A stretch of DNA of 63,663 bases, the filler included, from Basidiobolus ranarum (taxonomy: Eukaryota): assembly GCA_040143965.1 (NCBI GenBank). It is 47 parts of 47 records of this genome, joined end to end, with 100 filler letters (N's around TTAATTAATTAA, not from the genome) between each part and the next. Parts side by side here need not be neighbours in the genome. Positions count along the whole stretch, not along the records: positions 50,247 to 51,499 come from JASJQH010012688.1; 46 more parts are not named here. The stretch is one strand, 5' to 3'. The notes beneath the pieces were generated by a model that ran no database searches, was not told where the DNA came from, and saw only the letters and a list, made by a program, of their open reading frames with translations. Below are positions 1 to 63,663 of this stretch, one piece after another. The position numbers were made by a program, and so were the translations under genes. The stretch's first letter is position 1. Each line of letters opens with the position of its first letter.

Positions 1-1265
1 AACACTCCCACTCAACTAAATATTCATATATCTTAATCCTGACTTAAATCTTAATTCTTCAAATTTAGGCTTGGGTAATGGTTTGGTAAGGATGTCAGCA
101 ATCATGTCCTCAGTTGGACAGTACAGTAGTTGGATGTGCTTATTCTCAATAGCTTCCCTAACAAAGTGATGTTGAATATCAATGTGCTTACTTCTAGCAT
201 AAAATTTAGGATTTTTAGCTAAAGAAATACAACTTTGGTTATCCTTGAAAATTATGGTGAGTGAACTTTAAATAATGCTCAAGCCTTTGAACAGTTTCTT
301 TAACTACATAGCCTCCTTTGTTGTATGTGATACTGCCATGTATTCTGCTTCAGTTGTTGAAAGTGCTACGGTGGGTTGTTTCTTGCTAGTCCAAGATATG
401 GCTGCTTCACTATAGAGAAAGGTACATCCAGTGATAGATCTTCTGTCCTCAATATCACGTCCCCAATCTGCATCACTGAACCTAGTTAGATCCTTATTCT
501 CATAAGAATATGTGTATCTTAATCCCAGATCAATTGTCCACTTCAAATATCTGAAAGTCTGCTTAACTGCTGCATAATGCTCCGATCCTTGGTTTTGCAC
601 ATGTTGGCTGACTACTCTCACTGCAAAAGAGATATCTGGTTGGGTTCCAGTCATAGCATAAATCAAACTACCTACGATATATTGATAAGGGAACTCAGGG
701 CTTTTAAATGACATATTTTGAGCCATATTTGGCCAATTTTCATCATTTTGGATGGGATATTTGACTAGTTTCACACCTGGATCCATAGGAGGTGCCACTG
801 GCTTGCAATTCTCTATCCTGTAACGTCTGAGAATGTCTGAGATGTATTTAGATTGATTCAGAGTAATAGATTTACTCAATATATGTGTCTGCAGACCTAA
901 AAAATACATAAGTTCACCTAAATCAGTCATCTTGAATTGGACTGATAGATCTCTTTTGGTGTTCCCAAGAGCTTCATCATTATTAGTAGCTATAATCAAA
1001 TCATCTACATATAAGGCAAGTATCACCTTACTGTCCTTATATGTCTTAAAGTAGATCTCCAAATCCGCCGTACTCTTTGGAAATCAAATGATTCCAAGTA
1101 TGTAACTATCTCAGTGTACCAGGCCCTGGGTGATTGTTTAAGTCCATACAGTGCTTTTTGTAGCTTACACACATCCTCAGGGTGCTCAGGATCCACAAAA
1201 CCATCTGGTTGATCCATGAATATATCCTCTTCCAAGTCCCCATTCAAAAAAGCAGTTTTAACATC
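1..1265 (-). mobile_element. Ty1/copia pol fragment (RT + RNase H), disrupted, ending in a PPT and the start of the 3' LTR
   Basis: Motifs [51 protein letters not shown], with a frameshift and a stop. The minus strand ends GAGTGGGAG-TGTT. Confidence 0.95.
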
Positions 1266-1365
1266 NNNNNNNNNNNNNNNNNNNNNNNNNNNNNNNNNNN
1301 NNNNNNNNNTTAATTAATTAANNNNNNNNNNNNNNNNNNNNNNNNNNNNNNNNNNNNNNNNNNNN
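1266..1365. other. Artificial contig linker N44-TTAATTAATTAA-N44 (first of 46; recurs about every 1.35 kb up to 62314..62413)
   Basis: Identical 100-bp spacer with stop codons in all six frames. The segments between spacers shrink monotonically from 1265 to 1250 bp. Confidence 0.99.
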
Positions 1366-2630
1366 ATCCGATTGGATCTCCTAAGATGGGAAATTGGCAC
1401 TACAACTTCTGGTACCAATTTAGGCAATGAAACCACCTCAGGCTTGGTTGAGGACACTGCAGGTGAGAGATTTTCAATGTTTTTCTCACTGATCAGGATC
1501 TGGTGAGAAAAAGAAGAATTTTCATCAATTTTCGGTTGTTTTATTGATCCAGGATTGTTTTGATTGAACATTTTTCTACTTGAGCAAATTCCACATCCCT
1601 TGACTTGATTAGCCTCTTATTTTCAGTGTCATATAGCCTGTACTCTTTTGTTCCATCACCATATCCCAAAAAAAGATATTTCTGGCTTTTTTGGTCTAAT
1701 TTTTGTCTCTTCTGATTGGGAATCATTGCACATGGGGTACTTCCAAAAACTCTGAGATTAGCCACATCATGTTTACTTCCAAACCAAGCTTGAGAAGGAG
1801 TCATAGCCAATAGAGACCTAGAGGGACATCTATTTCCAATATATACTGTAGTTTCAACCAATTCAGCATAGAGCAGTTTTGGTAAATCTTGATCATAAAG
1901 CATTAATCTTGCCTTTTTCTTTATTGATCTATTTGCATGTTCTGCTACTCTATTCTGCTGTGGAGAATATGGCACTTTAGCCTGCTATTTTATCCCATGT
2001 GTTGAGCAGAAGTTAGAGAAGAGCTTGGAGGTATATTCCCCTCAATTATCAGTATGGATAATCTCAATCTTAAGGCCTGTTTAAGGCTCCACCATTGATT
2101 GGATTTCTTCGAGGTATCAAGGGCTTCCTCCTTACTGGCCAGAAAGTATACCCAAGTATACTTTGTCTTATCATCTGTAAAGGTCATAAAGTACCTTTTT
2201 CCACCTAAGGACTTTGTCTGCATTGGGCCACAGAGATCTGAGTGTATCAGGCCCAATTTGTGATCAATTTTGTTCCTTCCAGAGCCCACAAACGGCTGTC
2301 TATGTGCCTACCATATAGGCAACCTTCACATAGCTTCAAATCTGGTGGAATTACAAAATGTAGTCCCAATACCACCTTGGTTTTGATCAAATTTCTCATA
2401 TTTTCAGCTCCTATATGGCTTAATCTCCAATGCCAGATTTTCCAGTCTATCTCTTCAGCTGTGGCAGTATTGGCTTGTTGATATATTGGCCTAGTATAAT
2501 GAAGTTTATACAAGTTATTTTGCCCAGCTCCAGAATCTATGTAATTTCCTTTTTGATCCCTGAATGTACAGCCATTTTGATCAAAATTAAAGCTATATCC
2601 CTCAGATGTAGCTTTGCTCACTGATAACAA
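1366..2630 (-). mobile_element. Ty1/copia protease/GAG-pre-integrase/integrase fragment, degenerate
   Basis: WHWRLSH...CEGC zinc motif, IHSDLCGPM, PYSPQQNRVAE and FLGY...YRLYD, split across frames. Confidence 0.95.
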
Positions 2631-2730
2631 NNNNNNNNNNNNNNNNNNNNNNNNNNNNNNNNNNNNNNNNNNNNTTAATTAATTAANNNNNNNNNNNNNN
2701 NNNNNNNNNNNNNNNNNNNNNNNNNNNNNN

Positions 2731-3189
2731 ATACAGAGTGGCGCAATATTGCAGGGTATCCGCCAGATAGCTGGAAGAATGTTGATTCAGCAACATTAAT
2801 ACAATGGTGGGCTTTGATGGAGATATTGACACAAACTCATGTTGGGTATGGGCTAAACCTTGGGTATGAAGAACTCTATAAAAATATTCAGGAGAATATA
2901 TCAAAGAGACTAGGGATTTTGAAGGTGACAAATTAGCATTCAGGTGGTATTGTGTAAAATTTGAGTTATGTTTTCCACACATGTGTTGATCCATAGATCT
3001 CTTTGAGATTTTAGCCAATCATTTGCAACTATTTTGTAAGATCTTGAAATTTCACTCCTGAAAATGAAAAAATTGATTAAAATCAAATCTAACTTGATGA
3101 TTTTATGATGGTAAGTAAACAGTCAATCCCAAATGGATCAAAATTGTGACGGTTTTCCCACAATAACAATCCTCAAACTTCTGTTAGGG
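2731..3189. mobile_element. CACTA/EnSpm-like DNA transposon, terminus B (ends TGTTAGGG)
   Basis: The same subterminal sequence occurs at 12671.., 17712..18030, 43655..43874 and 52953..53215. The terminus is the inverse of CCCTAACA. Confidence 0.75.
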
Positions 3190-3372
3190 TTATCAGTACA
3201 GATAATCTTAATCTTTAAACCTGTTTCAGTCTCCACCATTACTTTAAACTTCTTGAAGGTATCAAAGGATTCATCCTTGCTGGCCAGAAAGTACACCCCA
3301 GTATACTTTGTCTTATCATCAATAAAGGTCATAAAATACCTTTTTCCACCTAAGGATTTTGTGTGCATTGAG
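3190..3372 (-). mobile_element. Copia integrase sliver between two DNA transposon termini
   Basis: GGKRYFMTFIDDKTKY...IKIICTDN. Confidence 0.9.
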
Positions 3373-3994
3373 CCCTAACAAAAATTAAATCAATTTGATC
3401 TGAATCAGATCCACCCTCCAAAAGAGCAAAATTGTCCAAGTACCATCACAATATTGGTGGTTTGCATTCTGCCAGGGATTTTGACGTTGTGATGGCAATT
3501 TCTTGATGGTATTCTGATGGTATTCATACATGTTAAATTAGGGATCCTCAAATCTGGCATGCGTTATTCAATATCCGGCAATTTTGCAAAATAAAATTCT
3601 CAAATGGCTAATTACTGGGTTTACTGCTGTAGGAATTTGAATTAATATGCATGCCTTTATTTAGATATTTTAGGCTTTGGATTCCAGCCATAATGAGAAT
3701 CAAAAAATACAAGAATCTTGTGTTTAGTCTCTACATATGCACATATTGGACTGATTAGACATAACTCAACAACATCAATATGCTTTACCAGCAAACTAAT
3801 GGTGGAAGTATTGCTAAACATTTGAAATTTTGAATAGCACTGACACTTGGCAAATAGCTGACTCTTGTTACCATTCACAATGAGAATAAACTCTTGGATT
3901 TTGGCAAATTTCCATAAAGAATTCAGCCAATATATCCCCAACTTGCAGTCAACAAATGTCCTGCCACAAGTAGATGTGTCATTGCTTGAATAGA
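3373..3994. mobile_element. CACTA/EnSpm-like transposon, terminus A (starts CCCTAACAAAAAT), including the probable transposase C-terminal segment (3657..3941, minus)
   Basis: Homologous to 9549..10106, 15555..16052, 35352..35560, 43875..44450, 52429..52852, 55473..55557 and 58362..58564. Confidence 0.75.
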
Positions 3995-4244
3995 NNNNNN
4001 NNNNNNNNNNNNNNNNNNNNNNNNNNNNNNNNNNNNNNTTAATTAATTAANNNNNNNNNNNNNNNNNNNNNNNNNNNNNNNNNNNNNNNNNNNNGGCATG
4101 TTTGTTATGATCTTAGCACGTCCAATAGTGCTTTTTCATTGTATACTATAAATAGGACATATTCAATTCAATAAAACTTAAGTGTCTAATTCACAAATCC
4201 AAATCTGGTCCAAAACACTTCCAAATCCCCTAAACACTTTTATC

Positions 4245-4990
4245 ATATTCTTGTTGGTAGTTAGGAGTGGATACTGACTAGCAGTATTATGGTATTAATC
4301 ACATTTCCAGATTCAGTATGCTTTTCTGCATTTCCACTTCATTCTGAGCAAGCTTTGTTTCAATGTTTTTTTTACTGTAATAACAGAAAATAATATACCT
4401 CTCCTTCAAATGCTTTTGAGCTTTGAAGAACGGTCTCACATAGCCTTGTAAAATATCTTCTTCATTGTTTTGCTTGGATCCAAATTTGTACAAGTTGTGA
4501 TCCAGGAGTTTGCCAAATCGTAATTTAAGGCCACAATTTCAGTTGTTGATTCTAGGACCTTTATTAGGCTCTGATACTCTTGTGGCAGCCTATTCAGGAG
4601 TGTCATTATATTATCCAATTCAATAGTGGTTGCTGCAATGCATTCTGTTTCACCAAATAAAACAGCAACTATTTTATATAGGTAATTTATCTCTTCTCCT
4701 GGCTTCAGCTTTAAGTTAAGGAATTTTCTTCCTACAAATATACTCTTGGTGGCTGAACATGTACTAAAGGTGTCTTCCAAGGCTCTCTATACCCTCTTGG
4801 CAGTTTTGGCTCTTAAAAATTGACTTAGCAAATTGTGTTCAACATTGTGACAAATTGCATGAATGGCACTTGGTTCTTTGTTAACCTGGAGTAAAACTTT
4901 GCTTTCAAATAGCTTGGCATTGTTTTCTTCTCCAACAATAGTATCCTGTAGTCCTTTTTTGTTGCAGCAGCATTTTCATTTTCAAATTGG
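4245..4990 (-). mobile_element. Copia gag N-terminal region, degenerate
   Basis: FLNLKLKPGE...LLNRLPQEYQSLI, resembling the Retrotran_gag_2/UBN2 domain. Homologous to 28200..28471. Confidence 0.7.
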
Positions 4991-5458
4991 CTAATTGAAT
5001 CCACCCAATTTTTTGAAAGAGGTAAAAGTTCCGGAAGTTTGATAAGTAAATGTCAAGGAGAGGCAATCTCAGGGTTTCTAACCAGTTTAAGTACTCAGGA
5101 AATATCTGAATGAAGTTTGGAATATATAAATAGCAAGCTGTACATGACTATATAGATGTTTAGGCTATGCTGATTTCAACAGTGATAGTGTTTTTTGCCT
5201 ATGCACCCCAAGTTACAGTTGAGGCTCAAGACTTTACTAGATTACTACTGTTAGCACCAAATTGTTGCCAAAAGCTCTATGATGAATTGGGAGAAGAGGA
5301 CTGACAGTCAAAAGCTCAGATAAAAAGTTCCAACCTCTTGCTTTATCAGTTAAATATANNNNNNNNNNNNNNNNNNNNNNNNNNNNNNNNNNNNNNNNNN
5401 NNTTAATTAATTAANNNNNNNNNNNNNNNNNNNNNNNNNNNNNNNNNNNNNNNNNNNN

Positions 5459-6070
5459 ATACAGATGTATTGAGCAAATCTATTACTCTGAATCAAGTTA
5501 AATCCATCTCAGACAGTCTCAGATGTTGCAGGAAGGAGAATTGAAGGCCAGTAGCGACTCCCTTGGAGCCAGGTGTAAACTAGTCAAAAAACCCATCAAA
5601 AATGATGAATATTGGCCAAATACGGCTCAAAATACATTGTATGAAAGCTATGAGTTCCCTTATCAATCTATGGTAGGTAGTTTGATTCATGCTATGACTG
5701 GAACCTGGCCAGATATTTCTTTTGCAGTTGGAGTAGTCAGCCAACATGTGCAAAACCCAGGATCTGAGCATTATGCAGCAGTTAAGCAGATTTTCAGATA
5801 TTTGAAGGTGACAATTGATCTGGGATTAAAACACACATATTCTTATGAGAATAAAGATCTAATTGGGTTAAGTGATGCAGATTGGGGTTGTTTTATGGAG
5901 GACAGAAGATCTATCACTGGATATACCTTTCTCTATAGTGAAGCAGCCATATCTTGGAATAGCAAGAAACAACCCACAGTAAGACTTTCAACAACTGAAG
6001 CAGAGTAGATGACAGCATCACATACAACAAAGGAGGGTATGTTGTTAAGGAAACTGTTCAAATACTTAGG
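5459..6070 (+). mobile_element. Copia RT/RNase H fragment (same family as 1..1265)
   Basis: YQSMVGSL, SDADW, LSTTEAE. Confidence 0.92.
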
Positions 6071-6074
6071 CGTT

Positions 6075-6722
6075 GTAGTGTGGAATGGGGGTGTGTTATT
6101 AATCTTTAAAATGAAAAGACTAATATTCCACTACAAATCTTCAGCTAAGCTGAATTTATATTTACTGTAAGCTTAAAGATATTGACAGAAGATATACCCT
6201 TCACTGAAAGAAACTACTAAAGACAACTTTAAAGTGCACCTTTAGACTAACGAGATGGATGGATGGATGGGAAAAGAGTGTTTTGAAAATAATCCTTATG
6301 ATAATCTTAGCTATCTTTGTGCTGTCTTTAAGTTGATGCTTTGAACTTAAAGAAGAAAAGAATCACTTCTTTGAGACTATATGGAAGGATTTTGACAAAA
6401 GAAATATATTCTCAGTGTGGAAAAAAAGAGTTCTAAGAGATTCAATATTGCAATACTTTAACAGTTTCAAAAACAATCATAAAGTTGCAATAAGAGTCTT
6501 TATTATCTTTCTGTTCTGACAAGAAGAATATGTTTGTGTTAAAGGAAAGGAAGAGTTAAAGGGGAAAGTGGAAGTGGAAAGTGTTGGGAAACTTGTTGGG
6601 AAGAAGTTCTCCTGAGCCAAAAAGGAAGATCAGGAATATATATGAAAGCTTAATCGCTTTCCAGCAAATAGACTATGTTAACTAGTTAAAGGTGGCTTAG
6701 AAAATAAAGAATCAGTGATAAA
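6075..6722 (+). repeat. LTR-like repeat starting TGTAGTGTG (related copies at about 27480..28192 minus and 57647..57900)
   Basis: Shared CCACTACAAATCT(T/C)CAGC...ACTG(T/G)AAGCTT block. It interrupts copia or CACTA sequence and begins with TG. Confidence 0.55.
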
Positions 6723-6934
6723 NNNNNNNNNNNNNNNNNNNNNNNNNNNNNNNNNNNNNNNNNNNNTTAATTAATTAANNNNNNNNNNNNNNNNNNNNNN
6801 NNNNNNNNNNNNNNNNNNNNNNCTACTATATAAGTCACCATATACTCTTAAGAATAAACTAACTAAAACACACTATCATAAGTTGCTTCTAATACTCAAA
6901 GTCTACCCCATTATGTCAAGATCCTCCAACACAA

Positions 6935-7765
6935 CTAAATAGCAATATTAACTAATCCTAAGGAAGGTCTAAATTTCTCAAATTTCTGTCTAGCTAATGG
7001 TTTAGTAAGTATATCAGCATACACATCTTCTGTAAAACAATAAGTAAAGTCAGTGAACTTATTCTCTATAGTCTCTCTAATGAAGTGATGTCTAATATCT
7101 ATATGTTTGCTTCTTTTATGAAACAAGGGATTTCTAGCTAATTTGATATAACTCTGCTTATGTTGAAATATTGTAGTAGGTGAATTTTGAGAATAATCAA
7201 AATCTGTTAAAAGCTTTCTTAGCCATATTGCTTCTTTTGTTGCTTCACAGGCAGCCATGTATTTGGCTTCTATTGTTCAAAGTGCTACAGCAGGTTATTT
7301 CTTTGAATTCTAAGAAATAGCTCCATTGCAGCAAAAAAATAAGTAATCTGTTGTGAATCTCCTTAGTATGGATTCCATGATAGTATCTCAGTTTGCCAAG
7401 ATCAGCCATTTTGAATTTGGCAGAAAAGCTGGATCTGGTTCTCTCCAGAGTCTTTGAGTCATTGGCTACTATAATAAGATCATCTACATATAAGTCTAAT
7501 AGAACTGGCTTTGTCTTATCAGGCCTGAAGTAAATATTATAGTCAGCATTACTGTTTTGGAATTTGAGTGTTTCAAAAAAGTATCCATCTTTCTATACCA
7601 AGCTCTTAGCAATTGTCTTAAGCCATAGAGTGTTTTCTGGAATGCCCAAACTTTTCTAGAGTTTTCTGGGTCCACAAATTCATATGCCAAGTTCATAGAG
7701 ATCTCCTTGGCAAGCTAACCATCCAAAAAAGAAGTTTCAACATCCTTTTGATGCATAATATTTTG
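6935..7765 (-). mobile_element. Copia RT/RNase H fragment with an internal deletion
   Basis: KTLYGLRQ, EAIWLRKLL, KHIDIRHHFIRE, ADILTKPL. Confidence 0.9.
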
Positions 7766-8378
7766 AAATTAGTATTGCCTAAGCACCTATGTCATGTATA
7801 TATTAGTACTTAGTTATTGTATATCTCACTAAGATATTACTAATTATTTTCAATTAGAATTTACTTAGAGTTGTTTTGCCAACTTAGTTCTCAGATATAT
7901 AGATTTTTCAAACTTGAGCTAGAAGCTCCAAACCGTGCACACATGGTTCCATGGAGAAATTAAGCTTTTTACCGGTATATCTGACTCTGGAAATGCAGAT
8001 CTTTGTAATGGTGTGAAGAATTTGGTAAGTGGGACAGTAGAGCCTAAACTCACTGGCTCCTTTGCTTTTCCCTTGGGTTTACTAANNNNNNNNNNNNNNN
8101 NNNNNNNNNNNNNNNNNNNNNNNNNNNNNTTAATTAATTAANNNNNNNNNNNNNNNNNNNNNNNNNNNNNNNNNNNNNNNNNNNNGGCGGGGCCCTCCCT
8201 GCGGGGCCCCCCGGGGAGGTGGCAAATCTAACCAGGAGCCAACCCCCCAACCCCCCTTATTTCCTCTCCCTACTGGCCTCTCCTGCAAATCCCCCCCTTC
8301 CTGGGGGTTGTGAAAACACATGTTTCATTTTTTTTAAGCCCATGTTTATGTATTTTGAGCCAGTATAAACCTTGTCAG

Positions 8379-8725
8379 TGTTGAAATTAGCATTGCCTAA
8401 ACACCTATATAGTCATATATAGCTTAGTACTTAGTTATCTTATATTTCACTCAGATATTACCCATTATTATTATGAGAAATTTACTTGGAATATTATTAT
8501 CAACTTTGAACTTCTCAGATATGTATATTTTTCAAACTAGTGCTAGAAGCCCCAAACATTGCACATATGTTCCTGGGACCTTCCTTAGCACATTTTACAT
8601 GTTAGTTTGCTTACATCTTGACAAAGTTATAATTATCAACTTTCTACTCAATAAATCATAAGTGAAAACCACCCATTTCTCTGATTCTCCAAACCACTTC
8701 AAACAGGCTCCCAAAAGCCTCAACA
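8379..8725 (+). repeat. Copia LTR family B (TGTTGAAATTAGC...AACA, about 345 bp)
   Basis: TG...CA ends. Copies at 11696..12043 (minus), 39823..40168, 42125..42303 (minus), 51375..51499 (minus), 60688..60963 and 62070..62165 (minus). It follows RNase H plus a purine tract at about 12044 and about 39815. Confidence 0.8.
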
Positions 8726-10106
8726 GTCAAGTGGTTCTGTTTTCTCATGCTTCCTGCTACTTGCCAATTTTGGTGCTTCTTAACAGTTGCTGAGCTCAGA
8801 CTAACACTTTGTGCTTATCAAATTCTTTACCCCTTGCCACCTATGTCTCATTCCTATGATAAAATGTTTCCAATTATTTCATATAAACTTGCTTGCTGAT
8901 GAGAGGATTCCCCAAAGCCATTTGCCTGATTTCCACCAAGTCTTAGCTTCAAGCATGCCTCCATAACTTATTGTTTTCTTTCCTGAAGGAAGTTTCTGCA
9001 GTTATAATGGCGGGGTACATATCATCACCAAAATTTAACAGTGCATTAATTTTGTCAAAATGTGCTTAATCACACTAGAATTATGCTTATATATTACTGG
9101 ATAGGATATGAAGTAGAAATATCTCAATAATGGAGGATGTTGAATCTCCAAATAGTAATAATCATAAAGCTATGATAAAGAAACTTCTATAACCTCTGTT
9201 TAGCCTATACCTGTTCAGAAAACCCTCCTAGTTCTAGGTAACTCTATTTATAGCATTGAAATGTTAAATAACTGGTCTACATTTGTATCTGCTCTAATCT
9301 GTGGTATAGGTGGTGAGATTTCCAGCAATATTATATGTAAAACAGATTATTGCCAAGGTTGGGTTTGAACTGGTTGACTTTTAGTTGGAACATGGATGGT
9401 TATACTTGTGTAGAAGTGCTATAGGAGTCATTGTCAGCAATTTCAATGNNNNNNNNNNNNNNNNNNNNNNNNNNNNNNNNNNNNNNNNNNNNTTAATTAA
9501 TTAANNNNNNNNNNNNNNNNNNNNNNNNNNNNNNNNNNNNNNNNNNNNCTGAATTCTTGACCAAAATATGCCAAAATCCAAGAGCTTATTCTCATTGTGA
9601 ATGGTAATAAGAGTCAGCTATTTGCCAAGTGTCAGTGTTTCTCAAAATTTTGGATGGTTAGCAATTTTTCCACTGTTAGTTTGCTGGTTAAGCATATTGA
9701 TGTTGCTGAGTTAGGTCTAATCAGTCAAGTATGTGCACATGTAGAGACTAAACATAACATCATTCTTGTGTTTTTTGATTCTCATTATGGCTGGAATAGA
9801 AAGCCTAAAATATTAAAAAAAAGGCATGCATATTAGTTTGAACTCCTACAGCAGTAAACCCAGTAATTTGCCATTCAAAAATTATTTTTTTCCAAAAATG
9901 GCCAGATTTTGAATAACACAGGCCAAATTTGAGGATCAATATTTTAACATGTATGAATACTGTCTAAATACCAGCAAGCAACCGCCATTACATCATCGAA
10001 ATCCCTGGCAGAATGCAAGCCACCAATATTGTGACAGTTCTCTGATAGTTTTGCTATTTTGGAGGGTGGATATGATCTGGATCAAAGCAATTTTATATTT
10101 GTTATG

Positions 10107-10775
10107 GAATATATGGCAAGCTCTATGGCTGTTCAAGAAGCTATAGGGCTAAGGAGTCTTCTCATGGAACTAGGATATGATCAACTTAATCCTACCCTAA
10201 TATATCAAGATAATAATAGTTGTATTCGGATCACCAAAAATCCTGAGCATCACTCAAGGATGAAACATATTGACATAAGCAATCACTTTATACAAGAGAA
10301 AGTTCAAGACAAAGAAGTGAAATTTATTTATCTTAATACTAAAAACATGCTTGCAGATATACTAATAAACCCACTCAAAACTTCAAGCTTTGAGAAGTTA
10401 AGAGCAGGAATAGGCATTAGTGAATATAAGCACAATGCTGAATAAGCATTTAGGGAAGGTGTCAGATAATAAATCATTATTCAACATCACAGTTAACTTT
10501 AGTTATGGTACATATATCAGAAATAGAAATCAATGTCTCTATAGCCCCTGTATTCTTAATAGGAATATCTCTATATCTATATAACAAGTGTGTCTTATTA
10601 CCCCCACTTATCTAATATATCTTGTTGCACAAACTCCTGAATATCTCAAACAATTAATTTACTATTCTACTATATAGGTACCATATACTCTTAAGAACAA
10701 AGTAACTAAAACACACTATTGTAAGTTGCTTATAATACCCAAAGTCTACCCTTGCAAAGTCAAGATCCTCCAACA
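10107..10775 (+). mobile_element. Copia RNase H end, PPT (AGGGAAGG) and 3' LTR of family A (10460..10775)
   Basis: KHIDISNHFIQEKV...MLADILINPL, then a purine tract, then TGTCAGATAAT...GATCCTCCAACA. Confidence 0.88.
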
Positions 10776-10910
10776 ATTTTCAAAAGTATGAAGGGAAAAA
10801 TGCAGTGCAANNNNNNNNNNNNNNNNNNNNNNNNNNNNNNNNNNNNNNNNNNNNTTAATTAATTAANNNNNNNNNNNNNNNNNNNNNNNNNNNNNNNNNN
10901 NNNNNNNNNN

Positions 10911-11695
10911 AAGAAATGATATTAAAGGCTATTTCTTCTTGATGAGCAGTGGACATGAGTGTCATAAAGGTTGTCTCATGTGTTACAGCACCTGATGATA
11001 GCAGCCTTCCATCAATTACTTTCATGAGGACTGGACTAGATTTCTTGATTGTTGTGATAGAGTAGGATTTTATAAAGGCAGAGTCAATAAAACAGAAGGA
11101 AGCACCAGAATCAAGAAGTGCAGTTGTTTTTATTGACTTGGAATTTGGTAGCAGGAGTGTAATGGGCAGCTTTAATGATTCATATGACTGCAGCAAGTGC
11201 GATGTATGGTGAAGATACATTTTTGAAGATGGTTTGCCCAACTGCATGCCCATTATTGCAGCTGGGCATTGCAGTTTTCCAAGGGTTGGGAAGAGTTCTC
11301 TTGTACTTGCATATTGTTGATCTTAAGTCCAAGATTCTTCTTTGGACAGATTCTTGCTACATATCCAGGAGCTCCACAATAGAGGCAAAGATTCTCTTGT
11401 TGGTGTTGATATTTTCCTCAGGGCTAAGCTTTCTGAAGCAAGTGCTATCAATTTGCATTGGGTCATCAGCTTGAGCTGTATTTTGTGTTTGATGGAAGGG
11501 GGGTCTGAAAGTAGATGATGAAGGAGAGAAGAAAGGAACCATATTTCTTTGTTGTTGTCTTGCAAACAACCAGTTGTCCCATTTAACTGCCTGGTGGATA
11601 GCATCAGACAAGGTCACTGGGTCAGCCATAGTGAGTAAAAGATCCTTAATATTTTCTCAGAGTCCATATTGGAATTGGCTGATCAGGGCAGATTC
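10911..11695 (-). mobile_element. Ty3/gypsy gag C-terminus and aspartic protease, degenerate
   Basis: PMQID gag motif, a decayed CCHC region, and ALLDSGAS...VIDGR protease. Confidence 0.88.
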
Positions 11696-12309
11696 TGTAA
11701 AAGTATTTGGGAGCCTGTTGGAAGTGGTTTGGAGAATTAAAGGAATTGGTGGTTTTCACTTGTTGATTTATTGAGTAGAAAGTTGACATTTGTAGTTTTG
11801 TCAAGATGTAAACAAACTAACATGTAGAATATATTAAGGAAGGTCCCAGGAACATGTGTGCAACATTTGGGGCTTCTAGCACAAGTCTGAAAAATCTATA
11901 TATCTCAGAACTTCTAAGTTGGTAAAAATATTCTAAATAAATTCCAATTGAGAATAATTGATAATATCTTGTTGAATTTTAAGATAACTAAGTACTAAGC
12001 TATATAGGACTATATAGGTGTTTAGGCAATGCTAATTTTAACACTCTCTCTCAACTAAACAGTCATATAAACTAATCCTAATAAAGGTCTAAATTTCTCA
12101 AATTTCTGTCTAGCTAATGGTTTGGTTAATATATCAGCAATCATGTCTTCTGTAGAACAATAAGTTAAGTCNNNNNNNNNNNNNNNNNNNNNNNNNNNNN
12201 NNNNNNNNNNNNNNNTTAATTAATTAANNNNNNNNNNNNNNNNNNNNNNNNNNNNNNNNNNNNNNNNNNNNTCTAAAGTTCCTCCAAACAGCCCATATTT
12301 TACCAATTG

Positions 12310-12670
12310 TTTCAACTGCTGCTCAAGAATTGGAAGTGGCTGGAGGAGTACATAGGAATGAGTTTCTGGAGTCTTCACTTGGGCACAAGTAGCACAGGAG
12401 GAGACATAAGTCTTGTCAAATGCAAACTTTTTGAGTCTGGAGATGTGGTCTGGAATGCAAAGGCACCTCTTATAAAAGAAGAGATCATTGATGATAGAGA
12501 AATGGTGGTACATATTCAAGCCTAAGAGGCCTTTGGGTGTATCCTGGGCTTTCTTGATTGATATTATCAATTGGTCTTCATATTGAAGTTCGCAAATGTC
12601 TTCATGGAATGTGATTTACTAGGCAGAGAAAGAGTAGTTGCACTAATTTAAAATTGGTGGGGCTTCTGTA
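12310..12670 (-). mobile_element. Ty3/gypsy integrase N-terminal fragment (same family as 23144..24400)
   Basis: YVSSCATCAQVK...LLQPLPI. Confidence 0.85.
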
Positions 12671-13532
12671 CCCTAACAGAAATTTGGGGATTGTTATTAT
12701 AGGAAAACCATCACAATTTTAATCCATTTGGGATTGACCATTTACTTACAGTCATAAAATTGTCAAGATAGATGTGATTTTAATCAATTTTTTCAGTTTT
12801 AAGAGTGAAATTTCAAGATCTCATAAATAGTTGCACATAATTGGCTACAATCTCAGAAAGCTATAGATCAACACATCTGCAAAAAACACAACTCAAATAT
12901 TACACATTTACCACCTGAATGCTTATTTGTACCCTTCAAAATTCCTAGTTTCTTTGATATTTATTTTCCTGAATTTTTTATAGATTTCTTCATACCCAAG
13001 ATTTAGCTCATTTCCAACATGAGTTTTATTAATACTTCCATTCAAGCCCACTATTGTATTAACATTGCTGAGTCAACATTCTTCCAGCTATCTGGCAGAT
13101 ATCATGCAATAGTGTGCCAATCCATATTAAGTTCTTCCTAGATATCTGCCCAGATAACACCAGACTGGATGTCAAGTTGATTGTTCTTCTTCTGAAGCCA
13201 CTTTCTGCATACTTGCATTGTGTTCTTCCCTTCATGCTTACAAAAATACTCCTCAAGCACTTTTACTAATTTCATACAACCTTGAAGTGTGACATTACTG
13301 AGGGTACTTTGTGGTGTTTTTGTGGCTTTTTGCTTGCTTTAAACTTTGGGGCTAATTTCAACACTTTGAAAAGTACCAGTTGAGGTTGGAGAGCCATGAG
13401 TTTTGTTTGCTGGTGTTTTGGCTTGTTGAGAGGTGCCAGGTGTTTGATAAGCTTCCAATTGAGCACTCTTCCCACTGGGGTATATGGTTCCATGGTGAAA
13501 TTGAGCTTTTTTGCCAGTATATCTGACCCTGG
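12671..13532. mobile_element. CACTA-like terminus B and inward sequence
   Basis: Starts CCCTAACAGAAATTTGGGG. Its inner end overlaps 57010.. and 44833.. sequence. Confidence 0.75.
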
Positions 13533-13632
13533 NNNNNNNNNNNNNNNNNNNNNNNNNNNNNNNNNNNNNNNNNNNNTTAATTAATTAANNNNNNNNNNNN
13601 NNNNNNNNNNNNNNNNNNNNNNNNNNNNNNNN

Positions 13633-14892
13633 GAACTGGCTCGCTACCTGACATCACAAATGTAGTCCGCAAAGCTTCGTGACGCCAAATAACTTCGAGT
13701 ATAGACTGCTTTAACGCATCAACATTCAGATCACTGGATATTGCCAATGTAAGTGGCATGTTGTAGAAAGGGCTATTTGGAATTAGCTCATTCATAAACC
13801 AGAGCCTTTCTTGAGCAAAAGATAGTGGAAATTGATTTCTCAGTACTACTTGTTTGATATCAGGAATAATGTATCTACTTCCAGTATTAGCCTTATTGAT
13901 ATTGATAAGCCTTTCATTCAAGGATGCCACTGTAGGAGCCTCAAAAAGTAATCTCAAAGGTATTTCCTGGCCAAGTGCAGCGCGAATACGGGAAATTACT
14001 TTAGTGGCAGACAAAGAGTGACCTCCTAGTTCGAAGAAATTTCCAAGAATGCTAATCTTTTCGATACCCAGGATATCGGTAAAGATACTTGCGAGAGATT
14101 TCTCTAACTCCGTCCTTGGCTGGATAAAATTCTTTTGGTTTTCGATATAGGAAATTGTGGGGGCCGGCAATGCTTGACGATCAATTTTACCATTTGGTGT
14201 GAGTGGCAGAGAATCCATTACCACAAATGAGCTAGGAACCATGAATTTGGGCAGTGTAGCTGTGAGTTTGTCGCGCAGAGATTGAACATGGGGTTGATTT
14301 ATAACACCAGGCTCAGCTAAGCATTCATCTATGTTACCATAAGTATTCTGGTCAAATGCAGTTCCCCATTCATCCACTTTCTGAGTATACATTCCAGAGG
14401 TTGATTTGGAATCTACAACGACATAAGCGACTAGTTGTTTCTCACCAGATGAATGTTTACGAGCAACCACTACACATTCCTTAATTGAATCTTGTTGCAA
14501 GAGAGTGTTTTCTACTTCACCCAATTCGATTCTGTAGCCACGAATTTTCACCTGATGATCCATGCGCCCTACAAATTCAATATTACCATCACTTCTAAAA
14601 CAAGCCATATCTCCAGTACGGTATATTATCTCTCCATTACACTCAGAATTAGGATTGGTTACGAATTTTTGAGCCGTCATTTCGGGGTGATTGAGGTAGC
14701 CTCTGGCCAGTCCATCGCCAGCTACACATAACTCGCCGACAAATCCAATCGGAACTGGGTTGAGATTGTTGTCAAGAATATATACTCTGCTATTAGATAG
14801 TGGTTTTCCAATAGGAATATTGTTTGAGATTTGGTTAACCTCGTACCAAGTGGAGAAGGTGGTGTTCTCGGTAGGACCGTATACGTGTAATA
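13633..14892 (-). CDS. Non-ribosomal peptide synthetase, partial (C-terminal half of an A domain, PCP, start of a C domain)
   Basis: One open, intron-free frame across the whole contig: HVYGPTENT (A5), GELCVAGDGLARGYL (A6), YRTGD (A7), GRMDHQVKIRGYRIELGE (A8), LPKFMVP (A9), NGKIDR (A10), FFELGGHSL (PCP), PLSFAQERLWF and RHEALRT (C domain). Confidence 0.97.
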
Positions 14893-14992
14893 NNNNNNNN
14901 NNNNNNNNNNNNNNNNNNNNNNNNNNNNNNNNNNNNTTAATTAATTAANNNNNNNNNNNNNNNNNNNNNNNNNNNNNNNNNNNNNNNNNNNN

Positions 14993-16252
14993 TGTGAAGC
15001 AACAAAAGAATCAGTATGGTTAAGGAAACTCTGAACTGATTTGGGATATTGTCAAATCACACCAACTACAATATTTCAAGATAATCAAAGTTGAATCAAA
15101 TTGCCTAAAAGTCCCATGTTTCATAATAGAAGCAAGCATATAGATATTCAGCATCACTTTATTAGAGAGATTATAGAGAATAAGTTTAGTGACTAAATGT
15201 ATTGTTCTACAGAAGACATGATTGCTGATATATTAACCAGACCATTAGCTAGACAGAAATTTAAGAAATGTAAACCTTTGTTAGATTAGTTTATGTTGGA
15301 TAATTAATTTTTATTCCACATCATAGTTAACTTCAGTTATGTTACATATGTCTGAAACAGAAAGCAATGTATCTATAGCCCCTATATTCTAAATAGGAAT
15401 ATCTCTATATCTATATAACAAGTATGTCATATTACCCCCACTTATCTATTATATCTCATACACAAACTCCTGAATATCTCAAACAATTGAGTTACTTTTC
15501 TATTATATAAGTGACCCTATACTCTTAAGAATAAAGTAACCCAAACACACTATCCCCTGACAGAAATACGATCAATTTGATCTTGATTGGATCCACCCTC
15601 CAAAAGAGCAAAACTGTCAGAGAACCATCACAATATTGGTGGCTTGCATTCTGCCAGGGATTCTGATGGTGCAATGGCAGTTTCATGACAGTATTTTGAT
15701 GGTATTTGTACATGTTAAAACATTGATCCTCAAATTTGGTATGCACAATTCAATATCCAGCAATTTTTGCAAAAATATAATTTTTGAATGGCAAATTACT
15801 GGGTTTACTGCTGTAAGAATTTGATTTAATATGCATACAATATTTAGGTATTTTAGGCTTTGCATTCCAGCCATATTGAGAATCAAAAAATATAAGAATG
15901 TTGTTATGTTTAGTCTCTACATATGCACATACTTGACTGATTAAACATAACTCAACAACATCAATATGCTTTACCAGCAAACTGGCAGTGGAAAAATTGC
16001 TAAACATCTGAAATTTTGAATAGCACTGACACTTGGCAAGGAGCTGACTCTTTGTTGGATAATTAATCTTTATTTAACATCATAGTTAACTTTAGTTATG
16101 ATACATATATCAGAAACAGAAAGCAACGTATCTATAGCCCTTATATTCTAAATAGGAATATCTCTATATCTATATAACAAGTATGTCTTATTACCCCCAC
16201 TTATCTATTATATCTTATTACACAAACTCCTGAATATCTCAAACAATTGATT
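14993..16252 (+). mobile_element. Nested stack: copia RNase H, then LTR-A (15294..15554), interrupted by CACTA terminus A (15555..16052), interrupted by another LTR-A (16053..)
   Basis: Direct sequence identity to the other copies of each family, with sharp junctions. Confidence 0.85.
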
Positions 16253-16546
16253 NNNNNNNNNNNNNNNNNNNNNNNNNNNNNNNNNNNNNNNNNNNNTTAA
16301 TTAATTAANNNNNNNNNNNNNNNNNNNNNNNNNNNNNNNNNNNNNNNNNNNNCCACTTACCAAATTCTTCACACCATTAGAAAGATCTGCAATTCCAGAG
16401 TCAGATATACTGGCAAAAAAGCTTAATTTCACCATGGAACCAGGTACACCAGTTGGAAGAGTGATAAATTTGGAAGTTTATCTAACACCTGGCACCTCTA
16501 CAAACAACTCCCAATGTTGCCAATACTTATCAGGCAGAAATCTTTT

Positions 16547-16720
16547 CTGCCATTTGGTGCATTAACATATTTTTTTGTTGAACTGCCATTTGGTGCGTTA
16601 ACATATTTTTTTGTTCAACTGTCATTTGGTGCGTTAACATATTTTTTTGTCGCATTGCCATTAGATGCATTACCATTTGGTGTACCAACATGAGTTTTTG
16701 TTGTATTGTTGTTTGATGTA
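16547..16720. repeat. 36-bp tandem repeat (3 good copies plus degenerate ones)
   Basis: Unit CTGCCATTTGGTGC(A/G)TTAACATATTTTTTTGTT(G/C)AA, which reads TKKYVNAPNGSS on the minus strand. Confidence 0.85.
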
Positions 16721-16858
16721 TCTAAATTTTGTTTACCTTTTAAACTCCCCCAGAATTTTTGTATATTAGACTTCATCTAATTTATGAAAGTTTAATAAGT
16801 GTGTTACTATATTATTATCAAAATGGTATGGTTAACAAAGAATTTTAAAAAAGTGGGG

Positions 16859-17408
16859 TCAGAATAAAGCAGATACTATTACACCGCCTATATAATTAGC
16901 TGTTACTATTGTAGTTGATACAATCTTTTCTGCCATTTCTTTTATTTTATTCAAACCCAACGAATCGGCCATAGTATCAGCAATTTCAAGAATTTTTTTT
17001 GTAGTTTTTTTTCTTTTGCTTGATGTATAAGCATATATATCAGGGGGTCTAGGATAGTTGCCTTTACTGTGTAATATATTGCATAAATTGTTAATTGCTT
17101 TGTTTCTTTTCTTTTTGTTCATCTCTTCTTCTTCTTCATCATCTGAATCTTCTGGATTGGGGTTAATGGGGGGTAGATCAACTGTCACAATATTTGAACA
17201 TGGGCTAAATCTTTTTTTAAGTTCCGATAAATTTCCTTCCAACCTTTTCTTTTTTGCGTGAGTAAAAATTATAACAAAATTATTTTTGCATCCTTTAAAA
17301 ACAGTTTTAAATAGTTTCCATGTATTTTCATCAAGGGCATCGATTCTTCCTCCACCTCTTACAACCATGGCAATATAATGATACAATAGATTGTCTGAAC
17401 TGATACTA
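16859..17408 (-). pseudogene. 5'-truncated P-loop GTPase-like (AIG1/Era-like) gene fragment embedded in CACTA sequence
   Basis: MVVRGGGRIDALD...LFKTVF...NFVIIFTH resembles the strand/G4 region of AIG1-type GTPases. The Walker A region is missing, and the first ~17 codons of the listed ORF are transposon DNA. Confidence 0.5.
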
Positions 17409-18030
17409 CTCTCAACAAGCCAAAACACCTGCAAATAAAACTCATGGCTCTCCAACCTCAACTGGTACTTTTCAAAGTGTTGAAATTAGTCCCAAAGGTA
17501 AAGGCAAGCAAAAAGCCGCACAAACACCGCAAAGCACCCTCAGTAGTGTCACACTACAAGGACGTACAAAAATAGTCAAAGTGCTTGAGGAGTATTTTCA
17601 AAAGTATGAAGNNNNNNNNNNNNNNNNNNNNNNNNNNNNNNNNNNNNNNNNNNNNTTAATTAATTAANNNNNNNNNNNNNNNNNNNNNNNNNNNNNNNNN
17701 NNNNNNNNNNNAGAACTCTATAAAAATATTCAGGAGAATATATCAAAGAGACTAGGGATTTCAAAGGTGACAAATTAGCGTTCAAGTGGTAATTGTGTAA
17801 AATTTGAGTTATGTTTTTTGCATATGTGTTGATCCATAGTTCTCTGAGATTTTAGCCAATCATTTGCAACTATTTTGTGAGATCTTGAAATTTCACTCCT
17901 AAAACTGAAAAAATTGATTAAAATCAAATTTAACTTGATGATTTTATGATGGTAAGTAAACAGTAAATCCCAAATGGATTAAAATTGTGATGGTTTTCCT
18001 ACAATAACAATCCTCAAATTTCTGTTAGGA

Positions 18031-18969
18031 TAACCAAAGTTCAAGCTTGGTTATTTACAAGTGACTGATACTTCTCTGCCATTGCAGCACTCCAAAACTT
18101 CTTGTTGGCAATCTCCATAGCCTGCCATACTGATTTGGGCTCATCAGAAAAGGCTAAATTAGCACTAGGCTTCTTTTGGCAGGTGTGAGAGTAGTAATCA
18201 GGTGGAGATCTCATCCAATTGGATCTCCTAAGATGGGAAATTAGCACTACAACTTCTGGTACCACCTTAGGCAATGAAATAACCTCAGACTTGGTTGAGA
18301 AAACTGCAGGTGAGAGATTTTCAATGTTTTTCTCACTGATCAAGATCTGGTGAGAGAAAGTAGAATTTGATCAATTTTTGGTTGTTTTTCTTGATCCTAG
18401 ATTGTTTTGATTCAGAATTTTTTCTCTTGCACAAATTCTACATCCCTTGACTTGATTAGCCTCTTATTTTTGGTATCATATAGCCTGTATCCTTTTTTCC
18501 ATCACAATATCCCAAAAAAAGACATTTCTGGCTTTTTTAGTCTAATTTTGATCTTCTGGTCTGGAATCATTGCATATATGGTACTTCCAAAAATCCTGAG
18601 CTTAGCCAAATCAGGTTTACTTCTAAACCAAGCTTGATAAAGTGACATAGCTTATAGAGACCTAGACAGATATCTATTCCTAACATATAGTGCAGTTGCA
18701 ACCATTTCAGCCCAGAACTGTTTTGACAAATCTTGATCATGAAGCATTGATCTTGCCTTTTCCATTATTGATCTGTTTGCACATTCTGCTACTCCATTCT
18801 GCTGTGGAGAATATGGCACTGTAGTCTGCTGTTTTATCCCATGTGTTGAGCAGAAGTTAGAGAAGAGTTTTGAGGTATATTCCCCTCCATTATCAGTACA
18901 GATAATCTTAATCTTTAGACCTGTTTCAGTCTCCACCATTGCTTTGAACTTCTTGAAGGTATCAAAGGC
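18031..18969 (-). mobile_element. Copia integrase core and spacer, degenerate
   Basis: TDNGGEY, PYSPQQNGVAE, RSMLHD...FWAE. Confidence 0.93.
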
Positions 18970-19102
18970 NNNNNNNNNNNNNNNNNNNNNNNNNNNNNNN
19001 NNNNNNNNNNNNNTTAATTAATTAANNNNNNNNNNNNNNNNNNNNNNNNNNNNNNNNNNNNNNNNNNNNCATAACCTATTGAAAATATTTAGGGAGAAAT
19101 AT

Positions 19103-19175
19103 TGGTCTGGCCAGGATTTGAACCTGGGACCTCCTACACTCTAGCAAGATGCTGTAACCACTGAGCTACCAGTCC
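19103..19175 (-). tRNA. tRNA-like sequence (pseudo-tRNA) inside the 3' end of an LTR, followed by a copia-type PBS GGTTATG (19070..19076)
   Basis: 73 nt, GGACTGG-TAGCTCAGTGG...CCAGG-TTCAAAT-CCTGG-CCAGACC-A. A and B boxes are intact; the anticodon stem is imperfect. Confidence 0.8.
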
Positions 19176-19871
19176 TTGTATGCTGTTGTTACAAATTTGG
19201 ATTATCAGACAAAAGCAATGGCAATTTTGGAGACAACATAATGTCTCAATCAACACAATATTTTGTACACATAAAATGCATAAGCAAACCTTGACTGTCA
19301 CCCAGTTTCATATCTACACCTTTCTTACATGTCTTGCAATCACCGAAACAAGGAAAGAAATGCAAATATCTCCAGAATTACTGGATGAATCATTACTAAA
19401 CTTTAGCGAGATCATTTCCCGTTATTATTCTACTTCAAATATAAATTTTAAAATGAACCAACCACAGAGACAAAAGTTACAAGCCATTGGAAACAGGCCG
19501 TCAGTATTATATACATGTTTTGAAATTAGCACACTCCCAAATCTGGCAGGAATGCCACTTGATTTTCCCCTGATCAACCCTATAAAAATAGCACCATCAA
19601 AATAAAATTAATCAGTCAATTTATCGGTGAATTAAGTCCCAAAATTGCACTCACCTCAGGAACCAGCCTCAATATATGGTAGCAGCAATTTATTAAGAAA
19701 GATACTCCACAGAAGAAAGCACAAAGAATCTAAAGAAGTAAAAGCAAAAGACAAGAAAGAATGTCATGGAACCAAGGAAACATAGAAATGTCAGATGCAT
19801 GGATGACTACAGTAACAGATATACTTGTGGAACTAAAGGAATAAGCAGCAGGACAAGAGGCCAGGATCCCA

Positions 19872-20297
19872 GTGACAACAGCCATGTATCATGGCAGACC
19901 AAATGAGAGTGTAGTAGCATGGTTAATACAGACAGAACAGGCCTTTAATACAAATTCAATCAGTGAAGACAAGAAGATGGCAGCAATAGGAAGCTATCTC
20001 CAAGATCTAGCATTGTCTTGGTATCAAGGAAGACTTCTACAAGCAGAAGCTCAGAACACTACTGCTTTCCCTAACTGGAGTGCATTCAAAACCAACATCA
20101 AAGCCTTCTTCTTACCACTCAACTTCCAGCTCATCCACAAAACACAGTTAGAAAACCTAAAGCAGAAGAACAAAGTCTTGGCATATGTCCAAAACTTCAA
20201 GAACATATTGGCACAGATTATTTCTATGGAAGAAGGTGACAAGATACACTACTTCCTTAGAGGACTAAGAACCAAAACCAGGCAAGAAGTAGTATAA
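19872..20297 (+). mobile_element. Ty3/gypsy gag (Retrotrans_gag-like capsid) fragment
   Basis: YHGRPNESVVAWL...YLQDLALSW...LKQKNKVLAYVQNF...FLRGL. Confidence 0.85.
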
Positions 20298-20427
20298 ACG
20301 TTAGGGTATGGATGTTCTGGTAAGGGTNNNNNNNNNNNNNNNNNNNNNNNNNNNNNNNNNNNNNNNNNNNNTTAATTAATTAANNNNNNNNNNNNNNNNN
20401 NNNNNNNNNNNNNNNNNNNNNNNNNNN

Positions 20428-21685
20428 CTAGAATAAGGATCAGAGCCATTAACAATGGAATATATTGGTGCTAGGCTTATGAATGAAGAATTAAGGAGAT
20501 CTCATTGTCAGCAAAATAATGCAGAACAGGCACTTTTTGGAGCTGTAAAACATCCAACAGGCTTCAATAATGGTGCCCCTATTAAGAAATTAATCATCTG
20601 CAAATATTGCAAGAAACCAGGACATTTAATCAAAGATTGCAGTAACAGGATTTTTGCCAAAAAGCTAAAATCAGAACAAGCAAATCAAGTTAGCACTGAT
20701 AGAGATCATCTATTTGTGGATGCCTTCTCAGCAACAACTAAAGATGAATCAGGAACATGGTACATTGATTCAGGAGCTTCCCAGCACATGTCTAACAGGA
20801 ATGATTGGTTTTCCAGCTTAAAACCAATCCAAACAAGGAAAGTCCACTTAGATGGTGACTTTGCACTAGATGCAGCTGGTAAGGGCACAGTTTTACTCAA
20901 TTTAGACCAAAGTACAGCTACTCCATATGCAAAATTAGATGACGTACTCTATGTACCAAATAGAGCCATGAATCTACTCTCAGTAAGCCAAGCAACAACT
21001 CAAGGCTTAAATTTTGTGTTTAGCAAGGCTGGATGCACTATCACAGATCAGAATAATACCAAATTAGCTACAGGGATCAAAACTCAAAACTAATACAAGC
21101 TAGTAATCAACAAATTGCATTCTGAACATGTAAACTTAGCAAAACCGGTGAAAAAAGCTGTCAGACATGGCATAGAAAATGTGGCCACATTGACAAACAA
21201 AGACTGAACAAAGTGATCAAAAATCAGCTTGTTTCAGGCTTGTTAATTGAAAATATCACTAAATTGGATCTGTATGAAGGTTGCATATATGGAAAACATC
21301 ACAGACAACCATTTCAAACTCTAGAGAGATCAAAGCCACTCACATTTTTTCCTGATTCATTCTGACCTATGTGGGCCCATGAAAAAAGTCTCAACGGGGG
21401 GGAAAAGGTACTTTATGTCCTTTATTAGTGACCAAACAAGATATACTTGGGTATTCTTTCTCAAATCGAAATCCAAAGCCTTAGCTACATTCAAGCACTA
21501 CAAAGCAATGGTAGAGAAAGAATCAGCACAAAAAATAAGGGTACTAAGGAGTGATAATGGTGGAGAATACTGCTCTAAAGACTTTGCTAGTTTTTGCTCT
21601 AAACATGGAATTAAGCAACAAACTACTGTACCTTATACTCCACAGCAAAATGGAGTTGCAGAACATGCTAATAGGAGCATAGTGG
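20428..21685 (+). mobile_element. Copia gag zinc knuckle, protease and integrase
   Basis: CKYCKKPGHLIKDC, WYIDSGASQHM, NLLSV, HSDLCGP, LRSDNGGEY. Confidence 0.95.
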
Positions 21686-21785
21686 NNNNNNNNNNNNNNN
21701 NNNNNNNNNNNNNNNNNNNNNNNNNNNNNTTAATTAATTAANNNNNNNNNNNNNNNNNNNNNNNNNNNNNNNNNNNNNNNNNNNN

Positions 21786-23043
21786 AATATATGAACAAGT
21801 TAATATTGCCACAGCTGAAGAGATGGACTGGAAAATCCAGCATAGGAGTTTGGGTCAGCTAGGAGCTGAAAATATGAGAAATTTAATCAAAAACAAGATG
21901 GTTTTGGGACTAAATTTTGTAATTCCAACAGATCTAGACTATGTGAAGGTTGCCTATATGATAGGCAACACAGACAGCTGTGTGTGGGCTCCAGAAGGAG
22001 CAAAGTTGATCAAAAATAGGGCGTGTTACACTCAGATCTCTGTGGCCTAATGCAGACAAAATCCTTAGGCATAAAAAGGTATTTTATAACCATTATTGAT
22101 GATAAGACAAAGTATACTTAGGGGTACTTTCTGGCTAGTAAGAATGAAGCCTTTGATATCTTCAAGAAATTCAAAAATGGTGGAGACTGAAACAGGTCAA
22201 AGGATTAAGATCATTTGTACTGATATTTGAGGGGAATACAACTCAGAACTCTTCTCTAATGTCTACTTAACCCATGGGTTAAAACAGCAGACTACAGTCC
22301 CATATTCTCCACAGCACAATGGAGTAGCAGAACATGCAAATAGATCAATAATGGAAAAGGCAAGATCCATGCTTCATGATTAACATTTACCAAAGCAGTT
22401 CTGGGCTGAATTGGTTGCAACTGCAGTAAATATTAGCAATTGATGTCCTTCTAGGTCTCTATTGGCTATGACACCTTATCAAGCTTGGTTTGGAAGTAAA
22501 CATGATGTGACTAATCTCAGGGTTCTTGGAAGTAGAGCATATGCAAATATTCCAGACCAGAAGAGATGAAAATTGGACCAAAAAAGCCAGAAATTATTTT
22601 TTCTGGGATTTTGTGATGGAACAAAAGGGTACAGACTATATGATTCTGAAATTAAGAGGCTAATCAAGTCCAGGGATGTGCAGTTTGCTGAACAAGAAAT
22701 ATTTTCAATCAAACTAATCCACAAACAAGAAAACATCCAAAAATTGATGAAAATTCTTCTTTCTCTCATCAGATCCTGATAAGTGAGAAAAACATTTAAA
22801 ATTGTTACCTACAGTCTCCTCAACCAAGCCTGAGATGGTTTTATTGCCTAAATTGATGCTAGAAGCTGTAGAGACAATTTCACATCTTAGGAGATACAAT
22901 TGGATGAGATCTGTGCCTGATTACTACTCTCACAGTAGCCAAAAGGAGCCTAGTGCTAATTTAGCCTTTTCTGATGAATCCAAATCAGTACAGGAGGCTA
23001 TGGAGAGTCCCAACACAAAGTTTTGGAGTGCTGCATTGGCAGA
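21786..23043 (+). mobile_element. Copia integrase region, heavily degenerate (family of 1366..2630)
   Basis: Nucleotide homology plus FLGF...KGYRLYD. Confidence 0.92.
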
Positions 23044-23143
23044 NNNNNNNNNNNNNNNNNNNNNNNNNNNNNNNNNNNNNNNNNNNNTTAATTAATTAAN
23101 NNNNNNNNNNNNNNNNNNNNNNNNNNNNNNNNNNNNNNNNNNN

Positions 23144-24400
23144 AACATATCTGCTCCATAAACAAAACTCACAAAGAAAGAACTCCCATTTGACTGGAAC
23201 CCATCTTGCCAACAAGCATTTGTAATTTAAAGAGTACTTTTACCTCAGCACCAATCCTGGCACATCCCAAGCTAGACAAGCCATTTATTGTTGAAACTGA
23301 TGCATCCAACTTTGCTCTAGGAGCAGTACTATTGCAGTTTGATGATGACAACTTACTGCACCCTGTTGCCTTCTGCTCAGGAAAGTTCTCTGCCACAGAA
23401 ATCCACTATGACATCTAGGACAGGAACTTTTAGCAATTATTGCTCAGTTGGAGCAATGGCAACAATACTTGGATGGAGCAAATCACAAAATCACAGTTTG
23501 TTGTGATCACAAGAATCTTCAGTATTTTAATACAACCAAAGTTCTCAAACATTGTCAAGCAAGCTGGTCATTATTTCTTGCCAGTTTTGATTTTGTGATT
23601 ACATATTAACCAGGTAGCCAGCAAGTAAAGCCTGATGCCTTATCACATAGAGCAGAATATCAGCCTAAAGAAGGGGATGAGGCCTTTGGCCAACGCAATA
23701 TTTCCTTACTGAAGCCCCACCAACTTCAAATTAGTGCAACTGCCCTTTCTCTTCTTAGATCAAGCACATTGCATGAAGACATCCGCAAACTCCAATATGA
23801 AGATGCACCGGTTATATCAATCAAGAAAGCCCAGGAAACACCCAAAGACATCTCAAGCTTGAACAGCCATTTCTCCATCATCAATGATCTCTTGTTTTAT
23901 AAGAAGTGCCTTTACATTCCAGACTACACTTCTAGACTTGAAATAATGCAGGAAAGACATGACTCACCACTGGCAGGACACTTTGGTGTTGCTGAATCAT
24001 ATATGTTGGCATCCCGCAATTATTGGTGGCCCAAAATGTTAGCATTTGTCAAGACTTATGTTTCCACCTGTGATACTTGTGCTTGAGTAAAGACTCCAAG
24101 ACATCAACCCAATGGCCTCCTGCAGCCACTTCCAATTCCTGATCAGCAGTGGAAATCCTTATCCCTGGATTTCATAACTGATCTGCCAATGTCTGCCAAA
24201 TATGATTCAATTCTTGTAATTGTTGACCACTAACAAAGATGGCCCACTGTGTGCCCTGCGACAAGTCAATTGATGCAAAACAACAGCAGAATTGGTAACT
24301 CAAAACATCTTCCACCTACATGGACTCCCTGAAACTATCATCTCTGACCAAGGACCTCAGTTTGCTTCCAAATTCTGGACAAGACTCCTCCATACCTTGG
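23144..24400 (+). mobile_element. Ty3/gypsy RNase H and integrase, degenerate
   Basis: FIVETDASNFALGAVL, DHKNLQYF, HDSPLAGHFG...YWWP...CDTC, ISDQGPQF. Confidence 0.95.
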
Positions 24401-24500
24401 NNNNNNNNNNNNNNNNNNNNNNNNNNNNNNNNNNNNNNNNNNNNTTAATTAATTAANNNNNNNNNNNNNNNNNNNNNNNNNNNNNNNNNNNNNNNNNNNN

Positions 24501-25527
24501 CCTTAGGATATTGCAGCTATAGTTGCTGCTTACACCCTAAAACAACTACATTTGGTACCCAATGTGGGGGTTCAACTGAATTTCTCTGAAGACTTACAAC
24601 AAGAAAGACTACTACTACTACTACTCATCCATCATGTCAACCCTAATACTACCATTATGTGAATCCCCAGGAGCTCCCTTTGTTGATGGAACTAAAGTTC
24701 AAGCATTTATCAGGAGATGGGAACTTTTCTGCCAAGCTAACAATGTTCCTCAAGACAGAATGGCTGAGGAACTACCACCTTACTATGAAGATGATATTGT
24801 GTTAGCACTTGAAGACAACCCTTCCATACTACAAGACTGGAGCCTTATGAATGGACACTTGCTAGAAAACTATTGGGAACTCTGCCATACTTAGCCAATT
24901 TATGACTTGGAGGACTTTGCCAAAACCAGCTTCTCAAAAATGCCTACCAAACAATTTATCCAAGAACCTGAATATATTGGAGCACATTTCATCCAACAAG
25001 GTGTTATCACTGAAGTTACCCTCACTATTTACCTATTGAATGCCTTACCTCAACACCTGCTGACAAAAGTAGATCAAGAAACTACTGGCCAATCAATCTC
25101 TGATATTCCCTCTCTTGCCAGTGTGAAGAAAGTCCTCCTAGCAAGTCAGGAGAACACAGCCCTCATGAGGATGCTCCAGAAGAGCAGGGAACAACAACCA
25201 AGACCAGAAGAACCATTGACAAAAAGCTGAACAGTTGATGTTAAGGAAGAACTATCCAACATTAGCAAGAAACTTGAACATATCACTTTGAAGATTGAGA
25301 GCAAGTCCTACCAAGGAGGAACCTATCAATCTTCCTACCCATCTAATTGTGTATAGTGTGACTCAACCAAGCCTTCCAAGATGGACTGTCCTGAATTGAA
25401 TGAGCTACTTGACAAAGGAGAGCTCCAATTGGACTCAAGAGGGTTTATACTTGATAATAATGGCAGAAATGTCAGGCCAAACTTTGTAAGAGGAGGTATG
25501 AAAGCAACTTACTGCTTACCAGTTAAC
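24501..25527 (+). mobile_element. Gypsy-like element 5' end: LTR end (..ACTACA at 24550), PBS (24553..24570) and degenerate gag
   Basis: PBS TGGTACCCAATGTGGGGG. Gag reads APFVDGTKVQAFI...CDST..MDCPEL...NFVRGGM. The same LTR occurs at 58018..58261 (minus) and 36707..37679 (minus). Confidence 0.75.
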
Positions 25528-25757
25528 TGTTGAAGTTTATTGTCTTTATCATATTTGTTATCTCTATCTTTATACACCTAAATATTTCATATATCTCATA
25601 TAAGTTAGTTAACATTACTAAGTCAAATATCATCTAACTGAAAATTGGAACATATATTATATATATATATGTGAATAATGTGAGAATTAGCAATTCCATA
25701 TTGGAAATTTCAAACTTGTCCAAATTGCCCCAAAAATAGCTCATTTTACTCCCACAG
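25528..25757 (+). repeat. LTR family C, 5' part (TGTTGAAGTTTATTG); its 3' part, ending CCCAATA, is seen at 54306..54484
   Basis: Also at 48684..48793, 54024..54205 (minus) and 12272..12307. The pieces overlap at ATAGCTCATTTTACTCCCACAG. Confidence 0.65.
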
Positions 25758-25857
25758 NNNNNNNNNNNNNNNNNNNNNNNNNNNNNNNNNNNNNNNNNNN
25801 NTTAATTAATTAANNNNNNNNNNNNNNNNNNNNNNNNNNNNNNNNNNNNNNNNNNNN

Positions 25858-27114
25858 CAGGTAAATATCGTTCATATTTGGCTTACATACCGTTGATTCC
25901 CCGTCTTAAAGTTTTGATGAAATCACCCAAATATAGATCATTGATCCAATACCAAAGTACTCACCGTAAAGCTGATGGTATTACTGATATACTTGATGGA
26001 TATCACTACCAGAATCTGAAAAGTCAAGGTTTCTTTGAGAACACATATGATCATGTGTTTGCATTGGCTCTGGATGGTATCTCAGTAAACAAATATATCA
26101 TTGGAAAGGCTTGCTGGCCAATAACTTTAATCAACTTAAATATTCCTCCTTCTGAATGGTATAATGATCATAATATTTTGATACTATCTATCATATCTGG
26201 ACCTAAATCACCAGTTCTTATAGATAGCTTCTTGGAGCCTTAGATTAAGGAATTAGAATGGTTATCTAAAGGGGTTCAGATGGGTGAATATTTTATTAAA
26301 GCTAATATCATTGTATGTATTGGTGACACTTCTGCCATCAGTAAACTTGGAGGTTTTGCAGGCACAATGCATTATCTTGGTGTAGATTTTGTCAAATCAA
26401 TGGAGTTTACTCTAACAGGCATACACATTACTACTATCCAAATACAACACTAAACTTGATGATTTTACTGTCAAGAGCCCGGTCAGATTTCAACAAGGTC
26501 ACTGATATCAATTCACCAAATAGTCAGTCTAACATCAAACTTCGTATTAGCTGTAAGCCTAAGATTATATTGCTAAAAGGGATCAGCTGGAGCCAGAGCT
26601 TCCCATTTGGCACCATGCACTTAGTATTCAACAACATTCTGATACTACTTACTCAGCTATATGGTGGAAAATACAATATGAATGAGCCATCTGAGATAGG
26701 ATCAAAGTTTGATTTGATCAGGAAAATGCTTGAAAACATTAAGATACCATCATATTTTACCTGGACTCCAATCAATATCCACTCATCTAGGCATTTATTC
26801 AAATGCAAAGACTGGAAGTATTGGATTTGTATATATTCAAGTGGAATTTTAAAAAGATTTCTGCCTGATAAGTATTGGCATCATTGGAAGTTGTTTGTGG
26901 ATATTGTTAATATATTCTTACCGCATCAACTTACATTGGCAGATCTCAGGCAGATACAGCGGCTGTGCAAAGATTTTGTAATTGGATATGAAAAACTTTA
27001 TTATAGGTTTAAAGAAGATAGACTGAATCTATGCCAGTATTCAATACATTCCCTGCTGCATCTTTCACAATGCTTAGAGATTATAGGCCCTTGCTATACA
27101 TTCTGGGAGTTCCC
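25858..27114 (+). mobile_element. CACTA/EnSpm-type transposase (tnp2/Transposase_21-like), pseudogenised
   Basis: YIPLIPRL, DILDG, LALDG, CWPITLINLNIPP, GPKSP..DSFLEP, IGDTSA, MHLVFNNI, HSLLHL...GP..TFWEF. Contains a stop and a frameshift. Confidence 0.88.
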
Positions 27115-28571
27115 NNNNNNNNNNNNNNNNNNNNNNNNNNNNNNNNNNNNNNNNNNNNTTAATTAATTAANNNNNNNNNNNNNNNNNNNNNNNNNNNNNN
27201 NNNNNNNNNNNNNNTTCCCTATTCAGTATATTATGTTTCACCTTGCAATATCTATATAAGCCCCATGTATTCCTTGATCAGACCTTAGTCTGATCAATGC
27301 CAGTTATCAATAAAGATTCTTGCCACAGTATCTTCCTTGTCCAGTCTTGTCTTGTCTTGTGATCTACACCCAAGTACTCTCCTGCCTTCTAGCCTCTTGT
27401 TGTTGTTTCCAGTCCTTGTGCAGTTCCTTATTGTGACACAGATTCTCTTCAAACTTTGCACAGAGCTCTGGCAATACTAGATGCTGATGGGTTTGAAGGT
27501 TCAAAGTCACTACCGCAATATTAGTGATCATATTAGCATTTTGATGCTAAGCCACCCACTCTTAGAATTTATACTCACCCACCAATCCATAGCATTTAAT
27601 CCAAGCTATTTCTTTAAATAATGAACCCTTCCCCCTAGTGAAAAAGCTTCTAGCCTTAGCACCATCCAAAACTGCATCATATTCTGTATCCTTTCTTAAA
27701 CTAGATATTGCACCATATCCTATATCCTTTCTTATACTAAATACTCCACCCTGTATCATAGTAGGTTAATAAAGATTCCTATTGCAACTCAACCAAGCTT
27801 CACTATTGAAGATTGCAGTTCAGATTCTTTCATAGTTATCTTCACTTTTACAGCCATAAAATATACTTCACTCTTAATCAAAATCTTTGCCAATCTTAAA
27901 GAACTATCTCTTTTTCTTCCAACTTCAAGTTAGAGAAACCACCAGAGTTTTATTTACCCTTTTAGTATTAAAGATTCTCCACAGTTCTATCATCAGAAAT
28001 AATGTTTTCTCAGAAAGTCTTTGAACTATTGATATCTTATAATGTATCTTTACCCTCTAAAGATAGAGTGATGAATATATCTCCTATCAATATTTCTAAG
28101 CTTCCAGTATAAAAATTCAGCTTTGCTGGATATTTATAGTGAAATTAATCTTTATTACTAGATACTTGGGTTAACACCCCTATCACACACTATAGCATCA
28201 TCTTTAAGTTGAAGAATTATCCTCTTAGAAAAATCTTGTTGGCAGCAGAACATGTTTGGTAGATGTCTTGCAAAGCTTTCCATACCTTCTTGGCAGTATT
28301 AGCTCTTGAACATTGAATTAGCAATTTGTCTATAATATTATGACAAATTATATTAAAGGCACTTTGTTCTTTTTTAACCTAGAGTAAGAAGTTTGTTCCA
28401 GAGAGTTTTGCATTATTTTCTTCTTCTACAACAGTGTTCAAAAGTCCTTTTCCTTGCAGCATCAATTTCATNNNNNNNNNNNNNNNNNNNNNNNNNNNNN
28501 NNNNNNNNNNNNNNNTTAATTAATTAANNNNNNNNNNNNNNNNNNNNNNNNNNNNNNNNNNNNNNNNNNNN

Positions 28572-29827
28572 GAATCCTTAAATACCATGGGGGGTATTAT
28601 AGCTGATCTAATATTTAATGGAACCGATTGGGGGGGGGGGAATAGGAAGAAGGGCCCCCCCGAGGGGCCCCCTCCGGAAAGGCCAGGGGGCCTCCCCCCC
28701 CTTTGGGGGGGGGGCTTTGGGCTATTAGTTATAAACCCTACTCTATGGGGGGTTTACCAATGGGGGGGGCATTCTTTTAATCCCCCTGGGGGGTCCTTCG
28801 GTATATTAAAGGACTAAGAATCAAAAAGACGAAACTAATCAAAGGGAGGGGAAGGTCGGGGGGGGGGCCAGTCCAAAGAGGGGTAATGAGGGGGCGGGGA
28901 TTTGGTTGAACCTGACTACGGAGAGGGGACCAGGTTCGATTAGGGTCGACTATCCATAAATAAAGAGATAACATGCTAATCCGCCACTTAAGCCTAAGCA
29001 TAGGAAAATAGTGCAAATATAGATATATCCTAGTCCTACAGAACTATATCGGATAATATTCATTATTAATAAGGGGGGGCTAAATTGATTGTTGCCATAT
29101 TTCGAGGGGCTCCCCAATCAATAGTTTTTCTGGATAAAAAGCTATATACAATGATCCAAGAAAAGCACCATATAATTACACCTATATATAATAAGAATGA
29201 TAAACCTAAAAGTTGTTCTCTAGTTAAATTCTCAATATAATCATTTACTGGTGTTATGTACTCTAATAATGTTTCCTTCCATAGAGGGGGCACCCATTTC
29301 TCAACCGAAGGATCAGGGCTTATAACTAGATTTTCTCCTCCCCCCAAAGGGCCTCCATCTGAATTAGCGGGGGGGGGCCCCCCCTGCCCGAAGTGATTTA
29401 TGATTGGTTCCCCTGTATTTGAATCGCTTGTCAGGGGGCCCCCACCTAATTTCAGGGGGGGAGGTGTTGATCCCGAAAGACCAACCCCCCCTACCGACTC
29501 TGCCGAAGGGCCCCCCAAGTAATCCACTTGGATGGGTGTTCCCACGAGCTCGGGTTGATCATATCGCACCGTCGAAGGATCAGGGGGTGTCCCCCCCATT
29601 GTATTTGCCGAAGGATCAGGCCCCCCGTAGTTCGGAGAGGGATATTTTAATTCTAGTTCCTTAAGCTTGAAATCTAATTCTTCCCCCCCCTGCTTGATTA
29701 CTAATTCTTGGCCCCCCCATTTTATCCTTTCATTGGCGGAGGCAGATTCTATTTTTAATAATGGTCCTTCGGCAGTTTGATTAGCTATTTTAGCGGTCCC
29801 ATTTCTAATTTATTTATTGGCCCCCCG
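28572..29827. other. Mitochondrial-like DNA with dense G/C homopolymer clusters and a frameshifted hydrophobic ORF (about 28950..29600, minus)
   Basis: AT-rich text punctuated by G7-G10/C7-C8 runs and a recurring GCCGAAGG/CCTTCGGC motif. CpG is retained. The ORF has predicted membrane segments. Confidence 0.55.
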
Positions 29828-30054
29828 NNNNNNNNNNNNNNNNNNNNNNNNNNNNNNNNNNNNNNNNNNNNTTAATTAATTAANNNNNNNNNNNNNNNNN
29901 NNNNNNNNNNNNNNNNNNNNNNNNNNNAACTATTGATTTTAATAAAAGTTAAAATAGCTATGATAACAAATTAAGATGAAGCAGAAATAACTTTGTTTTG
30001 AACAAAAATGAACCCGAACCAATAGGGCAAAAGAGACGAAACCAGTAGGACAAA

Positions 30055-31183
30055 AGAGGCATTATTATGTCCATTAGTCACTAGTCTTTGGCACTTTGTA
30101 GACTTTTTTGAATGCTTCCCATACCCACCATTTCATGACACCATACCATTTGTCGTTTGTCAGTAGTCTTTAGCACTGCGTAGACTTTGCTTTTAGCGTG
30201 TCACATACCGTATGTTTCTTGACACCATATTCTTCGTCATCTATCAGTAGTCTTTAGTACTGCGTATATATTTCTTGAAATGTTTACTATATCCGTCGTT
30301 TCTTGGCACCATACCTTTCGACATTTGAAGTAGTCTTTAGCACTTTGTAGACTCTCCTTTGTGTCTTTTACATACCCGTCGTTTGTTATTACTGTACCAT
30401 TCTTCATTGGTCGTTAAACTTTATTACTGCGTGGAATTTGCTTTAAACGTTTCTTATACCGTTCTTTCCTCGGCACCATACCATTTGTTGTTTGTCAGCA
30501 GTTTTTAATACTGCGTAGACTCTGCTTCAAGTGATTCCATGCCCTTCGTTTTTTGACACCATACATTTCGTTGTTTATCAGCAGTCTTTAGCACTGACCA
30601 GACTCTCCTCTTAGTGTGTTCCATAACGCTTGTTTCTTGGAACCATGCCTTTCGTCATTTGCCAGTAGTCTTTAGCACTTCGTAGGCTTTCCTATAAGTG
30701 TTTCCCATACCCGTCGTTTGCTAGCACTGTACTCTTTATCATTTGCCACTAGTCTGTAGCTTTTCATAAACTCTCCTTTAAGTGTTTTCAGCACAGATTG
30801 TTTCTTGGCACCATACCTTTGCCGTTTGTCAGTACTCTTTCGCACTGCGTAGACTCTGCTTTAAGTGCTTCCCATACCCATTGTTACTTGGCATCATTCC
30901 CATCGTCATATATAGGTAGTCTTTAGCACTACCAAGACTCTCCTTTTAGTGTGTCCCATACTCACTGTTAACTGGCTCCATACATTTCTTTGTTTATCAG
31001 CAGTCTTTAGCACTGAGCAGACTCTCCTCTTAGTGTTTCCCATACCGCCTGTTTCTTGGCACCATACCCTTTGTCATGTGTCAGTAATCTTTAGCACTTC
31101 GTAGGCTCTCCTACAAGTGTTTCCCGTACTCGTTGTTTCTTAGCGCCACACCCTTTGTTGTTTGTAACTAATCTTTAGTATTT
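30055..31183. repeat. Tandem array of about 13 diverged 83-84 bp units
   Basis: The anchor G(G/A)CACCATAC recurs at 30137, 30221, 30305, 30472, 30555, 30639, 30807, 30890, 30974, 31058 and 31142. Confidence 0.92.
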
Positions 31184-32058
31184 NNNNNNNNNNNNNNNNN
31201 NNNNNNNNNNNNNNNNNNNNNNNNNNNTTAATTAATTAANNNNNNNNNNNNNNNNNNNNNNNNNNNNNNNNNNNNNNNNNNNNTTTCAAAGGATGAATTG
31301 GCTTCCGGTTTGTGAGAACCAGAAAACGTGAAGGTTATTACTTATAGTTAACTGGAAATTGTGAAGTCACCAATCAAAGCAAATATTGATAGCATACCTT
31401 GATCAAACCGTTCACAAATCAATTCCGCCCAAATACGATTATCTCCATGGAATGCGCAACTCTACAATTGACTTATTTATGTTATTGAATATATTAAAAA
31501 TTAAAAGATATAGGCCACCACGTTGGTGTACAGGACGTTTCAATCTAGTATTTCTCGATTGTAGTACAAGTAAATGTGGATTTGAACCTGTTCTTGTGCA
31601 AGGTGGTAAGCAAATGAGAGAGTCACCCTTTGGCATGACATAAAGGTACGGCAGTCCAAGAAGTGTATACTAAACACCTGGCATCCTCAAATGAAAAACA
31701 ATCCGAAACATGTTATAATTTGCACTCGACAACCATATCTGCTAAATCGACAGTATCTCATCCTAAGCTATCGGTTTAGATAAGCTATACCCTAAAATGA
31801 ATACGATATTAGATTCGTTTCAACAAGTCCATAACCTATGCCCTCATTCACACAATACTACTACACTGTCAATGGATCATCGATATGGTACTTTGTGTAT
31901 AATACTTCTCTTCAAAAGGATTGTGAAAAAATACGACATAAATATATGAGAGAATTAGGAGAAATGAGTAGATTTATTTCTAAGTTAACAAAATCGATTA
32001 TCGCATTAATATTCTTGACTCACAAGATAGGTAAAGTAGAGTAAATAGGTGAGTCTAA

Positions 32059-32539
32059 TTATTCGTCAAGCCCAAGTCCAAGGACTTCAGCAAAGTTGAA
32101 GAACACCTCGGTGTTGTCCATGACACGTCCGAAGAGGTGGGCGCCTGGTCCAGTGGCAAATACTGGAACATCTTGAAGTGAGTGAACACCGGTAGCCTCA
32201 GTTGATGGCAGATTACCACTACGGTGGAGGGCACTCTTGGCTTCATCAGGGTTGGCGATGTAGTGATCATAGGTGGGTCCATGAGAGTGAGTACCCTTAT
32301 CCAAGATAGCTGGGTTCTTGACACTGGTGGTGTTGAGTTGGAAGGTTTCATGGTAGCTGGGGAAGTTGACTGTGCCAGCAGCTAAGGTGACTCTGGGTGT
32401 CCAGTTATCAGGGAAACCATCACCATCTTCATCCTTGTATCCAGGCCAGCCAGCAGTCTCATAGATACCAATGGCCCCACGTTTCTCAATCTGAGTACCA
32501 GTCTCATCATTATCAGGAGCAGCATTGAAGAACTCCGTG
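32059..32539 (-). CDS. Alkaline phosphatase family protein, C-terminal part
   Basis: Open frame from the contig end: ...KRGAIGIYETAGWPGYKDEDGDGFPDNW...TGVHSLQDVPVFATGPGAHLFGRVMDNTEVF (typical alkaline phosphatase C-terminal H..DV.V.A.GPG..F...DNT motif). Confidence 0.85.
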
Positions 32540-32639
32540 NNNNNNNNNNNNNNNNNNNNNNNNNNNNNNNNNNNNNNNNNNNNTTAATTAATTAANNNNN
32601 NNNNNNNNNNNNNNNNNNNNNNNNNNNNNNNNNNNNNNN

Positions 32640-33895
32640 TGAGATCCGTGATTAGGTTCCATGAATCCATAAGCAGTTTCTCCGAGAACAGCCAAATCTG
32701 TACCAAGAGCCTCCTCATCATCACGAAGACGTAAACGAAGTCCGCACTTCACCATCACCCACAAGATCAAATAAGTCATACCAAATGACCAAATGGTAGC
32801 TGAAGCAATACCGGCCATTTGAATAGGTACTTGAATCCAATGTCTATCGAACCAACCTCCAAGTGGGACATCGGCACCAGCGGGGTAGCCCAAAGCCATC
32901 ACTGATTGTTGAGCGAAGATACCAGTCATGAAGGTGCCAACGATACCACTCACGTAATGTACAGCAAACACATCGAGACAATCATCGAATGGGAACAATT
33001 GGTTTTTGTAGACAACACAGTAGTAGCAGATCACGGCACCGAAGAAACCGAAAGCCAAAGATGAGGATGGGGTAACAAAACCAGAGGCTGGTGTAATGGT
33101 GGCTAGACCAGCGACAGCTCCAGTACAGATACCGACCAAGGACCACTTCTTGGTACGAAGGAAGTCAATATACACCCAGACAGCACCACCAACAGCACCA
33201 GCAATGTGAGTAACGATGACAGCATTGGCAGCTCTAGGATCAGCAGCGGATTCACTACCACCGTTGAAGCCGAACCATCCGAACCACAGCATAGCGGTAC
33301 CCAAGAATACGAAGGAAACGTTATTTGGGGTAAAGTGACCGTGCTTAGTGTAATCTTTTCTGTCACCAATGAGTAAAGCGTATGCTCCAGCAGCAGCACC
33401 TGAACCAAGATGGACGGCAATACCACCGGCAAAGTCATGAATACCAAGCTTGTACAACCAGCCCTTAGGGTTCCATACCCACATGGCAATGACATTATAG
33501 ACCAAAGTAGACCATACGAATAAGAAAATGATTACTGGTCCGATCTTCATACGTTCAGCAGTTGAACCGAAGGCTAGGGCTGGAGTAATAATGGCGAACA
33601 TACACTGGTAGATGAAATAAACCCCACCAGGGATAGTAGGAGCATTAGGATGTGGCTCCGCTCCAACATGACGGGCAACGATATGATGTAAGTTACCAAT
33701 GAAGTTATTATTTGTGGTGACACTGTAGGTCAAAGAATAACCCCAGAAGTACCATTGAACGGTGACTACACATGTGGAGATCATCATGAGGAACATGAGG
33801 GAGAGAGTGTGATTAGATCTAGCAAGACCACCGTAGAAGAATCCAAGACCGAGGCACATGAGGAAAACTAGAGCAGTAGCTACTATCATCCAGGC
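32640..33895 (-). CDS. Ammonium transporter (Amt/MEP family), nearly complete, truncated at both contig ends
   Basis: GLGFFYGGL, YQCMFAIITPAL..GS.AER, HDFAGG.AVH, LWFGWFGFNGGS, GAVAGLATITP, DD.LDVFAVH. Confidence 0.97.
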
Positions 33896-35025
33896 NNNNN
33901 NNNNNNNNNNNNNNNNNNNNNNNNNNNNNNNNNNNNNNNTTAATTAATTAANNNNNNNNNNNNNNNNNNNNNNNNNNNNNNNNNNNNNNNNNNNNTGCTA
34001 CTTTTTTTTTCACCTGATGTAGAATGCCATGTTTACTGAAGTTCAATCCGTGGCCATGGCAGTGGCATGAGGGCATTTTATACTAAATTTGTTGATGTCT
34101 TTGTTGTCTGGTTTTCCATTTACCCGCTGGTCTATACACCAAAGCAAATAGTCCATCCTAGAATTAGAAGCGTGGGTGCTTTATCATCCGATCATTAGCT
34201 GTGGATCCGGAAATGAATGGCCCGAGATGCGGCTTGCTTAATGATTTTCCTGATACGAAGTTTACACTGTGCTTTAGTCAATGTTTATATATAAACATCG
34301 TGATTTTGCTATGCAAATTTATAAATTTACCAGGTGTCGTATGGCGAGTATAATATTATTCTAATTGGATACAAGTTTATGTGAGACGAGCACGGCATGT
34401 TTCTATGAGCGTTGAATGTACACCTATACATCTAATACCTCAGGAAGTCTCCTATAGCTTATTTCTGGCCATCGCTGCCATGTTACTAACAGTATGTGTT
34501 CAATTATTGGTTCAATGAGTATGAGAAAAGTGTTGCTACTATTGGTCGAATTTTGCAATATTAGCTGATATGTTACGCTATGTAGGCACAAGGTTTTGAT
34601 ATGAATGCTCCTTGTACCAGTTCATAAAATCTTAAGGGCTTAAATTATTCAAGATGGACTCAACTTGATATTGTGGTATCTCCGTGGTTGTTTGCAATCA
34701 ATTGATGCTCAATATCTTGGCCACTGTTTTGTCTGAGCATATCTTGATACTTTTATCGAACGACGATACTTTAAAAGCACCAATGAAACTCAATAGTCAA
34801 ATGTGGTTGTGGTTGCTCATTACAGGCAAACAAGCGGCTGTCAACAAAGCTCTCTACCCCGAATTTACATTTGCTGTGTTGAATATTGCAATTGCGACAA
34901 ACTATCCTGCAAGACTGACCATGTGGAGCTTAGAGATCAACTAAACCAGAGAAAAATACAAAGTGGATGTAAGTCTAAATTTATTGAACAATTAATACGG
35001 ATTCGGATACAACACATAGAGTAAT

Positions 35026-35250
35026 CTAGTAGTCAATGTTCTCAAAAGGATTCATGGTAAACGGAGCCTTATAGCCATTTGTTGGCTTCATGGGGAGCGC
35101 CACACTACTGCGAAGTCCGTTCTTAATCATATTTTCGGTCGCAGGGATGATTGTGTTATATTCGGATCCAGGGCCATATGGGATCATACATACACGCTCT
35201 CCAACACAGTTGGACTCGCTATAAAAGCAGTAGATAGCCTCAGTAGGCCA
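35026..35250 (-). CDS. C-terminal 74 aa of an unknown protein (not in the ORF track)
   Basis: Stop-free frame from the contig end, WPTEAIYCFYSESNCVGERVCMIPYG...FENIDY*, with host-like composition. Confidence 0.45.
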   Translation of the reverse strand, partial: WPTEAIYCFYSESNCVGERVCMIPYGPGSEYNTIIPATENMIKNGLRSSVALPMKPTNGYKAPFTMNPFENIDY

Positions 35251-35560
35251 GNNNNNNNNNNNNNNNNNNNNNNNNNNNNNNNNNNNNNNNNNNNNTTAAT
35301 TAATTAANNNNNNNNNNNNNNNNNNNNNNNNNNNNNNNNNNNNNNNNNNNNCTCAACAACATCAATATGCTTTACCAGCAAACTAATGGTGGAAAAATTG
35401 CTAAACATCTGAAATTTTGAATTGCACTGACACTTGGCAAATAGCTGACTCTTGTTACCATTTATAATGAGAATAAGCTCTTGGATTTTGGCAAATTTCC
35501 ATAAAGAATTCTGCAAAAATATCCCCAACTTGCAGTTTACAAATATCCTGCCACAAGTAA

Positions 35561-36606
35561 TCAGAACAGTATTCAAACTTGGTCACAGCATAGGAAGCAA
35601 GATCTGACAAGTTATCTTTGGAGTTTGTGATGGTAAGACTAAGGGATCAACGCCTCAGAAATAAGAATTTGCAAAAAGAATCTGAAGAAGTGACTCTTTT
35701 TGGAGCTCAAAAATGTAACTTTGGCAAGTACAAAGGTTACAAAAGAAGGAAACCAGGTTTATGCTATGGTTGTAACAATCCAGGCCACCATTTATAAGAT
35801 TGCAAATCAAGAAATTACAACAAAAGTGAGAAGTCAGAACAAGCAAATCAGGTTTCAGCCAAAGGGGAAGTTTTATTCATTTCCACCCTATCAGTGACCT
35901 CTGAACAAGACTGTAAGTTGTGGTATATTGATTCTGGAGCCTCTCAACATTTCTCTAATCAAAAAACTTGGTTTAAGACACTCAAAACTGACATGAACCA
36001 GAAGGTTTATATGGGAGATGACTTGTCACTAGAAGCTCTAGGAGTGGGAGAAATTGAAGTGGATTGTGAGGGCATCTCTGGGGCATATATTTGACACTGA
36101 AAAACATGCTATATGTGCCTGGGATAGCAAAAAATTTGTTATCAATGAGTAAAGCTACATCTGAGGGATATAGCTTTAATTTTGGTCAAAATGGCTGTAC
36201 AATCAGGGATCAAAAAGGGAATTACATAGCTTCTAGAGCTATACAAAATATCTTCTATAAGCTTCATTAAATTAGGCCAATATATGAACCAGTTAATACT
36301 GCCACAGCTGAAGGGATAGACTGGAAAATCTTACATAGGAGATTGGGTCATCAAGGAGCTGAAAATATGAGAAATTTAATCAAAAACCAGATGGTTTTGG
36401 GACTAAATTTTGTACTTCCACCAGATCTGGAGCTATGTTAAGGTTGCCCATATGGTAGGCAACTCAGACAGCTGTTTTTAGGCTCTAGAGTGAGCAAAAT
36501 TGATCAAATTGGGCCTGATGCACTCAGATCTGTGTGGCCCAATGCAGAAAAATCCTTAGGTGGAAAAAGATATTTAATGACCTTTATTGATGATAAGACA
36601 AAGTAT
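35561..36606 (+). mobile_element. Copia gag end, protease and pre-integrase, degenerate
   Basis: WYIDSGASQHF, KNLLS, HSDLCGP. Confidence 0.9.
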
Positions 36607-36706
36607 NNNNNNNNNNNNNNNNNNNNNNNNNNNNNNNNNNNNNNNNNNNNTTAATTAATTAANNNNNNNNNNNNNNNNNNNNNNNNNNNNNNNNNNNNNN
36701 NNNNNN

Positions 36707-37679
36707 TCTGTCTCTTGCCTCTTAGGTCTTTGTGAAAGGGAATCAAGCCTCTAGAAATGTCTAAGGACTGATAAACCACAATGCAATGTCCAGCTTTCTG
36801 TTGAATAATATGCTGGCACCTGACAAAAGAATATACTGGCTTCAGCATCCTTTGAGAATGATCAGATAAAAAGGGTATATCCAATCAAAAACAACTGTAA
36901 ACTCAGCCAGCAGGGTCTTGAATGAGGATGCACTAGTAGTGATTTATCCAAGGATATGAAAAGTTCCTTGCCTATGCAGACAAAGCTAGGGAAAAAATAT
37001 AAAGTATCAGAAATATAACACCTACCTGTCAGTACTTCCTTTGAGCCAGTCAAATCCTTTCCAGTCACACAGTAGCCTGTAACTGCCTCCAGTAGTCTGC
37101 CTTGAGCTTCCTCTTCAAAGGTCTTGTAAGTAGTGATGAGAATAAGGGGCAATCACAAGTAGTAATTGTCAATTGAAAACCAGGATGATTTTTATTTGAA
37201 ATGATAGGGCTCCTATTTATACTTTTCTAGTAGTGGATATGATCACTAATGAGAATTTCCTGAAAGTTCCAGAGAATTCTATTGGTGGGGATCTGGGGTT
37301 ATGATATCATTGTATATCATAAGATTAGTAATCAGTGGAATGCTCTGGAAGATTGTAGAATAATCCAGAAAGTCATGGAATGTTCTGGCAAAATCAAGTT
37401 TTGATAGGTCAAAACTCAATCAATCATCAAATATTCCAAGAATCTTGTGGAATGTTCCGGAAGATTGTACAATTTTCCAGAAAATAATAGGGCCAATGTG
37501 GGTTAATACTGATAAATCTAAAATAGTAGGGGATGATACTAATAGTGTGTTATAATTGGCTAGAAAACATGTGTAAGTCAAATAAGGATAATAAAATAGA
37601 AATTGTGCAATAGTAATGACATGAGCTTGGGGTGGAAATAAGTCAATCTGCTAGTGGGTAGCAATGCTGCCCCACTACA
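36707..37679 (-). repeat. Long gypsy LTR (about 1.1 kb when combined with 58018..58261), TGTAGT...ACTACA
   Basis: Near-identical overlap with 58137..58261. It starts TGTAGTGGGG on the minus strand, and its 3' end abuts the PBS at 24553. Confidence 0.7.
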
Positions 37680-38165
37680 GCATGCAGCTCTACACGTCAA
37701 CCCAGAATGTCTCACTTGAGGTTTGTGCTTGACAGTTATTGCTTCTTCCACCATGGTAGAAGCTTCATCTCTTTTGACTGACCATGGCCGCAGTCACATG
37801 GCAGTATGTGTTGGAGAAAGTCATCTACCTTGTGGTTTGTGTTTGGTGGTTATTGCTTCTTCAACCACAGTGGAAGCTTCATCTCTTTTGACTGGCCATT
37901 GCTGTGGTTGCATTCCAGTACATATTGGAGCAAGTCATATACCTTGAGATTTGCATTTGGCNNNNNNNNNNNNNNNNNNNNNNNNNNNNNNNNNNNNNNN
38001 NNNNNTTAATTAATTAANNNNNNNNNNNNNNNNNNNNNNNNNNNNNNNNNNNNNNNNNNNNTTTCCTCATTGCTATGTAGTCAAAGATTGATTTTGCCAT
38101 TTAATGCCAAAGTTGGAGTGTGGACACTGTTGATAGTTAAAAAAGACAAGGACTGCCAGGATATC

Positions 38166-38480
38166 TGTTGGAAAATTAATTGTTATTCCAGATCTTAGTT
38201 AACTTTAGCTATGATACATATATCAGAAACAGAGGGCAACATATCTATAGCCTCTATATTCAAAATAGGAATATCTCCGTATCTATATAACAAGTATGTC
38301 TTGTTACCCCCACTAATCTATTATATCTTATTACATAAACTCCTGAATATCTCAAACAATTGATTTTCTTCTCTACTATGTAAGTCACTAAATTCTCTTA
38401 AGAATAAAGTAACTAAAGCACTATCATAAGTTGCCTCTAATCTTCAAAGTCTACCCCCATTATATCAAGATCCTCCAACA
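38166..38480 (+). repeat. Solo LTR of family A (315 bp) with 5-bp target-site duplication ATATC
   Basis: ATATC|TGTTGGA...TCCAACA|ATATC. Other copies at 6823..6931, 40421..40670 (minus) and about 50614..50925 (minus). Confidence 0.92.
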
Positions 38481-39416
38481 ATATCCTATTGTTTGATGGC
38501 AGAGGGGAATGTCCATTTACTGATGGTAAATGAGATGAAAAAATAAAGTTTTACTAGTTATTTTGGGCAATTTTGACAATACAACTGTTGTGTGATAGGT
38601 TTGTATAATTATAATAACTGCTAAAAAAATGAATGTAAATTATTACTAATTGACTAATAAATAAGCAGCACTTCATATGTTACATAAAGTCCAAGCTGTT
38701 CCATGTATAGACATAACTATATACATAAGAATGACAGAAAGCCTCAATCTAGTTATAGGTATATTGATAAAGTTTGTATTGTCTTTTCAGAAAAAAAGCC
38801 ATCTTGCTTTCATTTATGTTGACAACTTCTATTTGGCAAAGTCAATAATGAATACCAATTCAAATGATACCATTCCACCTTGGATTGCTTTAACACTGTC
38901 ACTAGTATCTGCCAATCTGCATTAACCACAAGTTGTGGTACCAATATATTTTTGAGCTTATTCTGTGGGACTAATATTATTTGTGTAGATTACAAGTGAC
39001 CTTGGAACTACTTGGAAAGAAATGGGGCAACAAATTCAATATTGCCACCTGCTCTTTTGCAAAATAGGGATGTTTTGCCAAGCTTAAGCCAACCAAGATC
39101 ATATATAAACTGGAGAGGCAACCAATTCAACTTTGCTTCAAAATATGGTAGGTACATTCATTGGGAAAGAGTCTGCTTGAATATTGTTACTTAACAAGCA
39201 AGCTCAACCAGTACCACTTGGGGCTATAGGAGAACTATCCATTGGGGGGGGGGTTTTATTATGCGATAATGATATTTTGAATTAGCAGTGCGTTGAGTAT
39301 GTTAATTGTTCAAGATNNNNNNNNNNNNNNNNNNNNNNNNNNNNNNNNNNNNNNNNNNNNTTAATTAATTAANNNNNNNNNNNNNNNNNNNNNNNNNNNN
39401 NNNNNNNNNNNNNNNN

Positions 39417-40325
39417 CTTTTATGGAGCTATTTCTTGGAATTCCAAGAAACAACCTACCATAGCACTTTCAACAACAGAAGTATAATACATGGCTGTTGG
39501 TGAGGCAATAAAAGAAGCAATATGGTTAGGAACACTCTTAACAGATTTAGGTTTTTCTCAATTTGTACCAACTACAATACTTCAAGATAATCAAATTTGT
39601 ATTCAATACCTAGAAATCCCATGTTTCATAATAGAAGCAAACATATAGATATTAAGCAGAACTTCATTAGAGAGACTATAGAGAATAAGTGTATTGACTT
39701 AACATATTGTTATACAGCAGACATGATTCCTGATTTATTAACCAAATCATTGACTAGATAAAAAATTGAGAAATTTAGAACTATATCAGGATTAGTTTAT
39801 ATTACTATTTAATTGAGGGAGATATTGAAATTAGCATTGCCTAAACACCTATATAGTAGTATATAGCTTAGTACTTAGCTATCTTATAATTCACCAAGAT
39901 ATTATCCATAGTTCTCAATTGGAATTTATATAGAATGTTGACACCAACTTAGAAGCTCTCAGATATATAGATTTTTCAAAGTTGTGCTAGAAGGCCCAAG
40001 CTTTGCATACATGTTTCTGGGACCTTCCTTAACACATTCTACATGTGGGTTTGTTTACATTGTGACAAAACTATAAATGTCAACTTTCTACTCATTAATC
40101 TATGGGTGAAAACCACCAATTTCTCTAATTCTCCAAACCACTTCCAACAGGCTCCCAAATACTTTAACACCTGGGACCTTCCTTAACACAATCTACTTGC
40201 TAGTGTGTATAAATATTGACAAAACTAAAAATGTCAACTTTCAACTTAATAAATCAATAAGTTAAAACAACCAATTTCTCTTATTTTCCAAACCACTTCC
40301 AACAGGCTCCCAAAATACTTGACAG
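39417..40325 (+). mobile_element. Copia RNase H, PPT and 3' LTR-B, with a tandem duplication of the LTR 3' half
   Basis: KKQPTIALST, KHIDI, and a GAGGGAGA purine tract. CTGGGACCTTCCTTAACAC occurs at 40017 and again at 40171. Confidence 0.85.
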
Positions 40326-41430
40326 TATATAGATATCAGACAGCATCTTATTGGAGAAACTGTAGAAAATGAGTATATTGACTTAACTTACTGCTCTACA
40401 GAATTATGATTGCTAACATGTGTTGGAGGATCTTGACATAAGTGGGATAGACTTTGTGTATTAGAAGCAACTTATAATAGTGTGCTTAAGTAATTTTATT
40501 CTTAACAGTATAAGGTGACATATATAGTAGAAAAGTAAATCAATTGTTTGAGATATTCAGGAGTTTGTGTAATAAGATATAGTAGATAAGTGGGGTTGAT
40601 AAGACATACTTGTTATATAGATATAGAGACATTCCTATTTAGAATTGAGTGGCTATTGATATATTGCTTTNNNNNNNNNNNNNNNNNNNNNNNNNNNNNN
40701 NNNNNNNNNNNNNNTTAATTAATTAANNNNNNNNNNNNNNNNNNNNNNNNNNNNNNNNNNNNNNNNNNNNCAAATTGCCAGAGAGATGGGAGAGTTGTAT
40801 CGCTATCGATGGAAATTACTTTGAATAAAATATCTTTTCTCACTTTCATAAAATATACGTTTATGTGTACAACTCGAAAGGGCAGTTTCATATGCATACC
40901 TCTGGTATATTTGTAAAGAGGTTTACGCTAGTAGTAACAATTGAAGTTTTAGTATTATATAGTCTAATATCTCCAAGTTTAATCAGCTAGTTTTGCTTCT
41001 ACGATTTATGTTTGCTTTGCCTCTCACTGGTTGCTAATTCTGAGTTCATTTCAATTTTTACTCTATTGTATTGAGAGCAATTGATAGAGTGTTGCTCATG
41101 GTGTATTTTATCTGCTTGCATGTAAATAAGTGATATAACATAGCTGATTAATGTGTAACTTTATTGAAATGTAACTTGTTCAATAACTTAGGACATACTG
41201 TTCTACACAATTAGCAAGGCTTACTAAGATAAAAGTACAAAAATGTGAGGCTCAATTAATAATCATGGAGTCAAAGGAGCGAAGGTTACGACCTTAATTA
41301 GGTCAAATATGATACTGTACAAATGATTATAGCTCGCTACGTATCAATAGGAGCTTCTTTAAAGAACTCTTGGACGGATTTCCCAACTCCCAAGTTGCCA
41401 ATTGAATAAGGCTTTGCATTCTACAACTGC

Positions 41431-42024
41431 TCATCTATGTGCAGGTATGGCCATCGCCGTTTGTTTAGATCTAATTTTTGGATTTGGCATAGGGGAGTGT
41501 TCAGTTGGATCATCAAAGTCTATGTTTTCTGGTAAATTGCCCAATTTACAAAGTTGCAGGTAAGCATCAGTTCCAAATCCTTCCATAGTGCTTATCTCCA
41601 GACTTCCACCCCAGTAGTTAGCGTATACTTTTGACATTGGCAAGCCAATACCTAACTGCAACAGAGGCGGGACAATATTACTACTTTCTGTCATCTTTGC
41701 TGCCATTTTGGGAACTTTCTCAAAGTTGGCCGACTTCAGCTTATTACTCCCATAAGACCAAATATTATCCAGCACTTCTTGATCTATACCTCCTCCCTGA
41801 TCAGATACTCGAAATATGACATCCTTCTCTCCTTCACAAATGGTGACCACTATATCAGGTGCAGCCTCATTTGCACCATGTTTCTGTACAACTGCAGTAA
41901 TGGAGTTTTTCAGAAGCTCATGCAATATATATTCAACATGGTCAGGAATATATGGGAAGATAGTATCTACATGACCATCGATTCTTATTCTTGGAGCAAC
42001 GCCGTGAACACGTTGAAACTCAAT
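41431..42024 (-). CDS. Mitochondrial alpha-ketoacid dehydrogenase kinase (PDK/BCKDK family), C-terminal ATPase domain
   Basis: FPYIPDHVEYILHELLKNS (N box), RVSDQGGGI (G1), GIGLPMSKVYANYWGGSL (G2), GFGTDAYL. Confidence 0.92.
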   Translation of the reverse strand: MEFQRVHGVAPRIRIDGHVDTIFPYIPDHVEYILHELLKNSITAVVQKHGANEAAPDIVVTICEGEKDVIFRVSDQGGGIDQEVLDNIWSYGSNKLKSANFEKVPKMAAKMTESSNIVPPLLQLGIGLPMSKVYANYWGGSLEISTMEGFGTDAYLQLCKLGNLPENIDFDDPTEHSPMPNPKIRSKQTAMAIPAHR

Positions 42025-42308
42025 NNNNNNNNNNNNNNNNNNNNNNNNNNNNNNNNNNNNNNNNNNNNTTAATTAATTAANNNNNNNNNNNNNNNNNNNN
42101 NNNNNNNNNNNNNNNNNNNNNNNNGTTTGGGGCTTCTAGCACAAGTTTGAAAAATCTATATATCTGAGAACTTCTAAGTTGGTAAAAATGTTCTAAGTAA
42201 ATTCCAATTGAGAATAATTGATAATATCTTAGTGAATTATCAGTTAACTAGGTACTAAGCTATATATGACTATATAGATGTTTAGGCAATGCTAATTTCA
42301 ACATAACA

Positions 42309-43378
42309 AAGGTCAACATCTAGCAGCAAGTCCTCAAAGTTGACTGGACTTACTGGTTTGACCAAAGTTGCATTTCTACCTACATCATTCTGGTTATATA
42401 ACTGTGGTAACTCCATGGTATCTTGACTTTTGGCAGTGTTACCAAAACTTTGAGGCAAAGTATAGTCAGTGGACTCAATGGGCAAAACTGAAGTTGGTTT
42501 AGTGCACTTATTACTGTTGATATGCACCAGGCTTTGTGCAGCTGGTGGCTTTGTACAGTGACTATGCTTGTGATTATTTTTTCTATGAAGCCTCTGGCTT
42601 TCATAGCACAAGAATTTGTGACAACAATAGCAGGGCTTCTTTAAACATTTGTGTTGCAGCTTGATAAGGATATTGCAGAATAAAGAACACCTCTTACATA
42701 AGGGTGGTATTTTAGGTATACCCCATCAATATCATCAGCTGATAATGAGATGGTGTCACAGATGAGTCATCAGGGGATTTACAAGATATTTCTAGTGATG
42801 GATGGCAATTTTGGTTTATTACAAGCTGTTTCTAAGCAATTTTGTTACACCAAGTTTACCATCTGAAAATTTCAATGCCATTCAAAAAGTGTTCCAAATC
42901 TAAATCAAAATTGGCTTCTAAACAAAGCCTGTTGGCACAAAAGGAAAAAACTAGCAAGAACAGAGGACTTAAGCAATGAGCAGTCTAGCAATCCACAATC
43001 CACTTTGGAAGGCCTTAACATGCTGGAAACTAACTCCAGTAATGATGAAGCATCAATCAATCTATCAGATGTCTCCCTTTTCAGCAATAGTGCAAGTGAA
43101 GAGATTGTAATCCCCCAATTACGTAGTAAATCAATAGTTGAGGAAAGTTCAACCAAAACACTGTCAAGACCATTAACTTCCAATATGGCTACTTTGCCCA
43201 CTATTGAACAACCCTCCATAGAAAATTTGGATATAATTATTACAACAAGGGAATTGCAGGCAGAACACCACAATGATTTGTATGCAATCATAAGTAAAAA
43301 CTACAAAGTTGCTATACAGGCTATGACAAGCAATATTGCATCAATATTGCAATTAATGCAGCATTTGGAAGCAACTAG
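42309..43378. mobile_element. Central part of the CACTA-like element: transposase N-terminus (minus) and divergent ORF2 (plus, from about 42900)
   Basis: The CYESQ..HCTK peptide runs into the transposase in 54485..55472. ORF2 overlaps 44833..45890, 53270..53700 and 57010..57646. Confidence 0.7.
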
Positions 43379-43874
43379 NNNNNNNNNNNNNNNNNNNNNN
43401 NNNNNNNNNNNNNNNNNNNNNNTTAATTAATTAANNNNNNNNNNNNNNNNNNNNNNNNNNNNNNNNNNNNNNNNNNNNCACAATATCTCCAAAAAAATCA
43501 TCGTGTCCGATTGTGGTGGGATAGTGCCATATTGTTCCTTATAGTATCCGATCGAGTGTTATAGGACCCAGCCATGGTAATTGACAGATTGCGCCAGATG
43601 GTGTACTAGCAGGCTGGATTGAGCAGCACGATCTGACCTGGTCCAATGGAACAAGTCTACTTACTGTCATAAAATTGTCAAGTTAGATTTGATTTTAATC
43701 AATTTTTTCAGTTTGAGGAGTGAAAGTTAAAGATCTTGCAAAGTAGTGGCACATGATTGGCTGCAATCTCAGCAAACTATGGATCAATACATGCGCAAAA
43801 AATGTAACTCAAATTTTACACATTTACCACTGGAACGCCAATTTGTCACCTTCAAAATCCTAGGTCTCTTTGAT

Positions 43875-44732
43875 CCCTAACAAAAATAAAATCAATTTGA
43901 TCCGGATTGGATCCACCCTCCAAAAGAGCAAAACTGTCAAAAAACCATCTTAATATTGGTGGCTTGAATTCTGCTAGGGATTTTGATGGTATGATTGTGG
44001 TTTCTTAATGGTATTCATACATGTAAAAATACTGTTCCTCAAATTGGGCATGTGCTATTAAATATCCGGCAATTTTTGCAAAAACATAATTTTTGAATGG
44101 CAAATTACTGGGTTTACAGCTGTAGGAATTTCAATCACAATGAATGCCTTTATTAAGATACTTTAGGCTTTATATTCCAGCCATAAAGATATTCAAAAAA
44201 AAAAGAATCTTGTTGTGTTTAGTCTTTACTTATGGACATAATTGACTGATCAGACATAACTCAACAACATCAATATGCTTTACCAGCAAACTAATGGTGG
44301 AAGAATTGCTGACCATCTGAAATTTTGAATAGCACTAACACTTGACAAATAACTGACTCTTGTTACTATTCACAATGAGAATAAGCTCTTTGATTTTGGC
44401 AAATTTCCATCAAGAATTCAGCCAACATATCCCCAACATGCAGTCAACAAATAAGTGGATATTGATGGGAGTCCTGGTATAATATGAAGGTATCTTGATG
44501 TTCTCAAGCATTTTCCCAATTGATTCAAACTTTGAAACTATCTCAAATGGCTCATTCATATTTAATTTTCCACTACATAACTGAGTAAGTTGTTTAGGAA
44601 TGTTGTTGAATAGCAAGTACATAGTGCCTGATGGGAAGCTCCGGCTCCAGCTGATCCCCTTTGGCAATAAAATCTTAGGCTTACAGCTAATACCAAGTTT
44701 GATGTTAGACTGACTATTTGGTGAATTGATAG
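43875..44732. mobile_element. CACTA terminus A joined (by internal deletion) to transposase sequence on the minus strand
   Basis: CCCTAACAAAAAT at 43875. KGISWSRSFP..TM..LFNNI matches 26456..27114. Confidence 0.8.
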
Positions 44733-44832
44733 NNNNNNNNNNNNNNNNNNNNNNNNNNNNNNNNNNNNNNNNNNNNTTAATTAATTAANNNNNNNNNNNN
44801 NNNNNNNNNNNNNNNNNNNNNNNNNNNNNNNN

Positions 44833-45890
44833 AGCTTTTTTGTCAGCGTATCTGACTCTGGAAATGCAGATCTTTGTAATGGTGTGAAGAATTTGGCAAG
44901 TGTGACTGTAGAGCCTAAATGCACTGGCTCCTTTGATTTTCCCTTGTGTTTACTAAATTCCTGCTCCTTGAGTACTTCTTTGTGGCTTTCCTTTCTTTTC
45001 TAAGTCAAAAATTTGTACATATTTGAGAGGTTTAATGAATAGGCCTATACTAGCCCAATTGGCATTTGCTTGCAAAAACCCAAGATAAGCCACATGAAAT
45101 AAGTCAAGAACCTTCAGAGTAATGCCTGGTTTTGGGGTTTTCCATAATTGGCTCAAATCCAGGTGATTTTGGGCAAGATTCTGCACAGTTTCCAAAATGT
45201 TAAACCACTCATTATCAGAGCAAGTGATGCCAGCTCTGATATTCACTGTCTTTTGAATTGCCTGTTTTCCTATGAGATTTCTAATTTCATGTGCACCAGC
45301 AATTTCAGGTTGATGTGTAGGCTTAATGGTCCAACACATATTCTGCTCTGCTAGATTGTCACAGTGATGTTCATATGTATGGTGTGGGAGAGACTGAAAT
45401 CCCATATGAGAATGGATAGAGGGAGCAGCATATTGCTATAGCTCAACTACAGCACTCTGAAGGTCTTGTATCATTGTTGAGTGACCCTCTAACATTGACT
45501 GGTTGCTTCTGAATACTGCATTAATTGTAATATTGTGGCATTATTACTTGTCATGGCCTGTATAGTAACTTTGTAGTCATTACTTATGATGGCATACAAA
45601 TCATTATGGTGTTCTGCCTGCAATTCCCCTGATATAATAATTCTATCCAAATTTTCTATGCAGGCCTGTACAATAGTGGGCAAAGAAGCCATTTTGGAAG
45701 TTGATGGTCTTGATGGGGTTTAGGTTGAACTTTGCTCAACTATTGATTTACTATGTAACTGGGGGATTACAATATCTTCACCTGCACTATTGCTGGAAAG
45801 GAACACATCTGGTAAATTGATTAATGCTTCATCATTACATGAGTTAGTTTCCAGCATGTCAAGGCCTTCCAAAGTGGATTGTGGAATTTC
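44833..45890 (-). mobile_element. CACTA-like element ORF2 region, degenerate
   Basis: Homologous to 43005..43378, 57010..57646 and 7940..8085. Confidence 0.65.
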
Positions 45891-46186
45891 TAGTGATAAA
45901 AGTGTTTAGGGGATTTGGAAGTGTTTTGGACAAGATTTGGATTTGTGAATTAGACACTTAAGTTTTATTGAATTGAATATGTCCTATATATAGTTTACTA
46001 TAAAATAGGACTATTGGACATGCTTAGATCATAACAAACATGCCTGTAAAAGCTTGAGTGAAAATTTGAGGTGATTTGGGGAAGTTNNNNNNNNNNNNNN
46101 NNNNNNNNNNNNNNNNNNNNNNNNNNNNNNTTAATTAATTAANNNNNNNNNNNNNNNNNNNNNNNNNNNNNNNNNNNNNNNNNNNN

Positions 46187-47440
46187 CTATGGACTCAAGC
46201 AAGCACCCAGGGCATGGTACAACAAGATAGATACCTATTTGGAATCTCTGGAATTCCAAAAATGCACAGCAGATCACAGTATTTACATCAAAACAACTGG
46301 AAATAGGATCCTTATCTTGGCACTATATGTGGATGACTTAATCATAGCCACAAATGATCTAGAAGCACTTAATCAGACAAAAAGCAGCTTATCAAACCAA
46401 TTTCAGATGACTGATATGGGTGAATTAAGTTATTTTCTTGGAATCCAAATCAAGAGAGATAAACCCAATCAGAAAATCATGCTGAATCAGTCTAGATACA
46501 TCCTAGACATCCTAAAATGCTTCAACATGGAGAATAGCAAGCCTGTATCAACACCAATGGATCCCAATGTGAAATTAATTAAAATTTCATCTGATTTGGC
46601 CCAAAATGACTCAAATCAAAGCCAGGAGTTCCCTTATCAAGCCATGGCTGGTAGTTAAATGCATACAATGGTTGGAACATGTCCAGACATTGCTGTGGCA
46701 GTGGGAACTGTCAGCCAATATATCAAAATCCAGGATCTGAGCACAAAAGTGCAGTATATACGTGATTTAAGTTATTTTTTTGGGAGTGAAATTGAGATAA
46801 AACAAGTGGTTGCAAAACAGCCAATCTGAATGGAAATCTAGAATAAGAGTTCTATATGGAGTAACTATAGGGATTTGTGACCAAAAATGCCCTGATATGG
46901 TATGTAAGATGCAGAAATCACTAAATGGACTCAAGCAAGCAACCAAGGCTTGGTACCTTCAGACCGAAATCTATTTGAAATCATTGGAATTCCACAAATG
47001 CACAGCAGATTGCAGTATTTACATCAATACAACCGGAATTAGTATCCTTTTCTGGGCATTGCAAGTGGATCACTTGATCACTGCCACTAATGATGTATAA
47101 GCACTTAACCAGATGAGAAGCAACATATTTAACAATTTCAAATGAAAAATATGGGTGCATAAAGTTATTTGCTTAGAATTCAAATCAAGAGCAATATGAC
47201 CAATCATAAAATCATGCTGAAAAAGTCTAGATACATTCTAGAACTGCAAAACTCTTCAATATGGCAAACAGTAAGTCTACATCAGCACCAATGGATCCCA
47301 CAATGAAATTATTCAAAATTTCATCCAATTTGGGCCAAAATGACTCAAAGCATAGCCAGGAATTTTCTTGTCAAGTGATGTTGGGGAGCTTAATGTATAT
47401 AATGGCTGGAACTTGTCCAGACACTGCTGTGGCAGTAGGG
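46187..47440 (+). mobile_element. Copia RT region present as two tandem diverged copies
   Basis: YGLKQAPRAWY/LYVDDL at 46187..46760, repeated as NGLKQATKAWY/LQVDHL at about 46880..47440. Confidence 0.9.
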
Positions 47441-47540
47441 NNNNNNNNNNNNNNNNNNNNNNNNNNNNNNNNNNNNNNNNNNNNTTAATTAATTAANNNN
47501 NNNNNNNNNNNNNNNNNNNNNNNNNNNNNNNNNNNNNNNN

Positions 47541-48683
47541 GGCCAAGAATGTCTGATTTGAGCCATTTTTGGCCAAGTTAAGATTTTTCTCCATTGGGAT
47601 AGACACTGGATTAAATTCTTCCATTTTAAACTTCTTTAGTATATCTAGGATATACTTAGACTGGTTTAAAGTTATTGTTTTGGTAGTTCTATCTAGCTTA
47701 ATTTGGATTCCAAGATAGTACATCAGTTCACCAAGATCAGTCATTTTGAATTTGGTAGATAAGCTGGATTTGGTTTTCTCCAAAATCTTCAAGTCATTGG
47801 TTACTATAATAAGGTCATCTACATATAAGGCAAATAACACTGGGCTTGTCTTATCTGGCCTGAAGTAGATATAATAGTCAGCATTACTCTTTTGGAATTT
47901 GAGTGTTTCTAAAAAAGCATCTATCTTGCTATTCCAAGCTCTTGGAGATTGTTTTAAGCCATAGGGTGTTTTCCAGAGTCTGCAAACTTTTTTAGGGTTT
48001 TCTGGGTTCACAAATCCATCTGGCTGGTCCATATAGATCTCTTCAACAAGATCACCATTCAAAAGGCAGCTTTAACATCCATTTGATGTATAATAAATTG
48101 ATATTTAGCTGCAATTGCTAAAATCAATCTAACTGAATTAAACTTTGCTACAGGAGCAAAAGTTTCGGTATAATCTATTCCTGGTGTTTGAGAATAGCCT
48201 TTGGCTACTAGTCTAGCTTTGTACCTTTCTATATTGGCATCAGAGCTGTATTTAACTTTAAACACCTGTTGGCAGCCAATTGATTTTTTATCACCAGGTA
48301 AGTTGGTTAAAATCCAAGTTTGATTATCAATCAAAGCCTGGTACTCATCAGCCATTGCAGATCTCCAAAATTTTGTTTGAGGGCCATTCAGGACCTCTTT
48401 TACAGTCTGGGATTCATGTATTTGAGTTATGCAGGCATAGGCCCAATTTTGGGACTCATTGATATAGTAATCAGGGCTATTTCTGATCCAATTTGATCTT
48501 CTGGTTTGGGATAAATGTACTACAACTTCTGGCATTGTATTGGGCACTTCAGTAGGCAAAACTTTGGTTGAAGGGTCCACAGGAATGCTATTTGGATCAT
48601 TGTTTTGGTTTGAATCAATTTAAATGATTAGATCAGGAGAAAATTGATTTTCCTCATCATCTGAGGTCATTTTAGGTGAATAT
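47541..48683 (-). mobile_element. Copia RT N-terminal half
   Basis: RYKARLVAKGYSQ..GIDY.ETFAPV, QMDVKAAF, LYVDDL. Confidence 0.95.
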
Positions 48684-48893
48684 TGTTGAAGTTTATTGTC
48701 TTTATCATATATGTTATCCCTATCTTTATACACCTAACTATTTCATATATCACATATTAGTTAGTCAACATTATTAAGTCAAATATCACTTAGNNNNNNN
48801 NNNNNNNNNNNNNNNNNNNNNNNNNNNNNNNNNNNNNTTAATTAATTAANNNNNNNNNNNNNNNNNNNNNNNNNNNNNNNNNNNNNNNNNNNN

Positions 48894-50146
48894 CTGGTTC
48901 AGAAAATGCTATATGTGCAGATATATTCCACCCTTTTTCTGAATTGAAACTGTTGATTATATGCTCTGATTTGAGACATCCAAAGTGCTTGGTAGAATGG
49001 TCTGATGTTTCACTTACAGGATGTTTCTGATTTCCACTCCATAATATGTCTGAGACCTGATTGCCTGAATTTTGTGATTGATGGATTACTTTTTGTGATT
49101 GATTGCATACTTCCAATAATTGATTGCATCCAATATCAGCCAAATTGGGAGTAGGATATTTCTTAGGTATGTGATTGGTCAGAAAATATTGCCTTGTTTC
49201 TGAGCCCAATTTCCTGATTCCTGATTGGCTGGAAAAATATCCTTTTTCTGCTTACCATATTTTTCATTGGCAGAGATAATATGCTGATTTCCAGTAGCTA
49301 GTTCCAAATTATCAGTATCCTCAGAGTAATTATCAGGTTGTCTGCTATAAATTGGTGCACTTCCAGTGCTGCCTAATGTTTCACTACTTGTATAGCTGAT
49401 TGATTCCAGAATATCATATAATGGTTTGTTCTCCTTGGTTGCAGCACTTGTAGTAAAGTTTGAGACTGGATTAATGCTTGTTGGTTTTCTGCTAGGAATA
49501 TTCATCACAGGGATTGGTAATGATTTGAGCTTTGTCATATATTCACTGGTGGCTGATGTTTTAGACCTTGTCCCAGATGTGATATTTTCTAAATTTGGAT
49601 AATGTTGATAGATAGTTTCAGATTCCAAATTGGCCTAATTCCAGTATCTATTTCCAATGTATCATTTTCCAAGTTGGTTTCAGTACTTGTTAGCTGAAGA
49701 TTGGTTTCAGAATTTGTTAAATCAGAATTTGAGTTATTGACAAATTGAATTTCAGCCAAAATCAAATTCCCTTGATTAGAAGATTTGAGATTTTCTTCAA
49801 TGAGTATAGTATCTCTGGAGTTGATGATTTGTTTTGTGCCAGCAATTAGGAGACAATAGCCTTTGTTCTGATATCCCAATAGGATACATTTAATTGCGTT
49901 TTTGTCCAATTTCCTATGCTGAGGTTTAGGAATATGAGCATATACTATTGATCCAAAAATTCTGAGGTGATTCAGATTAGGCTTGTTTCCAGTCCAGATT
50001 TCAATAGGAGTTTTAGAGTCATGGTTGCTATGTGTTGGACTTCTATTTTGGAGATATGTAGCTGTTAAAATAGCTTCACCCCAATAGGTCTTAGGCAGAT
50101 CTGAATCAATCAGCATTGTATGTGCTTTCTCTACTAAAGTCCTATT
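48894..50146 (-). mobile_element. Copia integrase C-terminus with a long low-complexity spacer (a distinct family)
   Basis: LPKTYWGEA...NRSPT...LRIFGS...KCILLGY, ending AFSEP. Confidence 0.88.
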
Positions 50147-50251
50147 NNNNNNNNNNNNNNNNNNNNNNNNNNNNNNNNNNNNNNNNNNNNTTAATTAATT
50201 AANNNNNNNNNNNNNNNNNNNNNNNNNNNNNNNNNNNNNNNNNNNNGGGAA

Positions 50252-50533
50252 TGTTGAAAGTCTGGTGACTTGTGGTACAAGCAGTAATTCCCAAAGAGGA
50301 AAATATGGAGTATGGTGACTGCATCTGAACACAAAGTCTAAGGCCAATCAGTTGCTTATATAGCTGAAATGTCAAAGTACCATACATTGACAGACTAGGT
50401 TAAGGTTCCCTAGCAATATAGGCATAGCATACAAGGACTGGTAGCTCAGTGGTTAGAGCACCTTGCTAGAGGGAAGGAGGTCCCAGGTTCAAATCCTGGC
50501 CAGACCAATATTTCTCCCTAAATAATTTCAATA
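50252..50533 (+). mobile_element. Complete 282-bp LTR (TGTTGAAA...TTTCAATA) containing a tRNA-like unit
   Basis: Imperfect inverted ends, preceded by purines (GGGAA). The 3' portion is shared with 19077..19184 and 62170..62313. Confidence 0.75.
50435..50507 (+). tRNA. tRNA-like sequence in LTR (positions 34-36 read AGA; short variable loop; probably not a functional tRNA)
   Basis: GGACTGGTAGCTCAGTGGTTAGAGCACCTTGCTAGAGGGAAGGAGGTCCCAGGTTCAAATCCTGGCCAGACCA folds as a cloverleaf with A3-A70 and G31-G39 mismatches. Confidence 0.82.
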
Positions 50534-51769
50534 ATATGACCCTAACCCAGCAAAGAGAGGTCTTAGGCAACTGTTGCTTTAATTTGCAGAATTTACTCAA
50601 GATTGTATTTATTTTGTTGGAGGATCTTCACATAATGGAGTTAGACATTTTATATTAGAGAGAACTTTTGGTAGTGTTTTTATTTACTTTACTCTTATGA
50701 AAATTAGGTGATGTATATAACAGAGAAGTATATCAATTGTTTAGATGTTGAGGTGTTTTGTAATAAGATATAATAGATAAGTGGGGGTAATGAGACATAC
50801 TTGTTATATAGATATATAGATATTCCTAATCAAAATATAGGAGCTGTAAATATGTTGCTTTCTATTTCTAGTATATGTATCATAACAAAAGTTAACTAAG
50901 ATGTTAACTAAAGGTTAATTATGCAAAATATTTTTGTAAAGTGCTTTTATCTACTAATTAGTAAGATTATCTTTATCACACATCTAACAATTGAGTTCAT
51001 TTATAAACATGTAGAGCATGTTCATTATGTAAACATTTTGGGACTTTGTTTGAAGTGCTTTCTAATTCAAAGAATTGAGGGTTTTCACTTTGTTATTAAT
51101 TCAGAAAAGAGTTGACACTTATAGTTTTGTCAAGAAAAACAAACTAATGTAAAAAATGTGCTAAAGGGAACTGGGGAAACAGTTGGTCTTCACTTACTGA
51201 CTTAGTCAGCACAGAGTTGACATACATTTGGGAGTCATCATGTTGAAGATATTGGCACATAACTCCCACAGAATATGCAATATCTGGCCATTTTCCAACT
51301 GGAGCATACATCAAACTACCAATCTTCAATTGACAAGAAAACTTCTGGCTTTTATTGGAATCCAAGAATATTCTTAAAGTGGTTGGAGGCCTGTTGGAAG
51401 TGGTTTGGAGAATTAGAGGAATTGGTGGTTTTCACTTGTTGATTTATTGAGTAGAAAGTTGACATTTATAGTTTTGTCAAGATGTAAACAAACTAACGTN
51501 NNNNNNNNNNNNNNNNNNNNNNNNNNNNNNNNNNNNNNNNNNNTTAATTAATTAANNNNNNNNNNNNNNNNNNNNNNNNNNNNNNNNNNNNNNNNNNNNT
51601 GATAGTGCCAGATTGTGCTGCATATATCATATTGGATAAAGTATTCTAAAATTTATGTGGCACAATTTGGTACTATCCAACACCCTCTGGCATGATCAAA
51701 TTCAATCACATTTACTCTAATATATAGATCCAAGGTCTGATAAATCCTGGCTCAATAGAAGAAGTCCGA

Positions 51770-52428
51770 AGAAGACCTGCTATTTTTGTCACAAATTCTT
51801 GTGCTATGAAAGCCAGGGGCTTCATAGAAAAAATAATCACAAGCACAGGCACTGTACAAAGCCACCAGCTGCACAAAGCCTGGTGTATAACTACAGTATT
51901 AAGTACACTAAGTTGACTTTGGTTTTGCCAGTTCAGTTCACTGACTGTAGTTTGCCTCAAAATTTTGGTAACACTGGGCAAACTCAAGATGCTATGGAGT
52001 TACCACAGGTATATGACCAGAATGATGTAGGTCAAAATACAGCTTTGGTCAAACCAATAGGTCCAGACAGCTTTGAGGACCTGCTGCTATATGTTGACCT
52101 TGGTTATTCCAGCACCAATGGTAGTATATCAGAAGTTGAAGAAGAAGACAACAGTTTTGTTACAGGCTCTTTATTATTGGGAAACATTAGTCCACTCATA
52201 ACACTTAGATTAAAGGATGCAACTTTGATTGATGATAAGTGGAGAGTACAATCCAATCTGAGCAACCAGGTGTTTATTGGTTTTCTTACACTTTTAGCAC
52301 AGTTGATTGGCAACTGTTGCTTGCCACAGACCTGTTACTAGTGGAAAACACTAGTCAGTTATATGACTTATAATCCTTCAGTAATTAAACTACCTTCATG
52401 TCCAAATGGTTGTTTGGCTTTCACCAGT
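51770..52428 (+). mobile_element. CACTA transposase N-terminal region, interrupted at 52429 by terminus A of another copy
   Basis: The CYESQ... ORF continues to SCPNGCLAFT. Related pieces at 54485..55472 and 59146..59612. Confidence 0.75.
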
Positions 52429-54484
52429 CTCTAACAAAAATAAAATCAATTTGATCTGGATTGGATCCACTCTCCAAAAGAGCAAAACCATCATAGAGCC
52501 ATCATAATATTGGTGGCTTGCATTCTGCCAGGGATTTTGATGATGTGCTGGTGGTTTCTTGATGGTATTTTAACAATATTCATACATGTTAAAATATTCA
52601 ACCTCAAATTTGGCATGCTTTATTCAATATCTCGCAATTTTTGAAAAAATATAATTTTTGAATGGCATATTATTGGGTTTACTGCTGTAGGAATTCAAAT
52701 TATCATACATGCCTTGAATTAGATATTTTAGGCTTTATATTCCAGCCATAATGAGAATCAAAAACCACAAGAATCTTGCTGTGTTTAGTCTCTACATATG
52801 CACATACTTGACTGATTAGACATAACTCAACAACATCAATATGCTTTACCAGNNNNNNNNNNNNNNNNNNNNNNNNNNNNNNNNNNNNNNNNNNNNTTAA
52901 TTAATTAANNNNNNNNNNNNNNNNNNNNNNNNNNNNNNNNNNNNNNNNNNNNTGACAAATTAGTGTTCAAGTGGTAATTGTGTAAAATTTGAGTTATGTT
53001 TTCTGCACATGTGTTGAGCCATAGTTCTCTGAGATTTTAGCCAATCATTCGCAACTATTTTGCGAGATCTTGAAATTTCACTTCTGAAACTGAAAAAATT
53101 GATTAAAATCAAATCTAACTTGATGATTTTATGATGGTAAGTAAACTGTCAATCCCAAATGGATTAAAATTGTGATGGTTTTCCTACAATAACAATCCCC
53201 AAATTTCTGTTTGGGATTGTATGTACAGCATACTAAAGCTCTGGTGTCATAGTTGAGTGACTCTTTAGCAGTTGACTAGTTGTTTCAGAACACTGCATTA
53301 ATTGCAATATTGCAACATTTTTGCCTTTCATGGCCTCTATAGCAACTTTGCAGCTTTTACTTCAATTGCTTAAAAATCATCATGGTGTTCTGCCTGAGAT
53401 TCCCTTGTTGTAATAATTGTGTTCAAATTTTTTTAGAAGGGTGTTCAACAGCTGTGAAAGTAGCCCTTTTGGAAGTTGATGGTCTTGAAGGTGTTTCTGT
53501 TGGAATTTGCTCAGCTGTTGCTTTACTACATTAATGGGAGATTACAATCTCTTCACTCGCACTACTGCTGGGAAGGTACATATCTGCCAAGTTGATTAAT
53601 ACTTCATCATTGCTTGAATTAACTTTGTGCATGCTAATGCCTTCTGAACAGTATACTGTAGTGCTAGACTGCTCATCAATTAAGTCCTCTGTTCTTGCTG
53701 TTTTTTTCTTTTTGTTCCAGCAGGCTTTTGCTTGGAAACTGATTTTGATTTAGATTTCCATAGCTCTTGAGTGGCATTGAGACTTTCAGATGGTAAACTT
53801 ATTGGCAAAATATGGGCTGTTTGGAGGACACAAACACTTAATTTGCATTTTATACCACTTTTTAAATTTGTAGCACCTTTGTGCTGCACAGGTTACATAG
53901 CCCAAAAGTTTATTTTAAGGACTATTTTGTTGTTTGTATATAAATAAACATGTATGGAGCTTAGTGCTAGTAGTATGTCAATATTTGTAAAACATGAGTA
54001 GAAAGCTTTTATCAATACTTTCTATTGGGAAAATATGGGCTGTTTGGAGGAACTTTAGAAAAGTGGAGTTGTGAATAGCTTTGTGAGATAATTATTTATT
54101 GACCAGAAATTAAGCATTTATACTTTTTGGTGGAAATACAGAAAACTAACACTGGGGTTGTGTTCAGAACATCTGTGGGAGTAAAATGAGCTATCTTTGG
54201 GGCAANNNNNNNNNNNNNNNNNNNNNNNNNNNNNNNNNNNNNNNNNNNNTTAATTAATTAANNNNNNNNNNNNNNNNNNNNNNNNNNNNNNNNNNNNNNN
54301 NNNNNCCCAAAGATAGCTCATTTTACTCCCACAGATGTTCTGAACACAACCCCAGTGTTAGTTTTCTGTATTTCCACCAAAATGTATAAATGCTCAATTT
54401 CTGGTCAATAAATAATAATCTCAGAAAGCTATTCACAACTCCACTATTCTAAAGTTCCTCCAAACAGCCCATATTTTCCCAATA

Positions 54485-55472
54485 GAGGCTTCATAGAAAA
54501 AATAATCACAAGCAGAGTCACTGTACAAAGCTACTAGCTGCCCAAAGCCAGGTGAATATCAACAATAATAAGTGCACAAAATTGACATTGGTTTTGCCCA
54601 CTGAGTCCCCTCACTGTACTTTGCCTCAAAGTTTTGGTAACACTGCCAAAAGGCAAGTTACCATGGAGTTATCACAGTTATATGACCAGAATGATGTAGA
54701 TAGAAATGCAACCTTAGTCAAACCAGTAAGTCAAGACAACTTTGAGGACATGCTGCTAGATATTGAACTTAGCTATTCCAGTACTGATGGTAGTATATCA
54801 GAAGTGGAAGAAGAAGACCATGGTATTGTTATAGACTCTTTGTTATTGGCAAGCAATAGTCCACTCATAACACTTACAGTAAAGGAAGCAGCTTAGGTTA
54901 TTGAGGAGTGGAGAGTTTAATTTAATCTTAGCAACCAGGTGTTCATTGGTTTTCTTAAACTTTTATCACAGTTGATTGGCAACTGTTGCTTGCCACAGAC
55001 CTGGTACAAGTAGAAAAGACTTTTCCATTGTATGACTTTTAATCCTTCAGTATTTAATCTACCTTCATGTCCAAATGCTTGTTTGGCTTTCACCAGTGAT
55101 CTGAAAAACCTGAAGTCATAAACTGTTTGAACATAATTGGCATTCACTTAATCAGGTAAATATTGTTCATGTTTGGCTTACATACCATTGATTCCTTATC
55201 TGAAAGTTTTGATGAAATTACCCAAATATAGAGCATTGATCTAATACCAAAGTACTCACCATAAAGCTGATGGTATCACCAATCCACTTGATGGATATCA
55301 CTACTAAAATCTGAAAAGTCAAGGTTTCCTTGCAAACATGTATGATCATGCATTTGCATTGGCTCTGGATGATTTCTCACTAAACAAATATATCATTGGA
55401 AAGGCTTGCTGGCCAATAATTTTAATTAACTTGAATCTTCCCCGTTCTGAACAGTATAAGAGTCATAATATT
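54485..55472 (+). mobile_element. CACTA transposase, N-terminus through the tnp2 domain, degenerate
   Basis: Bridges the CYESQ/HCTK region to YIPLIP...ACWPIILINLN (homologous to 25858..26170). Confidence 0.82.
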
Positions 55473-55657
55473 CCCTAACAAAAATAAAATCGATTTGATC
55501 CGGATCGGATCCACCCTCCGAAATAGCAAAACCGTCAGAGAACCGTCACAATATCGTNNNNNNNNNNNNNNNNNNNNNNNNNNNNNNNNNNNNNNNNNNN
55601 NTTAATTAATTAANNNNNNNNNNNNNNNNNNNNNNNNNNNNNNNNNNNNNNNNNNNN

Positions 55658-56402
55658 GGCATCAACTCACATTGTCAGATTTCTAGCAGAATCATAAAAC
55701 ATACAAAGATTTTGTAACTGGACATATAAAGCTTTATAAATGGTTCAAACAAGATAGACTGAACATATGCTGATATTCAATGTATTGCCTGCTGCTTCTT
55801 TCACAATGCTTGGAGATTATAGGCCCTAGCTATACATTATGGGGCATAATTACGGTGATATGATGCTCCATGTGAAATTGTCAGTATTACCAGACTATAT
55901 TATCCTTTTAACACGGGGCACTCTTAAATATAGTCATGGGTTATGAATTGTCTGAACACGAGAATAGTAACAAAACCCTAATCAAAGACACAAACTACAT
56001 ACCTCTTTGTTGCAGACTACTTTGTTTGCGAGATAATCTGACTGTATTGCCAGGAAAGCTGCAACATAGACTTCTTGTTGAGATAAATCAAGATATGCAG
56101 TATTATCATCTTAGCCATAGGGTAATCACTTCAAGCAATGACTGATCTAGTTATGGCTGGACATTTGTTGACTGAAAGTTGTGGATATCTTGGATGAATT
56201 GTTTATGGGAATTTGAAAAATTGAAGTACTTATTCTATTTTTCAATGGTAGCAAGAGTCTGATATTTACCAATTGTCAATGCTACTCTAAATTTTAGATA
56301 TTCATCAGTTTTTCCACTGTGAGCTTGCAGGTAAAGCATAGTGATGTTCTTGAGTTATGTCTGATCAGTCATGTATATGCATAGGTCAGGACTGAATACA
56401 AT
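55658..56402 (+). mobile_element. Diverged CACTA transposase C-terminal region running into terminus-A-like sequence
   Basis: 55658..55840 matches 26924..27105. 56160..56400 resembles the reverse complement of 3730..3960. Confidence 0.6.
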
Positions 56403-56909
56403 AGACTTGTTCCATTTTATTGAGCCAGATCAGGCCAGCTAAAAAGTGTGCCAGCACAAAATGGCATGATTGGGCACTATCCGGCACGATGTTATTTACC
56501 ATTTTGGAAACAGTTTATTTTACTTGTGTGGTATGTTTAAGAAAAGTACTTCTAGACATTATTGCACATTCAAAAGATAATGAAAGCTTTATTCATAGTG
56601 TCTTAAGTCTAGAGTTCTCAATGGATATCTTTGAGTATAGATGTATTGAGAATTAATCAAGATTTTGACTGCTTTGCCTAACTTTGATTGATGCCCAGAA
56701 AATGATTTTCCTCTATACTTTCCTGCTTCAATGCTATATCTACAATGTTATATCTCTTTAGGAAACCAAAGCTATGTTCTACTCTTGCTCTAAAATGAGA
56801 AAAAATGTCATTATAAAGCTTTTGCCTCTCTGTGAGTATCCCTCCTCTGGGCCTCTTGTAAGCAGTGACACATCCTAGCCTTCTGCATTCTTCCCCAACA
56901 TATGCCAAA
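56403..56909 (-). mobile_element. PIF/Harbinger (IS5-like, DDE_Tnp_4) transposase C-terminal fragment plus element end
   Basis: AYVG...YKRPRGGILTERQKLYN..FS..RARVEHSFGFLK. A terminal AGACTTGTTCCAT lies at 56403. Confidence 0.75.
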
Positions 56910-59713
56910 NNNNNNNNNNNNNNNNNNNNNNNNNNNNNNNNNNNNNNNNNNNNTTAATTAATTAANNNNNNNNNNNNNNNNNNNNNNNNNNNNNNNNNNN
57001 NNNNNNNNNATTTGCTGGTGTTTTGGCTTGTTGAGAGGTGCCAGGTGTTGGATAAACTTCTGAATTTAGCACTCTTCCAACTGGTGTACCTGGTTCCATG
57101 GTGAAATTAAGCTTTTTTGCAGGTATATATGACTCTGGAAATGCAGATCTTTGTAATGGTGTGAAGAATTTGGTAAGTGGAAAGTAGAGCCTAAGCTCAC
57201 TGGCTCCTTTGCTTTTCCCTTGGGTTTACTAACTTCCTGCTCCTTCAGTACTTCTTAGCTGCTTTTCTCTTGTTTCCAAGACAATAATTGCATACATTTT
57301 TGAGATGTTTCATGAATAGTCCTATACTAGCCCAATTACCATTTGCTGGCAAAAACCCAGGATAAGCCACATGAAATAATTCAAGAACCTTCAGAGTAAC
57401 AACTGGTTTTTGGTTTTTCAATGATTAACTCATATCAGGAAGATTTTGGGCAAGATTCAGCACAGTTTCCAAAATGTTAAACCACTCATGATCAGAGGAA
57501 GTGATGGCAGCTCTGACATTCAGAGTCTCTTTGCTTTCCAGCTTTTCTATGAGATTTCTACTTTCATGTGCCCAAGCAATTTTGGGTTGTTGTGTAGGCT
57601 TGATGGGCAACCACATATTCTGCTATGCTAGATTTTCATGATGATGTTGTAGCGTGGGATAGGCAGGTTAACTTAAATATTCAGTAATAAAGCACAATTT
57701 CACTACAAATCTCCAGCAAAGCTGTATTTTTTATACTGGAAGCTTAAAAATATTGATAGGAGATATATTCTTCACTCTATCTTTAAAAGGCAAAGACACA
57801 CTTTAGTATCAATAGCTTGAAGACTTTACAAGAAAAGATTATTTTGGATTATAGAACTATCAAGAATCCGGAATACCACTAGGGTAGATTACAACTTCAT
57901 AGTTGTTACTTATGATGGCATATCTATCAAACACAAAATACAGCTCAAGCTGATGACTCAATGCAAATTGATGGAACTTGCTTCAGAAAGCTTACCCGTG
58001 AGGAGAAATATCAATGCTGTAGTTGTTTTTAGGGTGTAAGCAGTAACTATAACTGTAATATCCTAAGGGTTTTGTGAGGTGTTCAAAGGGTGCAATAACC
58101 GCAATTGAATCACTCTGGGGTGTATGGTAATATGGGTCTGTCTCTTGCCTCTTGGGTCTTTGTGAAAGGGAATCAAGCCTCTAGAAATGTCTAAGGACTG
58201 ATAAACCACAATGCAATGTCCAGCTTTCTGTTGAATAATATGCTGGCGCCTGACAAAAGAANNNNNNNNNNNNNNNNNNNNNNNNNNNNNNNNNNNNNNN
58301 NNNNNTTAATTAATTAANNNNNNNNNNNNNNNNNNNNNNNNNNNNNNNNNNNNNNNNNNNNGTTATTGAATAACACATGCCAAATTTGAGGATCAATATT
58401 GTAACATGTATTAATACCATCAAGATGCCGTCAAGAAACCGCCGTCATACCATCAAAATCCCAGGCAGCATGCCAGCCAGCAATATTGTGAAGGTTCTCT
58501 GATGGTTTTGCTATTTTGGAGGGTGGATCCCATCTGGATCAAATTGATTTTATTTTTGTTAGGGCATAATATTGCAACTGATGCAGCAATCTGAAGCAAC
58601 CGGTCAACAGTAGAGAGTCACTGAACAATGATAAAAGATCTTCAGAATGCTGTACTTGATCTCCAGCAACATGCTGCTCCCTTGGGCCATGTTGGGCACC
58701 AACATAAAATGTTTTTTAACTTATGCCATATACATAAAACTTGCACAAATTTCTGTTCAGTATATCATCATCACTAACTAGTCATCTGACCTTAACCAGT
58801 GACCCAATCTTGTGACCTATCACATGACTAACTATATATTCTCTCATCCCTTCTATTAGATCATACGACCAATCACATGAACATTATCCAATCAGTATTA
58901 ACCTCTGAGTCATCTATCTGGACACATGTCAATACAAGTCAAAAGATTCATAACCAATGATCTCTCACTGCTCAGACTTCAGCTGATACATGACTCACTT
59001 ATCTATCTATCTATCTATCCAATCATATTGTTTTTATCAGAATTAGTCATCTAATATGTAGGTGCTGGCTAATTGACTTTGCTATCAAAAAATATAACTA
59101 TAGCTGACTGAACCTTTTGGTTTAGTCTGTATCTTAACAAATATAGGACTTGGTGGTTCAACCAAAGTTGCATTTCTACCTATATCATTCTGGTCATATA
59201 ACTGTGGTAACTCCATGGTATCTTCACTTTTGGCAGTGTTACCAAAACTTTGAGGAAAAGTATACTCAGTGGACTCAATGGGCAAAACTAAAGTTGATTT
59301 AGTGCACTTATTACGGTTGTTATACATCAGGCTTTGTGCAGCTGGTGACTTTGTACAGTGACTGTGCTTGTAGTTATTTTTTCTCTCATGCCCCCAGCTT
59401 TCATAGCACCAGAGTTTGTGACAATAATAGATAGCAGGGCCTCTTTAAATGTTTGTGTTAAGGCATGAGCAGGATATTGTAGAAAAAAGAACATCTCCAA
59501 TGTAAGGATGGTATTTTAGGTATAGCCCATCAATATCATCAGCTGATTCTGAGATAGTATAACCAATGAGTCATCAGGGGATTTACAAGATATTTCAGGT
59601 AATCGATGGCAANNNNNNNNNNNNNNNNNNNNNNNNNNNNNNNNNNNNNNNNNNNNTTAATTAATTAANNNNNNNNNNNNNNNNNNNNNNNNNNNNNNNN
59701 NNNNNNNNNNNNT

Positions 59714-59887
59714 GGGCTTTGGATATTCTATAGAAAACCAGTAGCTTCTCCAGAAGTAATTCACAAAGTTAGAAAAATAGCTCAAGAAAAAGGCTGGGAT
59801 CTGAGAAAACTAAAACCTGTTACTCAAAAGGGATGTAAATATCTTTCAGATGGCATCATTGAACCTCCAAATCGTTCCAATCCTTGA
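59714..59887 (+). CDS. Lipocalin-like protein, C-terminal 57 aa (not in the ORF track)
   Basis: GLWIFYRKP...IAQEKGWDLRKLKPVTQKGCKY matches the lipocalin SCR3/helix/terminal Q.GC pattern. Confidence 0.6.
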   Translation, partial: GLWIFYRKPVASPEVIHKVRKIAQEKGWDLRKLKPVTQKGCKYLSDGIIEPPNRSNP

Positions 59888-60487
59888 ATCAACCCAGTGG
59901 TTTTACCAGAAGTAAATATCAATTTCAATATCACGTAATTCAAGGTAACTTACAGTTAGCGACTCTCAAATTATTTGCCACATTATTAAATCTCAAATTG
60001 ATTGACTTGGTTCCGGTAATTATTTCAGTTTGGGGCGGTTAACTATCTAAATCGGTTTACATTCAGTTTACAAAGCTAATATATAAATATAAAAGAAGCA
60101 GATATCATTCAAGCCACTTGTGATTATATTAGTGTTCACTCCTATGATGCACCCAGAGTGGACTTAGGGTTAGGTAAATTATATTAATGTTTCCCATATA
60201 TTTCACACTAAAACCTGGTGTTGATAGGAATATGCGGTTACTCCGCTTATGTATAAAGGAAAGGCAAGAATTAATTATTTTAAATTTAGAAAACATCTCT
60301 AGATATTCCTGATGAGCGAACTACTTGTTAAATGTAGAAATGGAAGCATCTGCTCTCTATTCTTTAAAAGCAGAACTTATACTATTTGCTATATACTGTA
60401 CATGTATTGATTTGATTTGATTCCTGTTTGAGTACCATCATTCCCATCTATTGAGCAACATTATTATTATTACTGGAACAATTTTAT

Positions 60488-60669
60488 GGACTTGTTCTCT
60501 GTGATAGTACCAGATTGTGCTGTATATATCATATTGGATAAACTATTTTAAAATTTATGCGGCACAATTTGGCACTATCCATCACCCTCTGGCATGATCA
60601 ATTTCAATCACATTTACTCTAATATATTGATTCAAGGTCCGATAAATCCTAGCACAATGGAACAAGTCC
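60488..60669. mobile_element. MITE, 182 bp, TIR GGACTTGTTC, flanked by TAT on both sides
   Basis: TAT|GGACTTGTTC...GAACAAGTCC|TAT. A second copy is at 51600..51767, and related ends are at about 43657 and 56403. Confidence 0.75.
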
Positions 60670-62195
60670 TATATTTATATCTATATTGTGTTGAAATTAG
60701 CTTTATCCAAACACCTATATAGTCTTATATAGCTTAGTATTTTGTTTTCTTATATTGAACTAAGATATCTCCCATTATTCTCATGAGGAATTTACTTAAA
60801 AGTTTGAAGATATATAGATTTTTCAAAGAGGTCCCAAACTTTGTACACATGTTCCTGGGACCTTCCTTAACACATTCTACACATTAGTTTGTCTATATCT
60901 TGACAAAACTATAAATGTCAGCGTTCAACTCAATGAATCAATAAGTGGGAACCACCAAAATCTNNNNNNNNNNNNNNNNNNNNNNNNNNNNNNNNNNNNN
61001 NNNNNNNTTAATTAATTAANNNNNNNNNNNNNNNNNNNNNNNNNNNNNNNNNNNNNNNNNNNNTTCCTTCTGGTGATGAAGCGTCTCTATGTTTGCTCGA
61101 TTGAAAGCAAAGTGCAAGGCTAGGTGCCAGTGATAACTCTTGGACATGTTAGCGAGTCTTGCTATTGTCCAAGACAACGAATTTTGAACTTTGACCTTCA
61201 GGTTTCATCCTTAACTGAGGCTGAAAGCGAATTGTTGCATATTTTTTCTTAAAATGTTACGATATGAATACTACTACGGTTTGTGATGCAGCAATGGTGG
61301 GCTCTAGGCAATGCTAGTGAACTGTTTGAGCCAATACCATTTCGAGGGAAAAAAGTCTCATATAACTCCCTTGCGTTGTTTGTTCCAGTAGCCTTTACCC
61401 AACTTCACGTAACATATTAATGACACTAGGCCACGTGTGTACCATTCTATGTCACTCCTGTTGCTACGAACAAGCATTGAAGCCCCCTCTTTCACATAGA
61501 AGGCCAATTTACTATTAAACTGTCACCACTTTCACATTGCATCAAACTGATTCGATTTTGGCGCCATTCATTTACAAATTGTGATAAATTGATAATCACC
61601 AAACTAGGTAGATTCAATCTTCTGTAAGGTATAGTTTACTTTCAAGTAGATGATGGACCGAGTATGCCACTGATTTCAAATTTAATTTTATAATAGTGGC
61701 AATTTCAATTCTGTTTGGCATTGGTGATGAAGGCAATATTTTCAAAATACTTCTTTGAAATAAACATGCTGTACGAGTGGCTTTTATGGCTGATTATGGA
61801 TTTAAACCAGTTGCCCTACATTTAACGGTACTCCTAACATCAAATATATTGATGGCGAGTAGCTTTGTTTACTTGACTCAAAAATGAATGCTGTTGAAGT
61901 TAATACAGTCAGCCTATGAGTCATTCTTTTGCATAGCTAAATATAGGTGCCTAAGAGTACAAACTAAAAATCAGTTTGGACACAGATAAACAAGGCTTCC
62001 AGTGCAAAAGGGTCAGCAGGCTCCTTTTCATCATGAGAAAACTATTGGTCAAGCTCCCTGCCTTCCAGCTGTGGAAATATTTTGGGAATCTGTTGGAAGC
62101 GGTTTGGAGAACTAGAAAGAGTTCATGGTTTTCATTTTTGTCAGGAGAGAAGCAAACAAATGTATAGAATATTGAACTTATTTAGGGAGAAATAA

Positions 62196-62268
62196 TGGTC
62201 TGGCTAGGATTTGAACCTGGGACCTCCTTCACTCTAGCAAGGAGCTCTAACCACTGAGCTACCAGTCC
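62196..62268 (-). tRNA. tRNA-like sequence in LTR (third copy; LTR part 62170..62313)
   Basis: Same 73-nt unit and flanks as 50435..50507. Confidence 0.82.
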
Positions 62269-62413
62269 TTGTATGCTATGCCTATATTGCTAGGGAATCT
62301 GAACCTAGTCTGTNNNNNNNNNNNNNNNNNNNNNNNNNNNNNNNNNNNNNNNNNNNNTTAATTAATTAANNNNNNNNNNNNNNNNNNNNNNNNNNNNNNN
62401 NNNNNNNNNNNNN

Positions 62414-63663
62414 GAATTTCGATTTTGAGTCCGCGAAGACACGATTCCAAACGCGTTTTCGCTTGTATGGACCGGAAGCGACCGTTGCGGCCTCAACTTT
62501 AGAGACAAAAGATGTTCTAAATAGATATCTACCACTGCTCAATGAGACTTTGCAGCAACTGTTGATGGAGGTTGCAGAGTTCAAAACAACATTTCAGGAC
62601 ACTATGGCAAGAGTAATCAACAGAGGTGTAAAGAGAAAAGCAAGACAATTTATTGAATCAGAAGATATTCCAAAGGCAAATTGGAGCAGTCTAGACCGTT
62701 GCAGAGACATACTAGATCAATTCAAATCAAAGAGACTTCTGACAAGGTATCTATTTCACAAGAAGAATCTACACAACTCACCACTAGAATTGAGGTGACA
62801 CTTGCAACAAGGGCAAGAGCCCAACAAATTGGTTCATCAGCTAGTAGTACACATCAACAGCAATGCCAGCTTGGAAGAGTCCATGATGTTTCTCCCATTT
62901 TTGATGAAGAACAAGCAGTTGATGAAGAACCAGAAAGACAATGGCCCGCATTCTCAAACATTGTACCGTTCATTTTACCTGATTCAACCCAACCAACCAG
63001 TGAGCATTTTACATCCAGAGAAGAGTCAGCTCCAAGGAGCATGCCACTAGAGAGACATAACAGTTTAATGTGCACTATTGTGCAATAGCAACAAAGGCCA
63101 ACCACAAGAATTATTGAATCTTCCACTTTGTTGGATGAAGATCTGACACCTGAGAGCAATCTACTAAGACAGCAATCCGTTACAACAAATACCACCACAA
63201 GACCAATACAACGGGTGTTTGAGAGAGATAGTGAAGCTCTTACTGAGCTTAAAGAAGCCATAACAGTTGAGCACAAACCTCAAGGTAGACAATTTGCTCC
63301 AATATGTTCTGCCATGCAACAGAGGTCACGGCAGCCAGTCAAAAGAGATGAAGCTTCTACCATGGTTGAAGAAGCAATAACAGTTGAGCACAAACCTCAA
63401 GTGAGACATTCCAGGTTGATGTGCAGAGCTGCGCACCAGCAGCAATGACTTGTTGACTCATTAAGTGAAGGCTTCACATCTGAAGAAGAGACTATAGCTA
63501 CAAACAAACCACAAACTAGACCGGACAAGCCAATGCATACCAAAGCACATTGACCTCAAGCCACAACTCATGCTGGCCAAGGTAGAGGAACTTCAGCAGG
63601 ATCAAACCAACCAACTCAGTGCAGAGGTTCAAGCAAAGTTCCTTCCGTGGAAATATCAAGGAG
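62414..63663 (+). repeat. Unclassified repeated element with broken ORFs and internal ~117-bp repeats
   Basis: EAITVEHKPQ is repeated. 63325..63433 is homologous to 37683..37790 on the opposite strand. Confidence 0.5.

What the first reader, a model, noticed from the sequence alone, without database searches (positions are those of the whole stretch)
19070..19184. The tRNA-bearing LTR abuts a copia-type half-tRNA primer binding site
Seen: on the minus strand the LTR end TTTTCAATA is followed immediately by GGTTATG, after which the contig ends. Known: GGTTATG(G/A)GCCC is the PBS of copia-group elements primed by an internally cleaved tRNA-iMet. Inference: this fixes the orientation (tRNA unit sense, in R/U5) and ties the family to Ty1/copia machinery. 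A Pol III transcript starting at the tRNA unit of the 5' LTR would point straight into the PBS. Only 7 nt are visible.
Basis: partly seen in the sequence, partly recalled or inferred. Interest (0 to 1): 0.7.

Follow-up and report, generated by a model that had tools for sequence, protein, structure and literature searches.

The report
tRNA-bearing mini-retrotransposon with helper hybrids
This is the broken end of a tiny gene-less jumping element of a kind already described (Helenus), here in a Basidiobolus-like fungus, whose genomic scars point to the larger elements that copy it and suggest that its tRNA-like piece really attracts the tRNA transcription machinery.

Summary
Confirmed. The 7 bases open a 13-nt primer site matching the anticodon arm of this genome's initiator tRNA. 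In 12 extendable sister copies it leads into a 51-nt gene-less interior in 9 and into Copia leader/gag in 3. The element is a Helenus-type TRIM (Kojima 2024): LTR about 282 nt, 5-bp TSDs. The host is Basidiobolus-like, a name absent from that paper's supplement. The scan noted this TRIM and the tRNA-targeting neighbour before, on other contigs of this genome.

Two points go further. (1) Six of 13 TRIM interiors follow a Copia LTR, joined at the primer site, against 0 of 87 foreign LTRs at Copia primer sites (p=1.4e-6). This names three likely helper families and suggests strand exchange inside shared particles. (2) In the window a Ty3/gypsy element sits 11 nt before the tRNA unit. It does so in 4 TRIM LTRs, one origin rejected, and 9-12 nt before 19 host tRNA genes. 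That is indirect evidence that Pol III factors bind the unit. No reads or RNA could be checked.

The parts
19070..19076 (-). First 7 nt of the 13-nt primer binding site, complementary to the anticodon arm of tRNA-iMet; cut by the contig end
19077..19186 (-). 3' 110 nt of a Helenus-type TRIM LTR (full LTR 282-283 nt in sister copies); inferred R/U5 part
19103..19175 (-). 73-nt tRNA-like unit (Rfam tRNA 48.6 bits; ARAGORN gives no isotype); A3.A70 and 31.39 mispairs are family-wide
19158..19168 (-). Box A motif of the internal Pol III promoter (consensus recalled; Kojima's TRGCY/YGG description fits)
19114..19124 (-). Box B motif (GGTTC core)
19183..19186 (-). tRNA-side copy of the 4-bp target duplication of the gypsy insertion (positions -11 to -8 from the unit's first G; one substitution in this copy)
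19187..19674 (+). 5' LTR (488 nt) of a tRNA-targeting Ty3/gypsy element, pointing away from the tRNA unit
19677..19686 (+). Gypsy primer binding site, complementary to the 3' end of the same tRNA-iMet (10 of 10 nt)
19845..20297 (+). Open stretch of the gypsy gag (Retrotrans_gag E 4e-12, Ty3_capsid E 5e-7), bounded by stop codons
50252..50533 (+). Second copy on another contig: complete TRIM LTR preceded by the last 5 nt of the polypurine tract (a 3' LTR); tRNA unit 50435-50507
62170..62313 (-). Third copy on another contig: 3' half of a TRIM LTR, no primer site after it; tRNA unit 62196-62268
18970..19069 (.). Artificial spacer between unrelated contigs (N44-TTAATTAATTAA-N44); not biological

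Best explanation
The stretch is the 3' part of an LTR and the start of the primer site of a Helenus-type TRIM (LTR 282-283 nt, interior 51 nt, about 615 nt in all). Shown: the anatomy, the primer-site match to the host initiator tRNA, 5-bp TSDs on solo LTRs, three Copia families with the same primer site, and hybrids joined at that site. Inferred working: TFIIIC/TFIIIB bind boxes A and B of the tRNA-like unit, Pol III starts a few bases upstream of the unit and reads through the primer site, interior and second LTR; the short RNA is packaged in Copia particles, primed by the 5' 39-nt half of tRNA-iMet, copied and integrated by Copia enzymes. Because helper and parasite share only the primer site, the second (plus-strand) transfer often pairs a Copia LTR with a TRIM interior or the reverse, leaving hybrids and mixed concatemers. 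Later a Ty3/gypsy element that homes on Pol III start sites treated this LTR as a tRNA gene and inserted 11 nt before the unit, displacing U3. Odds by step: Helenus-type TRIM 0.95; Copia-driven 0.9; hybrids real DNA 0.85 and made during reverse transcription 0.65; unit bound Pol III factors when hit 0.75; unit actually transcribed 0.65.
For: Continuation into a TRIM interior in 9 of 12 copies, 7 of them through the polypurine tract. LTR 283, interior 51 in L082. Solo LTRs: 5-bp TSD exact in 5 of 11, one mismatch in 3, none in 3. Primer site pairs with nt 27-39 of tRNA-iMet, 4 genes found. Hybrids: 6 of 13 interiors after a Copia LTR (A: L163, L164; B: L158, L162; C: L157, L009), 3 of 12 TRIM LTR ends before a Copia leader (L083 DUF4219 E 2e-10; L084; L089), all switching within the primer site; control 0 of 87, Fisher p=1.4e-6. 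In L158 the Copia LTR is a 3' LTR (pol end and purine tract precede it) yet a primer site follows. In L163 the two flanks are collinear halves of one Copia coding region. Gypsy: 19 host tRNA genes at 9-12 nt and 4 TRIM units at 11 nt among 43 contigs; 2 more junctions from the U3 side at the same site (L023, L058); AU test rejects one origin of the four, p=0.0067. Ty3 needs TFIIIB and ignores TFIIIC-only sites (PMC5911963, passage).
Against: The window contig ends after 7 nt, so what follows this copy is unknown (by sister counts about 3 in 4 TRIM interior, 1 in 4 Copia). No reads or RNA were available, so hybrids are not checked against raw data and transcription is not shown. No hybrid has both outer flanks with a TSD; the one full-length TRIM with both flanks (L082) has a damaged 3' end and no TSD. 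Adding four TRIM interiors found through LTR searches (L023, L086, L087, L088) lowers the hybrid share to 6 of 17. The control set is 91 of 540 sites, taken from the longest contigs, not at random. The gypsy's tethering to TFIIIB is by analogy; its TSD is 4 bp, Ty3's is 5 bp. Ty3 also inserts at weakly transcribed and relic tRNA genes, so an insertion shows factor binding, not output. Lack of T4 runs on the sense strand is not significant (p 0.30-0.42).
Confidence: 0.8

Rival explanations
1. The tRNA-bearing LTR belongs to an autonomous Copia family, and the TRIM is its deletion derivative.
For: 3 of 12 LTR-plus-primer-site copies continue into Copia leader/gag.
Against: Those 3 interiors belong to two different Copia families (A, B) that normally carry their own unrelated LTRs (60 of 60 classifiable A and B sites). 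9 of 12 copies have the 51-nt interior. The switch falls at the primer site, and the reciprocal hybrids exist.
Confidence: 0.05
2. The hybrids are real but arose in the chromosome, by microhomology recombination of TRIM cDNA or one-LTR circles with genomic Copia primer sites, not by strand transfer in a particle.
For: L164 (Copia LTR, primer site, TRIM interior, TRIM LTR, primer site, Copia leader) is exactly what a crossover of a circle at the primer site gives. Complex elements are mostly ascribed to recombination (PMC1950507, passages).
Against: Only 13-15 nt are shared. L158 has a primer site after a Copia 3' LTR, where the chromosome offers none. Copia families share the same site yet show 0 of 87 cross-family joints. 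L163 sits as one unit in a single target.
Confidence: 0.2
3. The hybrids are assembly or amplification chimeras in a fragmented, repeat-rich assembly.
For: 13,754 contigs, many ending inside these repeats; no reads checked.
Against: The joints share only 13-15 nt, four carry their own substitutions inside the site (L157, L158, L162, L084), all nine sit at the same biologically meaningful site, and the far more numerous Copia families show none.
Confidence: 0.12
4. The gypsy insertions in the TRIM come from one old event that was later duplicated, or from a sequence preference, and say nothing about Pol III factors.
For: All five TRIM-associated LTRs in the tree fall in one 10-row subclade; all targets share the same sequence; the genome holds duplicated loci (L053, L070).
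Against: AU test rejects one clade, p=0.0067; L002's LTR is 98.0% like one at a tRNA-Arg gene but 91-95% like the other three. The four TRIM LTRs have different 3' flanks. Host targets share distance, not sequence.
Confidence: 0.15
5. The unit is a working tRNA-Ser(AGA) gene carried by the element.
For: ARAGORN calls sister copies tRNA-Ser(aga); D and T stems are kept.
Against: A3.A70 in 20 of 20 distinct copies and a 31.39 mispair in 21 of 22; no long variable arm, unlike the host's 82-nt Ser(AGA) gene, with which it shares 41 of 73 positions.
Confidence: 0.05

Closest known systems
Fungal Helenus TRIMs (TRIMp3), Kojima 2024, PMC10886601 (read: abstract, methods, results, discussion, conclusions; supplement searched by terms only)
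   Same: Two LTRs with a tRNA-like unit near the 3' end, boxes A and B kept, short non-coding interior with primer site and purine tract, anticodon-loop tRNA-iMet primer site (GGTTATGAGCCC occurs 48 times in the supplement), 5-bp TSD, many solo LTRs, Copia families sharing the primer site.
   Different: Host is Basidiobolus-like; the paper lists rusts and three Agaricomycetes, and its supplement has no Basidiobolus, Zoopago-, Mucor or Conidiobolus entry. Family-specific motifs were not found in the supplement (7 of 7 longer motifs absent). The 51-nt interior is short. The paper describes neither hybrids with Copia at the primer site nor gypsy insertions at the unit, and says promoter function and helper dependence are unproven.
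Cassandra TRIMs (Kalendar 2020, PMC7215508, passages)
   Same: Small-RNA promoter in the LTR; tandem arrays with shared LTRs; template switching during reverse transcription named as one route.
   Different: 5S-derived, primed by the tRNA 3' end (TGGTATCAGAGC); the arrays described are of Cassandra units alone.
Ty5 and Drosophila copia half-tRNA priming (as cited in PMC10886601; 39-nt fragment length recalled)
   Same: Primer site complementary to the anticodon arm of tRNA-iMet.
   Different: Those are autonomous; this element codes for nothing.
Ty3 of S. cerevisiae, Tj1, DGLT-A (PMC5911963, PMC6673722, PMC5006619; passages)
   Same: Gypsy-type element, tRNA-iMet 3'-end primer site, insertion in a narrow window upstream of tRNA genes in both orientations, short integrase tail without a chromodomain hit.
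   Different: 4-bp TSD against Ty3's 5 bp; host is an early-diverging fungus; no RT tree was built, so kinship to the Ty3 clade proper is untested.
Template-switch complexes of Triticeae (Sabot and Schulman 2007, PMC1950507, passages)
   Same: Fused elements sharing an LTR, ascribed to co-packaged RNAs.
   Different: There the switch is between R regions of related elements; here unrelated elements are joined at the primer site only.

Membership tests
Helenus (fungal TRIMp3) | TRIM: two LTRs, under 1 kb, no coding capacity | tested here: met
   LTR 283 + interior 51 + LTR in L082; second LTR start follows the purine tract in 6 of 7 complete interiors, cut after 4 nt in L085
Helenus (fungal TRIMp3) | tRNA-like sequence with boxes A and B inside the LTR | tested here: met
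   Rfam tRNA 48.6 bits, E 5e-9; boxes located
Helenus (fungal TRIMp3) | Primer binding site right after the 5' LTR, mostly anticodon loop of tRNA-iMet | tested here: met
   13-nt match to nt 27-39 of the host tRNA-iMet; 12 of 12 extendable copies within one mismatch
Helenus (fungal TRIMp3) | Polypurine tract before the 3' LTR | tested here: met
   GAGGGGGAA or variants
Helenus (fungal TRIMp3) | 5-bp target site duplication | tested here: met
   5 exact, 3 with one mismatch, 3 none of 11 solo LTRs; none around the one full-length copy with both flanks
Helenus (fungal TRIMp3) | tRNA-like unit is not a functional tRNA | tested here: inconclusive
   Fixed mispairs and wrong architecture for Ser; no expression data
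Helenus (fungal TRIMp3) | Transcribed by RNA polymerase III | not testable with these tools
   Only indirect: gypsy insertions at -11. Not shown for published Helenus either
Helenus (fungal TRIMp3) | Common descent with rust Helenus families | not tested
   Supplement sequences were searched by motif, not aligned; Kojima regards Helenus as a design that arose several times
Autonomous Ty1/Copia | gag-pol between two copies of this LTR | tested here: not met
   9 of 12 copies have a non-coding interior; the 3 with gag are hybrids with families that have other LTRs
Ty3-like Pol III-targeting gypsy (neighbour) | Ty3/gypsy gag and integrase | tested here: met
   Ty3_capsid and Retrotrans_gag; integrase in L042 is 51-52% identical to polyproteins with gypsy-type RT and RNase H domains
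Ty3-like Pol III-targeting gypsy (neighbour) | Insertion within a narrow window upstream of tRNA genes | tested here: met
   23 of 43 contigs at 9-12 nt; 2 U3-side TRIM junctions; 3 at 11 (decayed gene), 17 and 38 nt; 15 show no tRNA-side junction
Ty3-like Pol III-targeting gypsy (neighbour) | 5-bp TSD as in Ty3 | tested here: not met
   Exactly 4 bp in 7 of 12 LTRs with two outer flanks, 5 in 1, 3 or fewer in 4
Ty3-like Pol III-targeting gypsy (neighbour) | Integrase tethered by TFIIIB | not testable with these tools
   Analogy only

The most novel reading that the evidence does not exclude
This genome records both missing links in the life cycle of tRNA-promoter TRIMs. About half of the TRIM interiors were finished with a helper's LTR by intermolecular plus-strand transfer at a shared half-tRNA primer site, which shows co-packaging with three unrelated Copia families and means the primer site alone is the parasite's entry ticket. 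A 4-bp-TSD gypsy that homes on Pol III start sites repeatedly inserts 11 nt before the TRIM's tRNA unit, a natural footprint of TFIIIB on a Helenus promoter and a case of one retroelement parasitising another's borrowed promoter. Hybrids at the primer site could be used in any genome to pair TRIMs such as Helenus or Cassandra with their helpers.
Probability: 0.5. Interest if true: 0.7.

Novelty: new member of a known kind. Interest (0 to 1): 0.5.

Why it matters
The primer site itself is the commonest type in fungal Helenus, so the finding as written is ordinary apart from the host lineage. It matters through two questions that Kojima 2024 leaves open: whether the tRNA-like unit is a working Pol III promoter, and how a TRIM depends on a helper with which it shares no LTR similarity. 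Gypsy insertions at the same distance as at host tRNA genes give in-genome evidence on the first. Hybrids joined at the primer site name candidate helpers and give a search recipe for the second. A practical point: well over a hundred of these units will inflate tRNA-Ser(AGA) counts in this genome.

Tried and rejected
T-run depletion on the sense strand as a sign of Pol III read-through: no T4 run in 4 of 4 copies, but shuffles give p 0.30-0.42; dropped. Counting Pol III units by a box B pattern: 1307 against 1075 in the control; uninformative, so no rate of gypsy hits per TRIM unit versus host gene is given. TSDs around hybrids: none testable, because of contig ends, nested insertions or a deletion of about 50 bp. 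Insertion of a whole TRIM between a Copia LTR and its primer site: rejected, as no 5' TRIM LTR follows the Copia LTR in the six cases and L083 has no Copia LTR upstream. A second TRIM subfamily with a different U3, my first reading of L001-L004: rejected once the same sequence was found beside host tRNA genes and before a gag. Parent tRNA of the unit: best of the host tRNAs seen in fetched loci is 49 of 73 positions; unresolved, and the set is incomplete. A new Pol III gene at L060/L051: no Rfam match; it is an older LTR of the same gypsy. Rust-fungus host, suggested by the paper: not supported. The S. osmophilus preprint (10.1101/2022.12.06.519325, passages) and the sugar-beet TRIM preprint (10.64898/2026.03.01.708851, passages) gave no direct precedent for primer-site hybrids; the review PMC6894440 (passages) describes the second transfer as within one template. 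Searches for precedents (and 47 for tRNA targeting in these fungi) found none describing these two points, but the library lacks most subscription papers and Repbase Reports. Du et al. 2010 (LTR swapping in soybean) was seen only as a reference title.

Full report
Setting. The window is not one chromosome stretch. It is 47 contigs of about 1.26 kb joined by artificial spacers. The finding lies at the very end of contig 19070-20327, which is G000:C12665 in a 65-Mb, 13,754-contig assembly. An ammonium transporter on another contig of the window is 91% identical to a Basidiobolus meristosporus protein; the best hit outside that genus is 63%. The host is therefore Basidiobolus-like (Zoopagomycota; phylum placement recalled).

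The observation. On the minus strand a 73-nt tRNA-like unit (19175-19103; Rfam 48.6 bits) is followed by 26 nt ending in CAATA, then GGTTATG and the spacer. The 25-nt junction pattern has 13 exact matches in the genome and 0 in the control. Twelve can be read further: 10 continue as GGTTATGAGCCC, 2 with one mismatch. A pattern search gave 5 hits, of which 4 are tRNA-Met(CAT) genes of initiator type and 1 is a Copia primer site. The 13-nt site is the exact complement of sequential positions 27-39 of that tRNA, the half-tRNA priming of Ty5 and copia that Kojima cites.

What the element is. In 9 of the 12 copies the primer site opens a non-coding interior: 7 run through a purine tract, 1 is cut by a contig end, 1 is interrupted after 9 nt. 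In L082 the LTR is 283 nt, the interior 51 nt, and the tRNA unit starts at LTR position 185; its two LTRs differ at 10 of 283 columns. There are 180 exact matches to a 20-nt LTR start and 140 to a 23-nt piece at the start of the unit, against 12 to an interior pattern, so most copies are solo or broken LTRs. Of 11 solo LTRs with both flanks, 5 have an exact 5-bp TSD, 3 one mismatch and 3 none. The unit keeps boxes A and B and the D and T stems but has A3.A70 in 20 of 20 distinct copies and a 31.39 mispair in 21 of 22, and it lacks the long arm of the host's Ser(AGA) gene. All testable features of fungal Helenus (PMC10886601; main text read to the conclusions) are met. The same primer site occurs 48 times in its supplement. 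No Basidiobolus, Zoopago-, Mucor, Conidiobolus or Rhizophagus entry is there (searched by terms, figures not seen).

Hybrids with Copia. The primer site pattern occurs 540 times (control 0). I examined 91 of these: the first 92 listed, less one cognate TRIM site already held (C1835). In 87 both sides could be classed, and all 87 join an LTR to the interior of its own Copia family (49 A, 11 B, 27 C; my labels); 2 had an unclassed upstream side and 2 were too short. The TRIM behaves differently. Of 13 interiors in the 12 loci found by an interior pattern, 7 follow a TRIM LTR and 6 follow a Copia LTR, two from each family. Fisher p is 1.4e-6; with four more interiors found through LTR searches the share is 6 of 17. 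In reverse, 3 of 12 TRIM LTR ends lead into a Copia leader and gag start (B: L083, L084; A: L089; DUF4219 E 2e-10 for L083). All nine joints, at eight loci, switch within the primer site. L164 reads Copia LTR, primer site, TRIM interior, TRIM LTR, primer site, Copia leader. In L158 the Copia LTR is a 3' LTR, with the end of pol and a purine tract before it, and yet a primer site and TRIM unit follow. In L163 the flanks are collinear halves of one Copia coding region with about 50 bp lost. My reading, which is inference from the established steps of reverse transcription: the plus-strand strong-stop DNA carries LTR plus primer site and anneals by the primer site alone, so a helper's strong-stop DNA can finish a TRIM minus strand in the same particle, and repeated rounds give mixed concatemers. 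A parasite nearly always shares its particle with helper RNA, which fits the asymmetry. Rivals are chromosomal microhomology recombination, which explains L164 well and L158 poorly, and assembly chimeras, which fit badly with mutated 13-nt joints and the clean control. No hybrid kept both flanks, so the decisive TSD test failed for lack of data.

The neighbour. Upstream of the unit the window does not hold the TRIM's U3. It holds a 488-nt LTR (19187-19674, plus strand), a primer site matching the 3' end of the same tRNA-iMet and a Ty3-type gag. The family's integrase has no chromodomain hit and resembles gypsy polyproteins. I examined 43 contigs from two searches (30 loci each out of 40 and 42 matches). 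An LTR end lies 9-12 nt before a host tRNA gene in 19 and 11 nt before the TRIM unit in 4; 2 show the U3 side of the same TRIM site; 3 lie at 11 (decayed gene), 17 and 38 nt; 15 show no tRNA-side junction. Two of the 19 (L053, L070) share flanks and may be one event. Both orientations occur. The TSD is exactly 4 bp in 7 of 12 LTRs with two outer flanks. A genome-wide pattern finds the same 4 TRIM junctions and no more. In a tree of 33 LTR pieces of at least 170 nt the four do not group; holding them together is rejected, p=0.0067, though all lie in one 10-row subclade. Ty3 needs intact boxes A and B and TFIIIB, skips TFIIIC-only sites, and still hits relic or weak tRNA genes (PMC5911963, passages). 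If this gypsy is guided the same way, which is not shown, the TRIM unit was bound by Pol III factors at least several times. The site at -11 to -8 also suggests a start upstream of the first G.

Earlier notes of this scan. Consulted after these readings were formed. Several notes on other contigs of this genome call the element Helenus-type, two note the tRNA-targeting LTR from two cases each, and one describes a tRNA module in a Copia 5' LTR as a possible new layout. The counts here explain the last as a hybrid. A word search for hybrids at the primer site found no note.

Verdict. The feature is real and is a new member of a known kind. Interest 0.5 rests on the two by-products, hybrids that name helpers and a natural Pol III footprint, both indirect and unchecked against reads or RNA. 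My searches found neither in print, within a library that lacks most subscription journals; supplements of the two bioRxiv preprints were not seen.

Noticed in passing
whole window: The window is 47 unrelated contigs of about 1.26 kb joined by N44-TTAATTAATTAA-N44 spacers; adjacency across spacers means nothing.
   Followed up: yes
L005, L008, L013, L021, L037, L044, L046, L047, L050, L052-L054, L069, L070, L072, L073, L076, L081: Host targets of the gypsy are nearly all Arg(CCT/CCG/TCG), Pro(CGG), Thr(CGT) and Leu(CAG) genes. None of the clustered tRNA genes seen in L121-L125 was among the targets.
   Followed up: no
L121, L122, L124: Dense tRNA gene clusters (6 genes in 2.0-2.5 kb, 4 in 1.2 kb), each holding an initiator tRNA gene followed by tRNA-Glu(TTC).
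   Followed up: no
L046:1497-2460, L031, L048, L063: Gypsy LTRs stacked a few bases apart, as expected from repeated insertion at one target.
   Followed up: partly
L052, L053, L070: Near-identical tRNA-Pro loci carry the gypsy LTR at the same spot, in opposite orientation in L052; suggests duplicated or allelic loci hit independently.
   Followed up: no
L014, L018, L019, L024, L025, L027, L029: Many contigs begin 1-5 nt before the TRIM's pre-tRNA stretch, close to the gypsy insertion point, perhaps an assembly-graph fork or further unassembled insertions.
   Followed up: no
L009:1061-1527: TRIM tandem with a shared LTR whose first LTR comes from Copia family C.
   Followed up: partly
L082:1236-1850 and many LTRs: Frequent C-to-T and G-to-A changes, including terminal CA to TA and CCGG to CCAG/CTGG, suggest methylation-driven decay; not quantified.
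   Followed up: no
window 13633-14892 (-): Fragment of a non-ribosomal peptide synthetase (adenylation, carrier and start of condensation domain, by eye).
   Followed up: no
window 30107-31113: Array of about 11 copies of an 84-nt unit.
   Followed up: no
window 54021-54486: The 225-nt 'inverted repeat' spans a spacer: two contigs start and end in the same repeat. It is an artefact of concatenation.
   Followed up: partly

Follow-up and report, generated by a model that had tools for sequence, protein, structure and literature searches.

LTRs that bear small-RNA sequences are known from the elements Cassandra and Helenus, a precedent invoked in the first-pass annotation of this DNA and borne out by the published description of Helenus (PMC10886601). 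Helenus, or TRIMp3, is a group of TRIMs in which the LTR includes a tRNA-like stretch whose A and B boxes are conserved (Kojima, 2024; PMC10886601). The fungal hosts given in the main text and Table 1 of that paper are Pucciniales, Agaricus, Coprinopsis and Amylostereum only, with no member of Zoopagomycota among them, and the fungal elements are there described as having 5-bp duplications and as linked to Copia elements (PMC10886601). According to its Results 3.5 and Table 2, Helenus LTRs are mistaken hundreds of times for tRNA-Ser-AGA and tRNA-Thr-AGT genes, and in rust genomes they make up most of the predicted tRNA-Ser-AGA, Thr-AGT and similar "genes" (PMC10886601). The Ty3/gypsy elements Ty3, Tj1, Tca8 and DGLT-A integrate at Pol III start sites, in the case of Ty3 at yeast tRNA genes, and the start-site-directed Ty3/gypsy elements covered by the cited account so far come from Ascomycota yeasts and Dictyostelium (PMC5911963). 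Among the search listings for Basidiobolus transposable elements, tRNA and retrotransposons and for TRIMp3, and as far as a term search of PMC11105155 goes, no such element from Zoopagomycota is described.

The window, i.e., the whole stretch of 63,663 bases that was analyzed, consists of 47 separate contigs of 1,250–1,265 nt from a Basidiobolus-like fungus. The contigs are ordered by length and joined by linkers of the form N44-TTAATTAATTAA-N44. The window is repeat-rich, and an all-against-all BLAST showed repeats common to most of the 47 contigs. Coding fragments are also found: an NRPS fragment at 13634-14890(-) runs from the final part of an adenylation domain through a carrier domain into the first part of a condensation domain (419 codons without an intron), and an ammonium transporter fragment at 32642-33895(-) shares 91% identity over 418 aa with a protein from Basidiobolus meristosporus, the next match (80%) being from the same species. 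It is by this single marker that the source is placed as Basidiobolus-like (Zoopagomycota). Further contigs carry a kinase-type ATPase and pieces of Ty1/copia and Ty3/gypsy elements. All inferences on the tRNA-bearing repeat described below are drawn from three copies (n = 3), all within the window. Exact-pattern scans with two repeat patterns in metagenome and genome contig collections, and with one pattern in viral contigs, gave 0 matches, and a search with the 51-aa frame across 50247-50399(-) gave 0 candidates in a protein database that lacks the proteins of the window itself, as seen from the 91% of the best ammonium transporter match.

ARAGORN called exactly three tRNA-like genes in the whole window (Table 1), and all three scored above the gathering score of 29 for the Rfam tRNA model RF00005, with 48.6 bits for copy 1, 57.2 for copy 2 and 50.3 for copy 3 (E-values from 2e-7 to 1e-9). 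A permissive Rfam scan of the window returned 10 matches, in which the tRNA matches were the same three and none further. When positions 50247-50600 were compared with the 47 contigs by BLAST, two matches besides self were found, each on its own contig: copy 3 is 95.1% identical to copy 2 over 144 nt, and copy 1 is 95.4% identical to it over 108 nt. ARAGORN, Rfam (49–57 bits) and BLAST thus agree with the initial observation that the same 73-nt cloverleaf occurs on three contigs, an observation that is real and goes beyond chance.

Table 1. Features of the tRNA-bearing repeat and of the sequences adjoining it, with positions counted along the window.
Feature	Positions	Strand	Remarks
Copy 1 of the repeat	19077..19184	-	108 nt: 9-nt leader, tRNA-like unit and 26-nt tail
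tRNA-like unit, copy 1	19103..19175	-	Non-standard pairs 4/21
Putative 5' LTR of nested Ty3/gypsy element	19184..19674	+	491 bp; starts TGTTG (TG at 19184 or 19187), ends TCAATA
Primer-binding-site-like sequence	19677..19688	+	TGGTAGCAGCAA; 2 nt (TA) after TCAATA
gag open frame of nested Ty3/gypsy element	19845..20297	+	Retrotrans_gag 4.4e-12, Ty3_capsid 5.1e-7
GGGAA, five purines before TGTTGAAA	50247..50251	+	Possible end of a polypurine tract, or plain flank
Copy 2 of the repeat (longest)	50252..50533	+	282 nt if TGTTGAAA is the true start; 3' end TTCAATA
tRNA-like cloverleaf, copy 2	50435..50507	+	AGA anticodon, short variable arm; non-standard pairs 2/21
A box, copy 2	50442..50452	+	TAGCTCAGTGG; identical in 3/3 copies
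B box, copy 2	50486..50496	+	GGTTCAAATCC; identical in 3/3 copies
R2 segment	62065..62169	-	Adjoins the 3' boundary of copy 3 directly; filled site
Copy 3 of the repeat	62170..62313	-	144 nt; upstream part leaves the contig at 62313
tRNA-like unit, copy 3	62196..62268	-	Non-standard pairs 3/21

The BLAST matches of copies 1 and 3 stop at the identical query base, 50533, so that the common 3' boundary proposed earlier, TTCAATA at 26 nt after the cloverleaf, stands in all three copies. The tail between the tRNA-like unit and the boundary reads ATATTTCTCCCTAAATAATTTCAATA, and beyond TTCAATA the flanks of the three copies are mutually unrelated. On the other side of the tRNA-like unit, the repeat sequence of copy 2 reaches 183 nt upstream, whereas the homology of copy 1 extends over 9 nt only. 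Copies 2 and 3 differ at 2 of 45 nt upstream of the unit, at 3 of 73 within it and at 2 of 26 downstream. Since divergence is even over at least 45 nt upstream in both informative copies, the tRNA-like unit is internal to the repeat and not its 5' head. The 5' end is defined by no second copy, as the contig of copy 2 starts at 50247, 5 nt before TGTTGAAA. Copy 2 had been called complete, a description that we could not uphold: only GGGAA precedes TGTTGAAA, copy 3 is lost at the edge of its contig, and the homology of copy 1 is cut short. Our data support that the tRNA-like unit belongs to a dispersed mobile repeat and is not an ordinary tRNA gene.

A sign of mobility comes from copy 3, whose flank is itself a repeat, here called R2. 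Homology to R2 begins at the junction itself, where the first 42–44 nt of flank gave BLAST E-values of 7e-4 and 0.005, and continues beyond them as a collinear R2 stretch (E = 1e-10). On two contigs, those at 10911 and 59713, R2 passes the junction point without interruption. In both of these, the R2 sequence upstream of the junction showed no similarity to the tRNA-bearing repeat, as the alignment scores of 22 compare with shuffle nulls of 18.6 ± 2.3 and 18.4 ± 2.2, in which 22 was reached in 28/300 and 23/300 cases. The possibility that the tRNA-bearing repeat is an R2 variant was rejected, because the similarity did not exceed that of shuffles and the alignment was no more than weak beyond about 100 nt. 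A filled site beside two empty R2 sites means that the tRNA-bearing element inserted there. The repeat has the 3' terminus of a mobile element.

R2 is an abundant dispersed repeat in its own right, found at 11716-12171, 40049-40330, 51024-51164 and 51374-51499 as well as elsewhere. Its alignment comprises eight segments on six contigs, and the repeat ends in ...CTTCCAACAGGCTCCCAAATACTTTTACA. Two R2 copies lie in tandem on the contig at 39417-40670, and on the contig at 10911-12171, R2 adjoins a frame encoding a gag tail and an aspartic protease.

Copy 1 records a second insertion, this time into the repeat. Its homology breaks off 8–11 nt before the tRNA-like unit begins, precisely where a Ty3/gypsy LTR starts, and on the opposite strand the sequence at the break reads TGTTGTTAC. 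TCAATA is found about 490 nt past the break, and the gag frame follows about 170 nt after TGGTAGCAGCAA, a 12-mer that looks like a primer site for the initiator tRNA. The exact 9-mer of this primer-site-like sequence occurs twice in the window. The nested LTR has no second copy within the window, and the nested gag frame gave no match to longer proteins at E ≤ 0.001 among 357 candidates. Because the break in copy 1 coincides with the start of the nested Ty3/gypsy element, copy 1 was cut by insertion and does not represent a short form of the repeat. In this one case, the Ty3/gypsy element starts at the place where Pol III initiation would be predicted, which is notable under the LTR reading of the repeat as well. 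With about 16 of 281 positions counting as such, we estimate the coincidence at about 1 in 18, and the single insertion offers a lead on start-site-directed integration in early-diverging fungi.

The putative termini of the repeat, 5'-TGTTGAAAGT and AATTTCAATA-3', form an inverted match of 8/10. Of the 171 positions in the upstream 180 nt, this is the sole one with at least 7 matches, and it has a TG start with five purines before it. An inverted match of at least 8/10 does arise somewhere in 17.9% of 5000 shuffles of the same 180 nt. The LTR-type ends proposed in the first-pass annotation are thus backed by the TG start after GGGAA and by the inverted match, and are weakened by how readily shuffled sequence reproduces that match. 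The nested Ty3/gypsy LTR (contig 19070-20327) and the repeat have the same termini, TGTTG...TCAATA, for which the window frequencies per position are 0.002 for TGTTG and 0.00095 for TCAATA. Apart from the termini no similarity was found between the repeat and the gypsy LTR, and a relationship beyond them was rejected on a score of 18 vs a null of 19. Other LTRs in the window also begin with TGTTG(G), e.g., those at 15294-15562 and from 16053 on, which form a pair. They belong to a short structure at 15294-16252(+) that resembles an LTR element, in which two direct repeats of about 269 nt (TGTTGG...CTGACA), spaced 759 nt apart, share 91% identity over 177 nt. Its interior of about 490 nt is non-coding and recurs on four or more further contigs, and the structure may be a TRIM/LARD-type family.

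The assignment to an LTR retrotransposon family was upheld in part. The repeat is dispersed and mobile, and its termini are gypsy-like; a partner copy on the same contig was found for 0/3 copies, on contigs of at most 1.26 kb in which the repeats lie at contig ends and the sequence available downstream is 966 nt for copy 2 and 1106 nt for copy 3. A shared primer-binding site after the 3' boundary was found in 0/3 flanks, an internal region was recovered for no copy, and copy 2, alone in showing both putative ends, is not flanked by a 5-bp target duplication (GGGAA vs ATATG, 0/5). This last absence is compatible with copy 2 being the 3' LTR of a full element, and, read from the five bases in front of it, copy 2 is best interpreted as a 3' LTR with the last part of a purine tract before it. 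The 3' terminus of all three copies is TA (TTCAATA) instead of the canonical CA. With moderate confidence, we regard the 282-nt unit as a Helenus-like LTR, or most of one, that carries a tRNA-derived Pol III promoter, and it is from the features above that we infer its LTR identity and its 5' terminus.

Some narrower proposals were rejected. A miniature element of Tc1/mariner type, flanked by TA duplications, does not agree with the left flank, which is TG, or with the inverted match, which ends after 10 nt. Against a tRNA complement left by read-through of a primer tRNA, the 26 nt that separate the tRNA part from the boundary do not constitute an LTR. A primer site directly after copy 2 was considered since the 19 nt at 50537-50555(+) resemble what we take to be the anticodon arm of the initiator tRNA. 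The likeness is in the sense orientation and not to the complement, which makes it unusable as a primer site for an element oriented in this way, and it may be due to chance.

As no second copy defines the 5' boundary, the repeat could also be the 3'-terminal part of a longer non-LTR retrotransposon, DNA transposon or unclassified element, whose 5' boundary would lie outside the contig and in which TGTTGAAA, close to the contig start, would occur by chance. We consider this unlikely, with a small but real probability. In its favor, a target duplication and a primer site are absent here, an equally good inverted match occurs in 18% of the shuffles, and contig ends often fall inside repeats, many alignments reaching position 1–3 or the last base. 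However, the match is found at a TG after purines, at the sole position with at least 7/10, and the same termini are seen in a genuine Ty3/gypsy LTR element nearby. The poly(A) or microsatellite tail usual for non-LTR elements is missing as well, and the sole "truncated" copy, copy 1, owes its shortness to the nested insertion and not to 5' truncation.

The position of the break in copy 1 suggests another way of assembling the same sequence. The repeat could be a tail-less, tRNA-derived Pol III retroposon of about 108 nt, made up of a leader of 9–10 nt, the tRNA-like head and the 26-nt tail, with LTR elements integrated at its Pol III start in three copies; 50252-50424 (TG...CA) would then be a separate 173-bp LTR. 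This agrees with copy 1, which has exactly a 9-nt leader followed by the TG of the Ty3/gypsy LTR 8–11 nt upstream, and with the CA at 50423-50424, which precedes the tRNA-like unit by 10 nt in both copy 2 and copy 3, so that an LTR terminus at -8 to -11 is possible in 3/3 copies. Ty3 and several other Ty3/gypsy elements are described as integrating likewise at Pol III starts (PMC5911963). Nevertheless, two events per copy are required, and in copies 2 and 3 a single LTR family must have inserted both times at exactly one site and facing the same way. The two copies diverge uniformly over the supposed junction. The supposed 173-bp LTR had 0 matches in the window away from the tRNA unit, an A-rich or simple-repeat tail is missing, and the 8/10 inverted match between 50252 and 50533 becomes a coincidence of 0.002 per position. 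We find this assembly improbable. Carried further, the tRNA-like units of this early-diverging fungus would be active Pol III promoters at which a Ty3-like integrase directed to start sites finds its targets, with an LTR terminus 8–11 nt upstream in all three, and the "282-nt LTR" would be a 108-nt retroposon plus a position-specific LTR insertion. This extension is distinctly improbable in our judgement. If it is true, Pol III-directed integration would no longer be confined to Ascomycota and Dictyostelium, and one transposon family would be making target sites for another.

The tRNA-like unit itself is a pseudo-tRNA, i.e., a decayed tRNA copy with an intact-looking Pol III promoter. This follows from the AGA anticodon without the long serine arm, the variable region being 5 nt, and from the 2–4 of 21 pairs that are non-standard. 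The features reported for all three copies at the outset were found again in 3/3, namely identical A and B boxes, the A3-A70 and G31-G39 mismatches, and AGA without the long Ser arm. Stem substitutions at columns 22, 40 and 64 destroy a standard pair and are all uncompensated, whereas a fourth stem change, at column 27, leaves a G-T wobble. ARAGORN was unable to assign copy 1, and a run of four T follows the unit in 1/3 copies only. That the three are working tRNA genes, in a recently duplicated family with conserved flanks, is almost certainly wrong: all exceed the Rfam gathering threshold and have perfect A and B boxes, but the serine anticodon lacks its arm, 2, 3 and 4 of 21 pairs are non-standard with uncompensated pair-breaking changes, copy 1 is unassignable, four T occur once, and transposon debris surrounds all three.

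It had further been claimed that the promoter, and not the tRNA function, is being conserved. With the A box defined as tRNA positions 8–18 and the B box as 52–62, the boxes together cover 22 positions, and none of the six columns that vary among the three copies falls within them (p = 0.12). Preferential conservation of the promoter boxes is thus suggestive and not significant at n = 3 copies, and our data did not confirm the claim at the strength with which it was made.

Reading the 282-nt unit as the LTR, or most of the LTR, of a retrotransposon family in a Basidiobolus-like fungus, we propose that a tRNA-derived sequence was taken up near the 3' end of the LTR and that its role as a tRNA was lost. 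The consensus A and B boxes are kept and probably allow loading of TFIIIC and TFIIIB. By analogy with what has been proposed for Helenus/TRIMp3, the unit could provide the element with its own internal Pol III promoter; this Pol III activity, like the mode of mobilisation, is inferred. The three copies would represent 3' or solo LTRs amid nested retroelements, one of them later split by the Ty3/gypsy insertion. If the LTR reading is right, the repeat adds a new host lineage to an element type that was published in 2024, and does not amount to a new type. If confirmed, LTR elements that bear a tRNA promoter (Helenus/TRIMp3) would reach Zoopagomycota, beyond rusts and a few mushrooms, which would support the view that LTR elements have captured Pol III promoters repeatedly and independently. 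Repeat units of this type also inflate tRNA gene counts in Basidiobolus-type genomes, in the form of false tRNA-Ser-AGA.

Compared with known systems, the repeat resembles SINE2 elements in its tRNA-derived Pol III promoter, its dispersed copies and its pseudo-tRNA fold. It differs from them in that the tRNA part is not 5'-terminal in 2/2 informative copies and that an A-rich or simple-repeat tail is absent; a resemblance to a 108-nt SINE is confined to copy 1, in which the upstream break coincides with the nested LTR. With Cassandra it shares a small-RNA gene fragment, with its internal Pol III promoter, inside an LTR (PMC10886601). As described there, Cassandra carries 5S instead of tRNA, resides in plants and has Pol III transcripts that have been shown, whereas Pol III transcription of the repeat presented here is a prediction. 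The nested element at copy 1 recalls Ty3, Tj1, Tca8 and DGLT-A as these are described in PMC5911963, since its LTR starts 8–11 nt upstream of the tRNA-like 5' end. In contrast to those elements, ours is one case, the target is a pseudo-tRNA within a repeat, and targeting is a suggestion from position.

The comparison with Helenus, on the account given in PMC10886601, is the closest. The paired LTRs, primer site, purine tract and 5-bp duplication of Helenus are not seen here, and membership of the unit in Helenus is therefore not established. The 3' end is TA here and CA in Helenus, and the matching termini are here found only on Ty3/gypsy, while fungal Helenus is tied to Copia. On the other hand, the repeat has a tRNA segment with A and B boxes inside a unit of LTR size, 282 nt as compared with up to 323 bp for the LTRs of Helenus, and a majority of its copies would, as in Helenus, be expected as solo LTRs. 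The incoherent isotype and the fungal host agree with this likeness, and the class-I "tRNA-Ser-AGA" calls that the repeat evokes are typical of fungal Helenus.
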